NCBI GenBank assembly: GCA_034226945.1
Contig: CP120461.1
Location: 248,001 to 312,000, forward strand
Length of the DNA: 64,000 nucleotides
Source of the DNA: Picochlorum sp. SENEW3
Taxonomy: Eukaryota
Direction of reading: 5' to 3'
This document shows positions 1 through 64,000 of the stretch, one piece after another. Positions within the stretch are counted from its first letter, which is position 1. Every line of letters begins with the position of its first letter. The translations under genes were made by a program, and so were the position numbers. The notes under the pieces are model-generated. The model had not been told where the DNA came from, ran no database searches, and was given only the letters and a program-made list of their open reading frames with translations.

Positions 1-104
1 CCAGATTCAGACTCCTGCTCCTTTCCCTTGTGGTCACATGAATCTGCCGAGTCTTGCAACTCAACGTCATCAAATCGGCCAATGATGTCGTCAATGTCCT
101 CCAT
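1..104 (-). CDS. 5' fragment of an unknown acidic protein running off the window edge (MEDIDDIIGRFDDVELQDSADSCDHKGKEQESES...)
   Basis: ATG at 104 on the minus strand, with an open frame to the window edge and protein-like acidic composition. No family motif is visible. Confidence 0.4.
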   Translation of the reverse strand, partial: MEDIDDIIGRFDDVELQDSADSCDHKGKEQESES

Positions 105-840
105 ATTGAAAATACTGGTATTCAGGGATATAATGCGTCGTGTACAACCCAGAACGACCGATCATCTATAAGATGCTCGGACCAGACAACCAACAACAAC
201 ACCTCCTGGCTAGATACCTACCGAGTCCTCCCGCCAATATGTTCCTTGTCGTCGCCACCTGCGTATGGCATTTCAGTTCAAAATAAATTCAATTCGATCG
301 ACATGGATCCGTTGAACACAGCAAGAGCGACAAGGCAGCTGTTGTTGTTTCGACGACCAACGACCACCAACCCGTCTGGGTCAATCAAGGCACAACGCAC
401 CTCTCTTTGTACAATGCTACTCTCAAATCAATAAAAAGGTCTAATTGGATAAAATACTTTGCCTTGGACACTCGTATACGCACGTGCTACTCAGAGAAGG
501 ATTAAAACGTCTCTACGACAACGCAACAGACAAAAAGCGCCAACAGTTACGTCGTTTTCGTTAAACTGAACTTGTATAGGTGTATGTAATGTCAGAACAT
601 TATATCTATGCCATGAGCATGGCTGTATATGGAGGTTTGTACGACTGGTGGAAACCCTGATCCACAATAACGGGTTAGAGATCCGGTCAAATACCTCGTG
701 CGATGGGGGTGATGAGAGCCTTTCATCCGACGCGTGGCTGTCCTAGCCATTCAGAAAAAAGTGCCTTGATATTGCCACCTATCCGACGGATGAATCCATG
801 GCACAAGCCATCCAGCCAACTTCACTCAGAGAGGATGAAA

Positions 841-1899
841 TCAGCTGGCTTTCTGTAGAACCGACATGTACATAGGGCCCCATCCGAAATGGTCATCTGG
901 CATAGCCATCCACCCATGTCTGGTAGGTGTCACGTGTCCCATGGCAATAGATGACTGCTGATGTCGAACGGGTATGGCTCTAGCGATACGGGCAATATTC
1001 TCTTCATGGGATACAACGTGAACACCAGAGACTTTTGCGCATACCTTGTCAATCACACCGTCGTTTTGCTTTTCATTATCCAGAGAACATGTTGAGTACA
1101 CAAGTCGCCCATTATCCTTCAGGCTCTGTATTCCAGCCATGACCATGCGCACCTGCAGTGCTGCCATTCGTTTACATCGTGCTATAGACCAACTATCCTT
1201 TTGTATTCCTGCAATGCCCGTCGCACTCTGACCGAGGACGTGTCGCTCGTGTGTACAGGGAGCATCAATCAAAATTCTATCAAACAGCCTTCTGGATCCT
1301 CTTCTTCTCCATTCGACCTTTTTTTCTGCCGGCCGTCCCGTCACCATAATACGTCGAGAATCCATATACGAGGATCCAAAATAGGATGCCAGAACAGCCT
1401 GCAGCTTCTGCCGCCGTTTTGCACTAGGTTCATTGCATGTCAGGCTTCCGTGTGTTATGCCGTCATGCCTGAAAAGCATACGCCCAAGAATCCATGCTTT
1501 TCCACCAGGTGCAGCACATGCATCTAATACATCATGTCCATGTTGAACATCGAGCATTAAAGGCGGGATCAGGGATGCCATGTCCATCCAATACCATGCC
1601 AAAGTACCACTTGAGGTTCGAGGGGGCGGTGGCAGGAATACGTCCTTCTCCTCCTTAAGCGTGACCATGCCTGATGGAACGATCAGCTGTATATCCTCAT
1701 GATGAGATCCTTGGGGCCACCCGGTACCAAGAAGCTCCACTCCCGGAGTTCTTTCTACGAGCTCGACGGCATCACTGTTGTTCAGGAGGACACCAACAGC
1801 AGCAGCTGTCCTCGAGCGTGAGAGACCTGTCAGAATCTTCGCCCACCGTTGGGGCCCATATTGTCCAATGAAATACGATTCGAATGCCGACAACACCAT
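841..1899 (-). CDS. NOL1/NOP2/Sun (RsmB/NSUN3-4-like) RNA cytosine-C5 methyltransferase
   Basis: SAM-binding LDACAAPGGK, motif IV ILIDAPC, and motif VI LVYSTCS with both cysteines. Confidence 0.9.
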   Translation of the reverse strand: MVLSAFESYFIGQYGPQRWAKILTGLSRSRTAAAVGVLLNNSDAVELVERTPGVELLGTGWPQGSHHEDIQLIVPSGMVTLKEEKDVFLPPPPRTSSGTLAWYWMDMASLIPPLMLDVQHGHDVLDACAAPGGKAWILGRMLFRHDGITHGSLTCNEPSAKRRQKLQAVLASYFGSSYMDSRRIMVTGRPAEKKVEWRRRGSRRLFDRILIDAPCTHERHVLGQSATGIAGIQKDSWSIARCKRMAALQVRMVMAGIQSLKDNGRLVYSTCSLDNEKQNDGVIDKVCAKVSGVHVVSHEENIARIARAIPVRHQQSSIAMGHVTPTRHGWMAMPDDHFGWGPMYMSVLQKAS

Positions 1900-2231
1900 G
1901 GAGATTCCAGATTGCCGCAGTATTTTTCACATTTTCAAATCTACCTATTTTATGTGGACCTGAACTTGAAAACCAAAATAATTCAAGGATTGGCTCGCGT
2001 ACAGTGCAGTCATAGTTTCTTTTATTCTTCTACTCATAAAATCATAAAGGAATAAAGGAACTGTTGTAAATATAGAGTGTGCTGATGGCAGTTCACGGAA
2101 GTATTTGGCAATCAACTTTCGGGACACATTCCAACGCAACAGCGCTCTTGTCGTCTCATACCAGGATACGCAGTGAAAACGTAGTGCAATTGAATACACG
2201 GGTTTTTCAAGGGTGTAGAGATTCGACGGTG

Positions 2232-3648
2232 ATGCTCAGCCAGACGGTGCGACGGTTTGGTTCTACAAAGAGGATCTCACAGCCTCTGCTAGCGGCCTCC
2301 TGGGGATCAATCGACGGTGGTATTCTCACCCAGTCTCGCGGGTTTGCGAAGAAGACTGTGTCTGCTGTGGCGGATTCAACAGAGAGCGATGGATCGTCCA
2401 TGGATCCTTCAACTGAAGCACGGGTGTGTCACTCTTCCACATGTGTTTGATTCTTGTTGTTGCCATGAATGTGTTTCTTCAGACTATACTGTGTCACCTA
2501 TATGATGTAGGCAAAGGCATTGGATCAGGCATTGAAAGAGATTAATAATCGATTTGGAAAGAATAGTGTTATGAAATTGGGTGCAAACATGTTTGGTGAA
2601 GTGTACGTGTGCATTCTTGTGTGTCATGCATGGAGCACATTGTCGGTGTATACGCGATACCCATAATAATATCATCTATGATGACATTTGCAGGCAAAGC
2701 ACACCGAGTGGTGCATTGACGTTGGACCTTGCTCTGGGGGGAGGATACCCCAAGGGCCGTGTCATTGAAATCTATGGCCCAGAGAGCGCAGGAAAGACAA
2801 CGTTGGCACTTCACGCGCTCGCAGAAGTACAAAAACAAGGCGGTAATGTTGCTTTGATTGACGCAGAACACGCTTTCGACCCAGTCTTTGCCAAGCGCCT
2901 TGGGGTTGATATTGATTCCTTGTACCTGTGTCAGCCAGATTCTGGCGAAATGGCTCTTGAAGTAGCCGATCAGCTCATTCGAAGCTCAGCCATGGATATG
3001 ATTGCAGTAGACTCTGTCGCCGCTCTTGTCCCTCGAGCAGAAATCGAAGGCGAAATTGGCCAGCTCCAAGTCGGTGCACAGGCACGCTTGATGAGCGCAG
3101 CGCTCAGAAAGATTGCTGGAAACGCATCACGACATAACTGTTCAATCATCTTCCTCAACCAACTCCGCCAAAAAGTCGGAGTTATTTATGGAAACCCAGA
3201 AGTCACATCCGGAGGACAAGCACTCAAATATTACTCCTCTGTCAGGATGGAAGTACGAATCAAGGAGAGAATCGCCGGGTCAGATGGACAGATTGGCATC
3301 CGAGTAAAATCTAAAATCACAAAGAACAAGGTTGCACCACCGTACAAATTGGCAGAATTCGATGTCCTGTTTGGGTCGGGGATCTCTGTCAACGGATGCC
3401 TGTTGGATGCTGCTGAATCTGTTGGAGTGATTGTCCGCAGAGGATCATACTACTTTTACGGAGACGAGCGACTCGGACAAGGGCGAGATAAAACACTCGA
3501 AACGCTCAAAACAAACACGACACTTCGCGACACCATTGACTCGAAAACACGACAGGCACTTATTGGAACTGATGTGAATGACATGTATGATGAAGACGTC
3601 CCAGTCTCTGAGGAAGATGCAGAGGGTGCGGAACGCACTGCTGTGTAA
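2232..3648 (+). CDS. recA: Organellar (probably mitochondrial) RecA recombinase; exons 2232-2423, 2511-2602, 2694-3648
   Basis: Walker A GPESAGKTT, IDAEHA, VDSVAALVP, IFLNQLR, GGQALKYYSS and KNKVAPP. Exon 2 encodes the RecA N-terminal helix AKALDQALKEINNRFGKNSVMKLG. Both GT-AG introns keep the frame. Arg/Ser-rich presequence MLSQTVRRF...SRGFAKK. Confidence 0.95.
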
Positions 3649-3702
3649 TACTACTACTCAATTTCATACATTACAAAACAAAGGAATACAACTACTAGAA
3701 CA

Positions 3703-4185
3703 CTACGATGTGGTGCTTGGTGGCACCCATGCCTCATACTTTCTCCAAGACCTCCCGTGCTTTGGTGCTGCCCACGCACCCTTTGGCTGATACTTGGTCT
3801 CCCCAGAAAAACTCGGATGCTCCTTTGCTTCTAGATGATACCTTGGACGTTTAAATTCACCATTCGCAGGATTCTCATCCGTTATATAATGCAACCATCC
3901 GTGCCACTCTGGAGGCACCACCGTCGGGTTTTGGTTTGCATAGTGTGTAGACTCGGCATACACAACCCACCTATTCCTATTCGACTGCTCATCCACCTTT
4001 TCAAAATATTTATTGCCATGCTCATCCGTTCCAACCAATGTCGCACCAGGACCGTGTGCTACCACCGTTTCTGCGAGGTTGCCATCTATCACGACCTTCC
4101 AGCCACCTGCCTTTACTGCATCCAACAACGAACTCTTCTTCGTTGATGTACCCAGTGCTTGACCAAAGTGTTTAATTAACGACAT
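3703..4185 (-). CDS. NDUFA12: Complex I accessory subunit B17.2
   Basis: LVGTDEHGNKYFE, RNRWVVY and VPPEWHGWLH signature, plus a C-terminal YEAWVP. Confidence 0.92.
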   Translation of the reverse strand: MSLIKHFGQALGTSTKKSSLLDAVKAGGWKVVIDGNLAETVVAHGPGATLVGTDEHGNKYFEKVDEQSNRNRWVVYAESTHYANQNPTVVPPEWHGWLHYITDENPANGEFKRPRYHLEAKEHPSFSGETKYQPKGAWAAPKHGRSWRKYEAWVPPSTTS

Positions 4186-4215
4186 TGTCGTCGCAATAAT
4201 CCACGCTGGGAGGGT

Positions 4216-4246
4216 TTAATTAATTAATCAATTAATTAATTAATTG
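4216..4246. repeat. (TAAT)n run containing a perfect 18-bp palindrome CAATTAATTAATTAATTG (4229-4246)
   Basis: Read directly; lies just upstream of the NDUFA12 ATG. Confidence 0.8.
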
Positions 4247-4582
4247 CTGTTAGGTCGTCTCAGCCCGCAACAGGGGTATTCTATCGATCACGAGACTTTT
4301 CTTTTTCTTGTGTCAAAAAACAATACTGACAACAGTAGTAGATGGAAGCGGGTTGAGCACAGTGTCCAGGGATTGATCTCTCGCGACCAATCCTCTTCTT
4401 AAATAGAATATTAAGAAGAATTCTTCTTGGAAGAAGATCTGGTACTCCTCGTGACGGATGGCACCCTTGCATACGCAATACTAATACATATACAAACGGA
4501 CTGTTGTTTTCTGCCACAGAGTGACGATAGAGTGGTAGCTCAGGGCTGAGTTCTCAGAGCTTTACCAAGAAGAATTACAAGC

Positions 4583-5566
4583 ATGATGAGTTCTTTCTTA
4601 CCACAGCAGGCATCATGTTCGTATACGAACAGAACAATTAGAATCTCATGTCGCCATAATTCAAATACGAAACACCACGCTGGGCATGAGGATGGGGTAC
4701 TCGAATTGTCTGGCTCTCAGAGAACCGTAGGAAAGAGGAGGAGCAAGGCTGGGTCTTCTGGTGTCGCCAGAGACCGGCGTCGTGCGATTGTGTATGCTTC
4801 CAATGATGGCGATCGTGATCAGCAAATTGTAGAGAATGTGGATCGATCGTATTGTGACGATTTCGTGTGTACGTCGAGTCCGTCTGTGGAGCTGACTGTC
4901 AAGGCTCTTGCCAAGGATATTGAGCGTGGAAATGGTGTTTGGACAAAGAGTCTCATGGCAAAGGGGGTGGAGTACAAGGATGCATGGTGCTCTACGAATG
5001 GTGTTGATGATTTTCAGGTAGATGTCATCCCCAAATATTGCACACCGACGGAGGATGTTCGGGTGACGAGGATGAGGATGGTTGATCAGGCCACAGCCTC
5101 CATAGAGTGGTCTGTTGTTGGGACTATCAAGGGTATCGGTCCGTTGTCTGGAACGCCTGTGGCTGTAGATATGACAACGACGATAGAAATGAATTTATTG
5201 ACTGGTCAAATTGAAAAGAGAGAGGATACATGGAAGATGGCGTCTCGATCGTCTCTGCAAGGTCGGCTTGCGTGGAATCTGGCCAGAGCAGTGTGGGGCT
5301 CTGTTGTTCGGAGTCGAATGGCGAGGAAGACGTCGGCGAATTTGATAGAAAAATCAATCGACAGTGTGATGGGATCCATGGATGACGATGAGGATGCTAT
5401 GAGCTCATATCAAGCTGATCCAATGGATCCCATGAAGTTTTTCCAACAGAATGATTCCTTCAAGGACGATGCCATTGCGCTGTGCATCTTCCTCCTAGTC
5501 ATGTACATCATCATCACAGGATATTCCACCGTATTTTCATCATCTTCATCATCCTCTCCATTTTAA
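4583..5566 (+). CDS. Conserved plastid-targeted protein with an NTF2/SnoaL-like (DUF2358-type) domain and a C-terminal TM helix
   Basis: Transit-peptide-like N-terminus, SYCDDFVCTSSP motif recalled from a conserved green-lineage family, MNLLTGQI, DPMKFFQQ and a hydrophobic C-terminal helix. Confidence 0.7.
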   Translation: MMSSFLPQQASCSYTNRTIRISCRHNSNTKHHAGHEDGVLELSGSQRTVGKRRSKAGSSGVARDRRRAIVYASNDGDRDQQIVENVDRSYCDDFVCTSSPSVELTVKALAKDIERGNGVWTKSLMAKGVEYKDAWCSTNGVDDFQVDVIPKYCTPTEDVRVTRMRMVDQATASIEWSVVGTIKGIGPLSGTPVAVDMTTTIEMNLLTGQIEKREDTWKMASRSSLQGRLAWNLARAVWGSVVRSRMARKTSANLIEKSIDSVMGSMDDDEDAMSSYQADPMDPMKFFQQNDSFKDDAIALCIFLLVMYIIITGYSTVFSSSSSSSPF

Positions 5567-5666
5567 TTTTTAATAGTGATACTATAATGCGGGAGAATAT
5601 ATGGTACACATGTTTTCATAATGACAGTGTGATACAGAGTGAGTTCTAGTCTCTTCTGAAGTATGC

Positions 5667-5685
5667 CACGCGTGCTGACGTCAGC
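5667..5685. promoter_or_regulatory. Adjacent CACGCGTG (CGCG-box) and GCTGACGTCAGC (TGACGTCA, C-box/CRE-type bZIP site) palindromes
   Basis: Two abutting perfect palindromes about 125 bp upstream of the ATG at 5810. The function is inferred only. Confidence 0.3.
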
Positions 5686-5809
5686 TGCTGCTGTGCAGTG
5701 ACACTGACGACAGCGGTCTCGATCAATCCCACAAACGCGGAATCTCCTGCATAGTTGTCCATATCATACACATTTTTAGATGGTGCATATAATAATAGTC
5801 TAATCACAA

Positions 5810-7406
5810 ATGAAACGTATGAATTCCTTGCGGCAATTCTTCAGAATAAAACCACCAACCTGGGTGGCTTTCAACCTTGTGTTGACCGTGGCAACACGCT
5901 GTCACGCCAGCACGGATATTGCACAGTTTGGAGGTACTGTGTTTTTGGGTGGAGATTGGGACTGGTTACCTGGTATAGATGGAGAGGGGGTGAAGAGTAG
6001 GTGCGAGCAGGGCTTGGATAGATTGGCAAGCCACGGCGTGTCCCGCGTGCAGTTTGCAGTGACATTCTTCTGGGACGATATTGGCCCGTTAAATCCTCCT
6101 GAGGGATTTGATTTTTCGTGTAAAAACGCGGATTTGGGCTCATACTACTGCTACAATAGATTTAATGCTACAAAAGTATCACACTGGTGTTTCCACAGAC
6201 CCCCATTTGATCAGATGCCTCTAGATGCAAGGTCTGTGGGGTGCGCCGAGGTGACGAATGATGAGATTGATAGTTTCAAGTATCATGTGGGTTCTTGCAT
6301 ACAAAAGGCTGTGGAGATGGGATTTGAAGATCTGGTATGTGTGTGTCTTGCTCTCTTGCTTCTTCTTTCCTCTTTTCTTCTTGTCCATGCATTATACTGT
6401 GCGTGTTCAGGAAGTGAATGTTCGAGTAGACGATGGAAAGTCTTTGGAAGGCTGGAGGAACACCTTGCTGTTTTCTCCAACCCAAGAATATGGCCAGTTT
6501 TCATATGAGACTGCCATCTTGAACACCATTGCAGACATATTGGTGGAATCTGTACAGAGCTCAGATGATGTCCAGCTAGCTTTTACCCTCCAAGGAGAAA
6601 TGGGTGCGACAATATTCTTCTTCGCGGATGAATGGATGGATGTGATGGATAGAATACGAGATGGAATAGATTCTCAGAGATCAGAGGATGCCCCTCCAGT
6701 GAAGATTGGGATCCATCAAAACAATGCAAAGCTGTGTGGGTGTTTCCAAGTAGGTTTTGAGGGACCTCATGATGAGTATATCGCCATGCTCGATGATATG
6801 GACACGTCTCTGATGGATTTCGAGTCAATACGACAGCTCTATGCCAGTGCTGATTATCTGGGTATTTCAGCATATATTCCCATGAAGTCTGCCACGTTTG
6901 ATCTCTGCGACTTTGAAGGTCTTCTCGAGCGAACTGACATCGAGCTATCCTACTTTAATCTATCACTCAAGGAGATTACGGGGCCCTTTGACACCCGTTT
7001 ACACTACAGTGAGTTTGGTGTGGGAGGAGGTTCTTCAAACTCTGGCAAAACACCAGCAGTCACGGCGACTCAAGCAGCCCGTTATCCATACTATGGGATT
7101 CATGGAAAACATACGTGTGAGAATGATCCATTCCGCATGTGCGAGTGCGATGCGATGGGAATATGCCCCACTGAAAATCCTGTCCGAGAGTACAGACGCT
7201 CCTACTTTGACCAATTCTCCACCTATCTGTCCCAGGGTGGCTGCCGATATCACAACATCGAGGTGGTCTATGTGTGGGGTACTGGATCATGGGATGTCCT
7301 CGGGGTGTATCCTCCAGATCGTTCATGGGAAGACCCAGTCGTTATTGAAACCATACGTCAGCACAATCTGAACGCAACGAGGCAAACTGTGTCTCCGCTC
7401 GAATGA
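5810..7406 (+). CDS. Secreted TIM-barrel glycoside-hydrolase-like protein (clan GH-A-like); exons 5810-6334, 6411-7406
   Basis: Signal-peptide-like N-terminus. Intron GTATGT...TTCAG (6335-6410) joins the two ORFs in phase 0. Candidate catalytic glutamates in LQGEMG and YSEFGVGGG, plus DYLGISAY. Confidence 0.65.
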
Positions 7407-8046
7407 CAGTCTCGATGGGACGAGCCCTTGAAGGTCTGTCAGTGACAGAATCTTTTTTACACTGGTGCCACGGGGTGGAGAGACACAGAAATATTTAACT
7501 CAAGTTCTACGTAATATTTAAGATATTGGAGTATAAAGAACATATTCGTACGTTACTTGCGTTGTCGTGTTGTTTGTGATGTGAACAACGGTTCGCGGGA
7601 ATCTTTTTTCTCGTACCTCCGTGGTATCATATTCGGGCACGGGTTGGTCGGGAATGCATATGAAATCAAGTATTTATTACACATGTACTACTGTGGAAGG
7701 GAGGGAGGGTAACGGAAGTGTGCCATGTGGTGACCTACCTCGGGTCATACTTGACAGCGAAGGTGACAGCCCGAGGACTATTTTGGGCGCCCTTGAAATT
7801 GAATTCCGTCATGATGCCCCCATGTCCCCATATAGTTTGATAGTCTTCCTATAGGAAATAATGACCTATTCTTATTATATTGTGTTGCTTACAGAAGACG
7901 CGTGGTAGGGTTGATCGAGAAAGTACTACTACTACCATTTCAGAGGTGTCCCCTTGCTGACTGTGCATGCTTGTTGCGACATAGAAGCGGGAAGGACGTT
8001 TTTTTTTTCTTGCTGAAACGAATACTATCGTAACTGAGTATTGACT

Positions 8047-10314
8047 ATGGTGCTGCCTGTGGCTGTGCCCAAGCATGCGGCGCACAGTATGCTTCAGTCA
8101 ACTGGGAGTCAGCAAATGCCTACTGTTGTAGGGTCTCCGACAAACCCAGTTGGATACTCTGGACAGAATGGTTCGGGTTCAGTAAAATGCCATTCTGTTG
8201 CATCGGGAAACATCAATGGAACATCAGCTGGATCGTTTCGGTCGTCATTGTCGAGATCTTCGTCGACGAAAAGCAGAGGAGGATCCTTCAAGTGGAACAT
8301 GTCTGGGGGTCGGGGAGAGTATGGCAGTCGCGTGACCGAGTCGTTCGTGAAGATTGAAGGTTTTCGGTATAATGGAAAAGAATCTTCTGAGAGCAACAAG
8401 AATGATAATGTAGCATCTGGCAAGATTCAGCGGGATCCCAGTGGGAACTCGCTGTTGACACGAGAACTCTCATTGGAGAACCTGCACATCAAGGAGACGC
8501 GCATCTCGTCAAGTTGGTCTGCTGCATCCACCGCTGGTTCTTCTCCAATGTACAGTAATAACAGCCAAAGTACTGCGTTCTCACTTCAGTTGCCCACCCT
8601 TGAGCCATCACCAGCCCCTGGATTGAGGAACACACCCCTTCTGTCCATGTCTCCATCATCTGTGCCAGAGTCAATGCTGTTGGAATTGCAGAAGAAGCAC
8701 TCTGTGTTCAACGAGCCATTGGTTGCACGGGCATTTAATATTGCTCGCTTGGCCCATGATGGGCAGGTGAATGTTGGAGCAAGGCCAGGTCCAACCTTTG
8801 AAAAGTGCGTGGCAGCTTCATTGATATTGGCAGACCTTGGAGCAGATGAGGCAGCAGTCTCGTCGGCCCTCTTGCATGACTGTCTTGATGAAAGCATGCT
8901 GGATGAAGCACAGTTGAGATCCATGCTTGGTTCTGAAAGAACTGTCAAGGTTGTGAAGAGTGTATCTCACCTTTCGTATCTTTCTGAACGGTTTGAGGAA
9001 ACCATGCCAATGGCCATGACGCTTTGTGCCCCCCATGAAACCTCCCAAGAGTGCCTTGACTTGATTGCATTGATGTTGGCTCACGCGTCTCCGCGATCCC
9101 TGCTTGTTCGACTGGGGGTTGCCTTGGCTGAGATGAAAATCTGTGCATCTGCTGTGAAACAGTCGGATACCATGGTTCACGATCCATACGTGAGGAAGGT
9201 GGCTCACGAGGCAATGAACATATGGGCCCCTCTTGCAAATCGATTGGGCGTATGGTCTATCAAATCCCAATTGGAAGACTTGAGTTTCAGTTGTCTGCTG
9301 CCAGAGGAGCACACACACCTTCAGCAGCGACTCTCCAAAGCGCAAGAGCCAACTGCCCTGGTTGGTTTAATGGATAATTTGAGAGGAGCACTGCAAAAGA
9401 ATGATGTCGAGTACCTTGATCTGTCTGGAAGACCAAAGCACCTTTGGGGGGTGTGGTGCAAAATGCAGAAGAAGGGGTATTCTGCAGAGAGAGTTCAGGA
9501 TGTCAGAGGCCTCCGTGTTATTGTCCATTCCAGAGAAGATTGTTACAAGACTTTGAGGGCTGTGGAAAAATCTTGGAAGGTTGTTGGATCGTCGAAGAAT
9601 TACATCAAAGACCCAAAGAAGAATGGATATCAATCACTGCATGTGATTGCGGACCCAGGAGATGGTCATCTTGTGGAAATCCAGATTAGGACAGATAAGA
9701 TGCATTATCTTGCAGAATACGGAGCAGATGCTTCTCATTGGAAGTACAAAGAACTGGCATTTGAAGACAAGGATTCTTCGCCATGCGATGTTGCCAAGGA
9801 AGCCAATTGGGCCAAGTTCATCACGCAAAAACATGTATCAATGGACAAAAAGTACAGGCCATCTGGGTCTCCTTCCGAGGATAAGAGTTTGGAAATGATC
9901 ATGGCTGGTTTGCATGAGAAAACAAACAGCGAGAAAGAAGAGAAAGATGGCAAGAAAGGCCGTTCTTTCCAAGAATATATTGAGGAAAGTGGCCAGGCGG
10001 TGGCTCCTCCTGGAGACAGGCGTGTCATGGTGGCAGTGATTGCTGCTGGCGTCTTCAAAGTGGAAGCCCTTCCTCACGGCACCACCATTGGCCAAGTCTT
10101 GGACAGCCAAGCAAGGATGAATGCCTCGACACCCGGATCAACGAGGAAGATGACTGTCAACAGAAGAGAAGATCAGGACGCTGCCACACTTGTTCGGACT
10201 GGAGATGTCCTGGAGATTCACACAGAACCTTACGTCGCACCCATCTTTGTACAAAACAACTCTTTACCCTTGGGTGGACTAGCGCAGAAATTAAAGCAAT
10301 CACCAATGCCGTGA
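8047..10314 (+). CDS. RSH: RelA/SpoT homologue, (p)ppGpp synthetase with degenerate HD domain and a TGS-like C-terminus
   Basis: WAPLANRLGVWSIKSQLEDLSF, GRPKHL, DVRGLRVI, PKKNGYQSLH, VEIQIRT, AEYGADASHWKYK and ALLHD. Confidence 0.92.
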   Translation: MVLPVAVPKHAAHSMLQSTGSQQMPTVVGSPTNPVGYSGQNGSGSVKCHSVASGNINGTSAGSFRSSLSRSSSTKSRGGSFKWNMSGGRGEYGSRVTESFVKIEGFRYNGKESSESNKNDNVASGKIQRDPSGNSLLTRELSLENLHIKETRISSSWSAASTAGSSPMYSNNSQSTAFSLQLPTLEPSPAPGLRNTPLLSMSPSSVPESMLLELQKKHSVFNEPLVARAFNIARLAHDGQVNVGARPGPTFEKCVAASLILADLGADEAAVSSALLHDCLDESMLDEAQLRSMLGSERTVKVVKSVSHLSYLSERFEETMPMAMTLCAPHETSQECLDLIALMLAHASPRSLLVRLGVALAEMKICASAVKQSDTMVHDPYVRKVAHEAMNIWAPLANRLGVWSIKSQLEDLSFSCLLPEEHTHLQQRLSKAQEPTALVGLMDNLRGALQKNDVEYLDLSGRPKHLWGVWCKMQKKGYSAERVQDVRGLRVIVHSREDCYKTLRAVEKSWKVVGSSKNYIKDPKKNGYQSLHVIADPGDGHLVEIQIRTDKMHYLAEYGADASHWKYKELAFEDKDSSPCDVAKEANWAKFITQKHVSMDKKYRPSGSPSEDKSLEMIMAGLHEKTNSEKEEKDGKKGRSFQEYIEESGQAVAPPGDRRVMVAVIAAGVFKVEALPHGTTIGQVLDSQARMNASTPGSTRKMTVNRREDQDAATLVRTGDVLEIHTEPYVAPIFVQNNSLPLGGLAQKLKQSPMP

Positions 10315-10890
10315 TGAGTGTCCCTTGAACGTTGGGGAGCAAACATATGTACTGTAGCATGACAGAAAAAGATGAAGAAAGCATGTACCACTACTATATA
10401 CCGTACTCGTCTCTGGACGAATGTTTGAAATACCAGTGCCTGAACTCGGTGCACACAGACTGTAGAGTATAGTGCTGATTGTTGTTTTGACCACCATGGC
10501 AAGACGTTATCATGCATATACTATGTATCATACTTTGTATAATGTAATAATTGTAACATCCAACAGTGCTCTAATGTATGCACAGATTGGCATATGAATC
10601 ATTGCTGACAATGGGCGAGGCAATGCAAGACTTTGATTTTTCCTTTTCAGGAGCTTGTTGTTGATGCCCCGATGGCCTCATCTGTGTCGTGAATCTTGCA
10701 GATTTTCCGTGCCATGATTTGATTCAGTTGGCCAAACACGCATTGCATGCATTAATTCATATTTATAACACCATTTGGCTTTATTTTTGCGTAGAGCATC
10801 GGAGAAAAGGACAGGGTTTCGCAATCTTGTTGTTGCACCAAAATCTCTTCTCCTCATTTATTCCTCTAGTACCAACAGATTGAATCCGAT

Positions 10891-11925
10891 ATGGCCCAAT
10901 CAAGCTCGTATACGTATTCAATACGAGATTTGTGTCCATCTTCAGTCTATCGAACTCCGTCGATGGCGACATGGACTGAGCGACACGATACCTTGTATGA
11001 CACTTCTCCAAAGACGCCATGGTCGTCTCGGGATGACACGACGCCGTCACCGTTGATCTATCAGAAGAAAGAGGAGGAGACTCTTGGGGAGATTCTGAGC
11101 AGAGCAGGGAAAAGGGCGCTTGGCGGGGGTATCCCCGGTGCAGCTGCCATGGGAATTCAAGTCATGTCACTCATGTGGTTGCGCACAACTGTGAACTATC
11201 AATACAGATATGGGATGACGACAACAGAGGCTCTGAAGCACCTGTACAAAGAGGGAGGTGTCAGAAGATTCTATCGAGGCGTGGGTCCAGCTCTTATGCA
11301 GGGTCCTTTGAGCAGATTTGGTGACACGGCGGCAAATGCTGGTGTTTTGGCTTTTATGGACAGTCATCAATCGACCAGAGATCTTCCTATCGGTGTCAAA
11401 ACTATTGCTGCGTCAGGATCTGCTGCACTGTTTAGAATCTTCTTAATGCCAATAGATGCCACAAAGACAATCATGCAAGTTGAAGGTAAGAATGGATTTC
11501 CAACCCTTGTGAAAAAGGTTCGCACAAATGGACCCACTGTCTTATACCATGGCGCACTGGCAGCCTCAGCAGCAACCTTTGCTGGCCACTACCCATGGTT
11601 TGCGACATATAATTACCTAAATGAAGCTCTTCCAATCTATGAGGAATTGCCAAAGAAGTTGATGAGAGCCGCATTTATAGGATTTTGTGCGTCTGCCATC
11701 TCTGACACAGTGTCAAACTCCATCAGAGTTGTCAAGACAACAAAACAAACAGCAACCACACCAATGACGTATCCCGAGGTTGTCCGATCAGTTATTCAAA
11801 CCGACGGTCTCATGGGATTATTCGGACGAGGACTCAAGACAAAGATTCTTTCAAATGGATTACAAGGACTGCTCTTCTCCGTTCTCTGGAGAATGGGACA
11901 GGACTGGATGAACAAGACATCCTAG
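10891..11925 (+). CDS. Mitochondrial carrier family (SLC25) protein
   Basis: Tripartite carrier repeats: EGGVRRFYRG, MPIDATKT...LYHG, NSIRVVKT...DGLMGLFGRG. Substrate unknown. Confidence 0.88.
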   Translation: MAQSSSYTYSIRDLCPSSVYRTPSMATWTERHDTLYDTSPKTPWSSRDDTTPSPLIYQKKEEETLGEILSRAGKRALGGGIPGAAAMGIQVMSLMWLRTTVNYQYRYGMTTTEALKHLYKEGGVRRFYRGVGPALMQGPLSRFGDTAANAGVLAFMDSHQSTRDLPIGVKTIAASGSAALFRIFLMPIDATKTIMQVEGKNGFPTLVKKVRTNGPTVLYHGALAASAATFAGHYPWFATYNYLNEALPIYEELPKKLMRAAFIGFCASAISDTVSNSIRVVKTTKQTATTPMTYPEVVRSVIQTDGLMGLFGRGLKTKILSNGLQGLLFSVLWRMGQDWMNKTS

Positions 11926-11990
11926 CAGTGGTTCCTTTTCACTATATGATTATTACATCATCATCAATAATAACGAGTGCGCATATACAT

Positions 11991-12425
11991 TTACTTGAGT
12001 GGGATGAATCTGGAAGAGGTGGAGGCACCAATTCCTGGTCTTCCGTGACGCACTGGCTTGTAACTGATTGAGTATTCAGCCAAGTAGTGACCCAACATAT
12101 CTGGCCTGATTTCTACCTGGTTGAATGTCTTTCCATTGTACACACCAACAATGCTACCGATCATCTCTGGGATGATGACCATGTTTCTCAAGTGCGTGCG
12201 AACTGGGTCTGGCTTCTCACCAGTTCCCTCAACAGCCTTTCTAGCCTTACGGAGCTTCTTAATAAGTCCCATGCACTTTCTGTTCAATCCTCTCTGGAAT
12301 CTACGGCGCTGGCGGGCAGAGTACAGCTCTACAAGTTCGTCATTGCTCATGTCCAGGAGCTGCTCCAAATCCACTCCACGGTATGAGTACTTTCTGAATG
12401 ATCTCTTCTTTGGTGCGTCAGCCAT
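11991..12425 (-). CDS. RPS15: 40S ribosomal protein S15 (uS19)
   Basis: [32 protein letters not shown] and [18 protein letters not shown]. Confidence 0.98.
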
Positions 12426-12457
12426 TTTTACTTTTTTTAATCAATCAATACAGTGAT

Positions 12458-12885
12458 CTGCAGAAAGAAAGAGAGACAAAGAACGAGTCAGTACTACTCC
12501 ACACGACATGGCTACTCAGAGTCGCCCGAACACCACAATCCAAGAAAATCCACACCGATGCGATCCGTATTCAACAATACTATCGCAATATATACCATTG
12601 TATCCAACGATGGCATCGTGAGCCACATCATATCCCTCCCCACCCAGGCGGCTTCCAGTCGCCGACGGCTCTTCCATGCTCTGGCCATGACCAATCACGC
12701 GACGTATGTGGATCACGCAGCCATTAAGTTGAAAGCAAAAATACTACTAGTGCCAGAACAAGTAGAACAGACGCCCCACAACGTCTCCAAAAACTGCCTG
12801 CCGTCAGGCAGTGATTCCCGACGAACCCCCTTGAAGCACCGCAGCCTTCTACCCTTCTATACGATGAGCTAAAACAGACACGTAC
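12458..12885 (-). other. Long (about 428 nt) 5'UTR intron of RPS15
   Basis: Donor GTACGT at 12885, branch TACTGAC at about 12487-12493, a long polypyrimidine tract, and a CTGCAG acceptor at 12458, 32 nt upstream of the ATG. Confidence 0.65.
12508..12724 (-). ncRNA. Candidate intronic box C/D-like snoRNA
   Basis: 8-bp terminal stem ATGGCTGC/GTAGCCAT flanks a degenerate box C (GTGATCC) and a perfect box D (CTGA, 12516-12519). No target identified. Confidence 0.35.
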
Positions 12886-13134
12886 ATATTAATTGAGATA
12901 CCTCTTTTCTATTGTAAAATTATGAACTATGACGGCGAGGGACCACACGAATGACTTGGCCTGCCAGGTGCCCCATAGTGGCAACCATATGAATGGCCCA
13001 CCAAGCAATAGCTTTGACCGGACAAAAGTATTTTATGCATACTTACATACTGATGTGTGTTACATCTCTTGGAATTCCCTTTGATTCATTCATTCTATTA
13101 CTACGATGACGACTACTGTCGATAGATACATTGA

Positions 13135-13862
13135 CTATACAGTTTTGGTTCCTTGAGCAGGGGGAAAATATACACCACCAATACGCATTCCTCGGCGAAC
13201 AGCACCCCTCACCACCTGTTCAAATCCAACCCTGTCTGTCTGCATCATGGTCGACGCACTCTTGTTCAATGGGTCGTCGGGGTTTGGATCCAGCAACAGA
13301 AACAGCAAACCATATATAACTGACGAGATTGACAACACTGGGGACCAATCCTCTCTAAGAATATTCAGACACACATTGCCCTCCACATCAATGTTTGGGT
13401 GAAACACCTTGGTCAAACATTTCACTTTCGGTGGATCGTGAGGATACGATTGTGGTACTTGAAAACTGAATAGGAACGTTCCATCTCTATAGATTCCCTC
13501 ATCGGGGACAAGAATGAGCTCAAAGTCCATGACATGATTGCTGCCTTGAGGAAAATTTAGCCTTGCATTCTTCGGAAGCTCCAATCCCGACATATCTGCG
13601 ATAACCATATGTATGTGTTATTTTGAATCATTTTTCGTAGTCAAGCGAGATGCCGGTACCATACCTTTTTGAGTTCGAAGTTCAGCCGGACTCTGAGTGG
13701 TTGAATTTCCTTTGGCAGCCTGTTCTGCCTGCTTCTTTTGTTTCTCCTGCCCATTAAATACGTATAGTTAACATGATGTAACTAATTCGGGAATATGTCG
13801 ACGTCAAAATGCCGAAAAGGACGGCGTTTGTGGCGTACCTTGACGCTGTACAGTTTAATCAT
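13135..13862 (-). CDS. UBC12: NEDD8/RUB-conjugating E2; exons 13862-13839, 13746-13665, 13595-13135
   Basis: Spliced N-terminus MIKLYSVKEKQK...SPAELRTQKD typical of Ubc12/RCE1, with active site HPNIDVEGNVCLNILREDW. Confidence 0.95.
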
Positions 13863-13994
13863 CCCTTTCTCGTATCAGTACGAAATGGTGTGTCATATAT
13901 ATCGACTCGAATGTCTTGCAAATAATACTAGTATCATCAACAGTATCTTGGTAAAAGAAGTGTAGTACTGCAGTAGCGTGTTTGAAAACTTTAT

Positions 13995-16349
13995 TCAAGG
14001 AGAAACACCATCCATGGAGGACCCAGAGGAGCCAGGATCCTTCTCATCCTTGATTCCATCAAGCGGTGGGGCAGTTTTGAACTGTCCCTCTTCCATCGTT
14101 TTTGATTGCGTTGCCAACGCTTGTTCCTTGCGGAGGAGGAATTCTCTGTACTCGGAGACGAGTCCAAGAATGACAATGAGCGCCAGGCATGCTGAATACA
14201 CTGCCCATGCCCAGGTGTCCACATTTTCCTCTCCCATACCAAACATGCCATAATAAATATTTGCCAGAGCCAAGAGAGTGGTGCATCTGCCGACCCACAT
14301 GTGATATGGTCCCCATATCTTTCTCAGAGTTGTTCCTGGCTTTGGCTTCCACAGGAGGGCCAGAACCTGGACAGTTGCCAGAACTGTAATGGTCACGCCC
14401 AAATCTCTATGCACCGTGTACAATGTATCCCATGACTTGTTGATGGCAAAACCAAGCCCGAAACCAACAAGTCCCAAAAGGTATCCAAATGCCATGATGT
14501 ATCTGTGTGCATTGTACCATTTGGGGGCCTGAAGTTGGTTCTTTGCACGAGCACCAATGACACCAAGTGGGACAAGGATACCCCATCCAATCGCAGAAAG
14601 GACTTGATGAGCAACCTTGGCACCTTCGTTTTGAACCACGGTGATATCATTAGAGATTGAAAATCCATCTGACACAAGGGCAATGGCAAGATTGACATCC
14701 CCAGCACCATCATCATAATGCTCCTTCAACGATCCATCAGATCGCACATCACCTGCCGCAAATATCAAATTATACGCAGAGAGGGGTGATGCTGAGGTCT
14801 GAAACAGCCTTCTTCTTCTCTGCCCCTGCATGGCAGATTGGACACTGGAAAAGGAGTATGGAAGGCTCACTGTGAACAGACCAGACACCATGCCATCGTT
14901 TTCAGGTCCAAATGGTGGGACGATATCCAACACATTCGCTCCTTCTGAACTGATATCAACATCTGACTCGTCATATCCAGTCATATAGTACTGTTTCAGG
15001 GATGTCCCAATGGTGCTGGTGGAGGACAAAATCATGGCAGCAGCATCAACCATGGAATTCTTCTTGCTTGGGAATCCGACAGACACGTATTGATTGTTGA
15101 TAGATGCATTCATACCCATGGTCATGATGGTCACTCCAGGATCATTTGGATCCATGGTTAAATTCCAGGCAATGTTGAAATTGGATCCAACCGTTGTCAC
15201 ATCAGTGCACGTCTGGAAATTCATCTGTTCTCCGTTAATCGTCATGACACATTTCAATGGTATCATGGATACTTTTGCTGCGTCAGCAGCAGCCTGTTGC
15301 ACCACCGCTGATGCTTCTCCATCATCATCATCATGGTCGTGATCATCATCATCATGATCAGCTTCGCCCTCTGCCTCGGACCGATCATCATCATCATCAT
15401 CCCTTTCAGCCTCTCCGTCAAAAGTATCAACTGGAAGCACAGAAGGCGGTGCCTCTACGACAGACACTGGTGATGGTGGAACAACAGCATCAGCAGGAGG
15501 AGGAGAAGCAGCAGCATCTGTCACCACAAGCCCCAAGGGAGACGATGCAAGACATTCAGTCTGTGGTTGATCCAAAGCAAGCTTCAACCCAGGCCTCTGT
15601 GGCGTCTCCACCGTATGCAGCAGAGCATCAGGCTGTGCTATGCTCGACCCAGCACCAACCCGTCCCATGGCATACATGGCATACCTCGAATCATCAGCCG
15701 GCCACGCCGTCCCAGGAAGACCATCAATATCCACCCCAAGAGGCTTGCGCATACGCACCGCCAACACATTTCCCTTTTTCTCGCACGCCACCATCTCCAC
15801 CATGGTTGTCCCATCATTCTTCCCATTGGACACATATGTAGGACAGGACCCAAATCCGAGCGAATAATCGCATTCAAGAATCGTCTGTAAGTAATAATCA
15901 TACCCAAAACACTCTCCATTCACCAACCCTCCCAAAATCGCAGTCCCCCCCGTCATCTCAGACCCACGAGCTCCCTCCTTGGAATACCCATAGGATAGGT
16001 AATAATTCTCCGTCGCCCCATCCGGTAACCGACCCTCCAACACAATATCAGCAATTTGGTTACCACTTTGATCAGATTCTAACGTCCAATACATGTATAG
16101 TCTATTCCGAACAAGCTCCACACAGTTTTCCATGCCACTCCCAATGGCATTTTGACCAGCGACATATCCACCTACAATGCATTTATAAGCAATATCGCGT
16201 CAATCTATGAACATAAAGATAGTATATACCCAAAAGATATCCCTTATATCCCCTAAAAATGACATGAGTATATAACGCGGTATACCTGGCTGAGAAAGCC
16301 CAACAACAGTTAGAGCTAGAACAAGGTACAGTTTTAACATCAAAGACAT
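13995..16349 (-). CDS. Cytochrome b561 protein with two DOMON domains (CYBDOM, ferric-chelate reductase-like); exons 16349-16286, 16171-13995
   Basis: Signal-peptide exon MSLMLKLYLVLALTVVGLSQP. Two DOMON-like domains with Met/His heme-ligand positions. Four b561 histidines (VAHQVL, NAHRYI, VHRDLG, PYHMWVG) in TM helices. Confidence 0.85.
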
Positions 16350-16685
16350 CGGAATACCATCCAATCGATGTATATAATTGACAAATATCAGTATAATTGG
16401 AAGGTATAATGAATTTACAAACATCTGATGGGGTGGTTGCAGAGATGCATGCAAAAAAGATGCCTTGCTCATTCAGTTCACGTGGCCTCACGGATGGCGT
16501 TATCACGGCCACTAACCACCGTCCACGTACGTATGCATGTATACATCGCCCTGCATCAGCCATTTCTTAATCATCTATTTATGGAGTCTTACGACTTCTC
16601 GGTCGTGAATTAGAAGAATCCGTGCAGAATTGTAATTGGTAACCGAATATATTGCCACAGTATTGTTTGGTATAGAATTACAGCC

Positions 16686-17921
16686 ATGGATTCGCCATTG
16701 GCGGGGTTGTTATATGTTCTGTTCTTTCTCAATTGCTGCTGGGTTCTTGGAATCCGCGGTCAAGAGACGCAAAACATAGCAGACCTGATTCCGCAGCCAC
16801 CTCCTGATCTGGAATTTATTTACAACACAACATTCCCACCTTTTGCGAATGAAGGTGGGCCGATAGATCTAACCCTGTCGTTGTACGAGTCACAAACGAG
16901 TTACATTGGGATGCTTCTGCCGAGTGGGTTTGTGTCTTCGTTATACCTCGGGGATGGTCAATTCATGATGCAAATGGGTAAATTTTTGAGTTGGGAGTGT
17001 ACTGGGAACGAAGGAGAGTACAGAGCGACGCTTATCCGGAGAGATATTTTTTCCAATGGGACCGTGGTTGTGGCGAATCGGTGCGAGCTGGGCAAGATTA
17101 CGCCGGAATTTTATTATTGGGTGTCGTCAACAGTAACGTGTCCAGAGGTCGGGACAGCGTTTCCAGAGTCGTCAGAGACGACGATTTTATATGATACCAC
17201 AACAATTGCCCCTCCAAATTTTTCAAATCTGACATGCAAACAAGGGGCAACTGTCACGGGTCTGAACACAACTGGAACGGCGGGGTTGGACCCCGTGTAT
17301 TTGAATGAATTAGGTGTGTATTCATTGAATACGACCATTCCTCCACCGCCAAGGGCGGTGCCTGGTGTGTACACACCACCTCCATTTCAGTACAAGGGTA
17401 TCACACCTGTTGTTAATGGCATCTGGGATTTAGCCTACGCTGACGCTTTTAGGACGATTGCATCGGATGGATTCTGCATTATATTGTACAATAAAACGCT
17501 CAACACCTTTACGCAAGCGCTCGGAAAGTATGATTCCTATGAATGCTTGGTGCTTGGGAATAATAATGGATACAGATCTGTGGCATCACAGTCATCCTTC
17601 AATCAGACTGGTGTTTTGTTTTTATCACCGGCCCCTGGTTGTAGTGCTGCTGTATTTTTGACGCAAAGTGTAACGCAGGTTGCTATTAATGTCACATTTA
17701 ATGCAACCTGTCCAGTACCATCCCGGAATGCTCCTCTCTCTGTGTTAATCACGAGTATTCCAGGGGATAACGGAGATGATCTTGTTCGGGATGATCCTAA
17801 TAGACCATTGTGTATCAGTGAAACTGGCGGTATTAATAGTGGTGCCTCGACTATGTCTGAGACACTGATGATCATCCACATCATGAGTGTGGGTCTCTAT
17901 TTTTTTTCATGGGTTTTTTGA
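16686..17921 (+). CDS. Secreted, probably GPI-anchored glycoprotein of unknown function with an internal duplication
   Basis: Signal peptide, many N-x-S/T sequons, and a hydrophobic C-terminal tail after NSGAS. Confidence 0.7.
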   Translation: MDSPLAGLLYVLFFLNCCWVLGIRGQETQNIADLIPQPPPDLEFIYNTTFPPFANEGGPIDLTLSLYESQTSYIGMLLPSGFVSSLYLGDGQFMMQMGKFLSWECTGNEGEYRATLIRRDIFSNGTVVVANRCELGKITPEFYYWVSSTVTCPEVGTAFPESSETTILYDTTTIAPPNFSNLTCKQGATVTGLNTTGTAGLDPVYLNELGVYSLNTTIPPPPRAVPGVYTPPPFQYKGITPVVNGIWDLAYADAFRTIASDGFCIILYNKTLNTFTQALGKYDSYECLVLGNNNGYRSVASQSSFNQTGVLFLSPAPGCSAAVFLTQSVTQVAINVTFNATCPVPSRNAPLSVLITSIPGDNGDDLVRDDPNRPLCISETGGINSGASTMSETLMIIHIMSVGLYFFSWVF

Positions 17922-18367
17922 ATAACCATGTAATAATAGTAGCATATTTATGTTTATGCATATACGTCATTGTCGTAGCCATTATTGAAATATTCCTATA
18001 AATATCATATCTGAGATAGTATGAATGGCAGTAGTAGTCAACCATGGTTGACAGTCTCCTGGGCGCCACGTTGATGATGCCGGTCTTCTCGGTTGGATCG
18101 ATGGGAACCGCGTCGATGGCATGGATTTGCCTCACAGACTACTACCGTGATTATTATTAAAATTTACAGACTCCAATCCAGTTGAATTGGAAAGTAGTAC
18201 GTGTTAGCGAGAGATACAACAGCATGGGGAGACCAGGGCGTTGACGATAGGTCTGGTCAACCGACAACCAAAGGCAGACTCGACTGGTACACATTCCTCT
18301 GTCTGGAGAGAAATACACGTTTAATTTGAATTAAAAAACTGATATATAGCACACACATAGTGTTCTG

Positions 18368-21067
18368 ATGGAGGCTTTTGGAGTAGTAGACGAAGAACAG
18401 CAACAAGTGGAGTGTGAGGCGACGTTTATTCGTCAGAATGTGCTGTCTGGGTTGCCTGTTCATTCAAATCCTGCGACATTGGATGAATACGATCCTATTA
18501 CTCTGTCCTATTATACTGGAGAGGTGTTGTCGTCGTCGTGGCCTTCTCTGGTGGGGTTGTGTGTGTTTGGTGTCTTGTTGGTTGGTTTTATTCTGTGGAG
18601 AAGCCTTCGGTGGTGCTGTTCGTGCATGAGGAGGAGGAAACATGCGATACATATGCATGCGTCACCCTATAATACACCGTATTATCATGGTGGTGGTAGC
18701 AGTAGTAGTAGTCACCAATTTGGTGGTGTCAAGGATGTGTGTGGTGCCAAGGGAAGGCGGCATGGCAGATCTGTTGGACAGAGAGCGCTGTTGATTGGAG
18801 AAACGATCATGGCGTTAGGGATTCTTGGGAGTAGTATTTATGGAATAGTGAGTGTGAATCATGGTGTGGTGAGTCAAGGGGTGGCTGTGGTTGTCAGTGG
18901 GGTGGAGTATGTGGAATCTGTGATTGATACAGCGCAGCGAGGCGTTGATAGGGCGAGGGCGTTGGGGGTGTCGTTGGAGGATATTCAGAGGCAATTGCAG
19001 GGGTCTACTGTGATCATGTCGACTCGAGAATCTGGTGTGTTGGGTATTGAGGAAGATTTGGCCTGCTTGGAGCCATATGTTGATCAGTTGCCACGGCGTG
19101 TGTCTCCAGATGTATCTGCGGTGGTGAAGAATGCGGATGGGGTTGTGACGGCATTGTACCAAGATGTGCAAGATATACAGAGTATTCTGAAGGCGCAGGA
19201 TGGGCGAGAGGAGAGTGCTGTGGATACGTTGTTGTCTGCACCTGATGTGTTGAGGGCGTTGCAGACACAGTTGACAGAGGCAGGAGATCTTGGGACAAAC
19301 CTTCCGTTGACTGGAAGTGATGCTATTGTTTCTGCGTTGAAAGATGTACTGGATCCTTTGATTACGTCGTGGGATGCGCGAGAGGAATTTTTGGGGCATG
19401 TGGCATCAGATATTGATCTATTGAGCACCACTGTGAGGGATCTTGCTGGACGTCTGCCTGAAGATTTGGAGCAAGCGAGGACATTATTGTCTTCAGAGGA
19501 TGTGGTGAGGCTTTCAGAGCTGTATTCATCACAGAGACGGGCGTTTGTAGAGTATCGTCCGTGTTTGGATGGAGCAGTGTCGCAAGCCCAGGTTTTGTTG
19601 GGGCAGCGGAATGATGTGACACAGGAAGTGAGGGACCTTGTTGCCACGTTGACCGATGCTCGTGAGGATTTATATTCTGTATTTGGAGAAGGGGATCAGT
19701 TTGATGCGATCGTGGAGGATGTGAGGGGGCAGATAGATGATGTTGGGCCAGTTGTGGATGCATTGGTGCAGTTTCGTGATGATTTGAATTCAAAACAAGA
19801 GTTTGAAAATCTTGATAGTGTTGTACAATCGATTCGAGCGAGCAAGGGATTTCTCGAGGTAGCAAAGCCACAGGTTTTGGGGTTACTGTCCCAGATTAAT
19901 TCGTATGAGGAGGTGCCATCTGCGCAAGTGTATAGTCAGATTGTGGCCAGTGCCAGGGTGTTGGGGACTGCAGCATTGGCGGCGTCCCAGCAGATTGATT
20001 CATTGCTTAGTGATATCACTCCTTTCATTGATGAAGCTGCTGTAGTGAATGATCAAGTTCGTGGGATCGATATAGATCGATACTTGGACGAGGTTGAAAG
20101 GCTGTATGGGGTTGTTCAAGATGGTGAGATTGTGAGGCGTATGGATGCGTACGATGCAGCCATTGGAACACTCCCTGATCCACCAAGTTCGGCGTTTAAT
20201 AGTGTGAATATGTATATGCAATCAGCAATAGATGATGTGTCATCGACCCTGTCCTCCATTCAGAGTGAGTTGGATTCCATTGTCCAGACATCTCAAGATG
20301 GAATTACGCAAGCTCAGGAGGAGATTGTTGATACTGTGTATGAAAATATAGACAAGTATGAACCTCAGGCACAAACGTATAATACTCTTCGAGCTGCTAT
20401 TATGTATGTATTGTTTGGGCTATGTATATTCTTCAGTTTGGTGATTATTGTTGCTGCTTTCCTGACTTGGCCAGCACTCCATAGCCTTTCAATCTTCTTG
20501 TTTCTGTGTCTAATGGTGGTGAATTATGCGTTAGTGGTTGCTCATACGGTTGGAATCAAAGTAGGAAGCGATACGTGCGAAAATCTGGAGCCGTATATTT
20601 TGCAACAGGTTGATGATGCAGGTGCACAGCAGATTCTACAGTACTATTTCAATGGTGGCCAAGGAGACGTACGTGATGTGGTTGATGCCAGTTTGGGTAT
20701 TAATGTCGACGATATTATTCAGACGATCAATAATGCAAAAGCTGATGTGTTGGCGGAAATACAAGGTGTTAGCCTGTCTGTACCAGTAGAGACACAGGTG
20801 AATGCATCCCTGGGTCTTGCAGATGATATCATCAGTGACATCAATGCTGTCGTTTCTCTACTTGAATATGAACAAGCATATCCTGAGTACCTAGAAATTC
20901 GAGGCTTTGTGTGTTGCGACACGATTGACATGGTTGGCGATCTGTGGCTGGCGATGGTCTTGACAGGAGGCTTTGCCTTTATACTCAAGCTGTTTGCCTT
21001 TGTACTTGTCCACCAATTTGATGCTCTCGTGCTGGCGAGATGGTTTGAGAGGTATAAACCTACATAG
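18368..21067 (+). CDS. Tweety/prominin-like five-TM membrane protein with a very long helical ectodomain
   Basis: TM1 followed by a Cys cluster (WCCSC), TM2, a roughly 500-aa heptad-rich loop, TM3-4, then SDTC, ILQYYF and FVCC before TM5. Confidence 0.65.
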   Translation: MEAFGVVDEEQQQVECEATFIRQNVLSGLPVHSNPATLDEYDPITLSYYTGEVLSSSWPSLVGLCVFGVLLVGFILWRSLRWCCSCMRRRKHAIHMHASPYNTPYYHGGGSSSSSHQFGGVKDVCGAKGRRHGRSVGQRALLIGETIMALGILGSSIYGIVSVNHGVVSQGVAVVVSGVEYVESVIDTAQRGVDRARALGVSLEDIQRQLQGSTVIMSTRESGVLGIEEDLACLEPYVDQLPRRVSPDVSAVVKNADGVVTALYQDVQDIQSILKAQDGREESAVDTLLSAPDVLRALQTQLTEAGDLGTNLPLTGSDAIVSALKDVLDPLITSWDAREEFLGHVASDIDLLSTTVRDLAGRLPEDLEQARTLLSSEDVVRLSELYSSQRRAFVEYRPCLDGAVSQAQVLLGQRNDVTQEVRDLVATLTDAREDLYSVFGEGDQFDAIVEDVRGQIDDVGPVVDALVQFRDDLNSKQEFENLDSVVQSIRASKGFLEVAKPQVLGLLSQINSYEEVPSAQVYSQIVASARVLGTAALAASQQIDSLLSDITPFIDEAAVVNDQVRGIDIDRYLDEVERLYGVVQDGEIVRRMDAYDAAIGTLPDPPSSAFNSVNMYMQSAIDDVSSTLSSIQSELDSIVQTSQDGITQAQEEIVDTVYENIDKYEPQAQTYNTLRAAIMYVLFGLCIFFSLVIIVAAFLTWPALHSLSIFLFLCLMVVNYALVVAHTVGIKVGSDTCENLEPYILQQVDDAGAQQILQYYFNGGQGDVRDVVDASLGINVDDIIQTINNAKADVLAEIQGVSLSVPVETQVNASLGLADDIISDINAVVSLLEYEQAYPEYLEIRGFVCCDTIDMVGDLWLAMVLTGGFAFILKLFAFVLVHQFDALVLARWFERYKPT

Positions 21068-21095
21068 TTTGCAACTACAATATTTACAATTTGAT

Positions 21096-24000
21096 TTAAT
21101 GACTCATTTGTCGTATTTTGATTAAACGCTTTAATGCTGTCAGCCAGGAGGCACATTCATCCCAATCAGATGTCGTCAACTGCACTTGTACATGAGCTGC
21201 ACCGGGGTAATCATATGCATCTAGCGATGCTGCAAGCTGTAACAGCTTTGATGTCACACTTTCACTTACGTTGCCTTCGTTCATCTTCCAAATCAGACTT
21301 CCCAATTTCTTGCTTGCATCATCCAACTCTCTCTTTCTTGCAGGCTGGGTTGTGGCAAACTGCTCGCCTGCTTGATATAACGATCTGAATGAGCTCACGA
21401 TTGGGACCAAATTTCCTGGGATGCGTGATGTGTCAGCAGTCATGAGAGCAATATCTGCTGGAGGACCAGCTGGTTTTGCTGGTGATGGTGGCTGGGCTGC
21501 CGGGGCAGCATTCTGTGCTGTTTGAGGCTGGAACTGCGACACACCCGCGAATGTTTTTGGCTGCTGTTCATATCCAGATGAAGATGGTGGCTGATATACA
21601 GATGGTGGTGCAGCAGAAGGAACGTAATCTTGTTGTTGCTGCTGCTCATATCCAACTGCGGGTGGTTGGGACTGTTGCTGCTGTGACCCGTATGTTGGTG
21701 GAGGTTGCTGAGTTCCATAAGTTGTGGGTGGTGGCTGCTGCTGCTGTTGATACATCTGGCTTGCTTGTGAAGAAAGAGGCGAAGCTGGGCCTGAAGAAGC
21801 CATTCCAAACTGACCCGCTGGCGGTCCTGTTGGCGGTGCTGATGGTGGAGCAGCCTGTATACCTGTTGGTGGAGCACCAAAAGCTGATGGTGGTGCACTC
21901 ACTGCAGGTTGTGCTGGTGTAAACACCTGTGGCTGTGTTGGTGGAGGTGCTACACCAGAGGTGCCAACACTTTGGGATGGATACGGCTGCGAGCTTGACA
22001 TGGTCGAATATGGAGACGCAGGTGGAGACTGCTTGTATGCACCAACAGTTGGTGGAGCTCCATATCCCATCTGCTGTGGGGCCCCATATCCCACCTGCTG
22101 CTGACCATATTGCTGTTGTGGTGCACCCTCATTTTGAGTCGAGGTATTTTGCTGATATGTATCACCCCAGGATTGCGATACAAATTGCTCCTCCGCAGGG
22201 GCATCATGGGAGGATGGCTGATCTAGTGCCCCACCCTGGTAGAGCCTATCTCTCAAATCATTTGCCTTTTCGGACGAGTCGCCTGGAACAAGGCACAGCA
22301 AATCATATGCAGCTGCCAAATATCCCGCTGAAGCCAATTCTTCTGCTTGCTTGGCAAGCAAATCTCCCAAGGCAGAACTGGAACCAGCTTTATCGACACC
22401 AAGTCCCAGGACAACAGCTTTCTCCAAGAATGACTCCCGTGCTTTTGGAGATGCCTCAGCCCCTGCCACCTCGTTCCACAAAGACACTGCCATTTCAACA
22501 TCTCCAGCACAAATACTGCATAAAATAGATGCATGTCTGGCGCCTCCTTGCAGTAGAGACCTTCCCAGGGCCTGCACAAGTGCTACAAACTGGTCGGATG
22601 GAGCACTTGTCAACAAGGTTGCCAGAGTTTCCCTCCAACTCTGCGTTGGTCGAGATACGACATATCCCATCCAGTCCCCATCTAATACCGCACGGGCTAT
22701 TCTCATGTACGGTCGTGGCTGAGCAGACATGACCTCTGCCCTGGTTGTCTCCCATGCATCGCCACCAATCATAGATGATATAATGAGTGCATCAGAGAAT
22801 CGCTTGACGCTCAAACACTTGTCGAGAGCAGCTTTGTAATTACCGACATACATTGCCTTCAAAATCTCAGACTCGGCTTCCCCAGGAACACCATCAACAA
22901 TCTTTGGAGATGTTGGAGCTTCAGGGACTGGAGCCTGTTCTGGCTCAGCACGTGTCTCTGGGGCCTTGGCACTTGGTGGCTGCGGAGATCCCAATTGATC
23001 GAAAAATGAATCTCCATCCACAGGTGACTGGGCAAAGAAAGAAGATCCATCATCCCCTGGGTGACCCATCACTGCCTGAGCAACAGCAGCTCGCTGTTCA
23101 TCGACAGCAGGCTGCCCTCCAAGATCCAAGTGTTCAAAGGTTTGTTCAGCCGTTTGAACATCGGTGGGTGGTGGTTGTACCGCTTCTTCTTGTTGTTGAG
23201 GAATCATGGACTCAAACCCGAGGCGTGTCAGCAATTCACGTTGTGAATCACTCTCAAAATGAGTCTGCAAAAACTTCCACGTCTCCACCTCCTCTGGATC
23301 TTGGCTCTCAACAGCACGAGTCTCGCATAATTGGCGCAGCAAATCTCTGTTCGCACTTTTAATCACCTGTTCAAACTCTGGCGAGAGCTTTGACACCGAG
23401 CTTTCCATGTGCACCTGGTCAATCTCACCAGTCGCAGTTGTCACCTGCTCTCCAGTTGGCAACTGTCGCGAGGAATTCACAATCTTTATAAGCTTGCCAC
23501 CAAATCCAAATGATGCCCCAGCAACCGGCTTCTTCTCCCATACCGCAGGAGCATTTTTACGAACCTGAGACGTCTGGCCATCTGGGAGAACGGCTGCTGG
23601 GCAAGAGGCCAGAGAATGCAGGCTTATCAAACCCTCAAATGTTGCACCAGCAAATACTCCTGGCTGCTTTTTATTTGACCATTGCACCTGGAATTTCCAA
23701 TTCGGACCAGACGACATTTCTTGACGAGGCTGGCGAGATGGAACATCCCAAACAACCACCTTGTTGTCCTTGCCAGATGACAAGAGCAAGGAGGAATCAT
23801 GCGTAGACCAATCCAGAGAAAGGACTCCCTTGCTGTGACCTGACAACTCTGCCACAGGCGACACAGCATTTCGCAAATCCCATAGTTGAAGAGTAGAGCA
23901 TATATCATCATCAGAAGCAACCATGACTTGCGTCGCAATATCTGGATTCCAAGCAATAGAACTACACCTCCTCCTTCCATTCGAGTCTGTCAATGTTATC

Positions 24001-24980
24001 ACTGGCCTCTGTTTCTTCAAATCCCAAACAACGACAGTCCCAGCAGACGTTCCAGTCGCAAGAATATGCTGCACCTTTCTGTTCCACTGAAGGCACGTCA
24101 CCTGATTCTGCATTCCTGAAGCCGCCCCCTTCATGGGAGGATAGAGCGATGGCTGCCCAGGATTGCCCAAATCCCAAATACAAACCTCTCCATCCGCAGC
24201 TCCCGAAGCAAGCAATTTCGACGTCAAGGGGTTAAATTCCAACCCTCTTACAGCGCCCTGGTGCTTATTCAATCTGCAAAGCAGAGACGTCTTGGACACA
24301 TCTCCACCCTGCCCATCAATAATAGATGCTGGGTTCCAAACACACACTGTCCCATCAGAGAGCCCTCCTCCAAGCATTCCATACTGCACATGTACAAGAG
24401 TGAATTTTATTATCATTCATATTACATTCAATAGAGAAGATGCTCACACAGCACCTATGATACACAAGCCAACATCCATACCTTGAAATGAGGAAACTCC
24501 TCTCCAGTTGCTGCCCAGGACAACCTTGCAAACCTCTCTGGCGCTTGAACGGCCTCTCCAACCCTCACAAGACCTTTCCCAGGAGAAGAATAATCCAAAG
24601 AAAAAATCTGCAACCAACACACTCATGCATAAGAACACATCATCAACTCTCTACAGAGAAACACAACCCACCTCAAGCTGAGATGAAGTACTAAAACTCA
24701 GGTCAATAGCACCAGCGACACTTCCAGCTGCCATAAACGGCGCCGTAGGCGCAAATGTAAACATCGCTGAGCGATCAATTTCTTTCACAGCCTCCACATG
24801 CTGCGCAGACGACTGCTGCACGGGTGCCTGCTGCTGTTGCTGCTGCTGTCCAAACCCATTCTGATCACCCATCGCAGGTTGCTGCTGGTATCCCCCCATA
24901 GCAGGCGTCTGTTGCCCATATTGAGGCACATATTGAGCATTCATACCCTGCTGATACGGGTTCGGCTGTTGCTGGTACAT
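21096..24980 (-). CDS. SEC31: COPII outer coat protein Sec31; exons 24980-24672, 24607-24482, 24383-21096
   Basis: AAGSVAGAIDLSFSTSSQLEIF, WD40 repeats (WDLKKQRPVI, LWDLRNAVSP), GASFGFGGKL, Pro-rich region and C-terminal helical domain. The 126-nt middle exon keeps the frame. Confidence 0.95.
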
Positions 24981-25595
24981 GGTGTTTGGATCAACGGTGT
25001 TGGATCACGCGGTAGTCCTTCTCCCAACAAGCCCACCCCAATCTATCTGATACAAACAAATAGTATGTAAAGATGAACTGAATCAACGCCGTCGTTATGA
25101 AAATGCCGGCACAAGAGTCGAATGATCGTTGGGACAACACGATTGAAACAATCACGATTCTCTCTCTCCTGACGATCGCTACTCCCAACAAATTCAATAT
25201 TAGTACTTAAGATTCAATTCTACTACCTTGAGGAAGTGCGGAATCATGCCCAGACGAAGAATGCCCAGATGTGCATGGGCCACTCGCAGGCTCATGAGCC
25301 TGTTGTTACAGAAGATGGCCCTGAAGGGCACAAGCTTGTGCTCACTAGCAGAGCACTCTTCTATACATTCCATTGACAGATGCAGAGGAAGAAGAATGGT
25401 TGTATTACAATCAATATGGGTCACACAAATAAACAAACAAGCAAGCAAACGTCTACATAAACACAAAATCTCTCATGGTGGTCACTTAGTAGTATGCCAA
25501 GAAGAAGGCCAGTACATACAGCCAATGATGGGATGTCATCATGTCATGAATCGATTGAAGGGAAAAAACAAAATCATATCCTCTTGGGAGTATTA

Positions 25596-26627
25596 TTATA
25601 TAGTGGGCTGCATTTTCTCCTGAATCAATCGATCAGTCATGTCGCACAACTTGGCTGCCATGTCCAAGTTACGGGCCTGCCTTGCTGGTGTGCCTTCTTG
25701 GCAGTCCACAAGGTAGGCTCCGTTTTGAAGCAAGTCACCTCGAGCGCAGGCCACGACGGTGGTGGCTGCTCCTTGTTCTGGCGTCTTGCAGAAATACTTG
25801 AACAATTTGAACATGGCATTGACGTAGGTGGTGTCCTGCTGGAGTTTGGTGTGAATCGCGCCTGGGTGGATTGAGAAGGCCTTGATGTTTGTCCCCTGCT
25901 CTTCAAATGTCTGTGCCAAGTGCTTCATGTACAAAATCATCGCGAGTTTGCTCTGGCCGTAGCTCTTCCATCCAGAAAATTTTGTGGTATCGAAATTTGG
26001 ATCATCGAGCTGAATCTTACCAAGCATGTGGGCGATGCTCGACATGCCGACAATTCTACCTCCAAAGCCCTCTGGGCATTCACGGCAGCTGTCAATCATG
26101 CGTGGCAAGAGCTCTTTCGTCAGGAGATAATGGCCCACGAAATTGACACCGAATCCTTTCTCAAATCCTTGCTTGGTTCGTTCCAGTGATGAGACGATGG
26201 CACCTGCGTTGAGAACGAGGATATGCAGGGAAGGGACTGTCTCACGGATGGTGCGAGCGCAGGCCAAGACGCTGTTCAAGTCGGAGAGATCAAGCGCAAC
26301 CACCGTGCACGTGTTATCCTTTTTTCCATCTGTATTTTTAATATCTTTCACAGCCTCATCCCCCGATGCTGTATTCCTGCAGCCGATGATAACATTGCAT
26401 CCAGCAACATAGAGTGCCCGAGCTGTTTCTTTTCCAATGCCAGAGTTGGCACCAGTCACCAATGCCGTCTTTCCTTCGAGATAGCCAACCCCTTGGATAG
26501 CATCAAGGGCACTGGAATTTCTCCCGAGACGCTTCAGTGTTGCTCGCGCCTGCTCTTCATCGCTGAGTTCGATGGCTTTGCTCTTCTTTGGAGATGACGC
26601 AGGCGCCACTCGAAGAGTGCAAAACAT
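25596..26627 (-). CDS. Short-chain dehydrogenase/reductase (RDH12/WWOX/Tic32-like)
   Basis: TGANSGIG, LNAG, GVNFVGHY, YGQSK and HPGAIHT. Confidence 0.92.
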   Translation of the reverse strand: MFCTLRVAPASSPKKSKAIELSDEEQARATLKRLGRNSSALDAIQGVGYLEGKTALVTGANSGIGKETARALYVAGCNVIIGCRNTASGDEAVKDIKNTDGKKDNTCTVVALDLSDLNSVLACARTIRETVPSLHILVLNAGAIVSSLERTKQGFEKGFGVNFVGHYLLTKELLPRMIDSCRECPEGFGGRIVGMSSIAHMLGKIQLDDPNFDTTKFSGWKSYGQSKLAMILYMKHLAQTFEEQGTNIKAFSIHPGAIHTKLQQDTTYVNAMFKLFKYFCKTPEQGAATTVVACARGDLLQNGAYLVDCQEGTPARQARNLDMAAKLCDMTDRLIQEKMQPTI

Positions 26628-27019
26628 GGTCTGTATTCTTTGTGTACGAATATATTTCTATACTCTCTAGCAAGGATTCAACGCACGCGTTATTATTCAA
26701 CCTTATATATACATATACACAATGATTTGGATACGAAAGCATGCGCCAATGACTGCGGAGGGCTGCGTTTGTGCGCCCGAGGTTTGACATCTATGTTTGT
26801 TTGTTCCATGCATGCCTCATGCAGCGCATGTTTGGCCTTCTCTTCTTCCTTCTCCTTACTCTTCTATCACATACTCCTCTTCAAGGCCCATTTTTTTTCC
26901 TTCTATTTAATCAGAGTATGTATTACATACTCTTCAAGCACCAATTCTTCTTCTTCTCCTTCTTCTTCTAGTATCACATCTTCTATGACGCCCCCTGACC
27001 AAGCAGAGTATCCCACTTG

Positions 27020-27550
27020 CTATAAAGATCTAAGCGACTCTGTAATCCAAAGACGCAACTGGGATGCACTCAATGCACCTTCCAACCGCCGAATGGGCTT
27101 GCCATTCTTGAAAAGAACCAACGTGGGCAGTGCACTGACTTGAAACTTTGTTGCAATCTCCTGATACTTTTCCGTATTAATCTTCACGAATGCAACATCT
27201 TTCATATCATGAGAGCATTCACTCATCACTTTGGCCATCATCTGACAAGGACCACACCATTGTGCATAAAAATCCACCAACACAACCTCCCGCTGTTGCA
27301 CCATTTCTTCAAACGAGGAAAACTTGGTCTTCTTCTTCTTACTACTACTACTATTCGTCTGCGTGGTCTGTCCATCGCCCTGACCCATACTAGACGCATG
27401 GACTCGTTGTGGTCTTGTGGATGCCACCTGATGCATGGTATGGATGTTCTGTGCAGAAAAACACCCACGGGCATGGCTGTTTCTCGTAGCTCCACCGTGA
27501 CAGTGTGTGGAGCCCACTCCACAGCACTGTACTCGTGCTGAAGATATCAT
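27020..27550 (-). CDS. TRXy: Plastid thioredoxin, y-type
   Basis: Transit peptide, then FSSFEEM...VLVDFYAQWCGPCQMM, VKINTEKY and ALPTLVLFKNGKP. Confidence 0.85.
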   Translation of the reverse strand: MISSARVQCCGVGSTHCHGGATRNSHARGCFSAQNIHTMHQVASTRPQRVHASSMGQGDGQTTQTNSSSSKKKKTKFSSFEEMVQQREVVLVDFYAQWCGPCQMMAKVMSECSHDMKDVAFVKINTEKYQEIATKFQVSALPTLVLFKNGKPIRRLEGALSASQLRLWITESLRSL

Positions 27551-27930
27551 ATATAAATAATCTATAAATACAAGCGTAGCTATTCGATTGTATGAATTGT
27601 ATGAAAAATGCGTTCCGAGATCAAGGCGAAAAATGTGAGAAGTCCTTCTAATCCGTAGGGTTTCTTCCCGAATTCTGCTACCGGAAAACTAGTTTGTATG
27701 CATATATATTCCTGGAATGATAATCTAGCGTACTAGTGAAGATATGGGTTTGTACGATTTACATTTCCCTCCATCATCGGTAATAATCTCTGTCGGAAAT
27801 TTTTGTTCATTTATCTTTATTACGGAACTCTAGAGGATTGTCGAAAAAGTCTGATCCCTTCTCTGACTCTCTCGTGTATTTATTGATACTACCATTACAA
27901 TACATCGTACGTAAGTAATCCAACATTGTG

Positions 27931-28797
<867 letters not shown>

Positions 28798-29292
28798 GTA
28801 GTGGTGTAAGAGTACGACCTACAAAAAGAAAGAAATGTGTGTTTGTTTATATAGCAACACCATGTTATTTTTTTGAACATAGACGCGTCATCCCAGGCAT
28901 GCGAAAAGACACCATCATCTCAGATCTCTTTATCGTCATTGGCGTGGCTATGAACACATGGTACGCACACAGCACGGGTTTCAACAGCAATGTGTGACAT
29001 CCAACATGCAGTGCGTCGTCCCAGAGCATGCCATTGCCATCTGATAAGATCAAGTTGAACCATCACGGATGATTGTCTTCATCATGGGACTGCTGGTGGT
29101 GAGAATTTTAAAGTGACCAAGAGTGCCCAGAGTCAGTTTTCATTTCAATGATACATATATGGATCAAGAAGAAGATGCGCACCTCTTTCTCATTGCTGGT
29201 ATACCCAGCCTATTGAGCCTTGAGATTGATGTAATCAATCTACATTCAAATACATACATCACAAATCGCTACTACTACTACTGCTGCTATTA

Positions 29293-29759
29293 TTATCGTT
29301 TCTGTCGCGTTCGTTTCGGTCTACTTGTATTATTAGTATTGTCAGCACCTCCTCCCTTGGGTTTTTGTGTCTGCTTTCTTGTCTTCTTCTTGTCACCGCC
29401 TGCGTTCTTCGTCGTCTTCTTCTTCTGTATCGAAGAAGCAGCAGATTTCATCGACGAACGAGATGTATGTCGCGTCCTCGTCGTCAAAGGTGGCTGCATT
29501 GTTTCTTCCTGAGAAGACAATTGGGAGAGCATTCGTCGCAGCACGTCCTCCTCCACCTGCAAACGTTGCAGCTGTCGCCGTGCAATACGCTGCACCTTCT
29601 CCAATGTCTCTTCCTCAATATCTAAAGCATTTCTGATATCCTATAGAAACATTTATATCATCGGATGAAATACGTGGGAAAGAGTTTTCCTTTTTGTTTT
29701 GAAAAAAGACGATGGAAAAAACAAACCTTTATCCGAAATCCCCCCAACTTCAAGGCCAT
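29293..29759 (-). CDS. SNAPC5/SNAP19-like small nuclear protein; exons 29759-29727, 29640-29293
   Basis: Spliced protein MALKLGGFRIKDIRNALDIEEETLEKVQRIARRQLQRLQVEEDVLRRML... matches the EEETL-x9-QLxRLxVEExxLxxM pattern of animal SNAPC5 as recalled. Basic NLS-like tail. Confidence 0.6.
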
Positions 29760-29948
29760 CCTAGTTAGCCATAAATAGTGCCTTAAAAATACGGTACTTT
29801 TTTGAGTATTATTGATGTCTTGAATAATCTGTCTGAAGTAGAATCCATTCTGTTTGTTGATGGGTGGAACTGCGTAATAAGAACATTAAATATCCTGATG
29901 AGTTGGTGGATAATTCGACCTTGTCTTGGCCCGAAATCTCATTCAACA

Positions 29949-32081
29949 ATGGTTAGTCCCGTTGTAGGTAGTGCAATAGTGCCACGGTGGCCGTTCAGGC
30001 TACAGAGCAGACAGATATGTGGTTGTAGACAGCTGTCTTGTCATGGCCAGAGGTTGAATGACACGAGAACGCCATTCTACGTGCCCCATCTGCCCAGGCA
30101 GCTGGGTATAAGTGCCAGAGCATCTGCATCTTCTTCCACTGGATCGAGCGGAAGGGCGAGCGTGGCCATTTTATGGTTCAAACACGACTTTCGTTTGGAT
30201 GACCATCCAGGGGTACACCAGGTGATGCATTCTGATTCGATTGATGTGGTGGTACCAGTGTATCTGTTTGATCCTCAGATATACGCAAGAGTGGTCAATT
30301 GCAAGGATATGGCAAGGGTTTTGGAAGGGGCAGTGGGATCTCTTGCTGCAAAATTAAAGAAGCAGGGTGGTGCAGATCTTGTGGTTGCATCTGGTGCATG
30401 GGAGGAGACGATGCCGAGAATAGTCGATGATGTATGTTCATTGTATGGTACAACGAAAAATAATGTACGTATAGTGACGGAGGAGGAGTGCGAGGTGGGA
30501 TGGGTTGATGGGTTGGAGAGAGTACAGAGTGCTTTACAGCAGGAAACTCGTGTTGACACGTGGACTGCACTGATGTATCATGATTACACAGAAGAATCGT
30601 TCCCTGAGTGGCTTGTGGCTCGTGGGAGCATGACAGAGACGTATGGGGATGTTGTTTTGTCCAAGGAGAAGGCACATACGTCTTTGGATGATGGTTCCAG
30701 GCTGGATGCACACCATATATGGGCAGAGGTTGGCAGAGTTCGCCAGGAACAATACCTCCACACCTCGAGGACGGATGATGACATCTCGTATGACCCGTTT
30801 GTTGTAGATGTGAGCTCGGATGAAGACACAGCGAGACAGTGTATTGATGAGTATATTGGATTCAGACGCCCTTTTTCTCCAACAGTTGATGCTGCAATTC
30901 GGCGGTATGATACACAAGCAACCATTGATGGATGCTTCCCTGCTATATTCCTGACTGCATTGCAGCTCGGCGTTCTATCACGCAGAAGAATACACAGCGA
31001 TGCTGTCGAATTTATATCCACGTCTTGTGAGGACGCGTTGGAGATGCCTATTGGCGGGTCTCCAGTGGCATGGGCTGGGTGGTTGCTATCATCACATGGA
31101 GGCGCTTGTGCTCGGCTCGAGAAGGCGAGAAAAGCCAGGGCTGCTCTTGTCGCCACAGAACTAGGTGATTTTCATCTAGGTCAAGCGTACATGAGGCATG
31201 GAAAAGAGGTATTTGGGTCGAAATTGCACTATTGGCGATGGCGTGGCATCCTGACTGACTATCTCTACAGTCCACCCACATCAGAACCCATCCCCAACGC
31301 ACCAGCGATCGTCCTCGTCCATGGTTTTGGTGCGTTTGGAGAACACTGGCGCAGAAATATCAAAGAATTAGCGGGCAAAGGATTCCATGTCTATGCTCCC
31401 ACCATACCCGGGTATGGTCGCAGCGAGAAGCACAGCGTCCAATATGGCCAGACCCTGTGGAGCACATTTCTTGCTGATTTCATCTCTGAGATTGTCACAA
31501 CGAGGGTGGTGATTGCAGGAAATTCCATTGGTGGCTATATCTCAGCATCTGTAGCCGCTGATTACCCCGATATGGTGGCGGGACTCGTGTTGCTCAATTC
31601 CGCAGGCAAGATTGATCAGTCTTTCACTGCAGAGGCAGCTGCAGACGTCGTACGAAAGCCACCACCATCATTCATCGTCGATGGAATCAGTCGATTACTG
31701 TTTACATTCTTAGAAGGAGATATAGAAAACCAGCTGAAGCGACTCTATCCGGTGAGACCAGAAAATGCAGACGAATGGCTGAGCCAGCAGATTCGAAGAG
31801 CCAGCCGAGATCCACAAGCTTTGGGCGTGTTTCGGAGCGTCTTTTTCCTCCCTCCCCCCAGACCTCTCAACTATCTCGTATCCTCCTTATTCAAAGGACC
31901 TACTCTGGTCCTTCAAGGAGCTCTGGATCCCCTGAATGATGCAAAGACAAGAGCTCACGACATTGTCGAGTCGTGTCCAAATGCAAACTGTATATTGCTG
32001 GATGCAGGGCATTGTCCGCACGATGAAGTCCCTGAACAAGTAAACAATGCCATAGCCTCCTTTACTGTAGATGTAATATAG
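29949..32081 (+). CDS. Plastid-targeted fusion of a photolyase N-terminal domain and an alpha/beta hydrolase
   Basis: ILWFKHDFRLDDHP (photolyase antenna domain), then LVHGFGAF, nucleophile GNSIGG, QGALDP and AGHCPHDEVPE. Transit-peptide-like N-terminus. Confidence 0.85.
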   Translation: MVSPVVGSAIVPRWPFRLQSRQICGCRQLSCHGQRLNDTRTPFYVPHLPRQLGISARASASSSTGSSGRASVAILWFKHDFRLDDHPGVHQVMHSDSIDVVVPVYLFDPQIYARVVNCKDMARVLEGAVGSLAAKLKKQGGADLVVASGAWEETMPRIVDDVCSLYGTTKNNVRIVTEEECEVGWVDGLERVQSALQQETRVDTWTALMYHDYTEESFPEWLVARGSMTETYGDVVLSKEKAHTSLDDGSRLDAHHIWAEVGRVRQEQYLHTSRTDDDISYDPFVVDVSSDEDTARQCIDEYIGFRRPFSPTVDAAIRRYDTQATIDGCFPAIFLTALQLGVLSRRRIHSDAVEFISTSCEDALEMPIGGSPVAWAGWLLSSHGGACARLEKARKARAALVATELGDFHLGQAYMRHGKEVFGSKLHYWRWRGILTDYLYSPPTSEPIPNAPAIVLVHGFGAFGEHWRRNIKELAGKGFHVYAPTIPGYGRSEKHSVQYGQTLWSTFLADFISEIVTTRVVIAGNSIGGYISASVAADYPDMVAGLVLLNSAGKIDQSFTAEAAADVVRKPPPSFIVDGISRLLFTFLEGDIENQLKRLYPVRPENADEWLSQQIRRASRDPQALGVFRSVFFLPPPRPLNYLVSSLFKGPTLVLQGALDPLNDAKTRAHDIVESCPNANCILLDAGHCPHDEVPEQVNNAIASFTVDVI

Positions 32082-32146
32082 TAATAGTATGGTAATATGG
32101 AGCGCATGAATACTCGCAGATTCTGCTTTGCAACACCCTGACCACC

Positions 32147-33529
32147 ATGTTTGCTAGGATTCGGGAGAGTCTTGCGTTGCGAATCAAGCAGATTCAGGGA
32201 GTAGATGATGTTCAATTACGGTACGTAGATCATTAATCTATGGGTTTCAAACGCATCGCCCGCATATATTCAGGAGAAACTATGCACAGCGGTTGTAGAG
32301 CAACCTAGACTTGATATATAACAGTGGGCATGGTTTTTTTTTACTGCAGGAAGCTTCCAGCGACTAGTGCATACCTGGTAGCACCTGTGCTACGAGCATT
32401 GGCCTCTCTGTATCAGACGACAGAATCGACTCGACAGTTTCTGTATAGAGCTGGTATTTTCTCTGCTCATTCATTACCAGCTGCTGTTATTTCTGTGGGA
32501 AATCTTACTTCAGCGAGTGGCAAGACACCGTTCGTACAGCATTTAGCAAAACATTATTGGCAGTTCCATGGTATTCCATCGCTGATCATACAGTTAGGGG
32601 AGGGTAAAGTGGATGAGGCAATTATGATGGAGAATGATTTTGAAGGGACGCCCATTACAGTGGTTGATACTGCAAACCCAGCAGATATTAAAGAGGTTTT
32701 GATGGAGCATCCATCCCTTCGTCTTGTATTACTTGATAATGGACTACAGCATTTACCACTCATGCGTGACTTGGATATTGTGACATTAAATGCATACTCA
32801 CCATTAGGGAATAACCACTTGAGACCCAGAGGGTCTCTTAGGGAGGCGCCAAGGCCAGCACTGGGTCGAGCAGATGCAGTTGTAATGCATCATGTCGATA
32901 TAGCAGGGCCGGAGCGAGTGAAGCATTCCATGAGACTCATTGAACCTCTGGTGCCAAATCACACGCTCCGCGTCCAAACAGCCATGATGCCCACGATGCT
33001 GCGGTTTATAGTACCAGTGAAACGAACACTGGATATGTCTGATTCATCGGATCTTGGTGGACTCATAGGACTATCAACATTGGAAGATTCAGCTGTAGTA
33101 TTTTTGACTGGGGTAGGTTCACCTCAGACTGTGGAAGAGCATGCAAAGAAGCTTGGTGCGCTGCATGTAGAAGGGTGTGGCTGCCATGAAGACCATCATT
33201 ATTTTACTAGTGAGGAAGTGCACGATGCCGTGGATCGGGTCAAAGCACTCATGAGGAACCCATCCTACAGCCATGTATGCATCATGTTGACAGAGAAGGA
33301 TTTCTGGAGACAGAGGCACTTTTGGAGCTCTGTTTTCATCCGTTATAGCGATGAGATATGGGATGGTGGTGATCAAGATCTGAAAAAGACCAAATGGGGT
33401 GCATACATTCTACGAAGCGAACTGCAGCTCAAGTCCCATGATGGAAGGTTTTCCTCAGAATCAGCCATGTGGAGCGCCATGTTACGCCTTGCCACAGATC
33501 ATTTCAGAGGACGGCGGTATAATATGTGA
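32147..33529 (+). CDS. lpxK: Tetraacyldisaccharide (lipid A) 4'-kinase homologue, divergent; exons 32147-32220, 32350-33529
   Basis: VISVGNLT...GKTP, LDNGLQH..LMRDLDIV, PRGSLRE, LGRAD, DHHYF and TEKD. Phase-2 intron GTACGT...CTGCAG. Confidence 0.85.
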
Positions 33530-33576
33530 TTGCCTTTAAATTGTTTGTTTCGCTTGTAATTTGATCAAGGAAGAAG

Positions 33577-34998
33577 ATGGGGATGATTCGTCCGCACGTG
33601 GTGGATAGACATGTCAAATTGGGTCGGTCTTGTGGAATACAACACCAGGTGGCACGATTTCCACGGCATTATGTGGTGCCAAAAACTCAATATACTTGCA
33701 GATCGTCCACATTGGAGGAAGCACGCACCGATTCTGTGGTTATCGTCGGGGCTGGAGTTGCAGGGCTTAACTGTGCTGTGCACTTGACTCGGCAGAGGAT
33801 TCCTGTGACTGTGATTGAATCCTCTGATGGCGTGGGTGGTCGGGTACGAACTGATGTTGTGGACGGATTTTTGCTGGATAGAGGGTTTCAAATCTTTCTG
33901 ACATCGTATCCTGAGGCGAGAAGGGCGCTGGATTACGATGCTCTGGATTTGAGACCATTTTATGCTGGAGCTCTTGTGAGATATCAAGGGGCATTCCACG
34001 TGGTTGCCGATCCGTTTCGACATCTTTTCGATGGATTAGGAAGTTTGATGAACCCAATAGGGTCTCCAATCGATAAATTGCTGGTGGGTGTGTATAGAAC
34101 AGCAACGTTATTGACGAGTGTGGAAGACACTCTCAAGGCACCAGAGACAACAATCATGGAGTGTCTCAAGGAACAAGGTTTTAGCGACTCGATCATCGAC
34201 AGATTTTTCAGGCCATTTTTAGGAGGCATCTTTTTCGATAGAAATCTTCAAACCACGTCTAGATTGTTCAATTTTGTCATGAGAATGCTGGCCACTGGGC
34301 AGAATTGTCTGCCATCTGCAGGCATTGGAGCAGTCTCAGATCAGCTTGCTGGGCGTTTATCTGCTGATAGCATCATGCTCAACACATCCGTTACATCCAT
34401 TGATACGTCATGTAATGATCATGTGACTGTGTCGCTGGACAATGGATCATCAATAACTGCTGGGGCAGTTGTAGTTGCCACAGATGCACCACAGGCACAG
34501 CGTATCTTGGGGGCAAAGCTTGATGCTGCACCGAGTACGACAAAAGATCCAGTAGGAACGTGCTGTTTGTATTTTGCGGCCGACAGAGCCCCTAGGACAG
34601 GAAACTATCTGTACCTGGATGGGGACAATAAGGGCGGCATTGTGAACAACTGCTGTGTTCCCTCTGAAGTGTCTCCTTCCTATGCTCCTGCAGGCAAGTC
34701 TTTAATCAGCGTATCAGTAATTGGTACGAAAGATGATTTGACGGACGCTGAGTTGGAGCGCCGCGTGCGATCCGAGTTGGAGGACTGGTTTGGCAAAGAC
34801 ACTGTTGAATCATGGGATCATCTCAAAACATACAGAATCCCATTCGCACAACCTAACCAAACCCCGCCGACTGATTTATTCAAACCTTTACAATTAGAAA
34901 ATCGTGTATATATCGCTGGAGATCATCGGATGACGGCAACCCTTGATGGAGCATTGTGGTCAGGGAGACGTGTTGCAGAAATGATTGCACAAAAGTAA
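33577..34998 (+). CDS. Plastid FAD-dependent amine-oxidase/phytoene-desaturase-family oxidoreductase
   Basis: VIVGAGVAGL, GGRVRTD..DGFLLDRGFQIFLTSYPE and AGDHR...LDGALWSGRR. Confidence 0.9.
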   Translation: MGMIRPHVVDRHVKLGRSCGIQHQVARFPRHYVVPKTQYTCRSSTLEEARTDSVVIVGAGVAGLNCAVHLTRQRIPVTVIESSDGVGGRVRTDVVDGFLLDRGFQIFLTSYPEARRALDYDALDLRPFYAGALVRYQGAFHVVADPFRHLFDGLGSLMNPIGSPIDKLLVGVYRTATLLTSVEDTLKAPETTIMECLKEQGFSDSIIDRFFRPFLGGIFFDRNLQTTSRLFNFVMRMLATGQNCLPSAGIGAVSDQLAGRLSADSIMLNTSVTSIDTSCNDHVTVSLDNGSSITAGAVVVATDAPQAQRILGAKLDAAPSTTKDPVGTCCLYFAADRAPRTGNYLYLDGDNKGGIVNNCCVPSEVSPSYAPAGKSLISVSVIGTKDDLTDAELERRVRSELEDWFGKDTVESWDHLKTYRIPFAQPNQTPPTDLFKPLQLENRVYIAGDHRMTATLDGALWSGRRVAEMIAQK

Positions 34999-35025
34999 AA
35001 GGAATTTGTAAATTTATTCATATAA

Positions 35026-36513
35026 TTATTCCAAAGCCGGAGGTAACTCATACCCGAGTGTCTGAGATAGGAATGCACCGTTCTTTCTGACAATACGCTC
35101 CGCAGTCAGGTAGATATCTGTGTACACTTGCCCACGCTTTGATCGAGCATGCACCGCAAGCGTCCCTTTCAGCTGCACCTTGACACCATCCACACAGAAT
35201 CCCACGACACAACATCGCCGAGTCAAGCCCTTATCTAGATCCTGATGGTGCTTCAAGTACTCATCAATTTGCTTGACAATGGCTTCAACCTTGTCCACAT
35301 CCTTGTACTGAATGATGATCTCGTCTTCAATCACTGGAATGGATGACGACAACTTGGACTTGGACTGCTCACTTTCATTCACAACCATCAGGCTGGTGGC
35401 CAAATCTTTATTATTCACATATACAAGACTTCCATTATCGCACTTGACGAGAGTCTTCAACGGCTTGATATCCTGCACGGTCCCGCTCACCACAGTACTT
35501 CCACCCATGGACTTGAACTGCACACGGTCTCCAGCAATAAACGTTCGCGACGTATACAAGCTTAGAGCAGCTACAAGATTACCCACAGTGCTCTGAGCAG
35601 CAAAACCAATGGCGATGGTGGACACCGAACCAACAGCCAGCATGGGACCCACATCAATACCAAGCACCAACAGGCAGGACAAGAGAGTTGCCAACGCAAT
35701 AGCCCATGTCAACAATTGAGAGAACGGTTGCAAAAACCGGGACACCTCATTCTGATCAAAGCTCGTCTCCTGAACTATTCTACTAATAGAAAGCAATGCT
35801 TTATCCTTCATATTCAGAAATGACCATGCAACAAACAGGATGAGGACAAGCTCAGAACTCTCAGACAACAAGTAGATTGCTTGACTCAGAATATGTGTGC
35901 CTGCATTGCTCAGAGAGCGAAACAATTGCCCATGAGGGGCCATGTGAGATTTTTGAATGCAGACTTTGGCAAATGTGAGAAGCACTGTCAACCCAAATGT
36001 GGCCCCATACACTGGAATCAAAACCTCCAGAGGGCGACTGATGGAATCCAAAAATCCAAGCAAGACATTCCTCTTTGCTCTGGTCTCTTGCACGCGTTCA
36101 TCATCACTCGATATATCCTGAGACTGAAACACAGCATACAGCATGGATGATAGTTGACGATTGACAAATGTTGCAATCCCTTGTCCAAATCGGACTGTCA
36201 AATACAGCAGGGCAAGCGTCAACACTGTTTCCTTTGCAGCCTGGTGAATGGACAGGGACATGAATGTCTCCTCCAACGATCCCCCAGAGAGCATCTTCAA
36301 CACCCCTCTTCCAAAAAAGTCAACACTTTCTGGAGCCACTGCAGGTGGTGGTGCCGCTGCCGCGCTCACACAAACGCTTGGTGGTGTCCTACTCACTCTC
36401 CCCACTGCAACTCTCGCCAAGGGAGGCACCGCATACCTCACCCGATGGCGCTCCTGACTATGCACACCACTCGATACCACCGATCGAGAAACTCCACGAA
36501 TACCATGCGCCAT
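35026..36513 (-). CDS. MscS-like mechanosensitive channel, probably plastid-targeted
   Basis: TM helices followed by AIGFAAQSTVGNLVAAL...FIAGDRV...GTVQDI...VYVNN (MscS TM3/beta domain). Transit-peptide-like N-terminus. Confidence 0.85.
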   Translation of the reverse strand: MAHGIRGVSRSVVSSGVHSQERHRVRYAVPPLARVAVGRVSRTPPSVCVSAAAAPPPAVAPESVDFFGRGVLKMLSGGSLEETFMSLSIHQAAKETVLTLALLYLTVRFGQGIATFVNRQLSSMLYAVFQSQDISSDDERVQETRAKRNVLLGFLDSISRPLEVLIPVYGATFGLTVLLTFAKVCIQKSHMAPHGQLFRSLSNAGTHILSQAIYLLSESSELVLILFVAWSFLNMKDKALLSISRIVQETSFDQNEVSRFLQPFSQLLTWAIALATLLSCLLVLGIDVGPMLAVGSVSTIAIGFAAQSTVGNLVAALSLYTSRTFIAGDRVQFKSMGGSTVVSGTVQDIKPLKTLVKCDNGSLVYVNNKDLATSLMVVNESEQSKSKLSSSIPVIEDEIIIQYKDVDKVEAIVKQIDEYLKHHQDLDKGLTRRCCVVGFCVDGVKVQLKGTLAVHARSKRGQVYTDIYLTAERIVRKNGAFLSQTLGYELPPALE

Positions 36514-36960
36514 ATTGCTACCGTATACTTTAAAAAAGGAAGAGCAAAAAACGAACCAACCAGCAAAAAGACGTTCACCTTGACGCCCCAAACTCCACGA
36601 AACCACACCCAATCGTGCTCTAGCAGGTACTATGATGAAAAATTCAATCGATCATGGTGGCCATCGATGGCCCATATGGGTCGAAATCCATCAATAGCTT
36701 TGTGATCAAGACCTCTATAGATCTTGATGAACTCATCTCCCATCAACAATCAGTGCCAATGGGTAGCATGATGGGAGACGAACGAGTTCCCATTACTTTT
36801 TGTTGCATACCATCACAAGAACTCCAACACAAGGCTTTATACACAAATTAATAAAATAAAAGTTACTCTCGTGTATCCCAAGAGGAATCCCCGCCCCCAA
36901 TCGGCTGAATTTTTGTAGAATTTGTCCACTCAGTTTGTAGAGGAAAATTACTAGAATACC

Positions 36961-37336
36961 AGTGCGTGTATACTCTCATATGCATCCATATTCCCATATT
37001 TGTGTTCAAAAAGATACTCACATTCACGCTGATGGTTGCAGTGGCGTTGCTGGATCAGCAGTGTGTGAATAGAATTGCCACTGGTGCTGCAGTGGGTGGA
37101 GCTCTCGGGGCCTCCATTGGTACGTGACCACGAGTCTGACGTTTGCATGTCCGTCATCATGACACATCCGTATACTCTATACAGGTGCATTGTATGGTAC
37201 CTACGAAGCATTTCGATACAAAGTGCCAGGGCTGTATAAAATTAGATATATTGGCCAGACAACAGTGAGCAGTGCTGCTGTGTTTGGGCTCTTTTTGGGT
37301 GCAGGGAGTTTGTTGCATTGTGGAAGACACAGTTAA
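36961..37336 (+). CDS. ROMO1: ROMO1/Mgr2 mitochondrial inner-membrane protein (missed by the ORF track); exons 36961, 37042-37119, 37185-37336
   Basis: Spliced protein MALLDQQCVNRIATGAAVGGALGASIGALYGTYEAFRYKVPGLYKIRYIGQTTVSSAAVFGLFLGAGSLLHCGRHS is typical of plant-type ROMO1/Mgr2. Confidence 0.88.
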
Positions 37337-37419
37337 AATACATTGTTTACAATAACATTAATAATTATAATAAGGAAAATTGTGACGAATCAATGCGGAA
37401 AATTGGAATATTTCTTCTC

Positions 37420-38070
37420 TTAAGAGGACGTGAGATGTGCATCCTCTGAAGCAATTGATGCTAATGTCTGCAATGCTTCGGTATCATTATTGTCCATGTT
37501 TGAAATATCATGACCTTTTTTGAAAAGCGGCGGTGCGTATGGGGCAGGCGGGAAGGGTGATCGTGGCTTGGCACTAGGCTTGCGTACTCTTCGTTTCATG
37601 GTTGATGCAACCACCTTTTTCCTCCCTTTTCTTCTCAATGAGCCTGCCTGAGACCCAATAGCTTCAAATAATTTCCGTCTAAGCCAAATATTATTGAAGC
37701 TTTTAGTTTTCGTGCCGTACACTTGTTCAAATGAGAACCGTAATTCTCTTTGTGCCATGTTGCGGATGATTGACTCGGCATCCTTGGTGGATGCTGCACC
37801 AAGGATATGGATGGCTCGTGTGCCTCGCTCATCTGGAGGCAGCCAATGGCGTGTCAAATGGTGAATAGCTCCCATGTGCTGTTCATCTGTCAATCGACTC
37901 TTGGCAGGATCCTGGACTGTCTGGTCGTATTGTTCCAGACCATGACTGTTGTTATGGTGATCATCACAATGCTGCTCCTCTCCACCAGGAGAAGGTTTCT
38001 CTTCCTTCTCATGGTGAGGATTCACCGTAGCATCTATCGAAGGATTGTTTGCGTGATCCATTTCAGCCAT
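37420..38070 (-). CDS. Small nuclear protein with an RELxxxFxxVYGxxTxSxNxxWLRRKL helical motif
   Basis: Motif resembles the N-terminal domain recalled from plant TRF-like proteins. Basic NLS and C-terminal EALQTLASI. Confidence 0.55.
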   Translation of the reverse strand: MAEMDHANNPSIDATVNPHHEKEEKPSPGGEEQHCDDHHNNSHGLEQYDQTVQDPAKSRLTDEQHMGAIHHLTRHWLPPDERGTRAIHILGAASTKDAESIIRNMAQRELRFSFEQVYGTKTKSFNNIWLRRKLFEAIGSQAGSLRRKGRKKVVASTMKRRVRKPSAKPRSPFPPAPYAPPLFKKGHDISNMDNNDTEALQTLASIASEDAHLTSS

Positions 38071-38841
38071 GGCGTGCGTATTGCAATACAAAGACCCTGC
38101 ACGGTATATTCCGACACCCAACGTTAGACGGCGTCTGCCGGCGTACACTCCACAACCCTAACAATGTGCGGCACTAAAATGATCTATTATATAATGTAAG
38201 GCAATCAGGAGGCGATCGTAGCGATACAGCGCATCATCAACTGTGCAGCCAGGTACCGGCTCGCCGACGCACCTTGCTCGAACTCTCACTCTCGTCGTCT
38301 CAGAGCGATCAACGAGCGATTCTCGACATCCTTTCAGTGTAATCAAGGAGATTATAGAATGGTATGGACTGGAGAAGGCCAGTATGGCTGTGAACAAGGC
38401 ATGGTAAGATGCGAGGTGTCGGAGACGTTTCAAATTCCTTGTTCGGTTGTCTTACGGAGTTTAAAATGTTAGTCCCGAATTGGTTTGGGCTGTAAAACTT
38501 GAATCTGTATTCGAGGTACAGGAGGCTCGAAGAAAAGATTCAAGTATTTATATTCATGTTTATTATGAAGAAGAAGAAATACGAACGAGTGTGAGCGGAT
38601 ATGGACGTGGTTATCTCTTCAAACTTGTTTGCCTAGATTTTTTTCTTTTTGTCTCTCTCGTATAGAGGCGTGTGTGTGCAATTAGAATTTATCGTGTAGA
38701 ATTTCATATTACACGACAAGGTATAGTTGGGAACGGCTGGCAATTTGCCCCTCTGAAACTGAAAGAGCTTTCAGCTCGTGCGTTTGTGGTGGCAGAGGAA
38801 ACACCCGTCAAGGTATTATTTACGAATAGCTATAGTATTCT

Positions 38842-40260
38842 ATGGAATCCGAAGAGCACTTTGGTAAATCAAGGGGGTTGCAGCAGGAGAATTTCCCTGT
38901 GGTTCCTGAAGCCCTGTTAGCAGAGCATCATCATGAGGGAGGGTCTGCAGATGCAGTAGAATTTGGAGGGAATCAGCAGCATATCTTTCAGTTGGAACCG
39001 ACTGCGACGATTGGAGCACAGAAAACCAAGCAGTCAAGGTCTACTGGAGGAGGTTCAGGTGGGAAGACGTATGGTGCCATTAGAAGTAAAACTCAATATC
39101 GAGGGGTGACCCAGGTTGTGAGCAAGCTCAGGCAAAAGGCAAAGTATGATGTGCAGTTTGTGTTCTGTGATGCTGGTGTGAAGAAGCATCCTAAAATATA
39201 CGGGTTCAATTCGATTGAACAGGCGGCTAGGGCGTTTGATGTGTTGTTATTAAAGAGGCATTTTGAGCGTTTTGATGGCGGAAAGACTCCTGAGGAGTAT
39301 TCCATACCACTTGAATTAGAGACAAACAACCCTGCAAGTGACTATGCGTTTCATAAAAGTCTGCTCATGTTGATTGCGAATGCTTCTAGAGATCAGATAG
39401 TGTATGCTCTGAAGGATGTGTCAAAATCACGGTTGTCATTTACAAAAGAGAGCATGTATGATGATTTGCGGTCAAAGATTGTGCAAGAGGATGTGAATGG
39501 TGGTGAAACAGAGCAGCAGAATATTGGTGTAGAAGAAAGATATGATATAGAGAAGGAGAAGAGAACGTCGTATGAAAAGAATGGTGTGGATGAGAGACAA
39601 GCAAAGGCAGCCAGGGTCAGTACGGATGATTATGCGCCGGATGCTCTGGAAAACTCTTTGATGATGCAGATGCTTCAGAATCTCAACTCTGAACTGCCTA
39701 AAAGTTTTCCATCTACACCAAGAGACTCTGAGGGAAATTTGAAGCATGATGGTTTGTACTTTGTACTGGAGGTTTGCAGATTATGTGGTCAAAAATACCC
39801 AGAATTATTGCTCTGCCATGACATGTTATCTGTCTGGAATGCATGCGTGTCCAGCGGTAATGGCCTTGATGACGTATTGAAGCAAGTATCTGTGAATTTC
39901 CCAGGCCATATGTATCGAGTAGAGTTGGAAGACATTGTCAAGATTGAGAGTTTGAGAGATGCAATGAAATATGTTATGGAATTATGGAGCTCTGGAAGAT
40001 TATCTAGTTGCATAGAAGCATTTATGCAAGAGATTGAGCAGATTGGTGAAGAGAATGGAGGCAACAATATATCGTCGCAACAGAATATGTCGCCATCCAT
40101 GCAAAACCTTCAGTCGGCATTTTTACCACAGCTAGCATTGTTGCAGTCTGCTGGACCTGGGCAAGGGTCTGCACCACGATTGAGCAACGAGGACATGCAA
40201 GCCCTCGTTCGCGATATAAACTTTCCAGCGACTGGTACAAATAATTCAACCATGTTTTGA
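38842..40260 (+). CDS. Divergent AP2-domain transcription factor
   Basis: SKTQYRGVT...KYDVQF...GFNSIEQAARAFDVLLL...ETNNPASDY follows the AP2 consensus YRGV...W.A....G.F..EE.AARAYD.A....TNF. Confidence 0.7.
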   Translation: MESEEHFGKSRGLQQENFPVVPEALLAEHHHEGGSADAVEFGGNQQHIFQLEPTATIGAQKTKQSRSTGGGSGGKTYGAIRSKTQYRGVTQVVSKLRQKAKYDVQFVFCDAGVKKHPKIYGFNSIEQAARAFDVLLLKRHFERFDGGKTPEEYSIPLELETNNPASDYAFHKSLLMLIANASRDQIVYALKDVSKSRLSFTKESMYDDLRSKIVQEDVNGGETEQQNIGVEERYDIEKEKRTSYEKNGVDERQAKAARVSTDDYAPDALENSLMMQMLQNLNSELPKSFPSTPRDSEGNLKHDGLYFVLEVCRLCGQKYPELLLCHDMLSVWNACVSSGNGLDDVLKQVSVNFPGHMYRVELEDIVKIESLRDAMKYVMELWSSGRLSSCIEAFMQEIEQIGEENGGNNISSQQNMSPSMQNLQSAFLPQLALLQSAGPGQGSAPRLSNEDMQALVRDINFPATGTNNSTMF

Positions 40261-40300
40261 TTTGCAATTCGTCTAGTTACAGTAATGTAAATTGTCAAAA

Positions 40301-43300
40301 TTAGTCAACAACATCTACGGAGTTTTGCACTGCAGCAATCAAATCGTCACTTGGCTCCTCTTCCTTGATCATTGGTGTATTATTCTTTGAGTGAAGTGGC
40401 GATTCTCCTACAGCGCCATTTGGTTGCTTGCCAGAAAGTCTGCCATCTGCATTTTCTTTATTTGTGTCGTCTACTGTCAGGTCATTCATCTGCTCCTCAA
40501 CACCGTCCATGGTCTCACCATCTACTTCCCCATTGATTTCTTTCCACTCGGCAATATAATGCAGTACCTTGGATTCAAAGTCATCCGCGAGTTCTTTGGA
40601 TTCAGGCTTGCTGGCTGATTTCTTCACTTTGGCAACAATGGCAAGCATGATTTGGGCAGTCTCATCATCTTCCAGTGCATTCTTGTATGCGATATGGCCC
40701 TCAATGAGTTTCTTCACACCCTTATCGCTCGTTGGAAGCTGGCTAATGCAGAATGCAATATTTCTCCATTGCAAGGCATCTTCAGTTGAAGCAAATCGCT
40801 GGCACAGCTTTTCTACCAGCGCATCACCATGCTTGTCCTTTTTGATGTGAACAAGCAACTGCTGCATGACCGATTGGAATTGGGCATTCGTCAATGATGT
40901 ATCGCGGCTGAGCACGCTAAGCATATCTGGAAGCAGATTATAAATAGGAGAGGTTCCCTTGTATTCTTTCTTGGCCAATTCGTGGAAGAATAGAGATGCC
41001 AGAGCTGCAACTCGTTCATCAGAATCTTCAAGACAGGCTGCCATCTTGGCAATGTGACCCTTCACCTTCATCATGTCATTCAGGATCAAATGCGTTAGGA
41101 CCATCATGGCTGTTTTCCGGACACCAGTATCTGGGTCGCCGAGTGGCCTGTACACATGCTCGGTCCAGGGCTCTAATGCATTTGGAAACCTGAGTGCCAA
41201 GTCTCCTAGGGCAATTACCAAATTACTACGAATTTTTGGCTCAACGACTCTATTCTGCAACAGGGTAAACAATAACTGCAGATTGCTTTCACAAATCTTC
41301 ACATCTACAACCATGAGTTTTGTCAGGGCCAGGAGGGCTGAGGATTTCAAGGTTGGCTCTGCAGTGTGGAATGATGGGTGGCGACACGTATTGATCACCA
41401 TTTTAGCAAACGGCTTGATGATACTGTTGGAGAATTGTACAATCTGGCGTTCTGCTGCGTCCTTCATATTATCAAGTTCAGCATCGGCTGCCACACCCCC
41501 AACACCGAGCTCGGCATTAATGTCTTCTTCTGCATTGCGTTTTGATGGATTCCCTGATGCCTCTGCAGCCTTCCTCTCAGCGTCAAGCCGGGCTCGCCGA
41601 ACGTATTTTGCACTCTTCTCAATCAGGACGAGGTGCCTGAGTGAAATTTCTCCAATCAAGAAGAACACCTTGGACGTCAAGTATGACGGAGGCGGGTTGT
41701 CATCTTGGCCTCTCCCAGCAAACGCCTGCTCTGCCAGTGTATGTATCATGGCGCAACTCACATCCTCCGGTTTCGGATGCAACGAGTATAACGCACGCAG
41801 GGACGCTTCAGTAACCGTGTACCAGACCGCATCTGGAATTTCCGAGGAAATGACCACCCTCACCAAGGCTGTATAGACATCCTCTCTGACACTGTTGTAT
41901 GACTCGTCTGCAAAGTTTTCAATCCTCCCCAGAGCAACACAAGCATGTCTCGTTGTCAACGCATCACCTCGACAGCGTTCAAAGACAATCTGAAGGAGAC
42001 CATGCACTCTCGAACTAGCCATTGTTTCTGGGATGACACCCACTGCCATGGACAGCACAGCCATGGTACCCCGCACATGCTTGAGAGCATCAAGGCGATG
42101 TTCTGGCACGTGCATGTCCCGAGAATGCTGGTTTGCAAGCTCCCAAAGCTCATGTACTGTGACAGATGTAATCAGTCCTTTTTCAGCAAAGCACTTGACC
42201 GCTTCTTCCAAAGAACCAAGCTCTCCTAATGTTGCTCCGCATGCAAGCTCGACCAAATTCTTTGCAGCCTGTGCCGACGTATACGTATGACCAGCCCAGC
42301 CCGACAAATACAACTGATCCAATGCTTCAACCACTTTATCCTTGATATTCTGCTCCCTCGAGAAAATCAGAGCAAGCATTTTCCTGATGGCCTCTGGAGC
42401 ACCAACAATTTCAAACTGTTTGCATGTCAACAGCAAGGCAATTGAATCCTGTACATCTGACACGGTTGACGAGGCCAACAAATTAACCAGACTTGGCATC
42501 GAAGCAGTAAGAGATCTTGAAAACTCCGCAGCCAATTCCAACGACGCAACTAGCGCTTGCAGTTCTTCTACAGTTCCATCCCATCCAACCTCTGCTGGTG
42601 TCTTGACAGTAACAGCTCCCATTGATACCCGTCGCTCTGTCTCAACCGGATCGGAAGAATCATGTTCAACTGGTTCAGATTTGACAGTGGCCTCTGCATT
42701 CTCTTGTGCCACAGGCATGTCAACTTGTGGCATCACTTGCTCCAGCATTGCCGAGTGAATGTCCAAACTTGCCACAAACTTGTCCAGAGGAAGCGATGGA
42801 CCGAATGGATTATGCAACATCAGACACCCCATAAGTCGCATCGCCTCTTTACGAACAAGACTTGATTTGTCCTCGAGTCGACCAGTGGCAATGCTTGTCA
42901 CAACCTGCCAATGCCCAAGAGGAATGGCTCTATTCTCAGCCAAATACTGCCACGTCTGCAGCACTGCTTTACGAGTGTACGATGACTGATCACGAGTCCT
43001 TTCGCACAATATATCCAGCAAATGCTGTTTTGTTCGAAGCCTCGCAATCACAGCATCCTGTTCCTCCTTTCCATCACTCGTCTCAAACGCCCGTGCCAAC
43101 AAATGCCCAATAGCAGTAATAATCCCACTCCTCAGGGTCCATGCTTTCCCTCCCAGATGCGGCAGCAATAAAGACATCTGCGTCACCATAAGCTTTGGAA
43201 GCTTCTTTGCCAACTCATCCACAAAGGCCGCGACAGATCGAACGCCAGCCTTTTCACCAGTCGCATTCTGCTGCCTCTCATACTCTACAGCATCAATACT

Positions 43301-44261
43301 CGCCACCTCCTGTATCACAGCAGCCGCCAACCTCCCATCATCCCATTCAGAGACACTATACCGCAGCATTTCAGCCACCATGGCCGGCGTATGCTCATAC
43401 TGACTCAACAAGTCAACCATGGCTGCCGACACGGCATCCAACTGCTGGTATCGCAGCCCAGTCAGCCCCAAAATCTGCCCGGCATGCCTCACCGCCTCCG
43501 CATCTTTCGCACACGACAAGCAATTCGTAGACAACTGAATCAACGACACCAACACAGCATCATCAGGGCGCGCAGGCCTAAACACCTTCCACAAATCCAA
43601 CGCCATGCATCTGGCCACAGACTTTAACAACTTTCCAGACTGCTCCTGCCAGTCCCAATCCCCGTCCTTCTTCTTCCTCCTCCCACCTCCCTTTTTACCC
43701 GCCTCGAGCGCACTCGCATTCATACTCGTGGCCATGGCTTCCCTCGAAGACACTTTGGCAATCCACTGAGCCAGAAAAATATACACCTTGTACGCACTCC
43801 TATACTCCCCCAAAAGACTTCGATCCTCCGAATCATCAGGAGAGCTCAGAACCCCATCCATCCAAGCTGACAAACACACGATACTCGTCGTCAATGCATC
43901 CAACAGTTGCACTCGAGCCTTCCCTGGCAACACGTGCCATTCTTTGATAATAGTCGCAAGCACATCAAACTTGGACTGCTCACACACACACAATGGATTA
44001 TCTCCACATAAAGCATATGAAATTTCTACACAACAGAGACAGAAGCGTCATATATTGAGGTAACCACCCATGGAGATGCGGGTAGGTAATCGACAGTTGA
44101 AGCTCATTCATCATCATGGATATCATACCCTCACTATATTGAACTATTGTGTTTTCATCTGTAAAATCCAGGGAATGATCTGAGACAACCAGCGTCAGGT
44201 CGTCCCGTCTTTCGTCCAACCATAAATCCGCTGGGTCGTTGGGAATCACAAACTCTCCCAT
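40301..44261 (-). CDS. CAP-D2: Condensin I HEAT subunit CAP-D2; exons 44261-44129, 44025-40301
   Basis: GRLEDKSSLVRKEA, HNPFGP, IRSNLVIALGDLALRFPN, THLILNDMMKVKG and IYNLLPD. Confidence 0.93.
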
Positions 44262-44567
44262 CCTTATGTAGTCTATCTTTATATGAATAAATCTTTTTTA
44301 TGCTACTATTACAGAAAGGAGAATGGAATCTGCCATACAAGAACAAGACACTCGGAGGGGGGATGCAGAAGTAGCCAACCACCTCCATGGGCCATATTGA
44401 TGAAGAGTACACTGTCCGATCAAATATATGCGGGACCGGAACCATATATATATTTCTTTTGACATTGTTACATGGAACAACAACAACTACCCCCTTTGCT
44501 TACTACGATCATCATCAACGATTCTTTTTTTGGGTGGGGGTTGAGGGAGTAGCAGTACCATCATGTC

Positions 44568-45201
44568 TTACCCACGGGTATCCTTGTACAAGGCCTTGGC
44601 TGGGAATTCATAGTATGCCTTGACAAAAGCTTCCTTTGCCGCCGTTGTATCCATACCCTTGAGTGCTTCCCAGGCATCCCACTTCTCGCGCCCTTCGAAA
44701 TCTATACCTCCCTTCTCAGCCCACATTGGCCTTTCTCCTGAATTATCTCCCTCTGTCGCTTGCTTATGATGCGCATACAGAGTATAGTACTCTGGTGGTT
44801 TTACAGTAGCACCTCCTGGCTTGGAGATGATTCTCCAGTTGAGCTTCTCATACGTGTCAGCCAGGGACTCGAACTCTGCCACATCGTATGAGTCTTTGGC
44901 CCATGGTGATTTCTCTGGGGGTCCACTGGCAGCAGCGGCGGCAGCAGCGGCGGATTCTTCTCCCAAGAGTTTTCTCAACCTGGTCCTCGCAGCTACAGAC
45001 GAGCATACGTCATCATCATCATCATCCCTGTGTTTTCCTTTACTACTATTTAAACAAAAACTATCACATACCTCGGAGTTTCTGGCGGTCGTCGCCTGGA
45101 GTGGCGTCCAGAAAGAGCGCTTGTTCAATGGCAGACTTGAGAGTGTTGATATCATTGGCAGATTGCAATGATGCGACGGCAGTAGCTGTGTCTACAGTCA
45201 T
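44568..45201 (-). CDS. ACBP: Acyl-CoA-binding protein with an N-terminal helical extension; exons 45201-45072, 44992-44568
   Basis: LYAHHKQATEGD...P...DFEGREKWDAWEALKGM ACB motif. Phase-1 intron GTATGT...TGTAG. Confidence 0.85.
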
Positions 45202-45596
45202 TTTGATATGAGTCTTCTCTGAAGAAATCGGAATATCCAGAATAGATGATTGTTCTGGGAGAGTCGACCAGATGGATGTGATTGTCAACGGTCAACGGGC
45301 CGAGAAGCTTATTATTACTCTTCTTCTGAATGAAATATGTAACTGTTTTACTTGTTGATTATTATTTCATATCCTAGTAGTGTTTATAATATATCTGACC
45401 AAGGGATATCAGGCGGAGATGGTTCTTCTCCTTAGTACAGTATTTGTTGTTGGTGGAGACCCACCAGTGGTGATGGCTAGCCACTATTGAAACATACCAA
45501 TGGAGGGATTGGTATTTCCACAACCAATATGCAAGGGAATGTATCAATCATCCCTTTTTGCTAGCTCCAAGGTCTTCTGAAACAAATTCATAATCA

Positions 45597-47339
45597 TCAT
45601 GATGTGTCAGGTATTTGAATGGAAAATGCTGCATTGTTGGATTTCTGTTGTGCATCAAGTGCTTTTTTCCAGGCAGTCTGCATTGCCTTGTGGACACGTT
45701 CAATGTGTGACCCTTTGATGTTGAATATGGGGACGCGTTCGTGGGATTTTCCGGTGAATTCTGATCCGCATTGTTTGATAGCCTTGCCAAAGGATGCGAT
45801 AGAGTATGTGCATGTGTTCTTCTGGATTGGATTCAGCCGGTCCTGGGACATGACCCCTGGGTATTCCATTGGCCAGTAGTTCCGGAGCCATTCGCATGAT
45901 AATGGGGAGCTTATCGAGTCAAGGTCACGCTCTTCGTGTTCATCAAACTCATATTTTGTCTTCCATCCTGCTCTATGATGAAATAATGGTTCGCCGTGTG
46001 AAGAAAACTGAATGTATCCTCGCATTGTCCTCTCTCCCTCGTCCTCTTGGTTATTGTTCTTGTCTGCCTCCTCCTCTTGGCTGACAGCAGCAGCAGCGCT
46101 CCATGCAAAGCCGAGCTTGGTTGGAATGAGATAATATTTTTTTGCATCTCCGGCAAGAGCGAAACCAGCTCTGAAGAGGTCTTTATCGCCAAAGGCATAG
46201 GAGAATGTGAAATCAGAATGGCTGCCCATGGCCATGGTGTATTCCAAGGGTTCTCTATGGATTCTCCTGTTCAGGAGCCACTGACCGCTCTCTGTTTCGT
46301 CATCAAATACATAAGGAGCGTCCTTTTCCTCGATGAGATTCATGTCGATCAATTGCCCAAACAGCCCTGGCCTGGAGCATGGCGTATCTGGCCAGAACAA
46401 TGCTCCAGTCTTTTTGTATTCTTCCATGGAAAACATTGTGTCTGGGTCTGCAAGAGGGGAAGAATCTGCATCGAGGTATAGAATTTCTTGATATGGCGCA
46501 AAATATGCTGCAGCCAACTTTAATACCCAGCCGAGTCTGCCGGATTCTTGATTCCTTAAAAACAAATCCCTTTGATGTGCTGGCCACTGAACATTGGTCG
46601 ACAGGTCGACAAATGAGACATCCCCAATGTGCGTCTCGAAGAAATCCCTGGTTTGAGAACTCACATTTTCACTTTTTCCCCAGAAAAATACTGATATTGG
46701 AAGCGAACTGTTCCAATAATGCCGGACAGGCCAGAGTGAAATAAATGCATTGAGCATGTACTTGGGCTCCCCTGCCACCACCAGAATCCCTCGTTTCTCC
46801 TGTTTTAATACCATTGCCTCCCATTCATCATCCATGGACTTTTTATATTTCTTGAGTATGGATCGTAGGAGAGACACATCTGCTTCCAGGACAGATTTCA
46901 TGTATCCTTTTTCGCCCTCTGCCAAACCTTCCTCAAACTTTGCCGTCGTCTCCTTTTCACGCTCCTCTAATGAACGATGCATCTCATCCTTTTCCTTTTG
47001 TAATTGTTCAATTTTGCCTTCTAATGTATGATGTTCATTCTCTGTGTTGTTCTTGTCGTTCTCTAAAGCAGACAGAGACGCTTTAAGCACCTTTTCCCTG
47101 TCCAAAAGCTCATCGTATTCCTCCCTCTTGAGATGTACCAGGTCATCGTCTTGAGCATCAGCATGCTCCGCAGAGGGTATACCATTGTCATCATACGCTC
47201 TGCTGCTCATCGTCATGCATAACGAATGCATCTGATGTGATACAATATCCCTCCTTGTGATGAAAACAAGTAGCAACACCATGGTCGACAAGACCAACAG
47301 CAGGACCCATCTCTGATTGCCACTCTTGCGCGATTTCAT
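45597..47339 (-). CDS. Golgi type-II alpha-mannosyltransferase (GT71, MNN1/MNN2 family)
   Basis: N-terminal TM, coiled-coil stem, ILYLDADS, GALFWPD, ESGQ and GDKDLF. Confidence 0.85.
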   Translation of the reverse strand: MKSRKSGNQRWVLLLVLSTMVLLLVFITRRDIVSHQMHSLCMTMSSRAYDDNGIPSAEHADAQDDDLVHLKREEYDELLDREKVLKASLSALENDKNNTENEHHTLEGKIEQLQKEKDEMHRSLEEREKETTAKFEEGLAEGEKGYMKSVLEADVSLLRSILKKYKKSMDDEWEAMVLKQEKRGILVVAGEPKYMLNAFISLWPVRHYWNSSLPISVFFWGKSENVSSQTRDFFETHIGDVSFVDLSTNVQWPAHQRDLFLRNQESGRLGWVLKLAAAYFAPYQEILYLDADSSPLADPDTMFSMEEYKKTGALFWPDTPCSRPGLFGQLIDMNLIEEKDAPYVFDDETESGQWLLNRRIHREPLEYTMAMGSHSDFTFSYAFGDKDLFRAGFALAGDAKKYYLIPTKLGFAWSAAAAVSQEEEADKNNNQEDEGERTMRGYIQFSSHGEPLFHHRAGWKTKYEFDEHEERDLDSISSPLSCEWLRNYWPMEYPGVMSQDRLNPIQKNTCTYSIASFGKAIKQCGSEFTGKSHERVPIFNIKGSHIERVHKAMQTAWKKALDAQQKSNNAAFSIQIPDTS

Positions 47340-47816
47340 ATCAATCTTTATATATATCTTACAATACAGTCAATGGTCCTACCATTGACTTGAAGGTGCG
47401 TTTGAAACGTCGCCAGAGACATTCGTACAGAGTGCCGTGCAGTTAGAAAAAGAAAACCGCATGCAATGCTATACTGATGCATTCACAGTATTACAAGTAT
47501 ATAAAAGATGTAATCTTTGCAATTGTATTGACAAAAAAATATCCACCATCTTCTGACACTCATCATCCGGATGACGTGGACTCTTGGAAATATTCTGGTT
47601 TGCAACTGAACCAGAATTCAAAAAAGTCATCCATCATTCAGAGAGATTGGTCAATCCCTTGCGGACTTATAGTAAGGTAGTAGTCAATAGATATGACTGG
47701 CGCAAACATCATATGCAGATGTGTAAAAAAAAGCCAGACATCTATGGCATTAATTAAGAGAGAGAAGATTTCCTCCCAAATAGACAGCATGATGGGTCAC
47801 ATCATCATAGCAGATA

Positions 47817-48849
47817 CTATTGCATTCGGATCGATGGTCCATCTCTATCTGGTGATCCTTGTGATGATAATTGTCTCCACACGAGTGCAGCCATGGTATT
47901 ATACGCTGCAGCGACGGGGCTGTTTGGATGTTCAACAATAACCGGAACCCCCTTGTCTGCACTTTCTTGGACCGAGACCATGAGCGGAATCGCTCCAAGA
48001 ACGCCGACATTCATTTCTTCTGATATTTTCTGTGCTCCACCATGTCCGAAAATAAAAGATTCTTTTCCGCAGCCATCGCAGATGAAGCTGGACATGTTCT
48101 CAATGACACCAAGGATGGGCACACCAACTTTTCTAAACATGGTTATTCCTCGTCGCGCATCGCTCAGGGCGAGCTCCTGCGGTGTTGTGACAACGATGGA
48201 TCCAGAAAGTGCCATTTTCTGTGTTACTGTTAACTGCACGTCTCCCGTCCCGGGCGGCATATCAATAACGAGGACATCCAAGGGAGACCATTGCACCTTG
48301 TTGATAAATGTGTCCAGGGCTGACATGACCATGGGACCCCTCCACACTGCAGCTTGAGACGCTGAATCAGGCATAAGGTATCCCATACTCATCGATTTCA
48401 GGGACCCGTATGATGATGGACTCGCGATGGGAAGGATCTTTTCGGTATCTGCATCATCCTTGGTGGTATCAACTGCTGAGAGGAGAGGGAATTATTATAC
48501 CAATAAAAACACACGCCGTACCTGGATCCACAGCAGGCTTTTCGAAATGAACAGCGCCCTCTTCATCCACGTGAGGTATGTTATTCAACAGACGAGGAAT
48601 GGAGGGCCCGTAGATGTCGGCATCCATCAGACCAACCTGCAACCCCAGAGTCTTGGCCAGACTGACTGCCAGGTTGACAGCAGTCGTCGATTTACCAACG
48701 CCACCCTTACCGGATGCAATAGCGATAATGTGTTTTACCCCATTCATATGATACTTTGTAAGGAGAAATTCTGCATTCCATCTGACGGATTTGCAGTTTG
48801 TACCGAGTATTCGAATCCCACTGGAGTCAATTCTCCGTAATACAAACAT
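47817..48849 (-). CDS. IND1: Mitochondrial Mrp/NBP35-family Fe-S carrier for complex I (IND1/NUBPL); exons 48849-48522, 48475-47817
   Basis: [43 protein letters not shown] and ENMS..CDGC. Arg-rich presequence. Confidence 0.9.
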
Positions 48850-48925
48850 AGAAAATTGCATCACAGCGCTATGTGCACTCCTGCCAATGATATGCACTCG
48901 TAAAACATATAAAGGATACATCGGG

Positions 48926-49810
48926 ATGCTAGGGTATGGATCTACTGGTCGCACATTGTTATCCCGTGTGTCTCGGGTGACGACTGCCTGTCGGTCTCTG
49001 CCGAGCTATCAAATTGCACGCAAGCCTAACGGCGTCAGCGATGGGAGCAGATTTCCATGGAAGGATGGTTTTGAAATAGCCTCAAAGACCCATGTGGATG
49101 CTCAGACGATACTAGAGACTCTGAGTCCGTTAATATCAGAGGAAAGAAAAGAGAGGATTGACCTTGTGTGTCGCCAGCGTACATTTGATGTGCTTCCAAT
49201 CATTGAGGATCCGTACGACTGGGGGAATGTTGCTGCTGTGTGTCGATCTGCGGATGCCATGGGTGTTGGGGCTGTGCATATCATTCGTGAGAAAAATACA
49301 GACAAGTATAAACAGAGTACACGGACGTCTGGAGGGGCTGACAAGTGGTTGGATATTCAGCTGTTTGATACGACACGTGAGTGCTTAAGTCGTGCGAAGG
49401 AGAATGGGTTTCAGGTGGTTGCTACCTGTCTTGGAAAGGATGCTGTGCGTCCTGCTGAGATTGATTGGTCAAAGCCGACTGCAATTGTATTTGGAAATGA
49501 AATGAAGGGGGTGAGCAATGAGGTGGTTGAGATGGCGGATGGCATTTGTGAAATTGATATTGATGGGTTTGTTGATAGTTATAATATATCTGTGGCGGCT
49601 GCGTTGATGCTGTGGGAGGCAAGGAGGGTTCGATTGGCCAAGCTTGGGTATCATGGTAATTTGACCGAGAAGGAGATTGAGATTTTACGTGCGGTGTTTT
49701 ACCTGCGCAATAAGGGTGTTTTTCAGCAATATGCGAGTATATTGCTGCGTCAAAAGCCTCCAGAGTGGCAAGTTCATAGGGGTGAATGGCCAGACTCTGA
49801 TGAAGAGTGA
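48926..49810 (+). CDS. trmH: SpoU-family tRNA (Gm18) 2'-O-methyltransferase, organellar
   Basis: [28 protein letters not shown] and [13 protein letters not shown]. An alternative in-frame ATG lies at 48887. Confidence 0.88.
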
Positions 49811-49818
49811 GTGTTGTG

Positions 49819-52800
49819 TTACAGTTCTACTAGTGATATGGTCTCTATTCCTCGACCTGCTACAGTGATGCTCGTGGAGTTGCTACAGGCCGGTGCTGCT
49901 GTCATACAGTATGGTTCAAGTACTTGTACATGTCTTGAATGAATCTCGCTGAATGATGGCGGGGAGCGAGGTGTTTGTGCATCTGGTCTCCACACCCGCA
50001 CGTATTGGTCCAATCCTACAGATACAATGCGATCTTCTTTGAGGACGCATATGTCTCTGATAGCAGATGCGTGTGCATTGGGAATAGATTGCGTCGCAGA
50101 AAGTGTTAGGGATTCTGGCATCAGGTCTAGCTGAGAGATGCAAAGGCATTGGTCGTCACCTCCAGTAATGAGCCATGTATGTGTTGGGTTTTGGCGCATG
50201 AGTGCCATACAATTTACTCCCGATGAATGTATCTCTCTGTATATTGTTATTGGATGAATAAACTCTGGATCATTGTGTGCCTTCGTGTGGATATTCCAGA
50301 ATAGCAAGTTGCCATTTGTGTCTCCACCGCAGACAGTACTTCCTCCTATGTGAATAAGCGACAGTATGGTCGGGCGTACCATATCTGCAGGTGCCGTGAG
50401 TGTGCCTATTAAAGGCCATTCATGGAAGCTGGAGTTTCCTTGGAGGATTTTGGGAATGTAGCGTACCTCTACAAGACTGTTAGAGTGAGCTGCGACGACA
50501 ACTGCTTGTGCACACTCAGTATTGGCTTGCATGAGACAAAGGGACGTGACCCTAATATCTCCAAAGTCCGTCTTTTCCCGTTTGTTTCCAGATTTCAGGG
50601 CATTTGTATCCACAAAGGTGGATAGGTGGAATGGTTTCTGTTCTCCACTGGAGTATGTCCATGCTGTCAATACGGTTTTGGCACCCCCAGTTACCATCAA
50701 TGTTTTTCCTTGACATACTTGGATGACTTGCATCATTCGGACTGTGGTTCCTAAAGGCTGTGTGCTGAAACACTTGGAGTGCAGGATGATGCCACCTGTG
50801 TCACGAACCCAGCGGCAGACACGCAAGGTTGCATCTTCAGCTGCAGTGACAAGAGTCCCATCTCCCAGATCCACAACACTATTTATCTCGCGACCGTGAC
50901 TCGAGGTACCCAGAATGCGTGGGCTGGTTGCGCATCCCTTGCTGCTCAATTTTCTTGTAAACACATGCAGGTCTCCTACTCCAGAGCTATAACAAAACAT
51001 CACAATGGATCGTGATGCATCATAATGAATATCCCATGGCCTTCTCCAACTGGGACAATAAATACTGCAGAATTCGGACGATAAATCAACATCCCAAATG
51101 GCAAAATAATTCGTGTAAAACCCAATGAGCATATCCCTTGATGCAATCCTCCCACAGATGACTTTTAAAGGTTCAAATCTTTGTTCATTCTTCATTTCAA
51201 TCATGACCACACCAGCATTGTTGCAGTATACATTATAGTGCTGTATGCTAAAATTGCAAGCCCCAGTTTCGACGTGAAACGTATTGTCATGGAGGTGCTC
51301 TATATGAACATACTGCACAGGTGTCCTGTCATGAGCAAACCTCTGCACTGCTACAGCAAGCACATGCCCATGTGTCACAATGAATCCAGAAATACCGCCC
51401 TTGGAAGAACCTAGTATGACCAAACTACCAAGATGGGAGTCTCGTACAGAGAAAGCAGTGATACGGGCTTTATTTGGGCAATCAATCTGTGACACCAGAC
51501 AAGGTATGCCTTCATCTAGTTTGAACAGAAATATTGTCCCCTGGGTTGTGGTACATAATAAGTGCGGTGTACACTGCATCTCAACAAAGAATGCATAAAC
51601 TACATGGCTCGTGCATGTATACTCTGCCTCTTGCACTGATCCGTTTGTCGTGAAAGAGTCACCATTCCGCACCACCTCTACAACATGGACCCTCCCATCA
51701 ACGTCACAGAATGTTAGCAGCGACCCATGGCATTCTATGGATATAATCGGTTTACCAAGGTGATTATGGTATAAAACAGTTCCTTCAGCATCCAGGCTGT
51801 CCTTGGATTTTCTATACATATTGCTGCCTGTATCACTAGACATGTCAAAAGCAAGAACTTGTCCTGCATCCGTGCCAACATACACGACCTGTCCACCGTC
51901 TCCAATACATATCACTTTGATTGTCTCGAATCTATTCTTGGCAATTGCTTGTTTTCGCATGCCATCTGCCCGCACAAGACACCTCTCGAGCCTATCATCT
52001 AGAAGATGCAAAGGCATGCGATCCCCTGTTGTCATTTGAAACCGAGCAACAACGGCATCCTCTTCACCTAGGAACGCAGGAATGAGATACGTATCTAATC
52101 GCTGATGTAAATCACCTGCTCCAAGCTCTAGTAGTCCAGCTCTTTGCCTCGCACGATCATGAGGGACATGATCAAATATATTCCAGACTTTGAGACCCCC
52201 ATCAGCACCTCCACTAATGAGCATATCCTGATGCATCACCAGATTCCACACGCCCCGAAATGCATGCGCTTTAAATCTTGTATGCATCTTATGAGAATCT
52301 CCACGCGAGCATGAAGAGATATCCCAGCAATAAATACAGCCATCCTCTGCACCACTCCATACATGTGAATCATCACAGGAGAAACAAAGTGCCCATATCC
52401 TGCTACCAGACCCTACCAGGTCGATGCAAACATCGTCTTCTTCTTGATCCATACGCCACACTTTTACGATTCGATCATCAGATCCGGAAGCAAGCATGCT
52501 CCCGTCGGTGGACCACGCGACAGTGTGAATAGATCCTTGATGACCAGTAAACCCATGCATATTATACTGATGCACAGCACAATCCAGTCCATCCTTCTCG
52601 CTATTCGGCAGTAAATTAGAAAGATCCACACGTATTGACCATACAACGACATCCCATAGGATTGTACCAGCTGCTACGCGCCATTCATATACATCATCAC
52701 CATCAATATGATGAACCATTCTAATGCTCATCGAGTACAACAGACACCGAGCATCACCAACACAGTCCTTGATCCTCCTCATTTTACTATTTCCATCTCC

Positions 52801-53244
52801 ATCATCACAGTAACAATAAAGGGACACTGAGTTATCAATTTTACCGACAGCAACACAGAGTAAACCTTGTCCTTCCACAAGGCATGACGCCACATCAAGA
52901 ATCCATTTTTCTATCCCACGCACATGCTCTACCACAGATATATCAACCTTTGTCCCACTGCTGCTACTTTTCATATACATCAACGTCAGACACCGTCCTC
53001 CATGAGCAACAACATGGTACTCGTCAACACCACATTGACTCAATGATATTCCATGAACCCGAATCCCATGAGGCATTGCCATACATGAACCAACAACTCG
53101 ACCACGCAGCAGATCCCATACGAGTATCCTCGAACACATGCCAACAAGAACTAGTTTTGTATCCACATTTTCGTTCGACAGAGACACTACGCGTGACAGG
53201 GCCGACATGCCTCCAAAACTTGCATTCACAACATGCCCTTCCAT
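49819..53244 (-). CDS. WDR6: WD-repeat protein WDR6/Trm734 (partner of the Trm7 tRNA 2'-O-methyltransferase)
   Basis: CLLYSM, AAGTI, GHQGSI, SDDR, HGREIN, SGVNC, TGGDDQ, AHASAI and SVGLDQ in the expected order. Confidence 0.8.
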   Translation of the reverse strand: MEGHVVNASFGGMSALSRVVSLSNENVDTKLVLVGMCSRILVWDLLRGRVVGSCMAMPHGIRVHGISLSQCGVDEYHVVAHGGRCLTLMYMKSSSSGTKVDISVVEHVRGIEKWILDVASCLVEGQGLLCVAVGKIDNSVSLYCYCDDGDGNSKMRRIKDCVGDARCLLYSMSIRMVHHIDGDDVYEWRVAAGTILWDVVVWSIRVDLSNLLPNSEKDGLDCAVHQYNMHGFTGHQGSIHTVAWSTDGSMLASGSDDRIVKVWRMDQEEDDVCIDLVGSGSRIWALCFSCDDSHVWSGAEDGCIYCWDISSCSRGDSHKMHTRFKAHAFRGVWNLVMHQDMLISGGADGGLKVWNIFDHVPHDRARQRAGLLELGAGDLHQRLDTYLIPAFLGEEDAVVARFQMTTGDRMPLHLLDDRLERCLVRADGMRKQAIAKNRFETIKVICIGDGGQVVYVGTDAGQVLAFDMSSDTGSNMYRKSKDSLDAEGTVLYHNHLGKPIISIECHGSLLTFCDVDGRVHVVEVVRNGDSFTTNGSVQEAEYTCTSHVVYAFFVEMQCTPHLLCTTTQGTIFLFKLDEGIPCLVSQIDCPNKARITAFSVRDSHLGSLVILGSSKGGISGFIVTHGHVLAVAVQRFAHDRTPVQYVHIEHLHDNTFHVETGACNFSIQHYNVYCNNAGVVMIEMKNEQRFEPLKVICGRIASRDMLIGFYTNYFAIWDVDLSSEFCSIYCPSWRRPWDIHYDASRSIVMFCYSSGVGDLHVFTRKLSSKGCATSPRILGTSSHGREINSVVDLGDGTLVTAAEDATLRVCRWVRDTGGIILHSKCFSTQPLGTTVRMMQVIQVCQGKTLMVTGGAKTVLTAWTYSSGEQKPFHLSTFVDTNALKSGNKREKTDFGDIRVTSLCLMQANTECAQAVVVAAHSNSLVEVRYIPKILQGNSSFHEWPLIGTLTAPADMVRPTILSLIHIGGSTVCGGDTNGNLLFWNIHTKAHNDPEFIHPITIYREIHSSGVNCMALMRQNPTHTWLITGGDDQCLCISQLDLMPESLTLSATQSIPNAHASAIRDICVLKEDRIVSVGLDQYVRVWRPDAQTPRSPPSFSEIHSRHVQVLEPYCMTAAPACSNSTSITVAGRGIETISLVEL

Positions 53245-53494
53245 GGCGCCCTTGAAGGAACGACTGATACCCTCTCTATCTTCTCCCCCAATCACGCTCC
53301 TGTTGCACGCATTAATACCCTACTGTAATTAAAATTCATCTCTGACCATTAAGTACCCTACTGTTGGCATGATCAACGGCAGGACACCGAAGGTGAAAAC
53401 AATGCATGGCATGTCTTTACTCTGAACCAAAACACCTCTATGATAAAAATACGAGCAATGTACGTCTCCTTTCTACTCATACAAATCTGCAAAT

Positions 53495-53591
53495 TTATCT
53501 TAATGCATCTATGAATCATCAGAGAAAGGTAAGCATGTACTTTTTCTTTTCCAAATCATCCAGGCTCTCCCTGGATACGCCCCATCGGCAC
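53495..53591 (-). pseudogene. Decayed 3' remnant of the beta-flower-like gene
   Basis: Homologous to 60234-60330 (CRWG...SLDDLEKKKYMLTFL), with substitutions and a premature stop. Confidence 0.7.
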
Positions 53592-54116
53592 CGCAAGGTC
53601 AAGGCCTCGAACAGACATGTCTGATGAATTCCGTGCCAGCCACAACCCTGAACGCGTGCTCATTGACCAAGGCACAGAACAAGATTGCTCTGACAGCATG
53701 CGGGACAAGCTTCATGATCTTCAGCTCCCCTTTTTATGAGCCTGGTCTCATCAAATGACACACTCGATAAACTGGCGACACGCTGGCATTCCTACTATAT
53801 GTGCCACTTGTCATCACCCTGGCGGAAAGCTCTAGCAAAGCATGCCACAGAGTGGAGACCATGGAAGCCCTTTGTCTTCCATATTCCAAGTAAAAGCAAT
53901 CAGCTTCTTGATGACACCATCAGTGAATTGCTTGGCGATAATACCAGTTGCAAGGGCATTGCTTGCAATCTTTGCAAAGAAAGATGCCGCTGGGGAATGA
54001 TCCCACCAGGGGAGGTATGAATGTATATAGCTCATAGGCAGTATAAAGTAATATCTCAATCTCCTTTTAATGAATCCCGGGACGCAGTGAATGTATCGAA
54101 AGTGAACTACACTAGC

Positions 54117-54403
54117 TCAATTACACAGATACAACAAACCATGCAAAATGCCTCCAACTGCCGCTGAGCCACTTTGTGATTCTCGTTTCTCAAAGCACTG
54201 GCTCTGACCATCATCGCAGGTACAGTCACAATCATTCATGAATTTCTTCTTATTGAGCTTGAGAGCGCAGTTTGTGCTCGCATAGAACAGCCATCAGGGC
54301 AATACACTGTATTGCCATTCAACACATGGGCACTCTGATCTGAAAACATTGTGCAGCACAGAGCATGATGATCGCGACAACAAACCGGTAGCGTTTGCAT
54401 CAT
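54117..54403 (-). pseudogene. Frameshifted small Cys-rich secreted-protein gene, copy A
   Basis: Pieces in different frames: FVVAIIMLC (signal-like), LNGNTVYCPDG, NDCDCTCDDGQSQCFEKRE. Homologous to copy B. Confidence 0.5.
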
Positions 54404-54875
54404 CTTTTATTGCATTGAATGTCGTCGTCATTCGTAAGATCTCGACAATACTTTTACTCAAAAGAAAGGGGACACGTGGAAAATGGAGTTCTTCAATAGT
54501 TACACTGTAAAAAATATTCATCGGTTTGGTTGTCGCTCATTATCGCACTCAAAACAGTACATAAATAGATTATGAAATATCTGAAGAATCATTATAATTG
54601 TAGACTACGTTTAGTTCTGTTCGTACTCATAGAACACTGATCATTTATACATCAGGCTTGGAAGTGAGCAAATTTGCCTATCAAAGGCTGACTAACTACA
54701 TCCCAGAAGATCTTCTGCTCTGGGGTACAAATCAATGGTAAAAAAATCTGCATGCATATGAATCACTAGGTACACATATTCTTGTTTGCCTCAGATGGTC
54801 TGAATTTGAACCGGATCTTGCACTATTATTGCCTCTCATTCATTCATCTATGACCCATCAGGTCACTAGGATAAA

Positions 54876-56273
54876 TCATTTCGCCTCGGCCTTTAGCCCC
54901 CCACATATCAGCCCCTCGAGCACCTCAATAATGTTATCCACAGTCGGGCGCTCATCTGGATCCAGCAACCAACACCGATGCAGCAATTCAGCTAGTGCTG
55001 CAGGCATGTCCTCTGGAATAGGCAATCGCTCTCCCTCGCAGATGGCATAGAGGATCTGGGCAGGCCTAGCGTCGCCCCATGCTAGCTCTCCAGCCCAAAC
55101 CTCCCAGATCAACACGCCCAAGGAAAAGATGTCGGACGCTTTGCTGGTGTAGCCATCGCTCATGATCTCTGGGGAAGCATACGCAATGGTGCTCATGCCT
55201 TCTGTCTTTGCCATGTGGGGTGCATTGATGGATACACGCCCAAAATCAATCAAGCTAGCTGTCATATTCGAAGCCCTTGGGGTTTGATCTTCAGCATCAT
55301 ATACATAATGAAGCATTGCATTGTTGCTGGACAGATCCCGATGAATTATATGGTTCTCATGCATGTACTGAATACCATGGGCAATATTCAGGGCAATGTT
55401 TTTGAGCCGGAGGAGTTTGGCATCTTTGTCTGTATCCTGGAAATCACCTCGTTCCAGAGCATCGCCCAGTGTGCCTCCATTGCAAAACTCCTGTATAAGA
55501 AGAAACTTGAGATTTTTGGGATCTTCTTGCCGTTCTGCTTCTAGTAATCGAAATGTCTGTTCTACTGCTTCCCTCGAATCTGCCAAGTAGTCCAAGGATA
55601 GAATCTCCGCGGCACCATCCTCCGGAGCTGCCACTGACGCTAGATCGACTGTCTTTATTGAATCTTTGTCAATGCACAAGCTGCACTTTGCAATCCTCTG
55701 AGACCCAGACAATGTGCTGCCTTGACGTCTATACACGCGAACCCTGAAGGTTTGGGCTACATTTTCATGGTTCATTCCCATGCCCGCCTGGCTTTCCAAT
55801 TTGACGTTTTTCAACAATTTCTCGCTATCCCCATTCAAAGAGATCAATTTGACGGCTACATCCCCATAGAGATCGTGGTGCCCATGAAAGACCCTTCCAT
55901 ATGAGCCAGACCCAACCATTTTCCCAATAATCAACTCACTCGGTGCAAGGCCACTCGTATAAATATCTCCCATCATTTGAGGTCCCTGGAGTATTTTCGA
56001 CAGATAGTTGGGGTTGCTAGATCGAGCAGCAGGAGCTACTACAACTGAATCTTGGACTCCAGCGTCTTCAGAGTCATAATCTGTGCCACCGTTCTCAAAA
56101 GGAGAGGCAAATATCGATGAAGAATCATGCTCCATTTCTATTGCATCTGTCAGTAGACTGTTGCTGCGCACAGCGACAGGGTGCTTCGATAACACACTGC
56201 AGCTTACGCAGCCGTTGCTCCCAGAAGCAAACCCAAGTTTGTCGATGCCGTTAGCCAATGTCAGTGTATTCAT
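54876..56273 (-). CDS. TKL/MAP3K-like Ser/Thr protein kinase, copy 1
   Basis: GSGSYG, VAVK, HRDLSSNN, DFG, YASPE, SDIFSLG and CW..DPDERP. Long subdomain IV-V insert, intronless. Confidence 0.92.
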   Translation of the reverse strand: MNTLTLANGIDKLGFASGSNGCVSCSVLSKHPVAVRSNSLLTDAIEMEHDSSSIFASPFENGGTDYDSEDAGVQDSVVVAPAARSSNPNYLSKILQGPQMMGDIYTSGLAPSELIIGKMVGSGSYGRVFHGHHDLYGDVAVKLISLNGDSEKLLKNVKLESQAGMGMNHENVAQTFRVRVYRRQGSTLSGSQRIAKCSLCIDKDSIKTVDLASVAAPEDGAAEILSLDYLADSREAVEQTFRLLEAERQEDPKNLKFLLIQEFCNGGTLGDALERGDFQDTDKDAKLLRLKNIALNIAHGIQYMHENHIIHRDLSSNNAMLHYVYDAEDQTPRASNMTASLIDFGRVSINAPHMAKTEGMSTIAYASPEIMSDGYTSKASDIFSLGVLIWEVWAGELAWGDARPAQILYAICEGERLPIPEDMPAALAELLHRCWLLDPDERPTVDNIIEVLEGLICGGLKAEAK

Positions 56274-57056
56274 TCGTTCGTTTATACTTATATTCGTCAC
56301 TAATTTATACAATTATTATATGTATTTATCAATTCCAGGAGGACTCACGCTGACGCATGACTACCGCGGTACTTTCTGGAATGGATGGTTTGGCGAGAGA
56401 GTCCTGTGAAATGTTTCATTCATGGGAACCACCTGTCGACGAGGCGCGCTTGTACCAAATCTTTGGACGAGATATCTCCTTTGGATCCATAGAGATTTCC
56501 CTGTGAAAATCCCTATGGGGCTATGGCCTACCGCGGGGTTGCCATATCGGCATATAATCCACACAATTGGCATGATAATCGACATATTTCGGTTAGGATG
56601 AGATGATTCCATCCTAACAATTCATCTGTACTGTACTCATGTTTGCCATTGGGTTGACAGAAAGAAGTGTGTCGTTACTTGTATTAACACTCGCGAATAC
56701 GCGTAGCAAGGAAAAGGAGTGTATGTTGCCATTGTTGGATCTAGAAATCATAGGAATGCGACCATCTGCCTAGGTGATGCCAATGTCCAAGATGAGCATG
56801 GTCATGGTTTGAATTTCGATCAGTGACTGCATTGGATGAAGATTCCCGTATACCCACTGGAAACACGTGTATCTTTATGAATCGGGCTCAGATTTGGCCA
56901 GCGGTGGATTATATGGTATCCCCTGGTGCCAGAATATCTTTGGCTCGGAAAAAAATCCCAAGCGTGGTGGTGTAGGGATACCGCACCGCCATCATCATGA
57001 CTCATGGAAATACGAGCAAACGTACGTCTCCTTTCCACTGATAGAAATTTTCAACT

Positions 57057-57150
57057 TTATCTGAATGCATCCGTGAAGCAGTAGAGAAAAGCAAACATGT
57101 ACATTTTCTTTTCCAAATCATCCAAGCTCCCTTGGATATTGCCCCATCGG
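57057..57150 (-). pseudogene. Truncated copy of the beta-flower-like gene (last ~30 codons intact)
   Basis: RWGNIQGSLDDLEKKMYMFAFLYCFTDAFR* is identical to the C-terminus at 60234-60326. The upstream repeats are missing. Confidence 0.8.
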
Positions 57151-57299
57151 GCACCGCAAGGTTCAAGGCCTCGATGATTCTGTAGTAGTAGGTATATATG
57201 TGTATAGCTTATAGGCAATGACAAGAAACGTCTCGATCCCACTCGAGTAAATCCCGACACACACGGAGTCTAATACTTGAGTGAATCGCGTGACGTCAA

Positions 57300-57589
57300 T
57301 TGCATCAAGCCCACAAACAATGCAAAAGCACTTCCTTCAACTGCCGCTGAGCAACTTTATCTTTCGTTTCTCAGAGCACTGGCTCTGGACGTCATCAAAG
57401 TTGCATACCCAGTCATTCAGCAATTCTTGTTTCCTTGTTAAACCTGAGAGCGCTGTTTCTACTCGGATAGAATAGCCATCAGGGCAATACATTGCATTGC
57501 CATTCAACGTGTAGGCAGTCCCATCTGAAGACGGGTGTGCCACGCATAGCATGATGGCAGCGATAACAAACAAGTAGCACTCTCATCAT
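57300..57589 (-). pseudogene. Frameshifted small Cys-rich secreted-protein gene, copy B
   Basis: ATGATG at 57589 is out of frame with FVIAAIMLCVAH...LNGNAMYCPDG...NDWVCNFDDVQSQCSEKRK. Confidence 0.5.
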
Positions 57590-58059
57590 TTTTTGTAATA
57601 CTGCCTGCTCTTGTTGCATGAAATCTTGATATTACTTCGTGTATGGCGACGAGTGGAATATACTGAACTATAGAATGTTACATTGTACAAAAAAAAATGC
57701 CTTGGTTTGGTTGATGCGCAGAATCACACCGAAAGTAGTACAATGATTGCTTGATTATGGAACATGTAAAATTTCATCTTGACGTTACGCTTGGTTCGTT
57801 TTGTAGTGATGGATGGGCGATATTTTATCAATGAAGCTTTGAACTAAACAAAAGGCTGGGTAACCAGATAGCCTCTCTTCGCCCCAGAGGAAGATAAATA
57901 AACAGTGAAAAAAATCTGCATGCATATAAATCGACAGGTATTAAAGTTCTTGTTTGCATGCCTCCGATGGTCTGAATTTTAATCCGATCTTGCAGTATTC
58001 TTGTCTCTCATTCATTCATACATGAACCATCAGGTCACTAGAATAGTTAACTATTTTCA

Positions 58060-59454
58060 TCATTTCACCTCAGCCTCTAGGCCCCCAGATATCAGCCCCT
58101 CGAGCACCTCAATAATGTTATCCACAGTCGGGCGCTCATCTGGATCCAGCAACCAACACCGATGCAGCAATTCAGCTAGTGCTGCAGGCATGTCCTCTGG
58201 AATAGGCAACCGCTTCCCCCCGCAGATGGCATAGAGGATCTGGGCAGGCCTAGCATCGCCCCATGCTCGCTCTCCTGTCCAAACCTCCCAGAGCAGCACG
58301 CCCAAGGAAAAGATGTCGGACGCTTTGCTGGCGTGGCCATCTGTCATGAGCTCTGGGGAAGTATACGCAATGGTGCTCATGCCTTCTGTCTTTGCCATGT
58401 GGGGTGCGTTGATGGATGCACGCCCAAAATCAATCAGCTTGGCTATCATATTCGAGGCCCTTGGACTTTGATCTTCAGAATCATGTAAATAATGAAGCAT
58501 TGCATTGTTGCTGGACAGATCCCGATGAATTATATGGTTCTCATGCATGTACTGAATACCATGGGCAACATTCAGGGCAATGTTTTCGAGCCGGAGGAGT
58601 TTGGCATCTTTGTCTGTATCCTGGAAATCACCTCGTTCCAGAGCATCGCCCAGTGTGCCTCCATTGCAAAACTCCTGTATAAGAAGAAACTTGAGATTTT
58701 TGGGATCCTCTTGCCGTTCTGCTTCTAGTAATCGAAATGTCTGTTCTACTGCTTCCCTCGAATCTGCCAAGTAGTCCAAGGATAGAATCTCCGCGGCACC
58801 ATCCTCCGGAGCTGCCACTGACGCTAGATCGACTGTCTTTATTGAATCTTTGTCAATGCACAAGCTGCACTTTGCAATCCTCTGAGACCCAGACAATGTG
58901 CTGCCTTGACGTCTATACACGCGAACCCTGAAGGTTTGGGCTACATTCTCATGGTTCATTCCCATGCCCGCCTGAATTTCCAGCTTTACATCGTTCAACG
59001 ATTTCTGGCTATCCCCATTCAAAGAGATCAATTTGACGGCTACATCCCCATAGAGATCGTGGTGCCCATGAAAGACCCTTCCATATGAGCCAGACCCAAC
59101 CATTTTCCCAATAATCAACTCACTCGGTGCAAGGCCACTCGCATGAATGTCTCCCATCATTTCAGATCCCTCTAGTACTTTTGACAAATAATTGAGGCTG
59201 CTGGATCGAGCAGCAGGAGTTGCCACAACTGGCTCATGGACTCCAGCGTCGTCGGAGTCATAATCTGTGCCACAATTCTCAAAAGGAGAGATAAATATAG
59301 ATGAAGAATCATGCTCCATTTCTATTGCATCTGTCAGTAGACTGTTGCAGCGCACAGCGACAGGGTGCTTCGATGACACACTGCTTACGCTGGCGTTGCT
59401 CCCAGAAGCAAACCCACCTTGGTCGATGCCCTTTGCCAATTTCAATTGAGGCAT
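58060..59454 (-). CDS. TKL/MAP3K-like Ser/Thr protein kinase, copy 2
   Basis: Same motifs as copy 1; tandem paralogue. Confidence 0.92.
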   Translation of the reverse strand: MPQLKLAKGIDQGGFASGSNASVSSVSSKHPVAVRCNSLLTDAIEMEHDSSSIFISPFENCGTDYDSDDAGVHEPVVATPAARSSSLNYLSKVLEGSEMMGDIHASGLAPSELIIGKMVGSGSYGRVFHGHHDLYGDVAVKLISLNGDSQKSLNDVKLEIQAGMGMNHENVAQTFRVRVYRRQGSTLSGSQRIAKCSLCIDKDSIKTVDLASVAAPEDGAAEILSLDYLADSREAVEQTFRLLEAERQEDPKNLKFLLIQEFCNGGTLGDALERGDFQDTDKDAKLLRLENIALNVAHGIQYMHENHIIHRDLSSNNAMLHYLHDSEDQSPRASNMIAKLIDFGRASINAPHMAKTEGMSTIAYTSPELMTDGHASKASDIFSLGVLLWEVWTGERAWGDARPAQILYAICGGKRLPIPEDMPAALAELLHRCWLLDPDERPTVDNIIEVLEGLISGGLEAEVK

Positions 59455-60233
59455 AGATCAAAAGTTATATTCGTCACTAATTTATACAATTATTATATGT
59501 ATTTATCAATTCCAGGAGGTTTCACGCTGACGCATGACTACCGCGGTACTTTCTGGAATGGATGGTTTGGCGAGAGAGTCCTGTGAAATGTTTCATTCAT
59601 GGGAACCACCTGTCGACGAGGCGCGCTTGTACCAAATCTTTGGACGAGATATCTCCTTTGGATCCATAGAGATTTCCCTGTGAAAATCCCTATGGGGCTA
59701 TGGCCTACCGCGGGGTTGCCATATCGGCATATAATCCACACAATTGGCATGATAATCGACATATTTCGGTTAGGATGAGATGATTCCATCCTAACAATTC
59801 ATCTGTACTGTACTCATGTTTGCCATTGGGTTGACAGAAAGAAGTGTGTCGTTACTTGTATTAACACTCGCGAATACGCGTAGCAAGGAAAAGGAGTGTA
59901 TGTTGCCATTGTTGGATCTAGAAATCATAGGAATGCGACCATCTGCCTAGGTGATGCCAATGTCCAAGATGAGCATGGTCATGGTTTGAATTTCGATCAG
60001 TGACTGCATTGGATGAAGATTCCCGTATACCCACTGGAAACACGTGTATCTTTATGAATCGGGCTCAGATTTGGCCAGCGGTGGATTATATGGTATCCCC
60101 TGGTGCCAGAATATCTTTGGCTCGGAAAAAAATCCCAAGCGTGGTGGTGTCGGGATACCGCACCGCCATCATCATGACTCATGGAAATACGAGCAAACGT
60201 ACGTCTCCTTTCCACTGATAGAAATTTTCAACT

Positions 60234-60548
60234 TTATCTGAATGCATCCGTGAAGCAGTAGAGAAAAGCAAACATGTACATTTTCTTTTCCAAATCATCC
60301 AAGCTCCCCTGGATATTGCCCCATCGGCACCCTTGAACATACACATCACCGCCATCATCCAACTCACCAACGCGGCATCCATCAACAAACATATCTCCAG
60401 AACTAGTTACATAGCCAACACGGGAGCCCTCAACGTACAAGTCTTCATTGGAAATGTACCCCACTCTGCTACCTCCCTTGTACACATCACCGCAACTGAA
60501 ATATCCTTCTCTGCACCCAGCAATATAAATGTCCCCTCCAAAATCCAT
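60234..60548 (-). CDS. 5-repeat beta-flower-like protein (104 aa), intronless
   Basis: Five 15-16 aa repeats GD[IVLM][YF]xxG[CS]RxGx[IVLF] followed by a hydrophobic C-terminal helix. Confidence 0.7.
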   Translation of the reverse strand: MDFGGDIYIAGCREGYFSCGDVYKGGSRVGYISNEDLYVEGSRVGYVTSSGDMFVDGCRVGELDDGGDVYVQGCRWGNIQGSLDDLEKKMYMFAFLYCFTDAFR

Positions 60549-60840
60549 ACATCCTACACAAGTATAGTACACACCATCAGTATCTTATTTGCTCTGCACT
60601 GCTATATGATACAGAAGCGGTGCTGCATCGTAGACTGGAAGAATGACATACCAAGCCTGGAACCACTTTGGTACATATCCATCACAGGGCCCTTGATACA
60701 TAGATTGGCAATACAGGGTATTGTCCTATGTAATTAAATCTATGGTCTTTAAGACGAGACGTTGTCAATCAATATTGAATACTCCTTCTTGACGCCAGGT
60801 TTTGTGCAGGCACAACACAAGACAAACAACCAGGTGTATC

Positions 60841-60869
60841 GCCCCATGGCCATGGGGCCCCATGGGGCC
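60841..60869. repeat. Nested CCATGG palindromes (18, 16 and 14 bp)
   Basis: GCCCCATGGCCATGGGGCCCCATGGGGCC read directly. Confidence 0.8.
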
Positions 60870-61019
60870 AGAGTTCTGTAATAAAAAAGAAAGGATCTCG
60901 AGAGATCTCGATTGCGCCAGAATTCTCTTCAGATCAGTGCCCATCGATATCATCCTTGTACCTGAATTAATTCAAATAATAGCGATCCAACGACTGAGAA
61001 TAATACTACCACGACGACC

Positions 61020-61657
61020 ATGGCAACATCACCATTGCACCAAACCAAGTGTTTTTTTTCTCAGGGTTGTCAAAAACTCGCAAACCCTTGGACGATGACG
61101 CATCCCAGCATTCCATCTTTACGATATACTGTAGCACCATGGCAAAAGAAGATGGTCTCGATGTCGGCACTGTCTTCCGGAAGAAGCAGAAGCAAGAGAA
61201 CATGCCGTGGCTCTTCTCCACCACAAGCCTCATCATCGGTACGATGCAATTTTGCATTCATACATTTCTCTATAGACATCTGATTTCAACATGTTGTCAT
61301 GGCATACAGGGTGGTGAAAGTAAAGGCAGTGGCCGTATTCGCCAGGTGAACGAGGAGGAGCTCGAGGTTGAAATTGTCAACAGAGAAAAGCCCTTGATTA
61401 TTGATTTCTTCGCGACATGGTGCGGGCCATGCGTCATGCTTCAAAAGGAATTGGAGCAGGTTGCAGAGACATTGGGAGACAGTGTGCAGATATTAAAGAT
61501 TGACTGTGATGAGAATGAAGGCATTAGTAGTGCACTGCAGATTCAAGGTCTCCCGACCCTTATATTTGTGGGCATGGATGCTGACAAACCAGCTCTTCGG
61601 ACGGAAGGGTTGCTTCCAGCACAATCAATCATTGATATTATTCAGAATGAAATGTAG
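61020..61657 (+). CDS. TRXz: Plastid thioredoxin z (CITRX); exons 61020-61238, 61310-61657
   Basis: Transit-peptide exon, then PLIIDFFATWCGPC...GLPTL..D..K.ALRTEGL. Phase-0 intron. Confidence 0.85.
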
Positions 61658-61719
61658 TAATAATAATAAAACGAGCTGATGTGGTTGAATAATATGCAAA
61701 CTATATTTTGTTTCTTCTT

Positions 61720-62565
61720 CTAGTGTGATTTTGCCCTGGTCTCTATACATTGTACATTCAGCATCCATGGAAGGAGTGTCGATGTCACAGCATGATCGAA
61801 TATCCAGAAGGCGAGAAGCATCAATAGACACGCCTGCGATATTCTACATGCCCCCTGTGCATCACGTGAAGCAGACAGGGTACACATCACCAGCCCTCGT
61901 ACAATCTGCCAAAATCTATACAGTCCAAAGCTGAACGGTACACTTGACGTCATTTGGTTCCTATTAAAGATATTCGTTTCCATGACAATCTGAATGCTAA
62001 ATACTATCAGGTATCCTGCCAGGGATTGGAGGAATACCTGCACCTCTCCTAGAATAAAGACAAGGTACAGCCCTACCAGGATTGGGAGCAGAAACGTGAG
62101 CGAGAATGCAAATGGTAGATATCGAAGAAACCCAGAAGGGTACTTTTTCAACGACGTGCCGTCCATGCGTTGTTGAAACGCTCCCGGGTATCGTGGAGCC
62201 TGTGGAGCATACACCTGCTCTCCATATGCCTTTGCAAGCTGAAGAAAGACAAAGCATGACAGCCCAAATCCCGCGTCAGCGATTAAAAACAGGGTACCAA
62301 TGGGAATATTAATATTTCTTAGTAGTACTACAGTCTGGTTCTCCTTTCCGTACGTATCAGACAAGTGGGTGACACATGGGTACACTGCTGCAAATACTGC
62401 AGTCGTATACCACAGACTCGCAATCACCCATCCATACTCATTATTTGCGATACTATTCATTTTATGTAATACTTTATCGACAGAGGTGTCATATGGCTTG
62501 TATAGATTCGCCCATACTGATGGTAAAAAACCTCCTGTCGGTGGTGGCGTTGCTGACGTGGACAT
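61720..62565 (-). CDS. Multi-pass membrane protein of unknown function
   Basis: 281-aa ORF with about 7 hydrophobic segments and no motif I can name with confidence. Confidence 0.7.
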   Translation of the reverse strand: MSTSATPPPTGGFLPSVWANLYKPYDTSVDKVLHKMNSIANNEYGWVIASLWYTTAVFAAVYPCVTHLSDTYGKENQTVVLLRNINIPIGTLFLIADAGFGLSCFVFLQLAKAYGEQVYAPQAPRYPGAFQQRMDGTSLKKYPSGFLRYLPFAFSLTFLLPILVGLYLVFILGEVQVFLQSLAGYLIVFSIQIVMETNIFNRNQMTSSVPFSFGLYRFWQIVRGLVMCTLSASRDAQGACRISQACLLMLLAFWIFDHAVTSTLLPWMLNVQCIETRAKSH

Positions 62566-62656
62566 TCACTCTTCCACGTGGATGGGACAATATGTATGCG
62601 TGCCCATCCCATCCGACACAAACATTTTTATTTTATACATTTCAATAACAACACTA

Positions 62657-63400
62657 ATGGTATTTGTAACTGCGACAATGAACAACGGATTGCTCCCATA
62701 CTGGGGACTGTCGACTGTGTGCAGCAGTCTGGGTTTTCTCCAACCTGTGTACACGATATCGTATGGGTACGGATTATCCATGCTTGCGCAGTCTGCCTAT
62801 AGATTTTGGAATAAGGACTCTATCGATACAATTGGAAAGATACATCTGGGGCTGGTTGGACTGTATGGGGTTCGAATGGTCTCCTTTTTATTGTGGAGGT
62901 CTAGCTTGAAGAGTTACAAAGCATACCAGGAAAGGGATTCTACAAAAAAGAGGAGAGAGAAGATACACAAGACGTCACAGGTTGTAGGAATGGTGTTGGG
63001 GTGTTCAGCGCTCTATGTGGGTATGTTTGTGCCAGCATTCTTCAATTCTATGGAAAAGGATAGCATGATGTCAGGAGACATACCCAACGCAATGTCTATT
63101 GTGGGTCTGGGTGTGGCCACGATTGGCCTTGCATTAGAAGGTGGATATGATGTGATAAATCAGCTGGATTTTGAGAGGAATTTTGTCCAATCTCCATCCA
63201 CCCGGAGGCCATATAGGGTCAATTATAATTACATTGGTGAGGCCCTCTTCTGGATTGGAGGGTTCCTAGGAGCAACACGAACGTTCACAGGACCCTTGAA
63301 GTTCCTGGGAGCACTCCCAGCGGTAGCAGGAATAGCGGCTGGTATGTTTTCTGAGGGGGTAGGACGGTACAAGAGAAGACGGGCAAAGAAAGAACAATAA
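62657..63400 (+). CDS. DUF1295/steroid 5-alpha-reductase-like membrane protein, divergent
   Basis: ISYGYGLSM, YGVRMVSFLLWR and NYIGEALFWIG. Confidence 0.7.
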   Translation: MVFVTATMNNGLLPYWGLSTVCSSLGFLQPVYTISYGYGLSMLAQSAYRFWNKDSIDTIGKIHLGLVGLYGVRMVSFLLWRSSLKSYKAYQERDSTKKRREKIHKTSQVVGMVLGCSALYVGMFVPAFFNSMEKDSMMSGDIPNAMSIVGLGVATIGLALEGGYDVINQLDFERNFVQSPSTRRPYRVNYNYIGEALFWIGGFLGATRTFTGPLKFLGALPAVAGIAAGMFSEGVGRYKRRRAKKEQ

Positions 63401-63511
63401 CCCAATGAGAATTACAAATTCATTCATCCATCACGATGCATGTATACACAATATATATTTAGTATGTCGAACAGAAAAACATTCAAGAAAGGAAAAACAC
63501 AAAAAAGATGG

Positions 63512-64000
63512 TCATGGATTGGTGAATGACGCTGTCATGCTACCACCAGGACCGCGCCGTGCCACTCTCCCACTTCGTCCTATAGAGTTATTTTGCATTC
63601 CCTTTGTAATATAAGACATCCCGACTTCGTAGAGAATTGGGAGTACCGAAACAAAAATAATTCCAAGCACAACAAGAGAAAAGTTGCTCTGCACTGCAGG
63701 GATATTTCCAAACACATATCCAGCTCCAACACACAAGACAGTCCACAAGGCAGCCCCAAACACATTGTAAAAGGCAAATGTTTGATACGCCATGGATCCA
63801 ACACCGGCCACGAATGGAGCGAATGTCCTAACAATAGGAACAAATCGAGCCAGCACGATTGTTTTCCCTCCATATTTTTCGTAAAATGACTCTGTCTTTT
63901 TCACATATTCTGCCTTGACCAGCTTGGACTCCATCGCTCTCTTCCCCAAAAACTTTCCTATCGAGTAGTTCACGGCATCGCCGAGAGTCGCGGCTGTCAT
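63512..64000 (-). CDS. DedA-family membrane protein (3' part; 5' end outside the window)
   Basis: AATLGDAVNYSIG, FYEKYGGKTIVLARFVPIVRTFAPFVAG and FAFYNVFGAALW. Confidence 0.92.
   Translation of the reverse strand: MTAATLGDAVNYSIGKFLGKRAMESKLVKAEYVKKTESFYEKYGGKTIVLARFVPIVRTFAPFVAGVGSMAYQTFAFYNVFGAALWTVLCVGAGYVFGNIPAVQSNFSLVVLGIIFVSVLPILYEVGMSYITKGMQNNSIGRSGRVARRGPGGSMTASFTNP

Follow-up and report, generated by a model that had tools for sequence, protein, structure and literature searches.

A small, spliced nuclear gene with a very short first exon encodes a conserved protein that is probably a member of the SNAPC5 (SNAP19) family

The stretch of DNA analyzed here (64,000 nucleotides, hereafter "the window") is a compact, intron-poor nuclear region carrying organelle-type genes. 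On its minus strand, an 11-codon exon, an 86-nt GT..AG intron and a 115-codon exon together form a gene for a 126-aa protein (29759-29293). The coding part of exon 1 (29727..29759, minus strand) consists of an ATG and 10 further codons, translated as MALKLGGFRIK, and the start ATG at 29759 has an A at -3 and a G at +4. The intron (29641..29726, minus strand, phase 0; GTTTGTTT...TTCTATAG) opens with GTTTGT from 29726 and closes with CTATAG up to 29641, as read on the minus strand. The coding part of exon 2 (29293..29640, minus strand), recognized as an open reading frame (ORF) whose translation is referred to as P0001, opens DIRNALDIEEETLEKVQRIARRQLQRLQVEEDVLRRML... and comprises 115 codons (29640-29296) followed by a TAA stop codon (29295-29293). 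Because the first methionine encoded in exon 2, residue 37, falls within a conserved helix, the full protein needs exon 1. This two-exon model had been put forward in the initial annotation of the locus, and its coordinates, intron and peptide all proved correct, both by translation and by the exon junction seen in sequencing contigs.

The transcribed flanks can be delimited from contigs of a relative, obtained from two sequencing runs (X16 and X18, see below). On the 3' side, these contigs run from 29639 down to 29181, so that the 3' untranslated part covers 29181..29292 (minus strand) to the limit of the contigs. The 5' untranslated part is minimal (29760..29777, minus strand): adapter letters set in where the contigs end, at 29771 in X18 and at 29777 in X16. 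Right at the limit of these 5' ends lies an upstream ORF of three codons (ATG GCT AAC TAG; 29770-29772, minus strand), 13 nt 5' of the start codon and in another frame. Beyond it, a short intergenic stretch (29778..29970) is common to this gene and a divergent neighbor, and constitutes a putative bidirectional promoter. The neighboring ORF (29787-32078, plus strand) specifies a fusion between a DNA-photolyase N-terminal domain and an alpha/beta hydrolase (DNA_photolyase, Abhydrolase). Its X16 and X18 contigs start at 29971-29974, right after the adapter and downstream of the in-frame ATGs at 29898 and 29949, and the next in-frame methionine after these two is located inside the photolyase domain.

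Evidence on splicing came from four sequencing runs compared with positions 28900-30100. X16 and X18 carry one organism code and belong to one study; their kind is given as "RNA?", which is a guess. Each of them provided one contig, of 515-567 letters, covering 29181-29639 and then 29726 to 29771 or 29777, i.e., joining 29639/29640 to 29726/29727. The 86 skipped bases end in CT..AC on the plus strand, that is, GT..AG on the minus strand, and the intron is exactly absent from both contigs. Both contigs terminate in sequencing adapters, and neighboring genes lie on separate contigs, as cDNA would show. The source organism is a relative rather than the strain itself, with 21 changed and 9 gap letters over 459 bases. 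Four indels were listed across the four runs within the coding region or immediately behind it, and each has a length divisible by three (6, 3, 3, and 3 letters). It is formally possible that the organism of X16 and X18 carries an intron-less DNA allele instead of splicing this intron out: no contig of the DNA-like runs X9 and X17 covers 29556-29842, and these runs hence offer no DNA control. Spliced or intron-less alike, the junction skipping the 86 bases yields a continuous reading frame in that organism.

Next, we looked for relatives of the protein across sequence databases. A phmmer search over 1.84 billion representatives returned four small relatives (E 8e-10 to 5e-4, at E ≤ 1e-3), along with a 1669-aa bacterial protein (E 8.7e-4) that we took as spurious, i.e., as a composition artefact. 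When residues 1-45 alone served as the query, only the 2 closest relatives were retrieved. A profile word search yielded 10 sequences, all from one clade, and word-indexed searches added further sequences of the same clade. Finally, a metagenome scan with 384 pattern matches led to a single locus, L001, on a metagenome contig. The protein encoded there is a relative with roughly 50% identity, and the gene has retained both the short first exon and the location of the intron: after a 12-codon exon 1 (MSTTKLGDVKIR) comes a 107-nt intron (GTATGT..GCAG) that interrupts the coding sequence at the same codon boundary, and then exon 2. Through phmmer, the profile word search and the metagenome scan, the gene was found to be kept in other algae-like lineages, which supports the initial annotation.

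Just downstream of the gene, a DPM1-like gene is convergent in L001 and in the window alike. Both X16 contigs that extend as far as 29173-29181 of the window stop there, and their loose ends (16 and 26 letters) do not resemble the window sequence. The 26-letter end resembles a stretch just after the DPM1-like stop codon, near 28800-28816, and the organism of X16 may carry an inserted or rearranged segment between the 3' ends of these two convergent genes.

Substitution patterns point to constraint on the protein. Over 41 core codons compared between the window and L001, 29 of 41 residues are identical, with pN at 0.205 and pS at 0.777, the latter saturated; this contrast is a clear sign of purifying selection at the protein level. 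When 11 sequences are aligned, 11 helix columns are invariant (R26, L27, V29, E30, E31, V33, L34, R36, M37, L38, and Q40), a further 9 helix columns are nearly so, and the tail cannot be aligned. Against a protein-coding gene, one could hold that the ORF is short, that its tail is of low complexity, and that none of the runs containing the stretch is recorded as RNA, in which case it would have arisen by assembly error or would be an ORF present by chance in a transcript that is non-coding or untranslated. This is very improbable given the exact GT..AG junction that contigs from two runs share, the low non-synonymous and saturated synonymous change in the core, the in-frame length of every listed indel, the retention of exon 1 and of the intron position at about 50% protein identity, and the residues left invariant among all 11 aligned sequences. 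What is shown here is a genuine gene, spliced, subject to purifying selection and kept across several related lineages.

The initial annotation had further suggested that the short first exon conceals the gene, and the database records fit this account well. All database relatives shown are without exon 1, and several are prokaryote-style calls that run through the intron to its acceptor, which is what concealment by a short first exon predicts. P0013, which belongs to the cluster of P0004, has one copy whose source calls it a "response regulator of citrate/malate metabolism"; this name is wrong, since the sequence is an intron read-through ORF from a prokaryotic gene finder. More generally, very short first exons hide small genes from gene callers, as illustrated here by the fact that every database relative was found in its exon-1-less form.

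The protein divides into two contrasting parts downstream of its leader. AlphaFold2, run on the family alignment, predicted a single helix over exon-2 residues 2-47, followed by a disordered tail. Mean pLDDT values for the first four 10-residue blocks of the helix are 81, 93, 95, and 93, as against 47-67 in the tail. The conserved amphipathic helix (exon-2 residues 1-47; 29500..29640, minus strand) is acidic, with a pI of 4.8, and it includes all the invariant columns. The disordered Ser/Thr/Lys/Arg-rich tail (exon-2 residues 48-115; 29296..29499, minus strand) contains 21 K + R vs 2 D + E, for a pI of 12.0, bearing out the earlier description of it as basic rather than acidic. K + R exceeds D + E in the tails of 17 of 17 sequences, i.e., the window protein and 16 relatives, several of which are near-duplicates, and the tail sequence itself is not conserved. 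In composition, no other ORF of the window approaches the product of this gene.

We then compared the exon-2 peptide, taken alone, with the Pfam families. As the initial annotation had led us to expect, the best match to P0001 was the SNAPC5 family PF15497 (E 7.7e-5), at 23.5 bits for a gathering cut-off of 23.6 bits; the second-best family reached E 0.012. The match spans residues 6-73, and after allowing for the 438 window ORFs of at least 60 aa its E-value is near 0.03. Within alignment A1, PF15497 matched 6 of 6 members (best E 9.2e-6), and any other family matched at most 2 of 6. Among 8 further sequences, PF15497 was the best match for 6, at 14.6-24.0 bits (weakest E 0.046): P0013, at 24.0 bits, lies above the cut-off, and the other relatives in this set lie at 14.6-21.9 bits. 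The 2 sequences without a PF15497 match are 56-57-residue fragments that start inside the helix. Overall, 12 of the 14 scanned relatives had PF15497 as their best Pfam match, and one of these exceeded the cut-off; the 14 sequences represent about seven lineages rather than independent cases. Matches start at profile positions 4-8, at the N-terminal end of a small protein, as in SNAPC5, and P0003 carries a precomputed PF15497.12 label.

We consider the protein to be probably a SNAPC5 (SNAP19)-family subunit, an assignment drawn from sequence comparison that rests on a Pfam profile at its threshold, the profile itself having been widened by iteration. Specifically, the match at the PF15497 cut-off is an observation, and from there we infer family membership, partners and function. 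The composition bias of the helix toward E, R, Q, and L can inflate scores, as seen from the 1669-aa bacterial protein pulled in by the same query, and the connection in Pfam may depend on plant sequences brought in by iteration. We know of no experimental test of the membership of these plant sequences in PF15497. Alternatively, the gene may encode a small nuclear protein restricted to its lineage, with a coiled coil and a basic tail but unrelated to SNAPc, for which the SNAPC5 match would be a chance likeness between helices rich in E, R, Q, and L. Such a protein could be a chromatin, nucleolar or RNA-binding adaptor, pairing with itself or with another partner. We regard this alternative as less likely, though well possible. 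A score just short of the cut-off, with relatives going down to 14.6 bits, is consistent with it, as is the outcome of the database searches, in which neither phmmer over the 1.84 billion representatives, nor the profile word search, nor the search with residues 1-45 provided a bridge to plant or animal proteins. However, PF15497 is the sole family common to the relatives (12 of 14), other weak matches varying from protein to protein, and the match is co-linear with the N-terminus in a protein of the right size.

Direct comparison with human SNAPC5 bears on both the SNAPC5 assignment and the coiled-coil alternative. When P0001 was searched against the PDB (177,635 sequences), human SNAPC5 (7zwc_d) was the sole match at E ≤ 10, with an E-value of 1.1. 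The HMMER alignment to residues 8-48 of 7zwc_d is gap-free, with 17 of 41 positions identical, and the human sequence and ungapped alignment given in the initial annotation were accurate over this span. Motifs EEETL and RL.VEE are common to both proteins in this 41-residue alignment, and the human chain has the same residue at 7 of the 11 positions that are invariant in the algal family, which argues against a mere coiled-coil likeness. With profiles A1 and A2 as queries, human SNAPC5 ranked first in the PDB (E 0.11 and 0.18), almost tied with an unrelated pilus protein (E 0.15 and 0.2), and it was absent at E ≤ 10 for each of three other relatives searched singly (P0013, P0005, and the L001 protein; 0 of 3). 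Both the near tie and these three misses are compatible with a generic coiled coil. The proposed resemblance to the human protein itself is at noise level and falls short of what the initial annotation claimed. Relative to the SNAPC5 family PF15497, the algal score is at the cut-off rather than clearly above it.

In overall architecture, the algal protein resembles human SNAPC5 (SNAP19) in being small, with a single long N-terminal helix of ~50 residues (predicted by AlphaFold2 in a protein of 126 aa, and spanning residues 1-51 of the human protein according to PMC9758055). Unlike in human SNAPC5, the algal helix is preceded by an 11-residue leader from a separate exon. The tails also differ: the algal tail is strongly basic, whereas the printed part of the human tail has acidic residues and none that are basic, a difference more readily expected from the coiled-coil alternative.

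Candidate counterparts in land plants were found among ESM Atlas clusters, compared through language-model features. The nearest clusters were Streptophyta hypothetical proteins of 57-152 aa, and 11% and 28% of the members of the two nearest carry PF15497. Scores for these clusters were 0.80-0.81, to be read as leads, a third of shuffled proteins reaching the same values, which is in keeping with the coiled-coil alternative. These land-plant PF15497 proteins are small, like the algal protein, and the two were compared by cluster scores rather than by alignment. Our literature search found no experimental link between land-plant PF15497 proteins and SNAPc.

The SNAPC5 assignment has to be weighed against current descriptions of SNAPc, the complex that activates small nuclear RNA (snRNA) genes and of which SNAPC5 is a little-studied fifth subunit. 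In one account, SNAPc of Arabidopsis, Drosophila, and C. elegans comprises three subunits, and SNAP19 is called "non-conserved" (PMC9652321); another gives only three core subunits for plant SNAPc (PMC10533338). The premise of the initial annotation, that reviews credit plants with a three-subunit SNAPc, is accurate. Snapc5 is listed among the genes common to honey bee and vertebrates (PMC2656531), and, in favor of the assignment, SNAPc-type USE promoters exist in green algae (PMC8287931). Residues 1-51 of SNAPC5 supply one helix of "wing-2" in the human Pol II snRNA pre-initiation complex; the other helices of this four-helix bundle, which contacts the TFIIB core, come from SNAPC1 (162-234, two helices) and SNAPC4 (81-125, one helix) (PMC9758055). 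The same part, termed "rod module" in PMC9652321, is required there for stability and not for DNA binding, and human SNAPC5 is described as not needed for basal transcription in vitro.

By analogy with the human complex, we propose that the product of this two-exon nuclear gene, with its 11-residue leader, ~47-residue helix, and ~68-residue basic disordered tail, would pack its helix against two SNAPC1 helices and one N-terminal SNAPC4 helix. The resulting four-helix "wing-2" or "rod" module would stabilize SNAPc on the upstream sequence element of snRNA genes and touch TFIIB, and the basic tail might serve in nuclear import and/or unspecific DNA contact. The presumed pathway, in which the upstream/proximal sequence element of snRNA genes is recognized, is the same as for three-subunit SNAPc, i.e., the SNAPC1/3/4 homologues of Arabidopsis, Drosophila, and trypanosomes. 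However, SNAPc in these organisms is described without a SNAPC5-like subunit (PMC9652321, PMC10533338, PMC9758055), and the algal gene would add a fourth. Within the 64-kb window, a search of the 24 ORFs of at least 250 aa for SNAPc domains found none, and an Rfam scan of positions 1-64000 gave no family at gathering score, hence no snRNA gene in the window.

Whether such a subunit can be called overlooked depends on where one looks. A human Pol III preprint surveyed SNAPc1-5 across eukaryotes and iterated the Pfam SNAPc19 family to find remote homologues (bioRxiv 10.1101/2020.06.29.177642). Land-plant clusters already carry PF15497, so the description in the initial annotation is only partly apt: it holds for reviews, which still give three subunits, and less so for databases, in which the family has already been widened. 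Our literature search found no paper describing a plant or algal SNAPC5, and a figure or table of the preprint survey may already show one. The work of Thiedig et al. 2021 reportedly deals with the three Arabidopsis subunits. At the database level the idea of a plant or algal SNAPC5 is already present; as a claim put to the test, it is not.

Should the protein prove to be a true SNAPC5, three subunits would be an incomplete description of plant and algal SNAPc, and the wing-2 module would be ancient; algal and plant SNAPc would then also have the TFIIB-contacting wing-2/rod bundle, here with a basic tail. That SNAPC5 is an old fourth SNAPc subunit, predating the split between green plants and animals rather than added in animals, is a proposal we put forward tentatively, as a little short of an even chance. 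A compact alga with a 126-aa candidate would make a simple test system. The gain is limited by the prior widening of the Pfam family and by the in vitro dispensability of the human protein, as reported in PMC9652321.

The taxonomic setting was assessed from the window itself. TGTAA is the chlorophyte poly(A) signal. Of 24 stop codons in the window, 7 are followed by it within 25 nt and 11 within 200 nt, whereas 15% of random 200-nt stretches contain it; AATAAA comes after 1 of the 24, and the 3' untranslated regions are very short. The organelle-type proteins have Arg/Ser/Val-rich leaders without a hydrophobic, signal-peptide-like start, and on this ground we rejected a diatom or other alga with a secondary plastid. 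The label "green-algal" used in the initial annotation is thus plausible, with both the poly(A) pattern and the leaders fitting a chlorophyte, and this support is soft.

Several other genes of the window also deserve mention. Bacterial-type RecA (2575-3645, plus strand), RelA/SpoT (8038-10311, plus strand), and LpxK (32315-33526, plus strand) genes sit in this nuclear context, and their products are presumably organelle-targeted; the photolyase-domain/hydrolase fusion is likewise counted among the organelle-type genes of the window; for the RecA-like protein, the Atlas clusters returned were bacterial only. Two protein-kinase ORFs (54879-56312 and 58063-59457, both on the minus strand) contain an identical 47-residue stretch, and this pair looks like a recent tandem duplication.

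Follow-up and report, generated by a model that had tools for sequence, protein, structure and literature searches.

The beta-flower fold (Durairaj et al., Nature 2023, PMC10584680) received its name as recently as 2023 and is represented in Pfam by the accessions PF21784, PF21785 and PF21786 of the Tubby-like clan CL0395. In the 2023 paper, a semi-conserved [DNEQ]xxG motif is described in the hairpin loops of beta-flowers, and an aromatic network is attributed to the packing of the barrel on the helix. The fold is compared there with 1ZXU, and the entry of the helix is given as circularly permuted relative to Tubby. A phenotype is linked to the beta-flower domain in Cernunnos, a 4-fold (PF21784) cassette of anti-phage defence. 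Besides Cernunnos, no experimentally linked phenotype of a beta-flower protein was found in a search of the literature on the beta-flower and its Pfam accessions. Likewise, the papers listed in that search showed nothing on algal members or on a function. Among the papers listed, PF21784, PF21785 or PF21786 is cited only in the 2023 paper, its preprint and an integron preprint.

Here, a gene of this kind was examined in the window, by which we mean the whole 64,000-nt stretch of Picochlorum sp. SENEW3 DNA. The findings as a whole were best explained by a two-exon nuclear green-algal gene encoding a six-hairpin beta-flower that would act as a non-enzymatic binding module. We regard this explanation as likely in its entirety, and our confidence in its gene-and-fold part is high. 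The positions of the gene, its parts and its truncated copies are given in Table 1. The gene is small and in other respects ordinary for a family that is already known; what is new is the member itself and the eukaryotic clade to which it belongs.

Table 1 Positions in the window of the beta-flower gene, its parts and the related copies.
Feature	Position	Strand	Content or basis
Proposed exon 1	60652..60682	-	ATG, 10 codons and first base of a Gly codon
Proposed intron (98 nt, phase 1, GC 0.42, GTATGT...TGTGTAG)	60554..60651	-	Splice sites read from the sequence
Exon 2 (rest of unit 1, units 2-6, linker, helix, stop)	60234..60553	-	ORF and profile match
Five hairpin units of the earlier note (= units 2-6)	60303..60536	-	Repeat analysis
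Units 2 to 6, in order	60492-60536, 60447-60491, 60399-60446, 60351-60398, 60303-60350	-	Each corresponds to a pair of strands in the P0003 model
C-terminal hydrophobic helix (spliced residues 98-111)	60252..60293	-	Counterpart of P0003 model helix 182-195
Part of the gene inside the duplication	60185..60331		Last 98 reading-frame bases (32 codons and stop) and 3' flank
Truncated relic 1	57057..57155	-	Last 32 codons and stop; 97% protein identity (tblastn)
Truncated relic 2	53495..53590	-	Same tail, 66% identity, two in-frame stops (tblastn)

The minus-strand ORF 60234..60572 encodes 112 aa, and the Met codon at 60548 within it would give a 104-aa product; the stop codon lies at 60234-60236. 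The earlier note had described five tandem units followed by a hydrophobic tail, and these were indeed present in the translation of the minus strand. The units occupy residues 5-19, 20-34, 35-50, 51-66 and 67-82 of the 104-aa product, and after them come a short acidic linker, the hydrophobic tail and the stop. The lag-16 BLOSUM62 self-score of the product was 46, whereas shuffled sequences averaged -15.0 (sd 10.4) and did not exceed 32. Since none of 2000 shuffles matched this score when the best lag was taken from 8 to 39, the 16-residue periodicity is not a chance feature. A sixth unit, which we call unit 1, appears to begin in a short upstream exon at 60652-60682; the coordinates of the earlier note cover exon 2 only.

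In unit 1, the first strand and the beginning of the second would be supplied by the proposed exon 1. The spliced coding sequence of 351 nt (31 + 320) would give a protein of 116 aa, and an in-frame stop is found 17 codons upstream of its ATG at 60682. When the spliced product was aligned with P0003, the closest full-length relative (57% identical), residues 1-116 matched residues 86-200 end to end with 66 identities in 115 positions (57.4%). Furthermore, when scored against a profile that represents 95 bacterial-type relatives, the protein from the spliced exons reached 105.6 bits with a match that started at residue 1, against 94.6 bits for exon 2 alone and 95.6 bits for the unspliced ORF. 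A comparable first exon, followed by an 88-nt GT..AG phase-1 intron, was recognised in the metagenome relatives L001 and L002, where it yields a clean 121-aa protein of six units. The L001 intron lies about 6 codons downstream of that in the window, and the intron position is thus not strictly common to both. Because exon 1 raises the profile score, P0003 matches from end to end and L001/L002 carry such an intron, the two-exon, six-unit model is favoured; with its splice sites read from the sequence, we consider it highly probable. The earlier description of the gene as intronless consequently gave way to a model in which an upstream exon precedes a GT..AG intron of 98 nt.

A single-exon gene from Met 60548, with a 104-aa product of five hairpins and a helix, would instead make the upstream ATG and the GT..AG pair coincidental. 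An ATG does open the frame at 60548, and the nearest Pfam family is named '5-fold'. In addition, the 11-aa peptide of exon 1, although identical to residues 86-96 of P0003 at 8 of 11 positions, gave by itself a non-significant E value of 1.5. However, the 104-aa product starts in the middle of a unit, whereas most of the tabulated bacterial relatives have six units, and P0003 holds the same N-terminal unit contiguously. The 11 bits added by exon 1, with the shift of the match start to residue 1, and the comparable intron that L001 and L002 need for an intact protein also speak against a single exon. We regard the single-exon gene as unlikely. Under the two-exon model, six units are counted once the proposed exon 1 is included, rather than five hairpins with 10 strands, and 12 strands were found in the homologue model described below. 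The '5-fold' label of the earlier note was accordingly revised to six, a count that holds only if the splice is real.

RNA data were examined in 4 of 22 sequencing runs, and areas without contig cover in these sets are uninformative. The spliced joint was looked for in the four runs and none was found. In X20, a declared oligo-dT RNA library, a single contig of 151 nt (60522-60672) crosses the intron unspliced, which agrees with a single exon. This contig had a depth of 2.9 and was about 93% alike, showing 10 differences as well as a deletion of 2 nt at 60569, and it may be DNA, pre-mRNA or a genuine unspliced message. The runs X10 and X14, which had been guessed to be RNA, look like DNA. Hence, the expression check proposed with the earlier note gave no support for expression or splicing in the four runs. 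Run X10 contained a variant contig with 6 listed differences in the coding sequence; 5 of them fell at third codon positions, and each of these was synonymous when taken singly.

The gene lies at the edge of a tandem duplication. A TKL-type kinase gene lies in a 3.18-kb unit that occurs as tandem copies, with 87.2% identity between 57190-60331 and 54013-57155, which rises to 97.3% between 59400-60331 and 56219-57155. A third, partial copy was seen as a match of 60185-60331 to 53447-53592 (85.1%). The similarity stops at 60331, within the last hairpin unit of the beta-flower gene, and because the repeat boundary falls there, the older copies preserve no more of the gene than its final 32 codons and the stop. 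No hairpin units were found upstream of the first relic (57057..57155). The earlier note had held that the gene anchors the duplicated locus, which was an overstatement: only its last 98 coding bases and the 3' flank lie in the 3.2-kb kinase repeat. Rather than being an anchor, the beta-flower gene is a bystander that the duplication has clipped.

At such an edge the gene could itself be a decaying or unexpressed relic. The four runs without support for expression are consistent with this, as are the two truncated tails in the window, one of them with stops. Decay is seen in a related copy at L003, which has an in-frame stop and a frame change, and the phmmer matches included no more than about five recognisable clusters of the algal type. 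In the window gene, however, all 116 codons are intact, and the Gly, Arg, Asp and aromatic positions that are conserved in the family are retained in each of the six units. The preponderance of third-position differences in the X10 variant contig (5 of 6 listed) and the existence of P0002, a 93%-identical fragment, and of intact relatives with 50-60% identity also count against decay. A relic thus appears improbable to us.

Subsequently, family membership was examined. No match to PF21784, PF21785 or PF21786, nor to MORN or a Tubby-type family, was obtained for the 112-aa ORF of the window in Pfam even at E<=10; the HMM search against the 4-, 5- and 6-fold families that had been suggested earlier thus returned nothing at that level. 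The sole weak match was to Bactofilin PF04519 (14.4 bits, E 0.047), below its cut-off of 27.9, and the ORF likewise stayed below the gathering cut-off of PF21785 Bflower_2 (38 bits). P0003 matched no Pfam family at E<=1e-3, and for the window protein and 6 relatives NCBIfam gave nothing above cut-off. In a phmmer search against 1.84 billion representative proteins, 111 matches were obtained at E<=1e-3; of these, 32 had E<=1e-10 and 2 reached E<=1e-30. A word-indexed protein search returned a single match, the 76-aa fragment P0002 (93% identical).

Among the matches, 7 of 98 scanned passed the PF21785 cut-off (P0007, P0008, P0015, P0029, P0063, P0098 and P0111). For three of them, the phmmer E values and PF21785 scores were as follows: P0007 (E 2.0e-22; 45.3 bits to PF21785), P0008 (1.5e-19; 52.8 bits) and P0015 (1.7e-16; 44.1 bits). 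In the 106-member alignment A1, 39 members matched PF21785 and 30 matched PF04519 at E<=1e-3. When the algal-type profile A2 was compared with a profile of the seven passers, hhalign gave 99.8% and an E value of 2.2e-28 over 95 columns that include the helix. By these sequence comparisons, the window protein is clearly homologous to bona fide PF21785 members, though it is itself below the curated threshold.

The shared features are tandem short beta-hairpins and a C-terminal hydrophobic helix after them. Most of the tabulated bacterial relatives have six units of the type G-S-R-x-G-E-I-E-S-D-G-D-I-Y, and then a hydrophobic, F-rich tail. PF21785 is named '5-fold' in Pfam, whereas six units were counted in the window protein. 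By eye, the [DNEQ]xxG loop motif was found in 3 of the 6 window units, whereas the bacterial relatives have E-S-D-G in nearly every unit. The consensus of strand 2 is G-E-I-E in the bacterial relatives and G-Y in the window protein, and the tail motif of the latter is specific to the algal clade. N-terminal signal-like hydrophobic segments were recognised in many bacterial relatives by reading of their sequences. The window protein differs from many of these relatives in being eukaryotic, in its proposed intron and in lacking such segments.

The fold was examined by structure prediction. A single-sequence AlphaFold2 run on the 104-aa product gave a mean pLDDT of 48.9 and was unusable; hence, the homologue P0003 (57% identical) was modelled with a 106-sequence alignment. 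Over residues 81-200 of this model, the mean pLDDT of 10-residue blocks was 94-98, with 94-97 for the helix blocks. DSSP assigned 12 strands in six hairpins (residues 85-175) and a helix at 182-195, and each of these elements has a counterpart in the spliced window protein when the two sequences are aligned. With VIA-align against 48,161 chains, of which the best 50 rows were considered, the Z scores were middling, and values of 5-6 fall in a range that the tool calls common. The top match was At5g01750 (2q4m_A; Z 6.0, rmsd 3.5, 95 residues, model range 91-194), and the next was a designed 12-stranded barrel (Z 5.7). These were accompanied by Tubby (1i7e_A; Z 5.2, model range 91-192) and by the 12-stranded porins KdgM, OEP21 and NanC (Z 4.4-5.2). 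The alignments with At5g01750 and Tubby extend through the C-terminal helix of the model.

Because the neighbours are 12-stranded barrels and the alignments include the helix, the model fits a six-hairpin beta-flower. Closure of the barrel and burial of the helix were deduced from the DSSP string and from the chains that align. As described in 2023, a beta-flower is a shallow closed barrel whose 8, 10 or 12 short antiparallel strands form hairpin 'petals' and enclose a C-terminal hydrophobic helix; P0003 would accordingly be of the 12-stranded type, and both features were transferred to the window protein by alignment. Judged from the homologue model, the window protein thus most likely closes into a 12-stranded mini-barrel with its own helix as the plug, in the six-hairpin form of the beta-flower.

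The C-terminal domain of Tubby (1i7e) and the LURP-one-related protein At5g01750 (2q4m) share with this model a 12-stranded barrel around a central hydrophobic helix. The rmsd to the P0003 model was 3.5-3.6 over 95 residues, but the sequence identity was 10-12%, and strands and loops are much shorter in the beta-flower homologue. The window protein had no Pfam match to either family at E<=10, and the likeness is structural only. Together with the hhalign result, the strands and helix of P0003 and its At5g01750 and Tubby neighbours uphold what had been proposed earlier, namely a beta-flower-like fold with a C-terminal helix and a likeness to Tubby and scramblase. The Foldseek check proposed at the same time gave no such support, with nothing in the PDB at E<=1e-3 for the P0003 model. 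The 2023 paper (PMC10584680) likewise reported no Foldseek match in the PDB for the beta-flower fold itself. When the family profile was run against PDB sequences, matches to the Scone-E designed propeller (2.9e-5) and a phage baseplate spike (1.1e-4) were obtained, and these were discarded as repeat noise.

A solenoid or MORN-like fold had been named as the finding that would overturn the barrel. Two strands per unit and a terminal helix were found instead, the best 50 VIA-align rows contained no solenoid, and MORN gave no match at E<=10. A related possibility is that the protein forms a right-handed beta-helix like that of bactofilins and assembles into filaments. The weak PF04519 match of the window ORF (E 0.047) and those of 30 of the 106 A1 members point in this direction, and 5 of the 98 matches, scanned singly, passed the Bactofilin cut-off. 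Furthermore, the top feature match in the ESM Atlas was a 'polymer-forming cytoskeletal' cluster (0.92), and IMG names some relatives 'cytoskeletal protein CcmA, bactofilin family'. Bactofilins (PF04519) have a similar repeat length and a Gly/Val/Asp-rich pattern, from which a sub-threshold HMM match results. However, they form three strands per turn, whereas the P0003 model is a hairpin meander with two antiparallel strands per 16-residue unit and a terminal helix. The best 50 VIA-align rows of 48,161 chains showed barrels and no bactofilin, and when PDB sequences were searched with the family profile, bactofilin chains were absent from the matches at E<=10. Because P0004 and P0050, which pass the Bactofilin cut-off, carry the C-terminal hydrophobic tail of the flower type, the cross-match looks like repeat mimicry at the sequence level. 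A bactofilin-like filament is, in our opinion, a very remote prospect beside the closed mini-barrel.

The host of the gene was considered from its surroundings. The gene content of the window is eukaryotic and plastid-type, with Cnd1, a Sec16-domain WD40 protein, RelA/SpoT, thioredoxin, TKL-type kinases and a PDS-like oxidase, whose best named relatives were from Chlorella ohadii (61%) and Micractinium (61-65%). The L001 and L002 contigs had a GC content of 0.59 and 0.61, respectively, and a CLC channel gene adjoins both. L001 also contains an AP-1 mu gene with best named relatives in Apatococcus (74%) and Trebouxia (73%). In the L003 contig (GC 0.44), the neighbours were TLC-domain, Vps62 and Rubisco-LSMT-type genes. 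None of 6 proteins encoded next to the gene in the window, nor the DNA of 58000-64000, matched the loci L001-L014.

The earlier note had taken the fold to be mostly prokaryotic. A profile of 6 rows was scanned against one genome per prokaryotic species, and 111 stretches encoding relatives were obtained; the 80 that were kept were mostly from Bacteroidota and Myxococcota, with a few from Acidobacteriota, Gemmatimonadota and Proteobacteria. At that sampling, the relatives are mainly bacterial, in line with that view.

A maximum-likelihood tree was calculated with 157 rows, namely the spliced window and L001 proteins, 74 database proteins and 81 ORFs of bacterial loci. Eleven matches of more than 400 aa, P0011 (with an N-terminus from intron read-through) and rows that did not span the profile were left out. 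To span it, a row had to start at or before profile position 50 and reach at least 135; P0005 failed this filter and was added again as an algal row. In this unrooted tree of a short alignment, the window protein, P0003, P0005, L001 and P0107 were on one side of a branch with an SH-aLRT of 97; P0107 looks algal, with an apparent intron read-through. The phylogeny called for earlier therefore gathered the algal-type sequences on one side of a well-supported branch. By sequence, the window gene belongs to a small green-algal clade of an otherwise mostly bacterial family.

The GC content of the coding sequence (0.456; GC3 0.462) was close to that of the window (0.464). Because of this equal composition, the algal clade and introns in at least two lineages, it is unlikely that the gene was transferred recently or is a contaminant. 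The data would agree with one old transfer from bacteria into a green-algal lineage as a candidate explanation, which would make the gene a candidate case of ancient bacterium-to-alga gene transfer. The gene represents a distinct green-algal clade that is apparently intron-bearing, has six units and lacks signal-like segments. It therefore offers a eukaryotic, genetically tractable setting for asking what beta-flower mini-barrels do.

Finally, a possible function was considered. The window protein is acidic (pI 4.28; 10 Lys and Arg against 18 Asp and Glu) with 6 Cys residues, and it has no N-terminal extension before unit 1. Its conserved positions are a Gly at both turns, one aromatic residue, one Arg and one Asp per unit, in addition to the aromatic-rich helix. 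In the sequences compared, these positions look structural and no residue of a catalytic type stands out; on this ground, a non-enzymatic binding module is proposed. The 116-aa product would consist of six beta-hairpin units of 15-16 residues, a short linker and the hydrophobic C-terminal helix, and the hairpins would close into a 12-stranded mini-barrel that is plugged by the helix. Such a module would be rigid and very stable, and it would present two loop faces, one with an Arg and the other with an Asp from each unit. Through these loop faces it may contact either a ligand or the surface of a membrane, much as Tubby-like domains do. This mechanism is drawn by analogy and we offer it tentatively, as a possibility that we hold to be somewhat doubtful. 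Tubby has a basic lipid-binding patch, whereas the window protein is acidic; the acidity argues against a Tubby-style binding of anionic lipids, and binding of a cation or of some basic partner is equally likely.

A role in defence was considered beside the binding module. In this account, an ancient bacterial beta-flower gene was domesticated by the ancestor of small-genome green algae, gained introns, lost its signal peptide and became a cytosolic, fast-evolving one-gene antiviral or stress sensor. This account fits the defence phenotype of Cernunnos, the few algal clusters, the broken L003 copy and the position of the gene at the margin of a kinase array that has been duplicating recently. 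The Cernunnos domain shares the fold clan with the window protein but belongs to a different Pfam family, the 4-fold one. PADLOC gave no match for the window protein and 6 relatives. Around the 80 bacterial loci, the frequent neighbours were DAHP_synth_1 (KDO8P-synthase-type; 36), DHFR (31), exonuclease (31), GpsA (29), Fe-ADH (22) and GldD (12). For the bacterial relatives, this looks like conserved housekeeping synteny within related Bacteroidota rather than a functional operon or a defence island. Since PADLOC gave no match and the neighbours are of the housekeeping type, these results count against a defence role here, and we see only a slim chance that the domesticated sensor is the correct account.

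Two traps were observed in the annotation of the family. For algal members, gene callers of the prokaryotic style recorded N-termini that result from intron read-through, and bacterial members are labelled as bactofilins in IMG.

The flower gene adjoined a DAHP_synth_1 (KDO8P-synthase-type) gene in 36 of the 80 bacterial loci with relatives (L015-L094) and dihydrofolate reductase in 31, and GpsA, exonuclease and GldD were also located near it. The setting looks like a core-genome location that has been conserved among Bacteroidota rather than a mobile island.

Several flower-type proteins (P0006 and P0370-P0372) are named "cytoskeletal protein CcmA (bactofilin family)" in IMG. When 98 relatives were scanned, five passed the Pfam Bactofilin cut-off, and at least two of these five (P0004 and P0050) possessed the flower-type C-terminal helix. 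The bactofilin label is likely to be a systematic mis-annotation, or else indicates that the repeats are distantly related. P0013 (3054 aa) and P0016 (1538 aa, from a Spiroplasma endosymbiont) contained 11-14 stretches matching the 104-aa query, the single-exon reading of the window gene; very long repeat proteins thus contain the hairpin unit as well.

In the algal-type contigs, L001 1288-1745 and L002 carry the same gene, which encodes the P0011 cluster (121 aa, six members, some of them in NCBI). In the database proteins of this cluster, the starting residues are intron read-through: the true first exon is followed by an 88-nt GT..AG intron. The wrong N-terminus stems from prokaryote-style gene calling. 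In L003, an 84-kb algal-type contig with a GC content of 0.44, the relative at 5950-6340 was interrupted by an in-frame stop within a hairpin unit, and its frame changed close to either end; it is probably a pseudogene, or else the assembly is at fault here. The database entries P0027 and P0366 are pieces of this relative produced by gene callers.

In P0003, the full-length homologue with 57% identity, 85 residues precede the flower domain, and residues 22-54 among them formed a long hydrophobic helix in the AlphaFold2 model (block pLDDT about 76-83). This stretch is probably translated 5' UTR, because an in-frame stop occurs at the corresponding position of the window sequence. Less probably, the helix is a membrane anchor in that species.

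Within window positions 53447-60331, a TKL-type protein kinase gene has been duplicated in tandem as part of a 3.18-kb unit. The overall identity between the units was 87%, whereas that between 59400-60331 and 56219-57155 was 97-99%, which suggests recent gene conversion or staged duplication.

Coordinates of the first exon of the P0011-type gene and of the kinase reading frames
Feature	Sequence	Position	Strand	Remark
True first exon, P0011-type gene	L001	1288-1339		Upstream, different frame
TKL-type kinase ORF, one unit	Window	58060-59454	Minus	
TKL-type kinase ORF, other unit	Window	54876-56312	Minus
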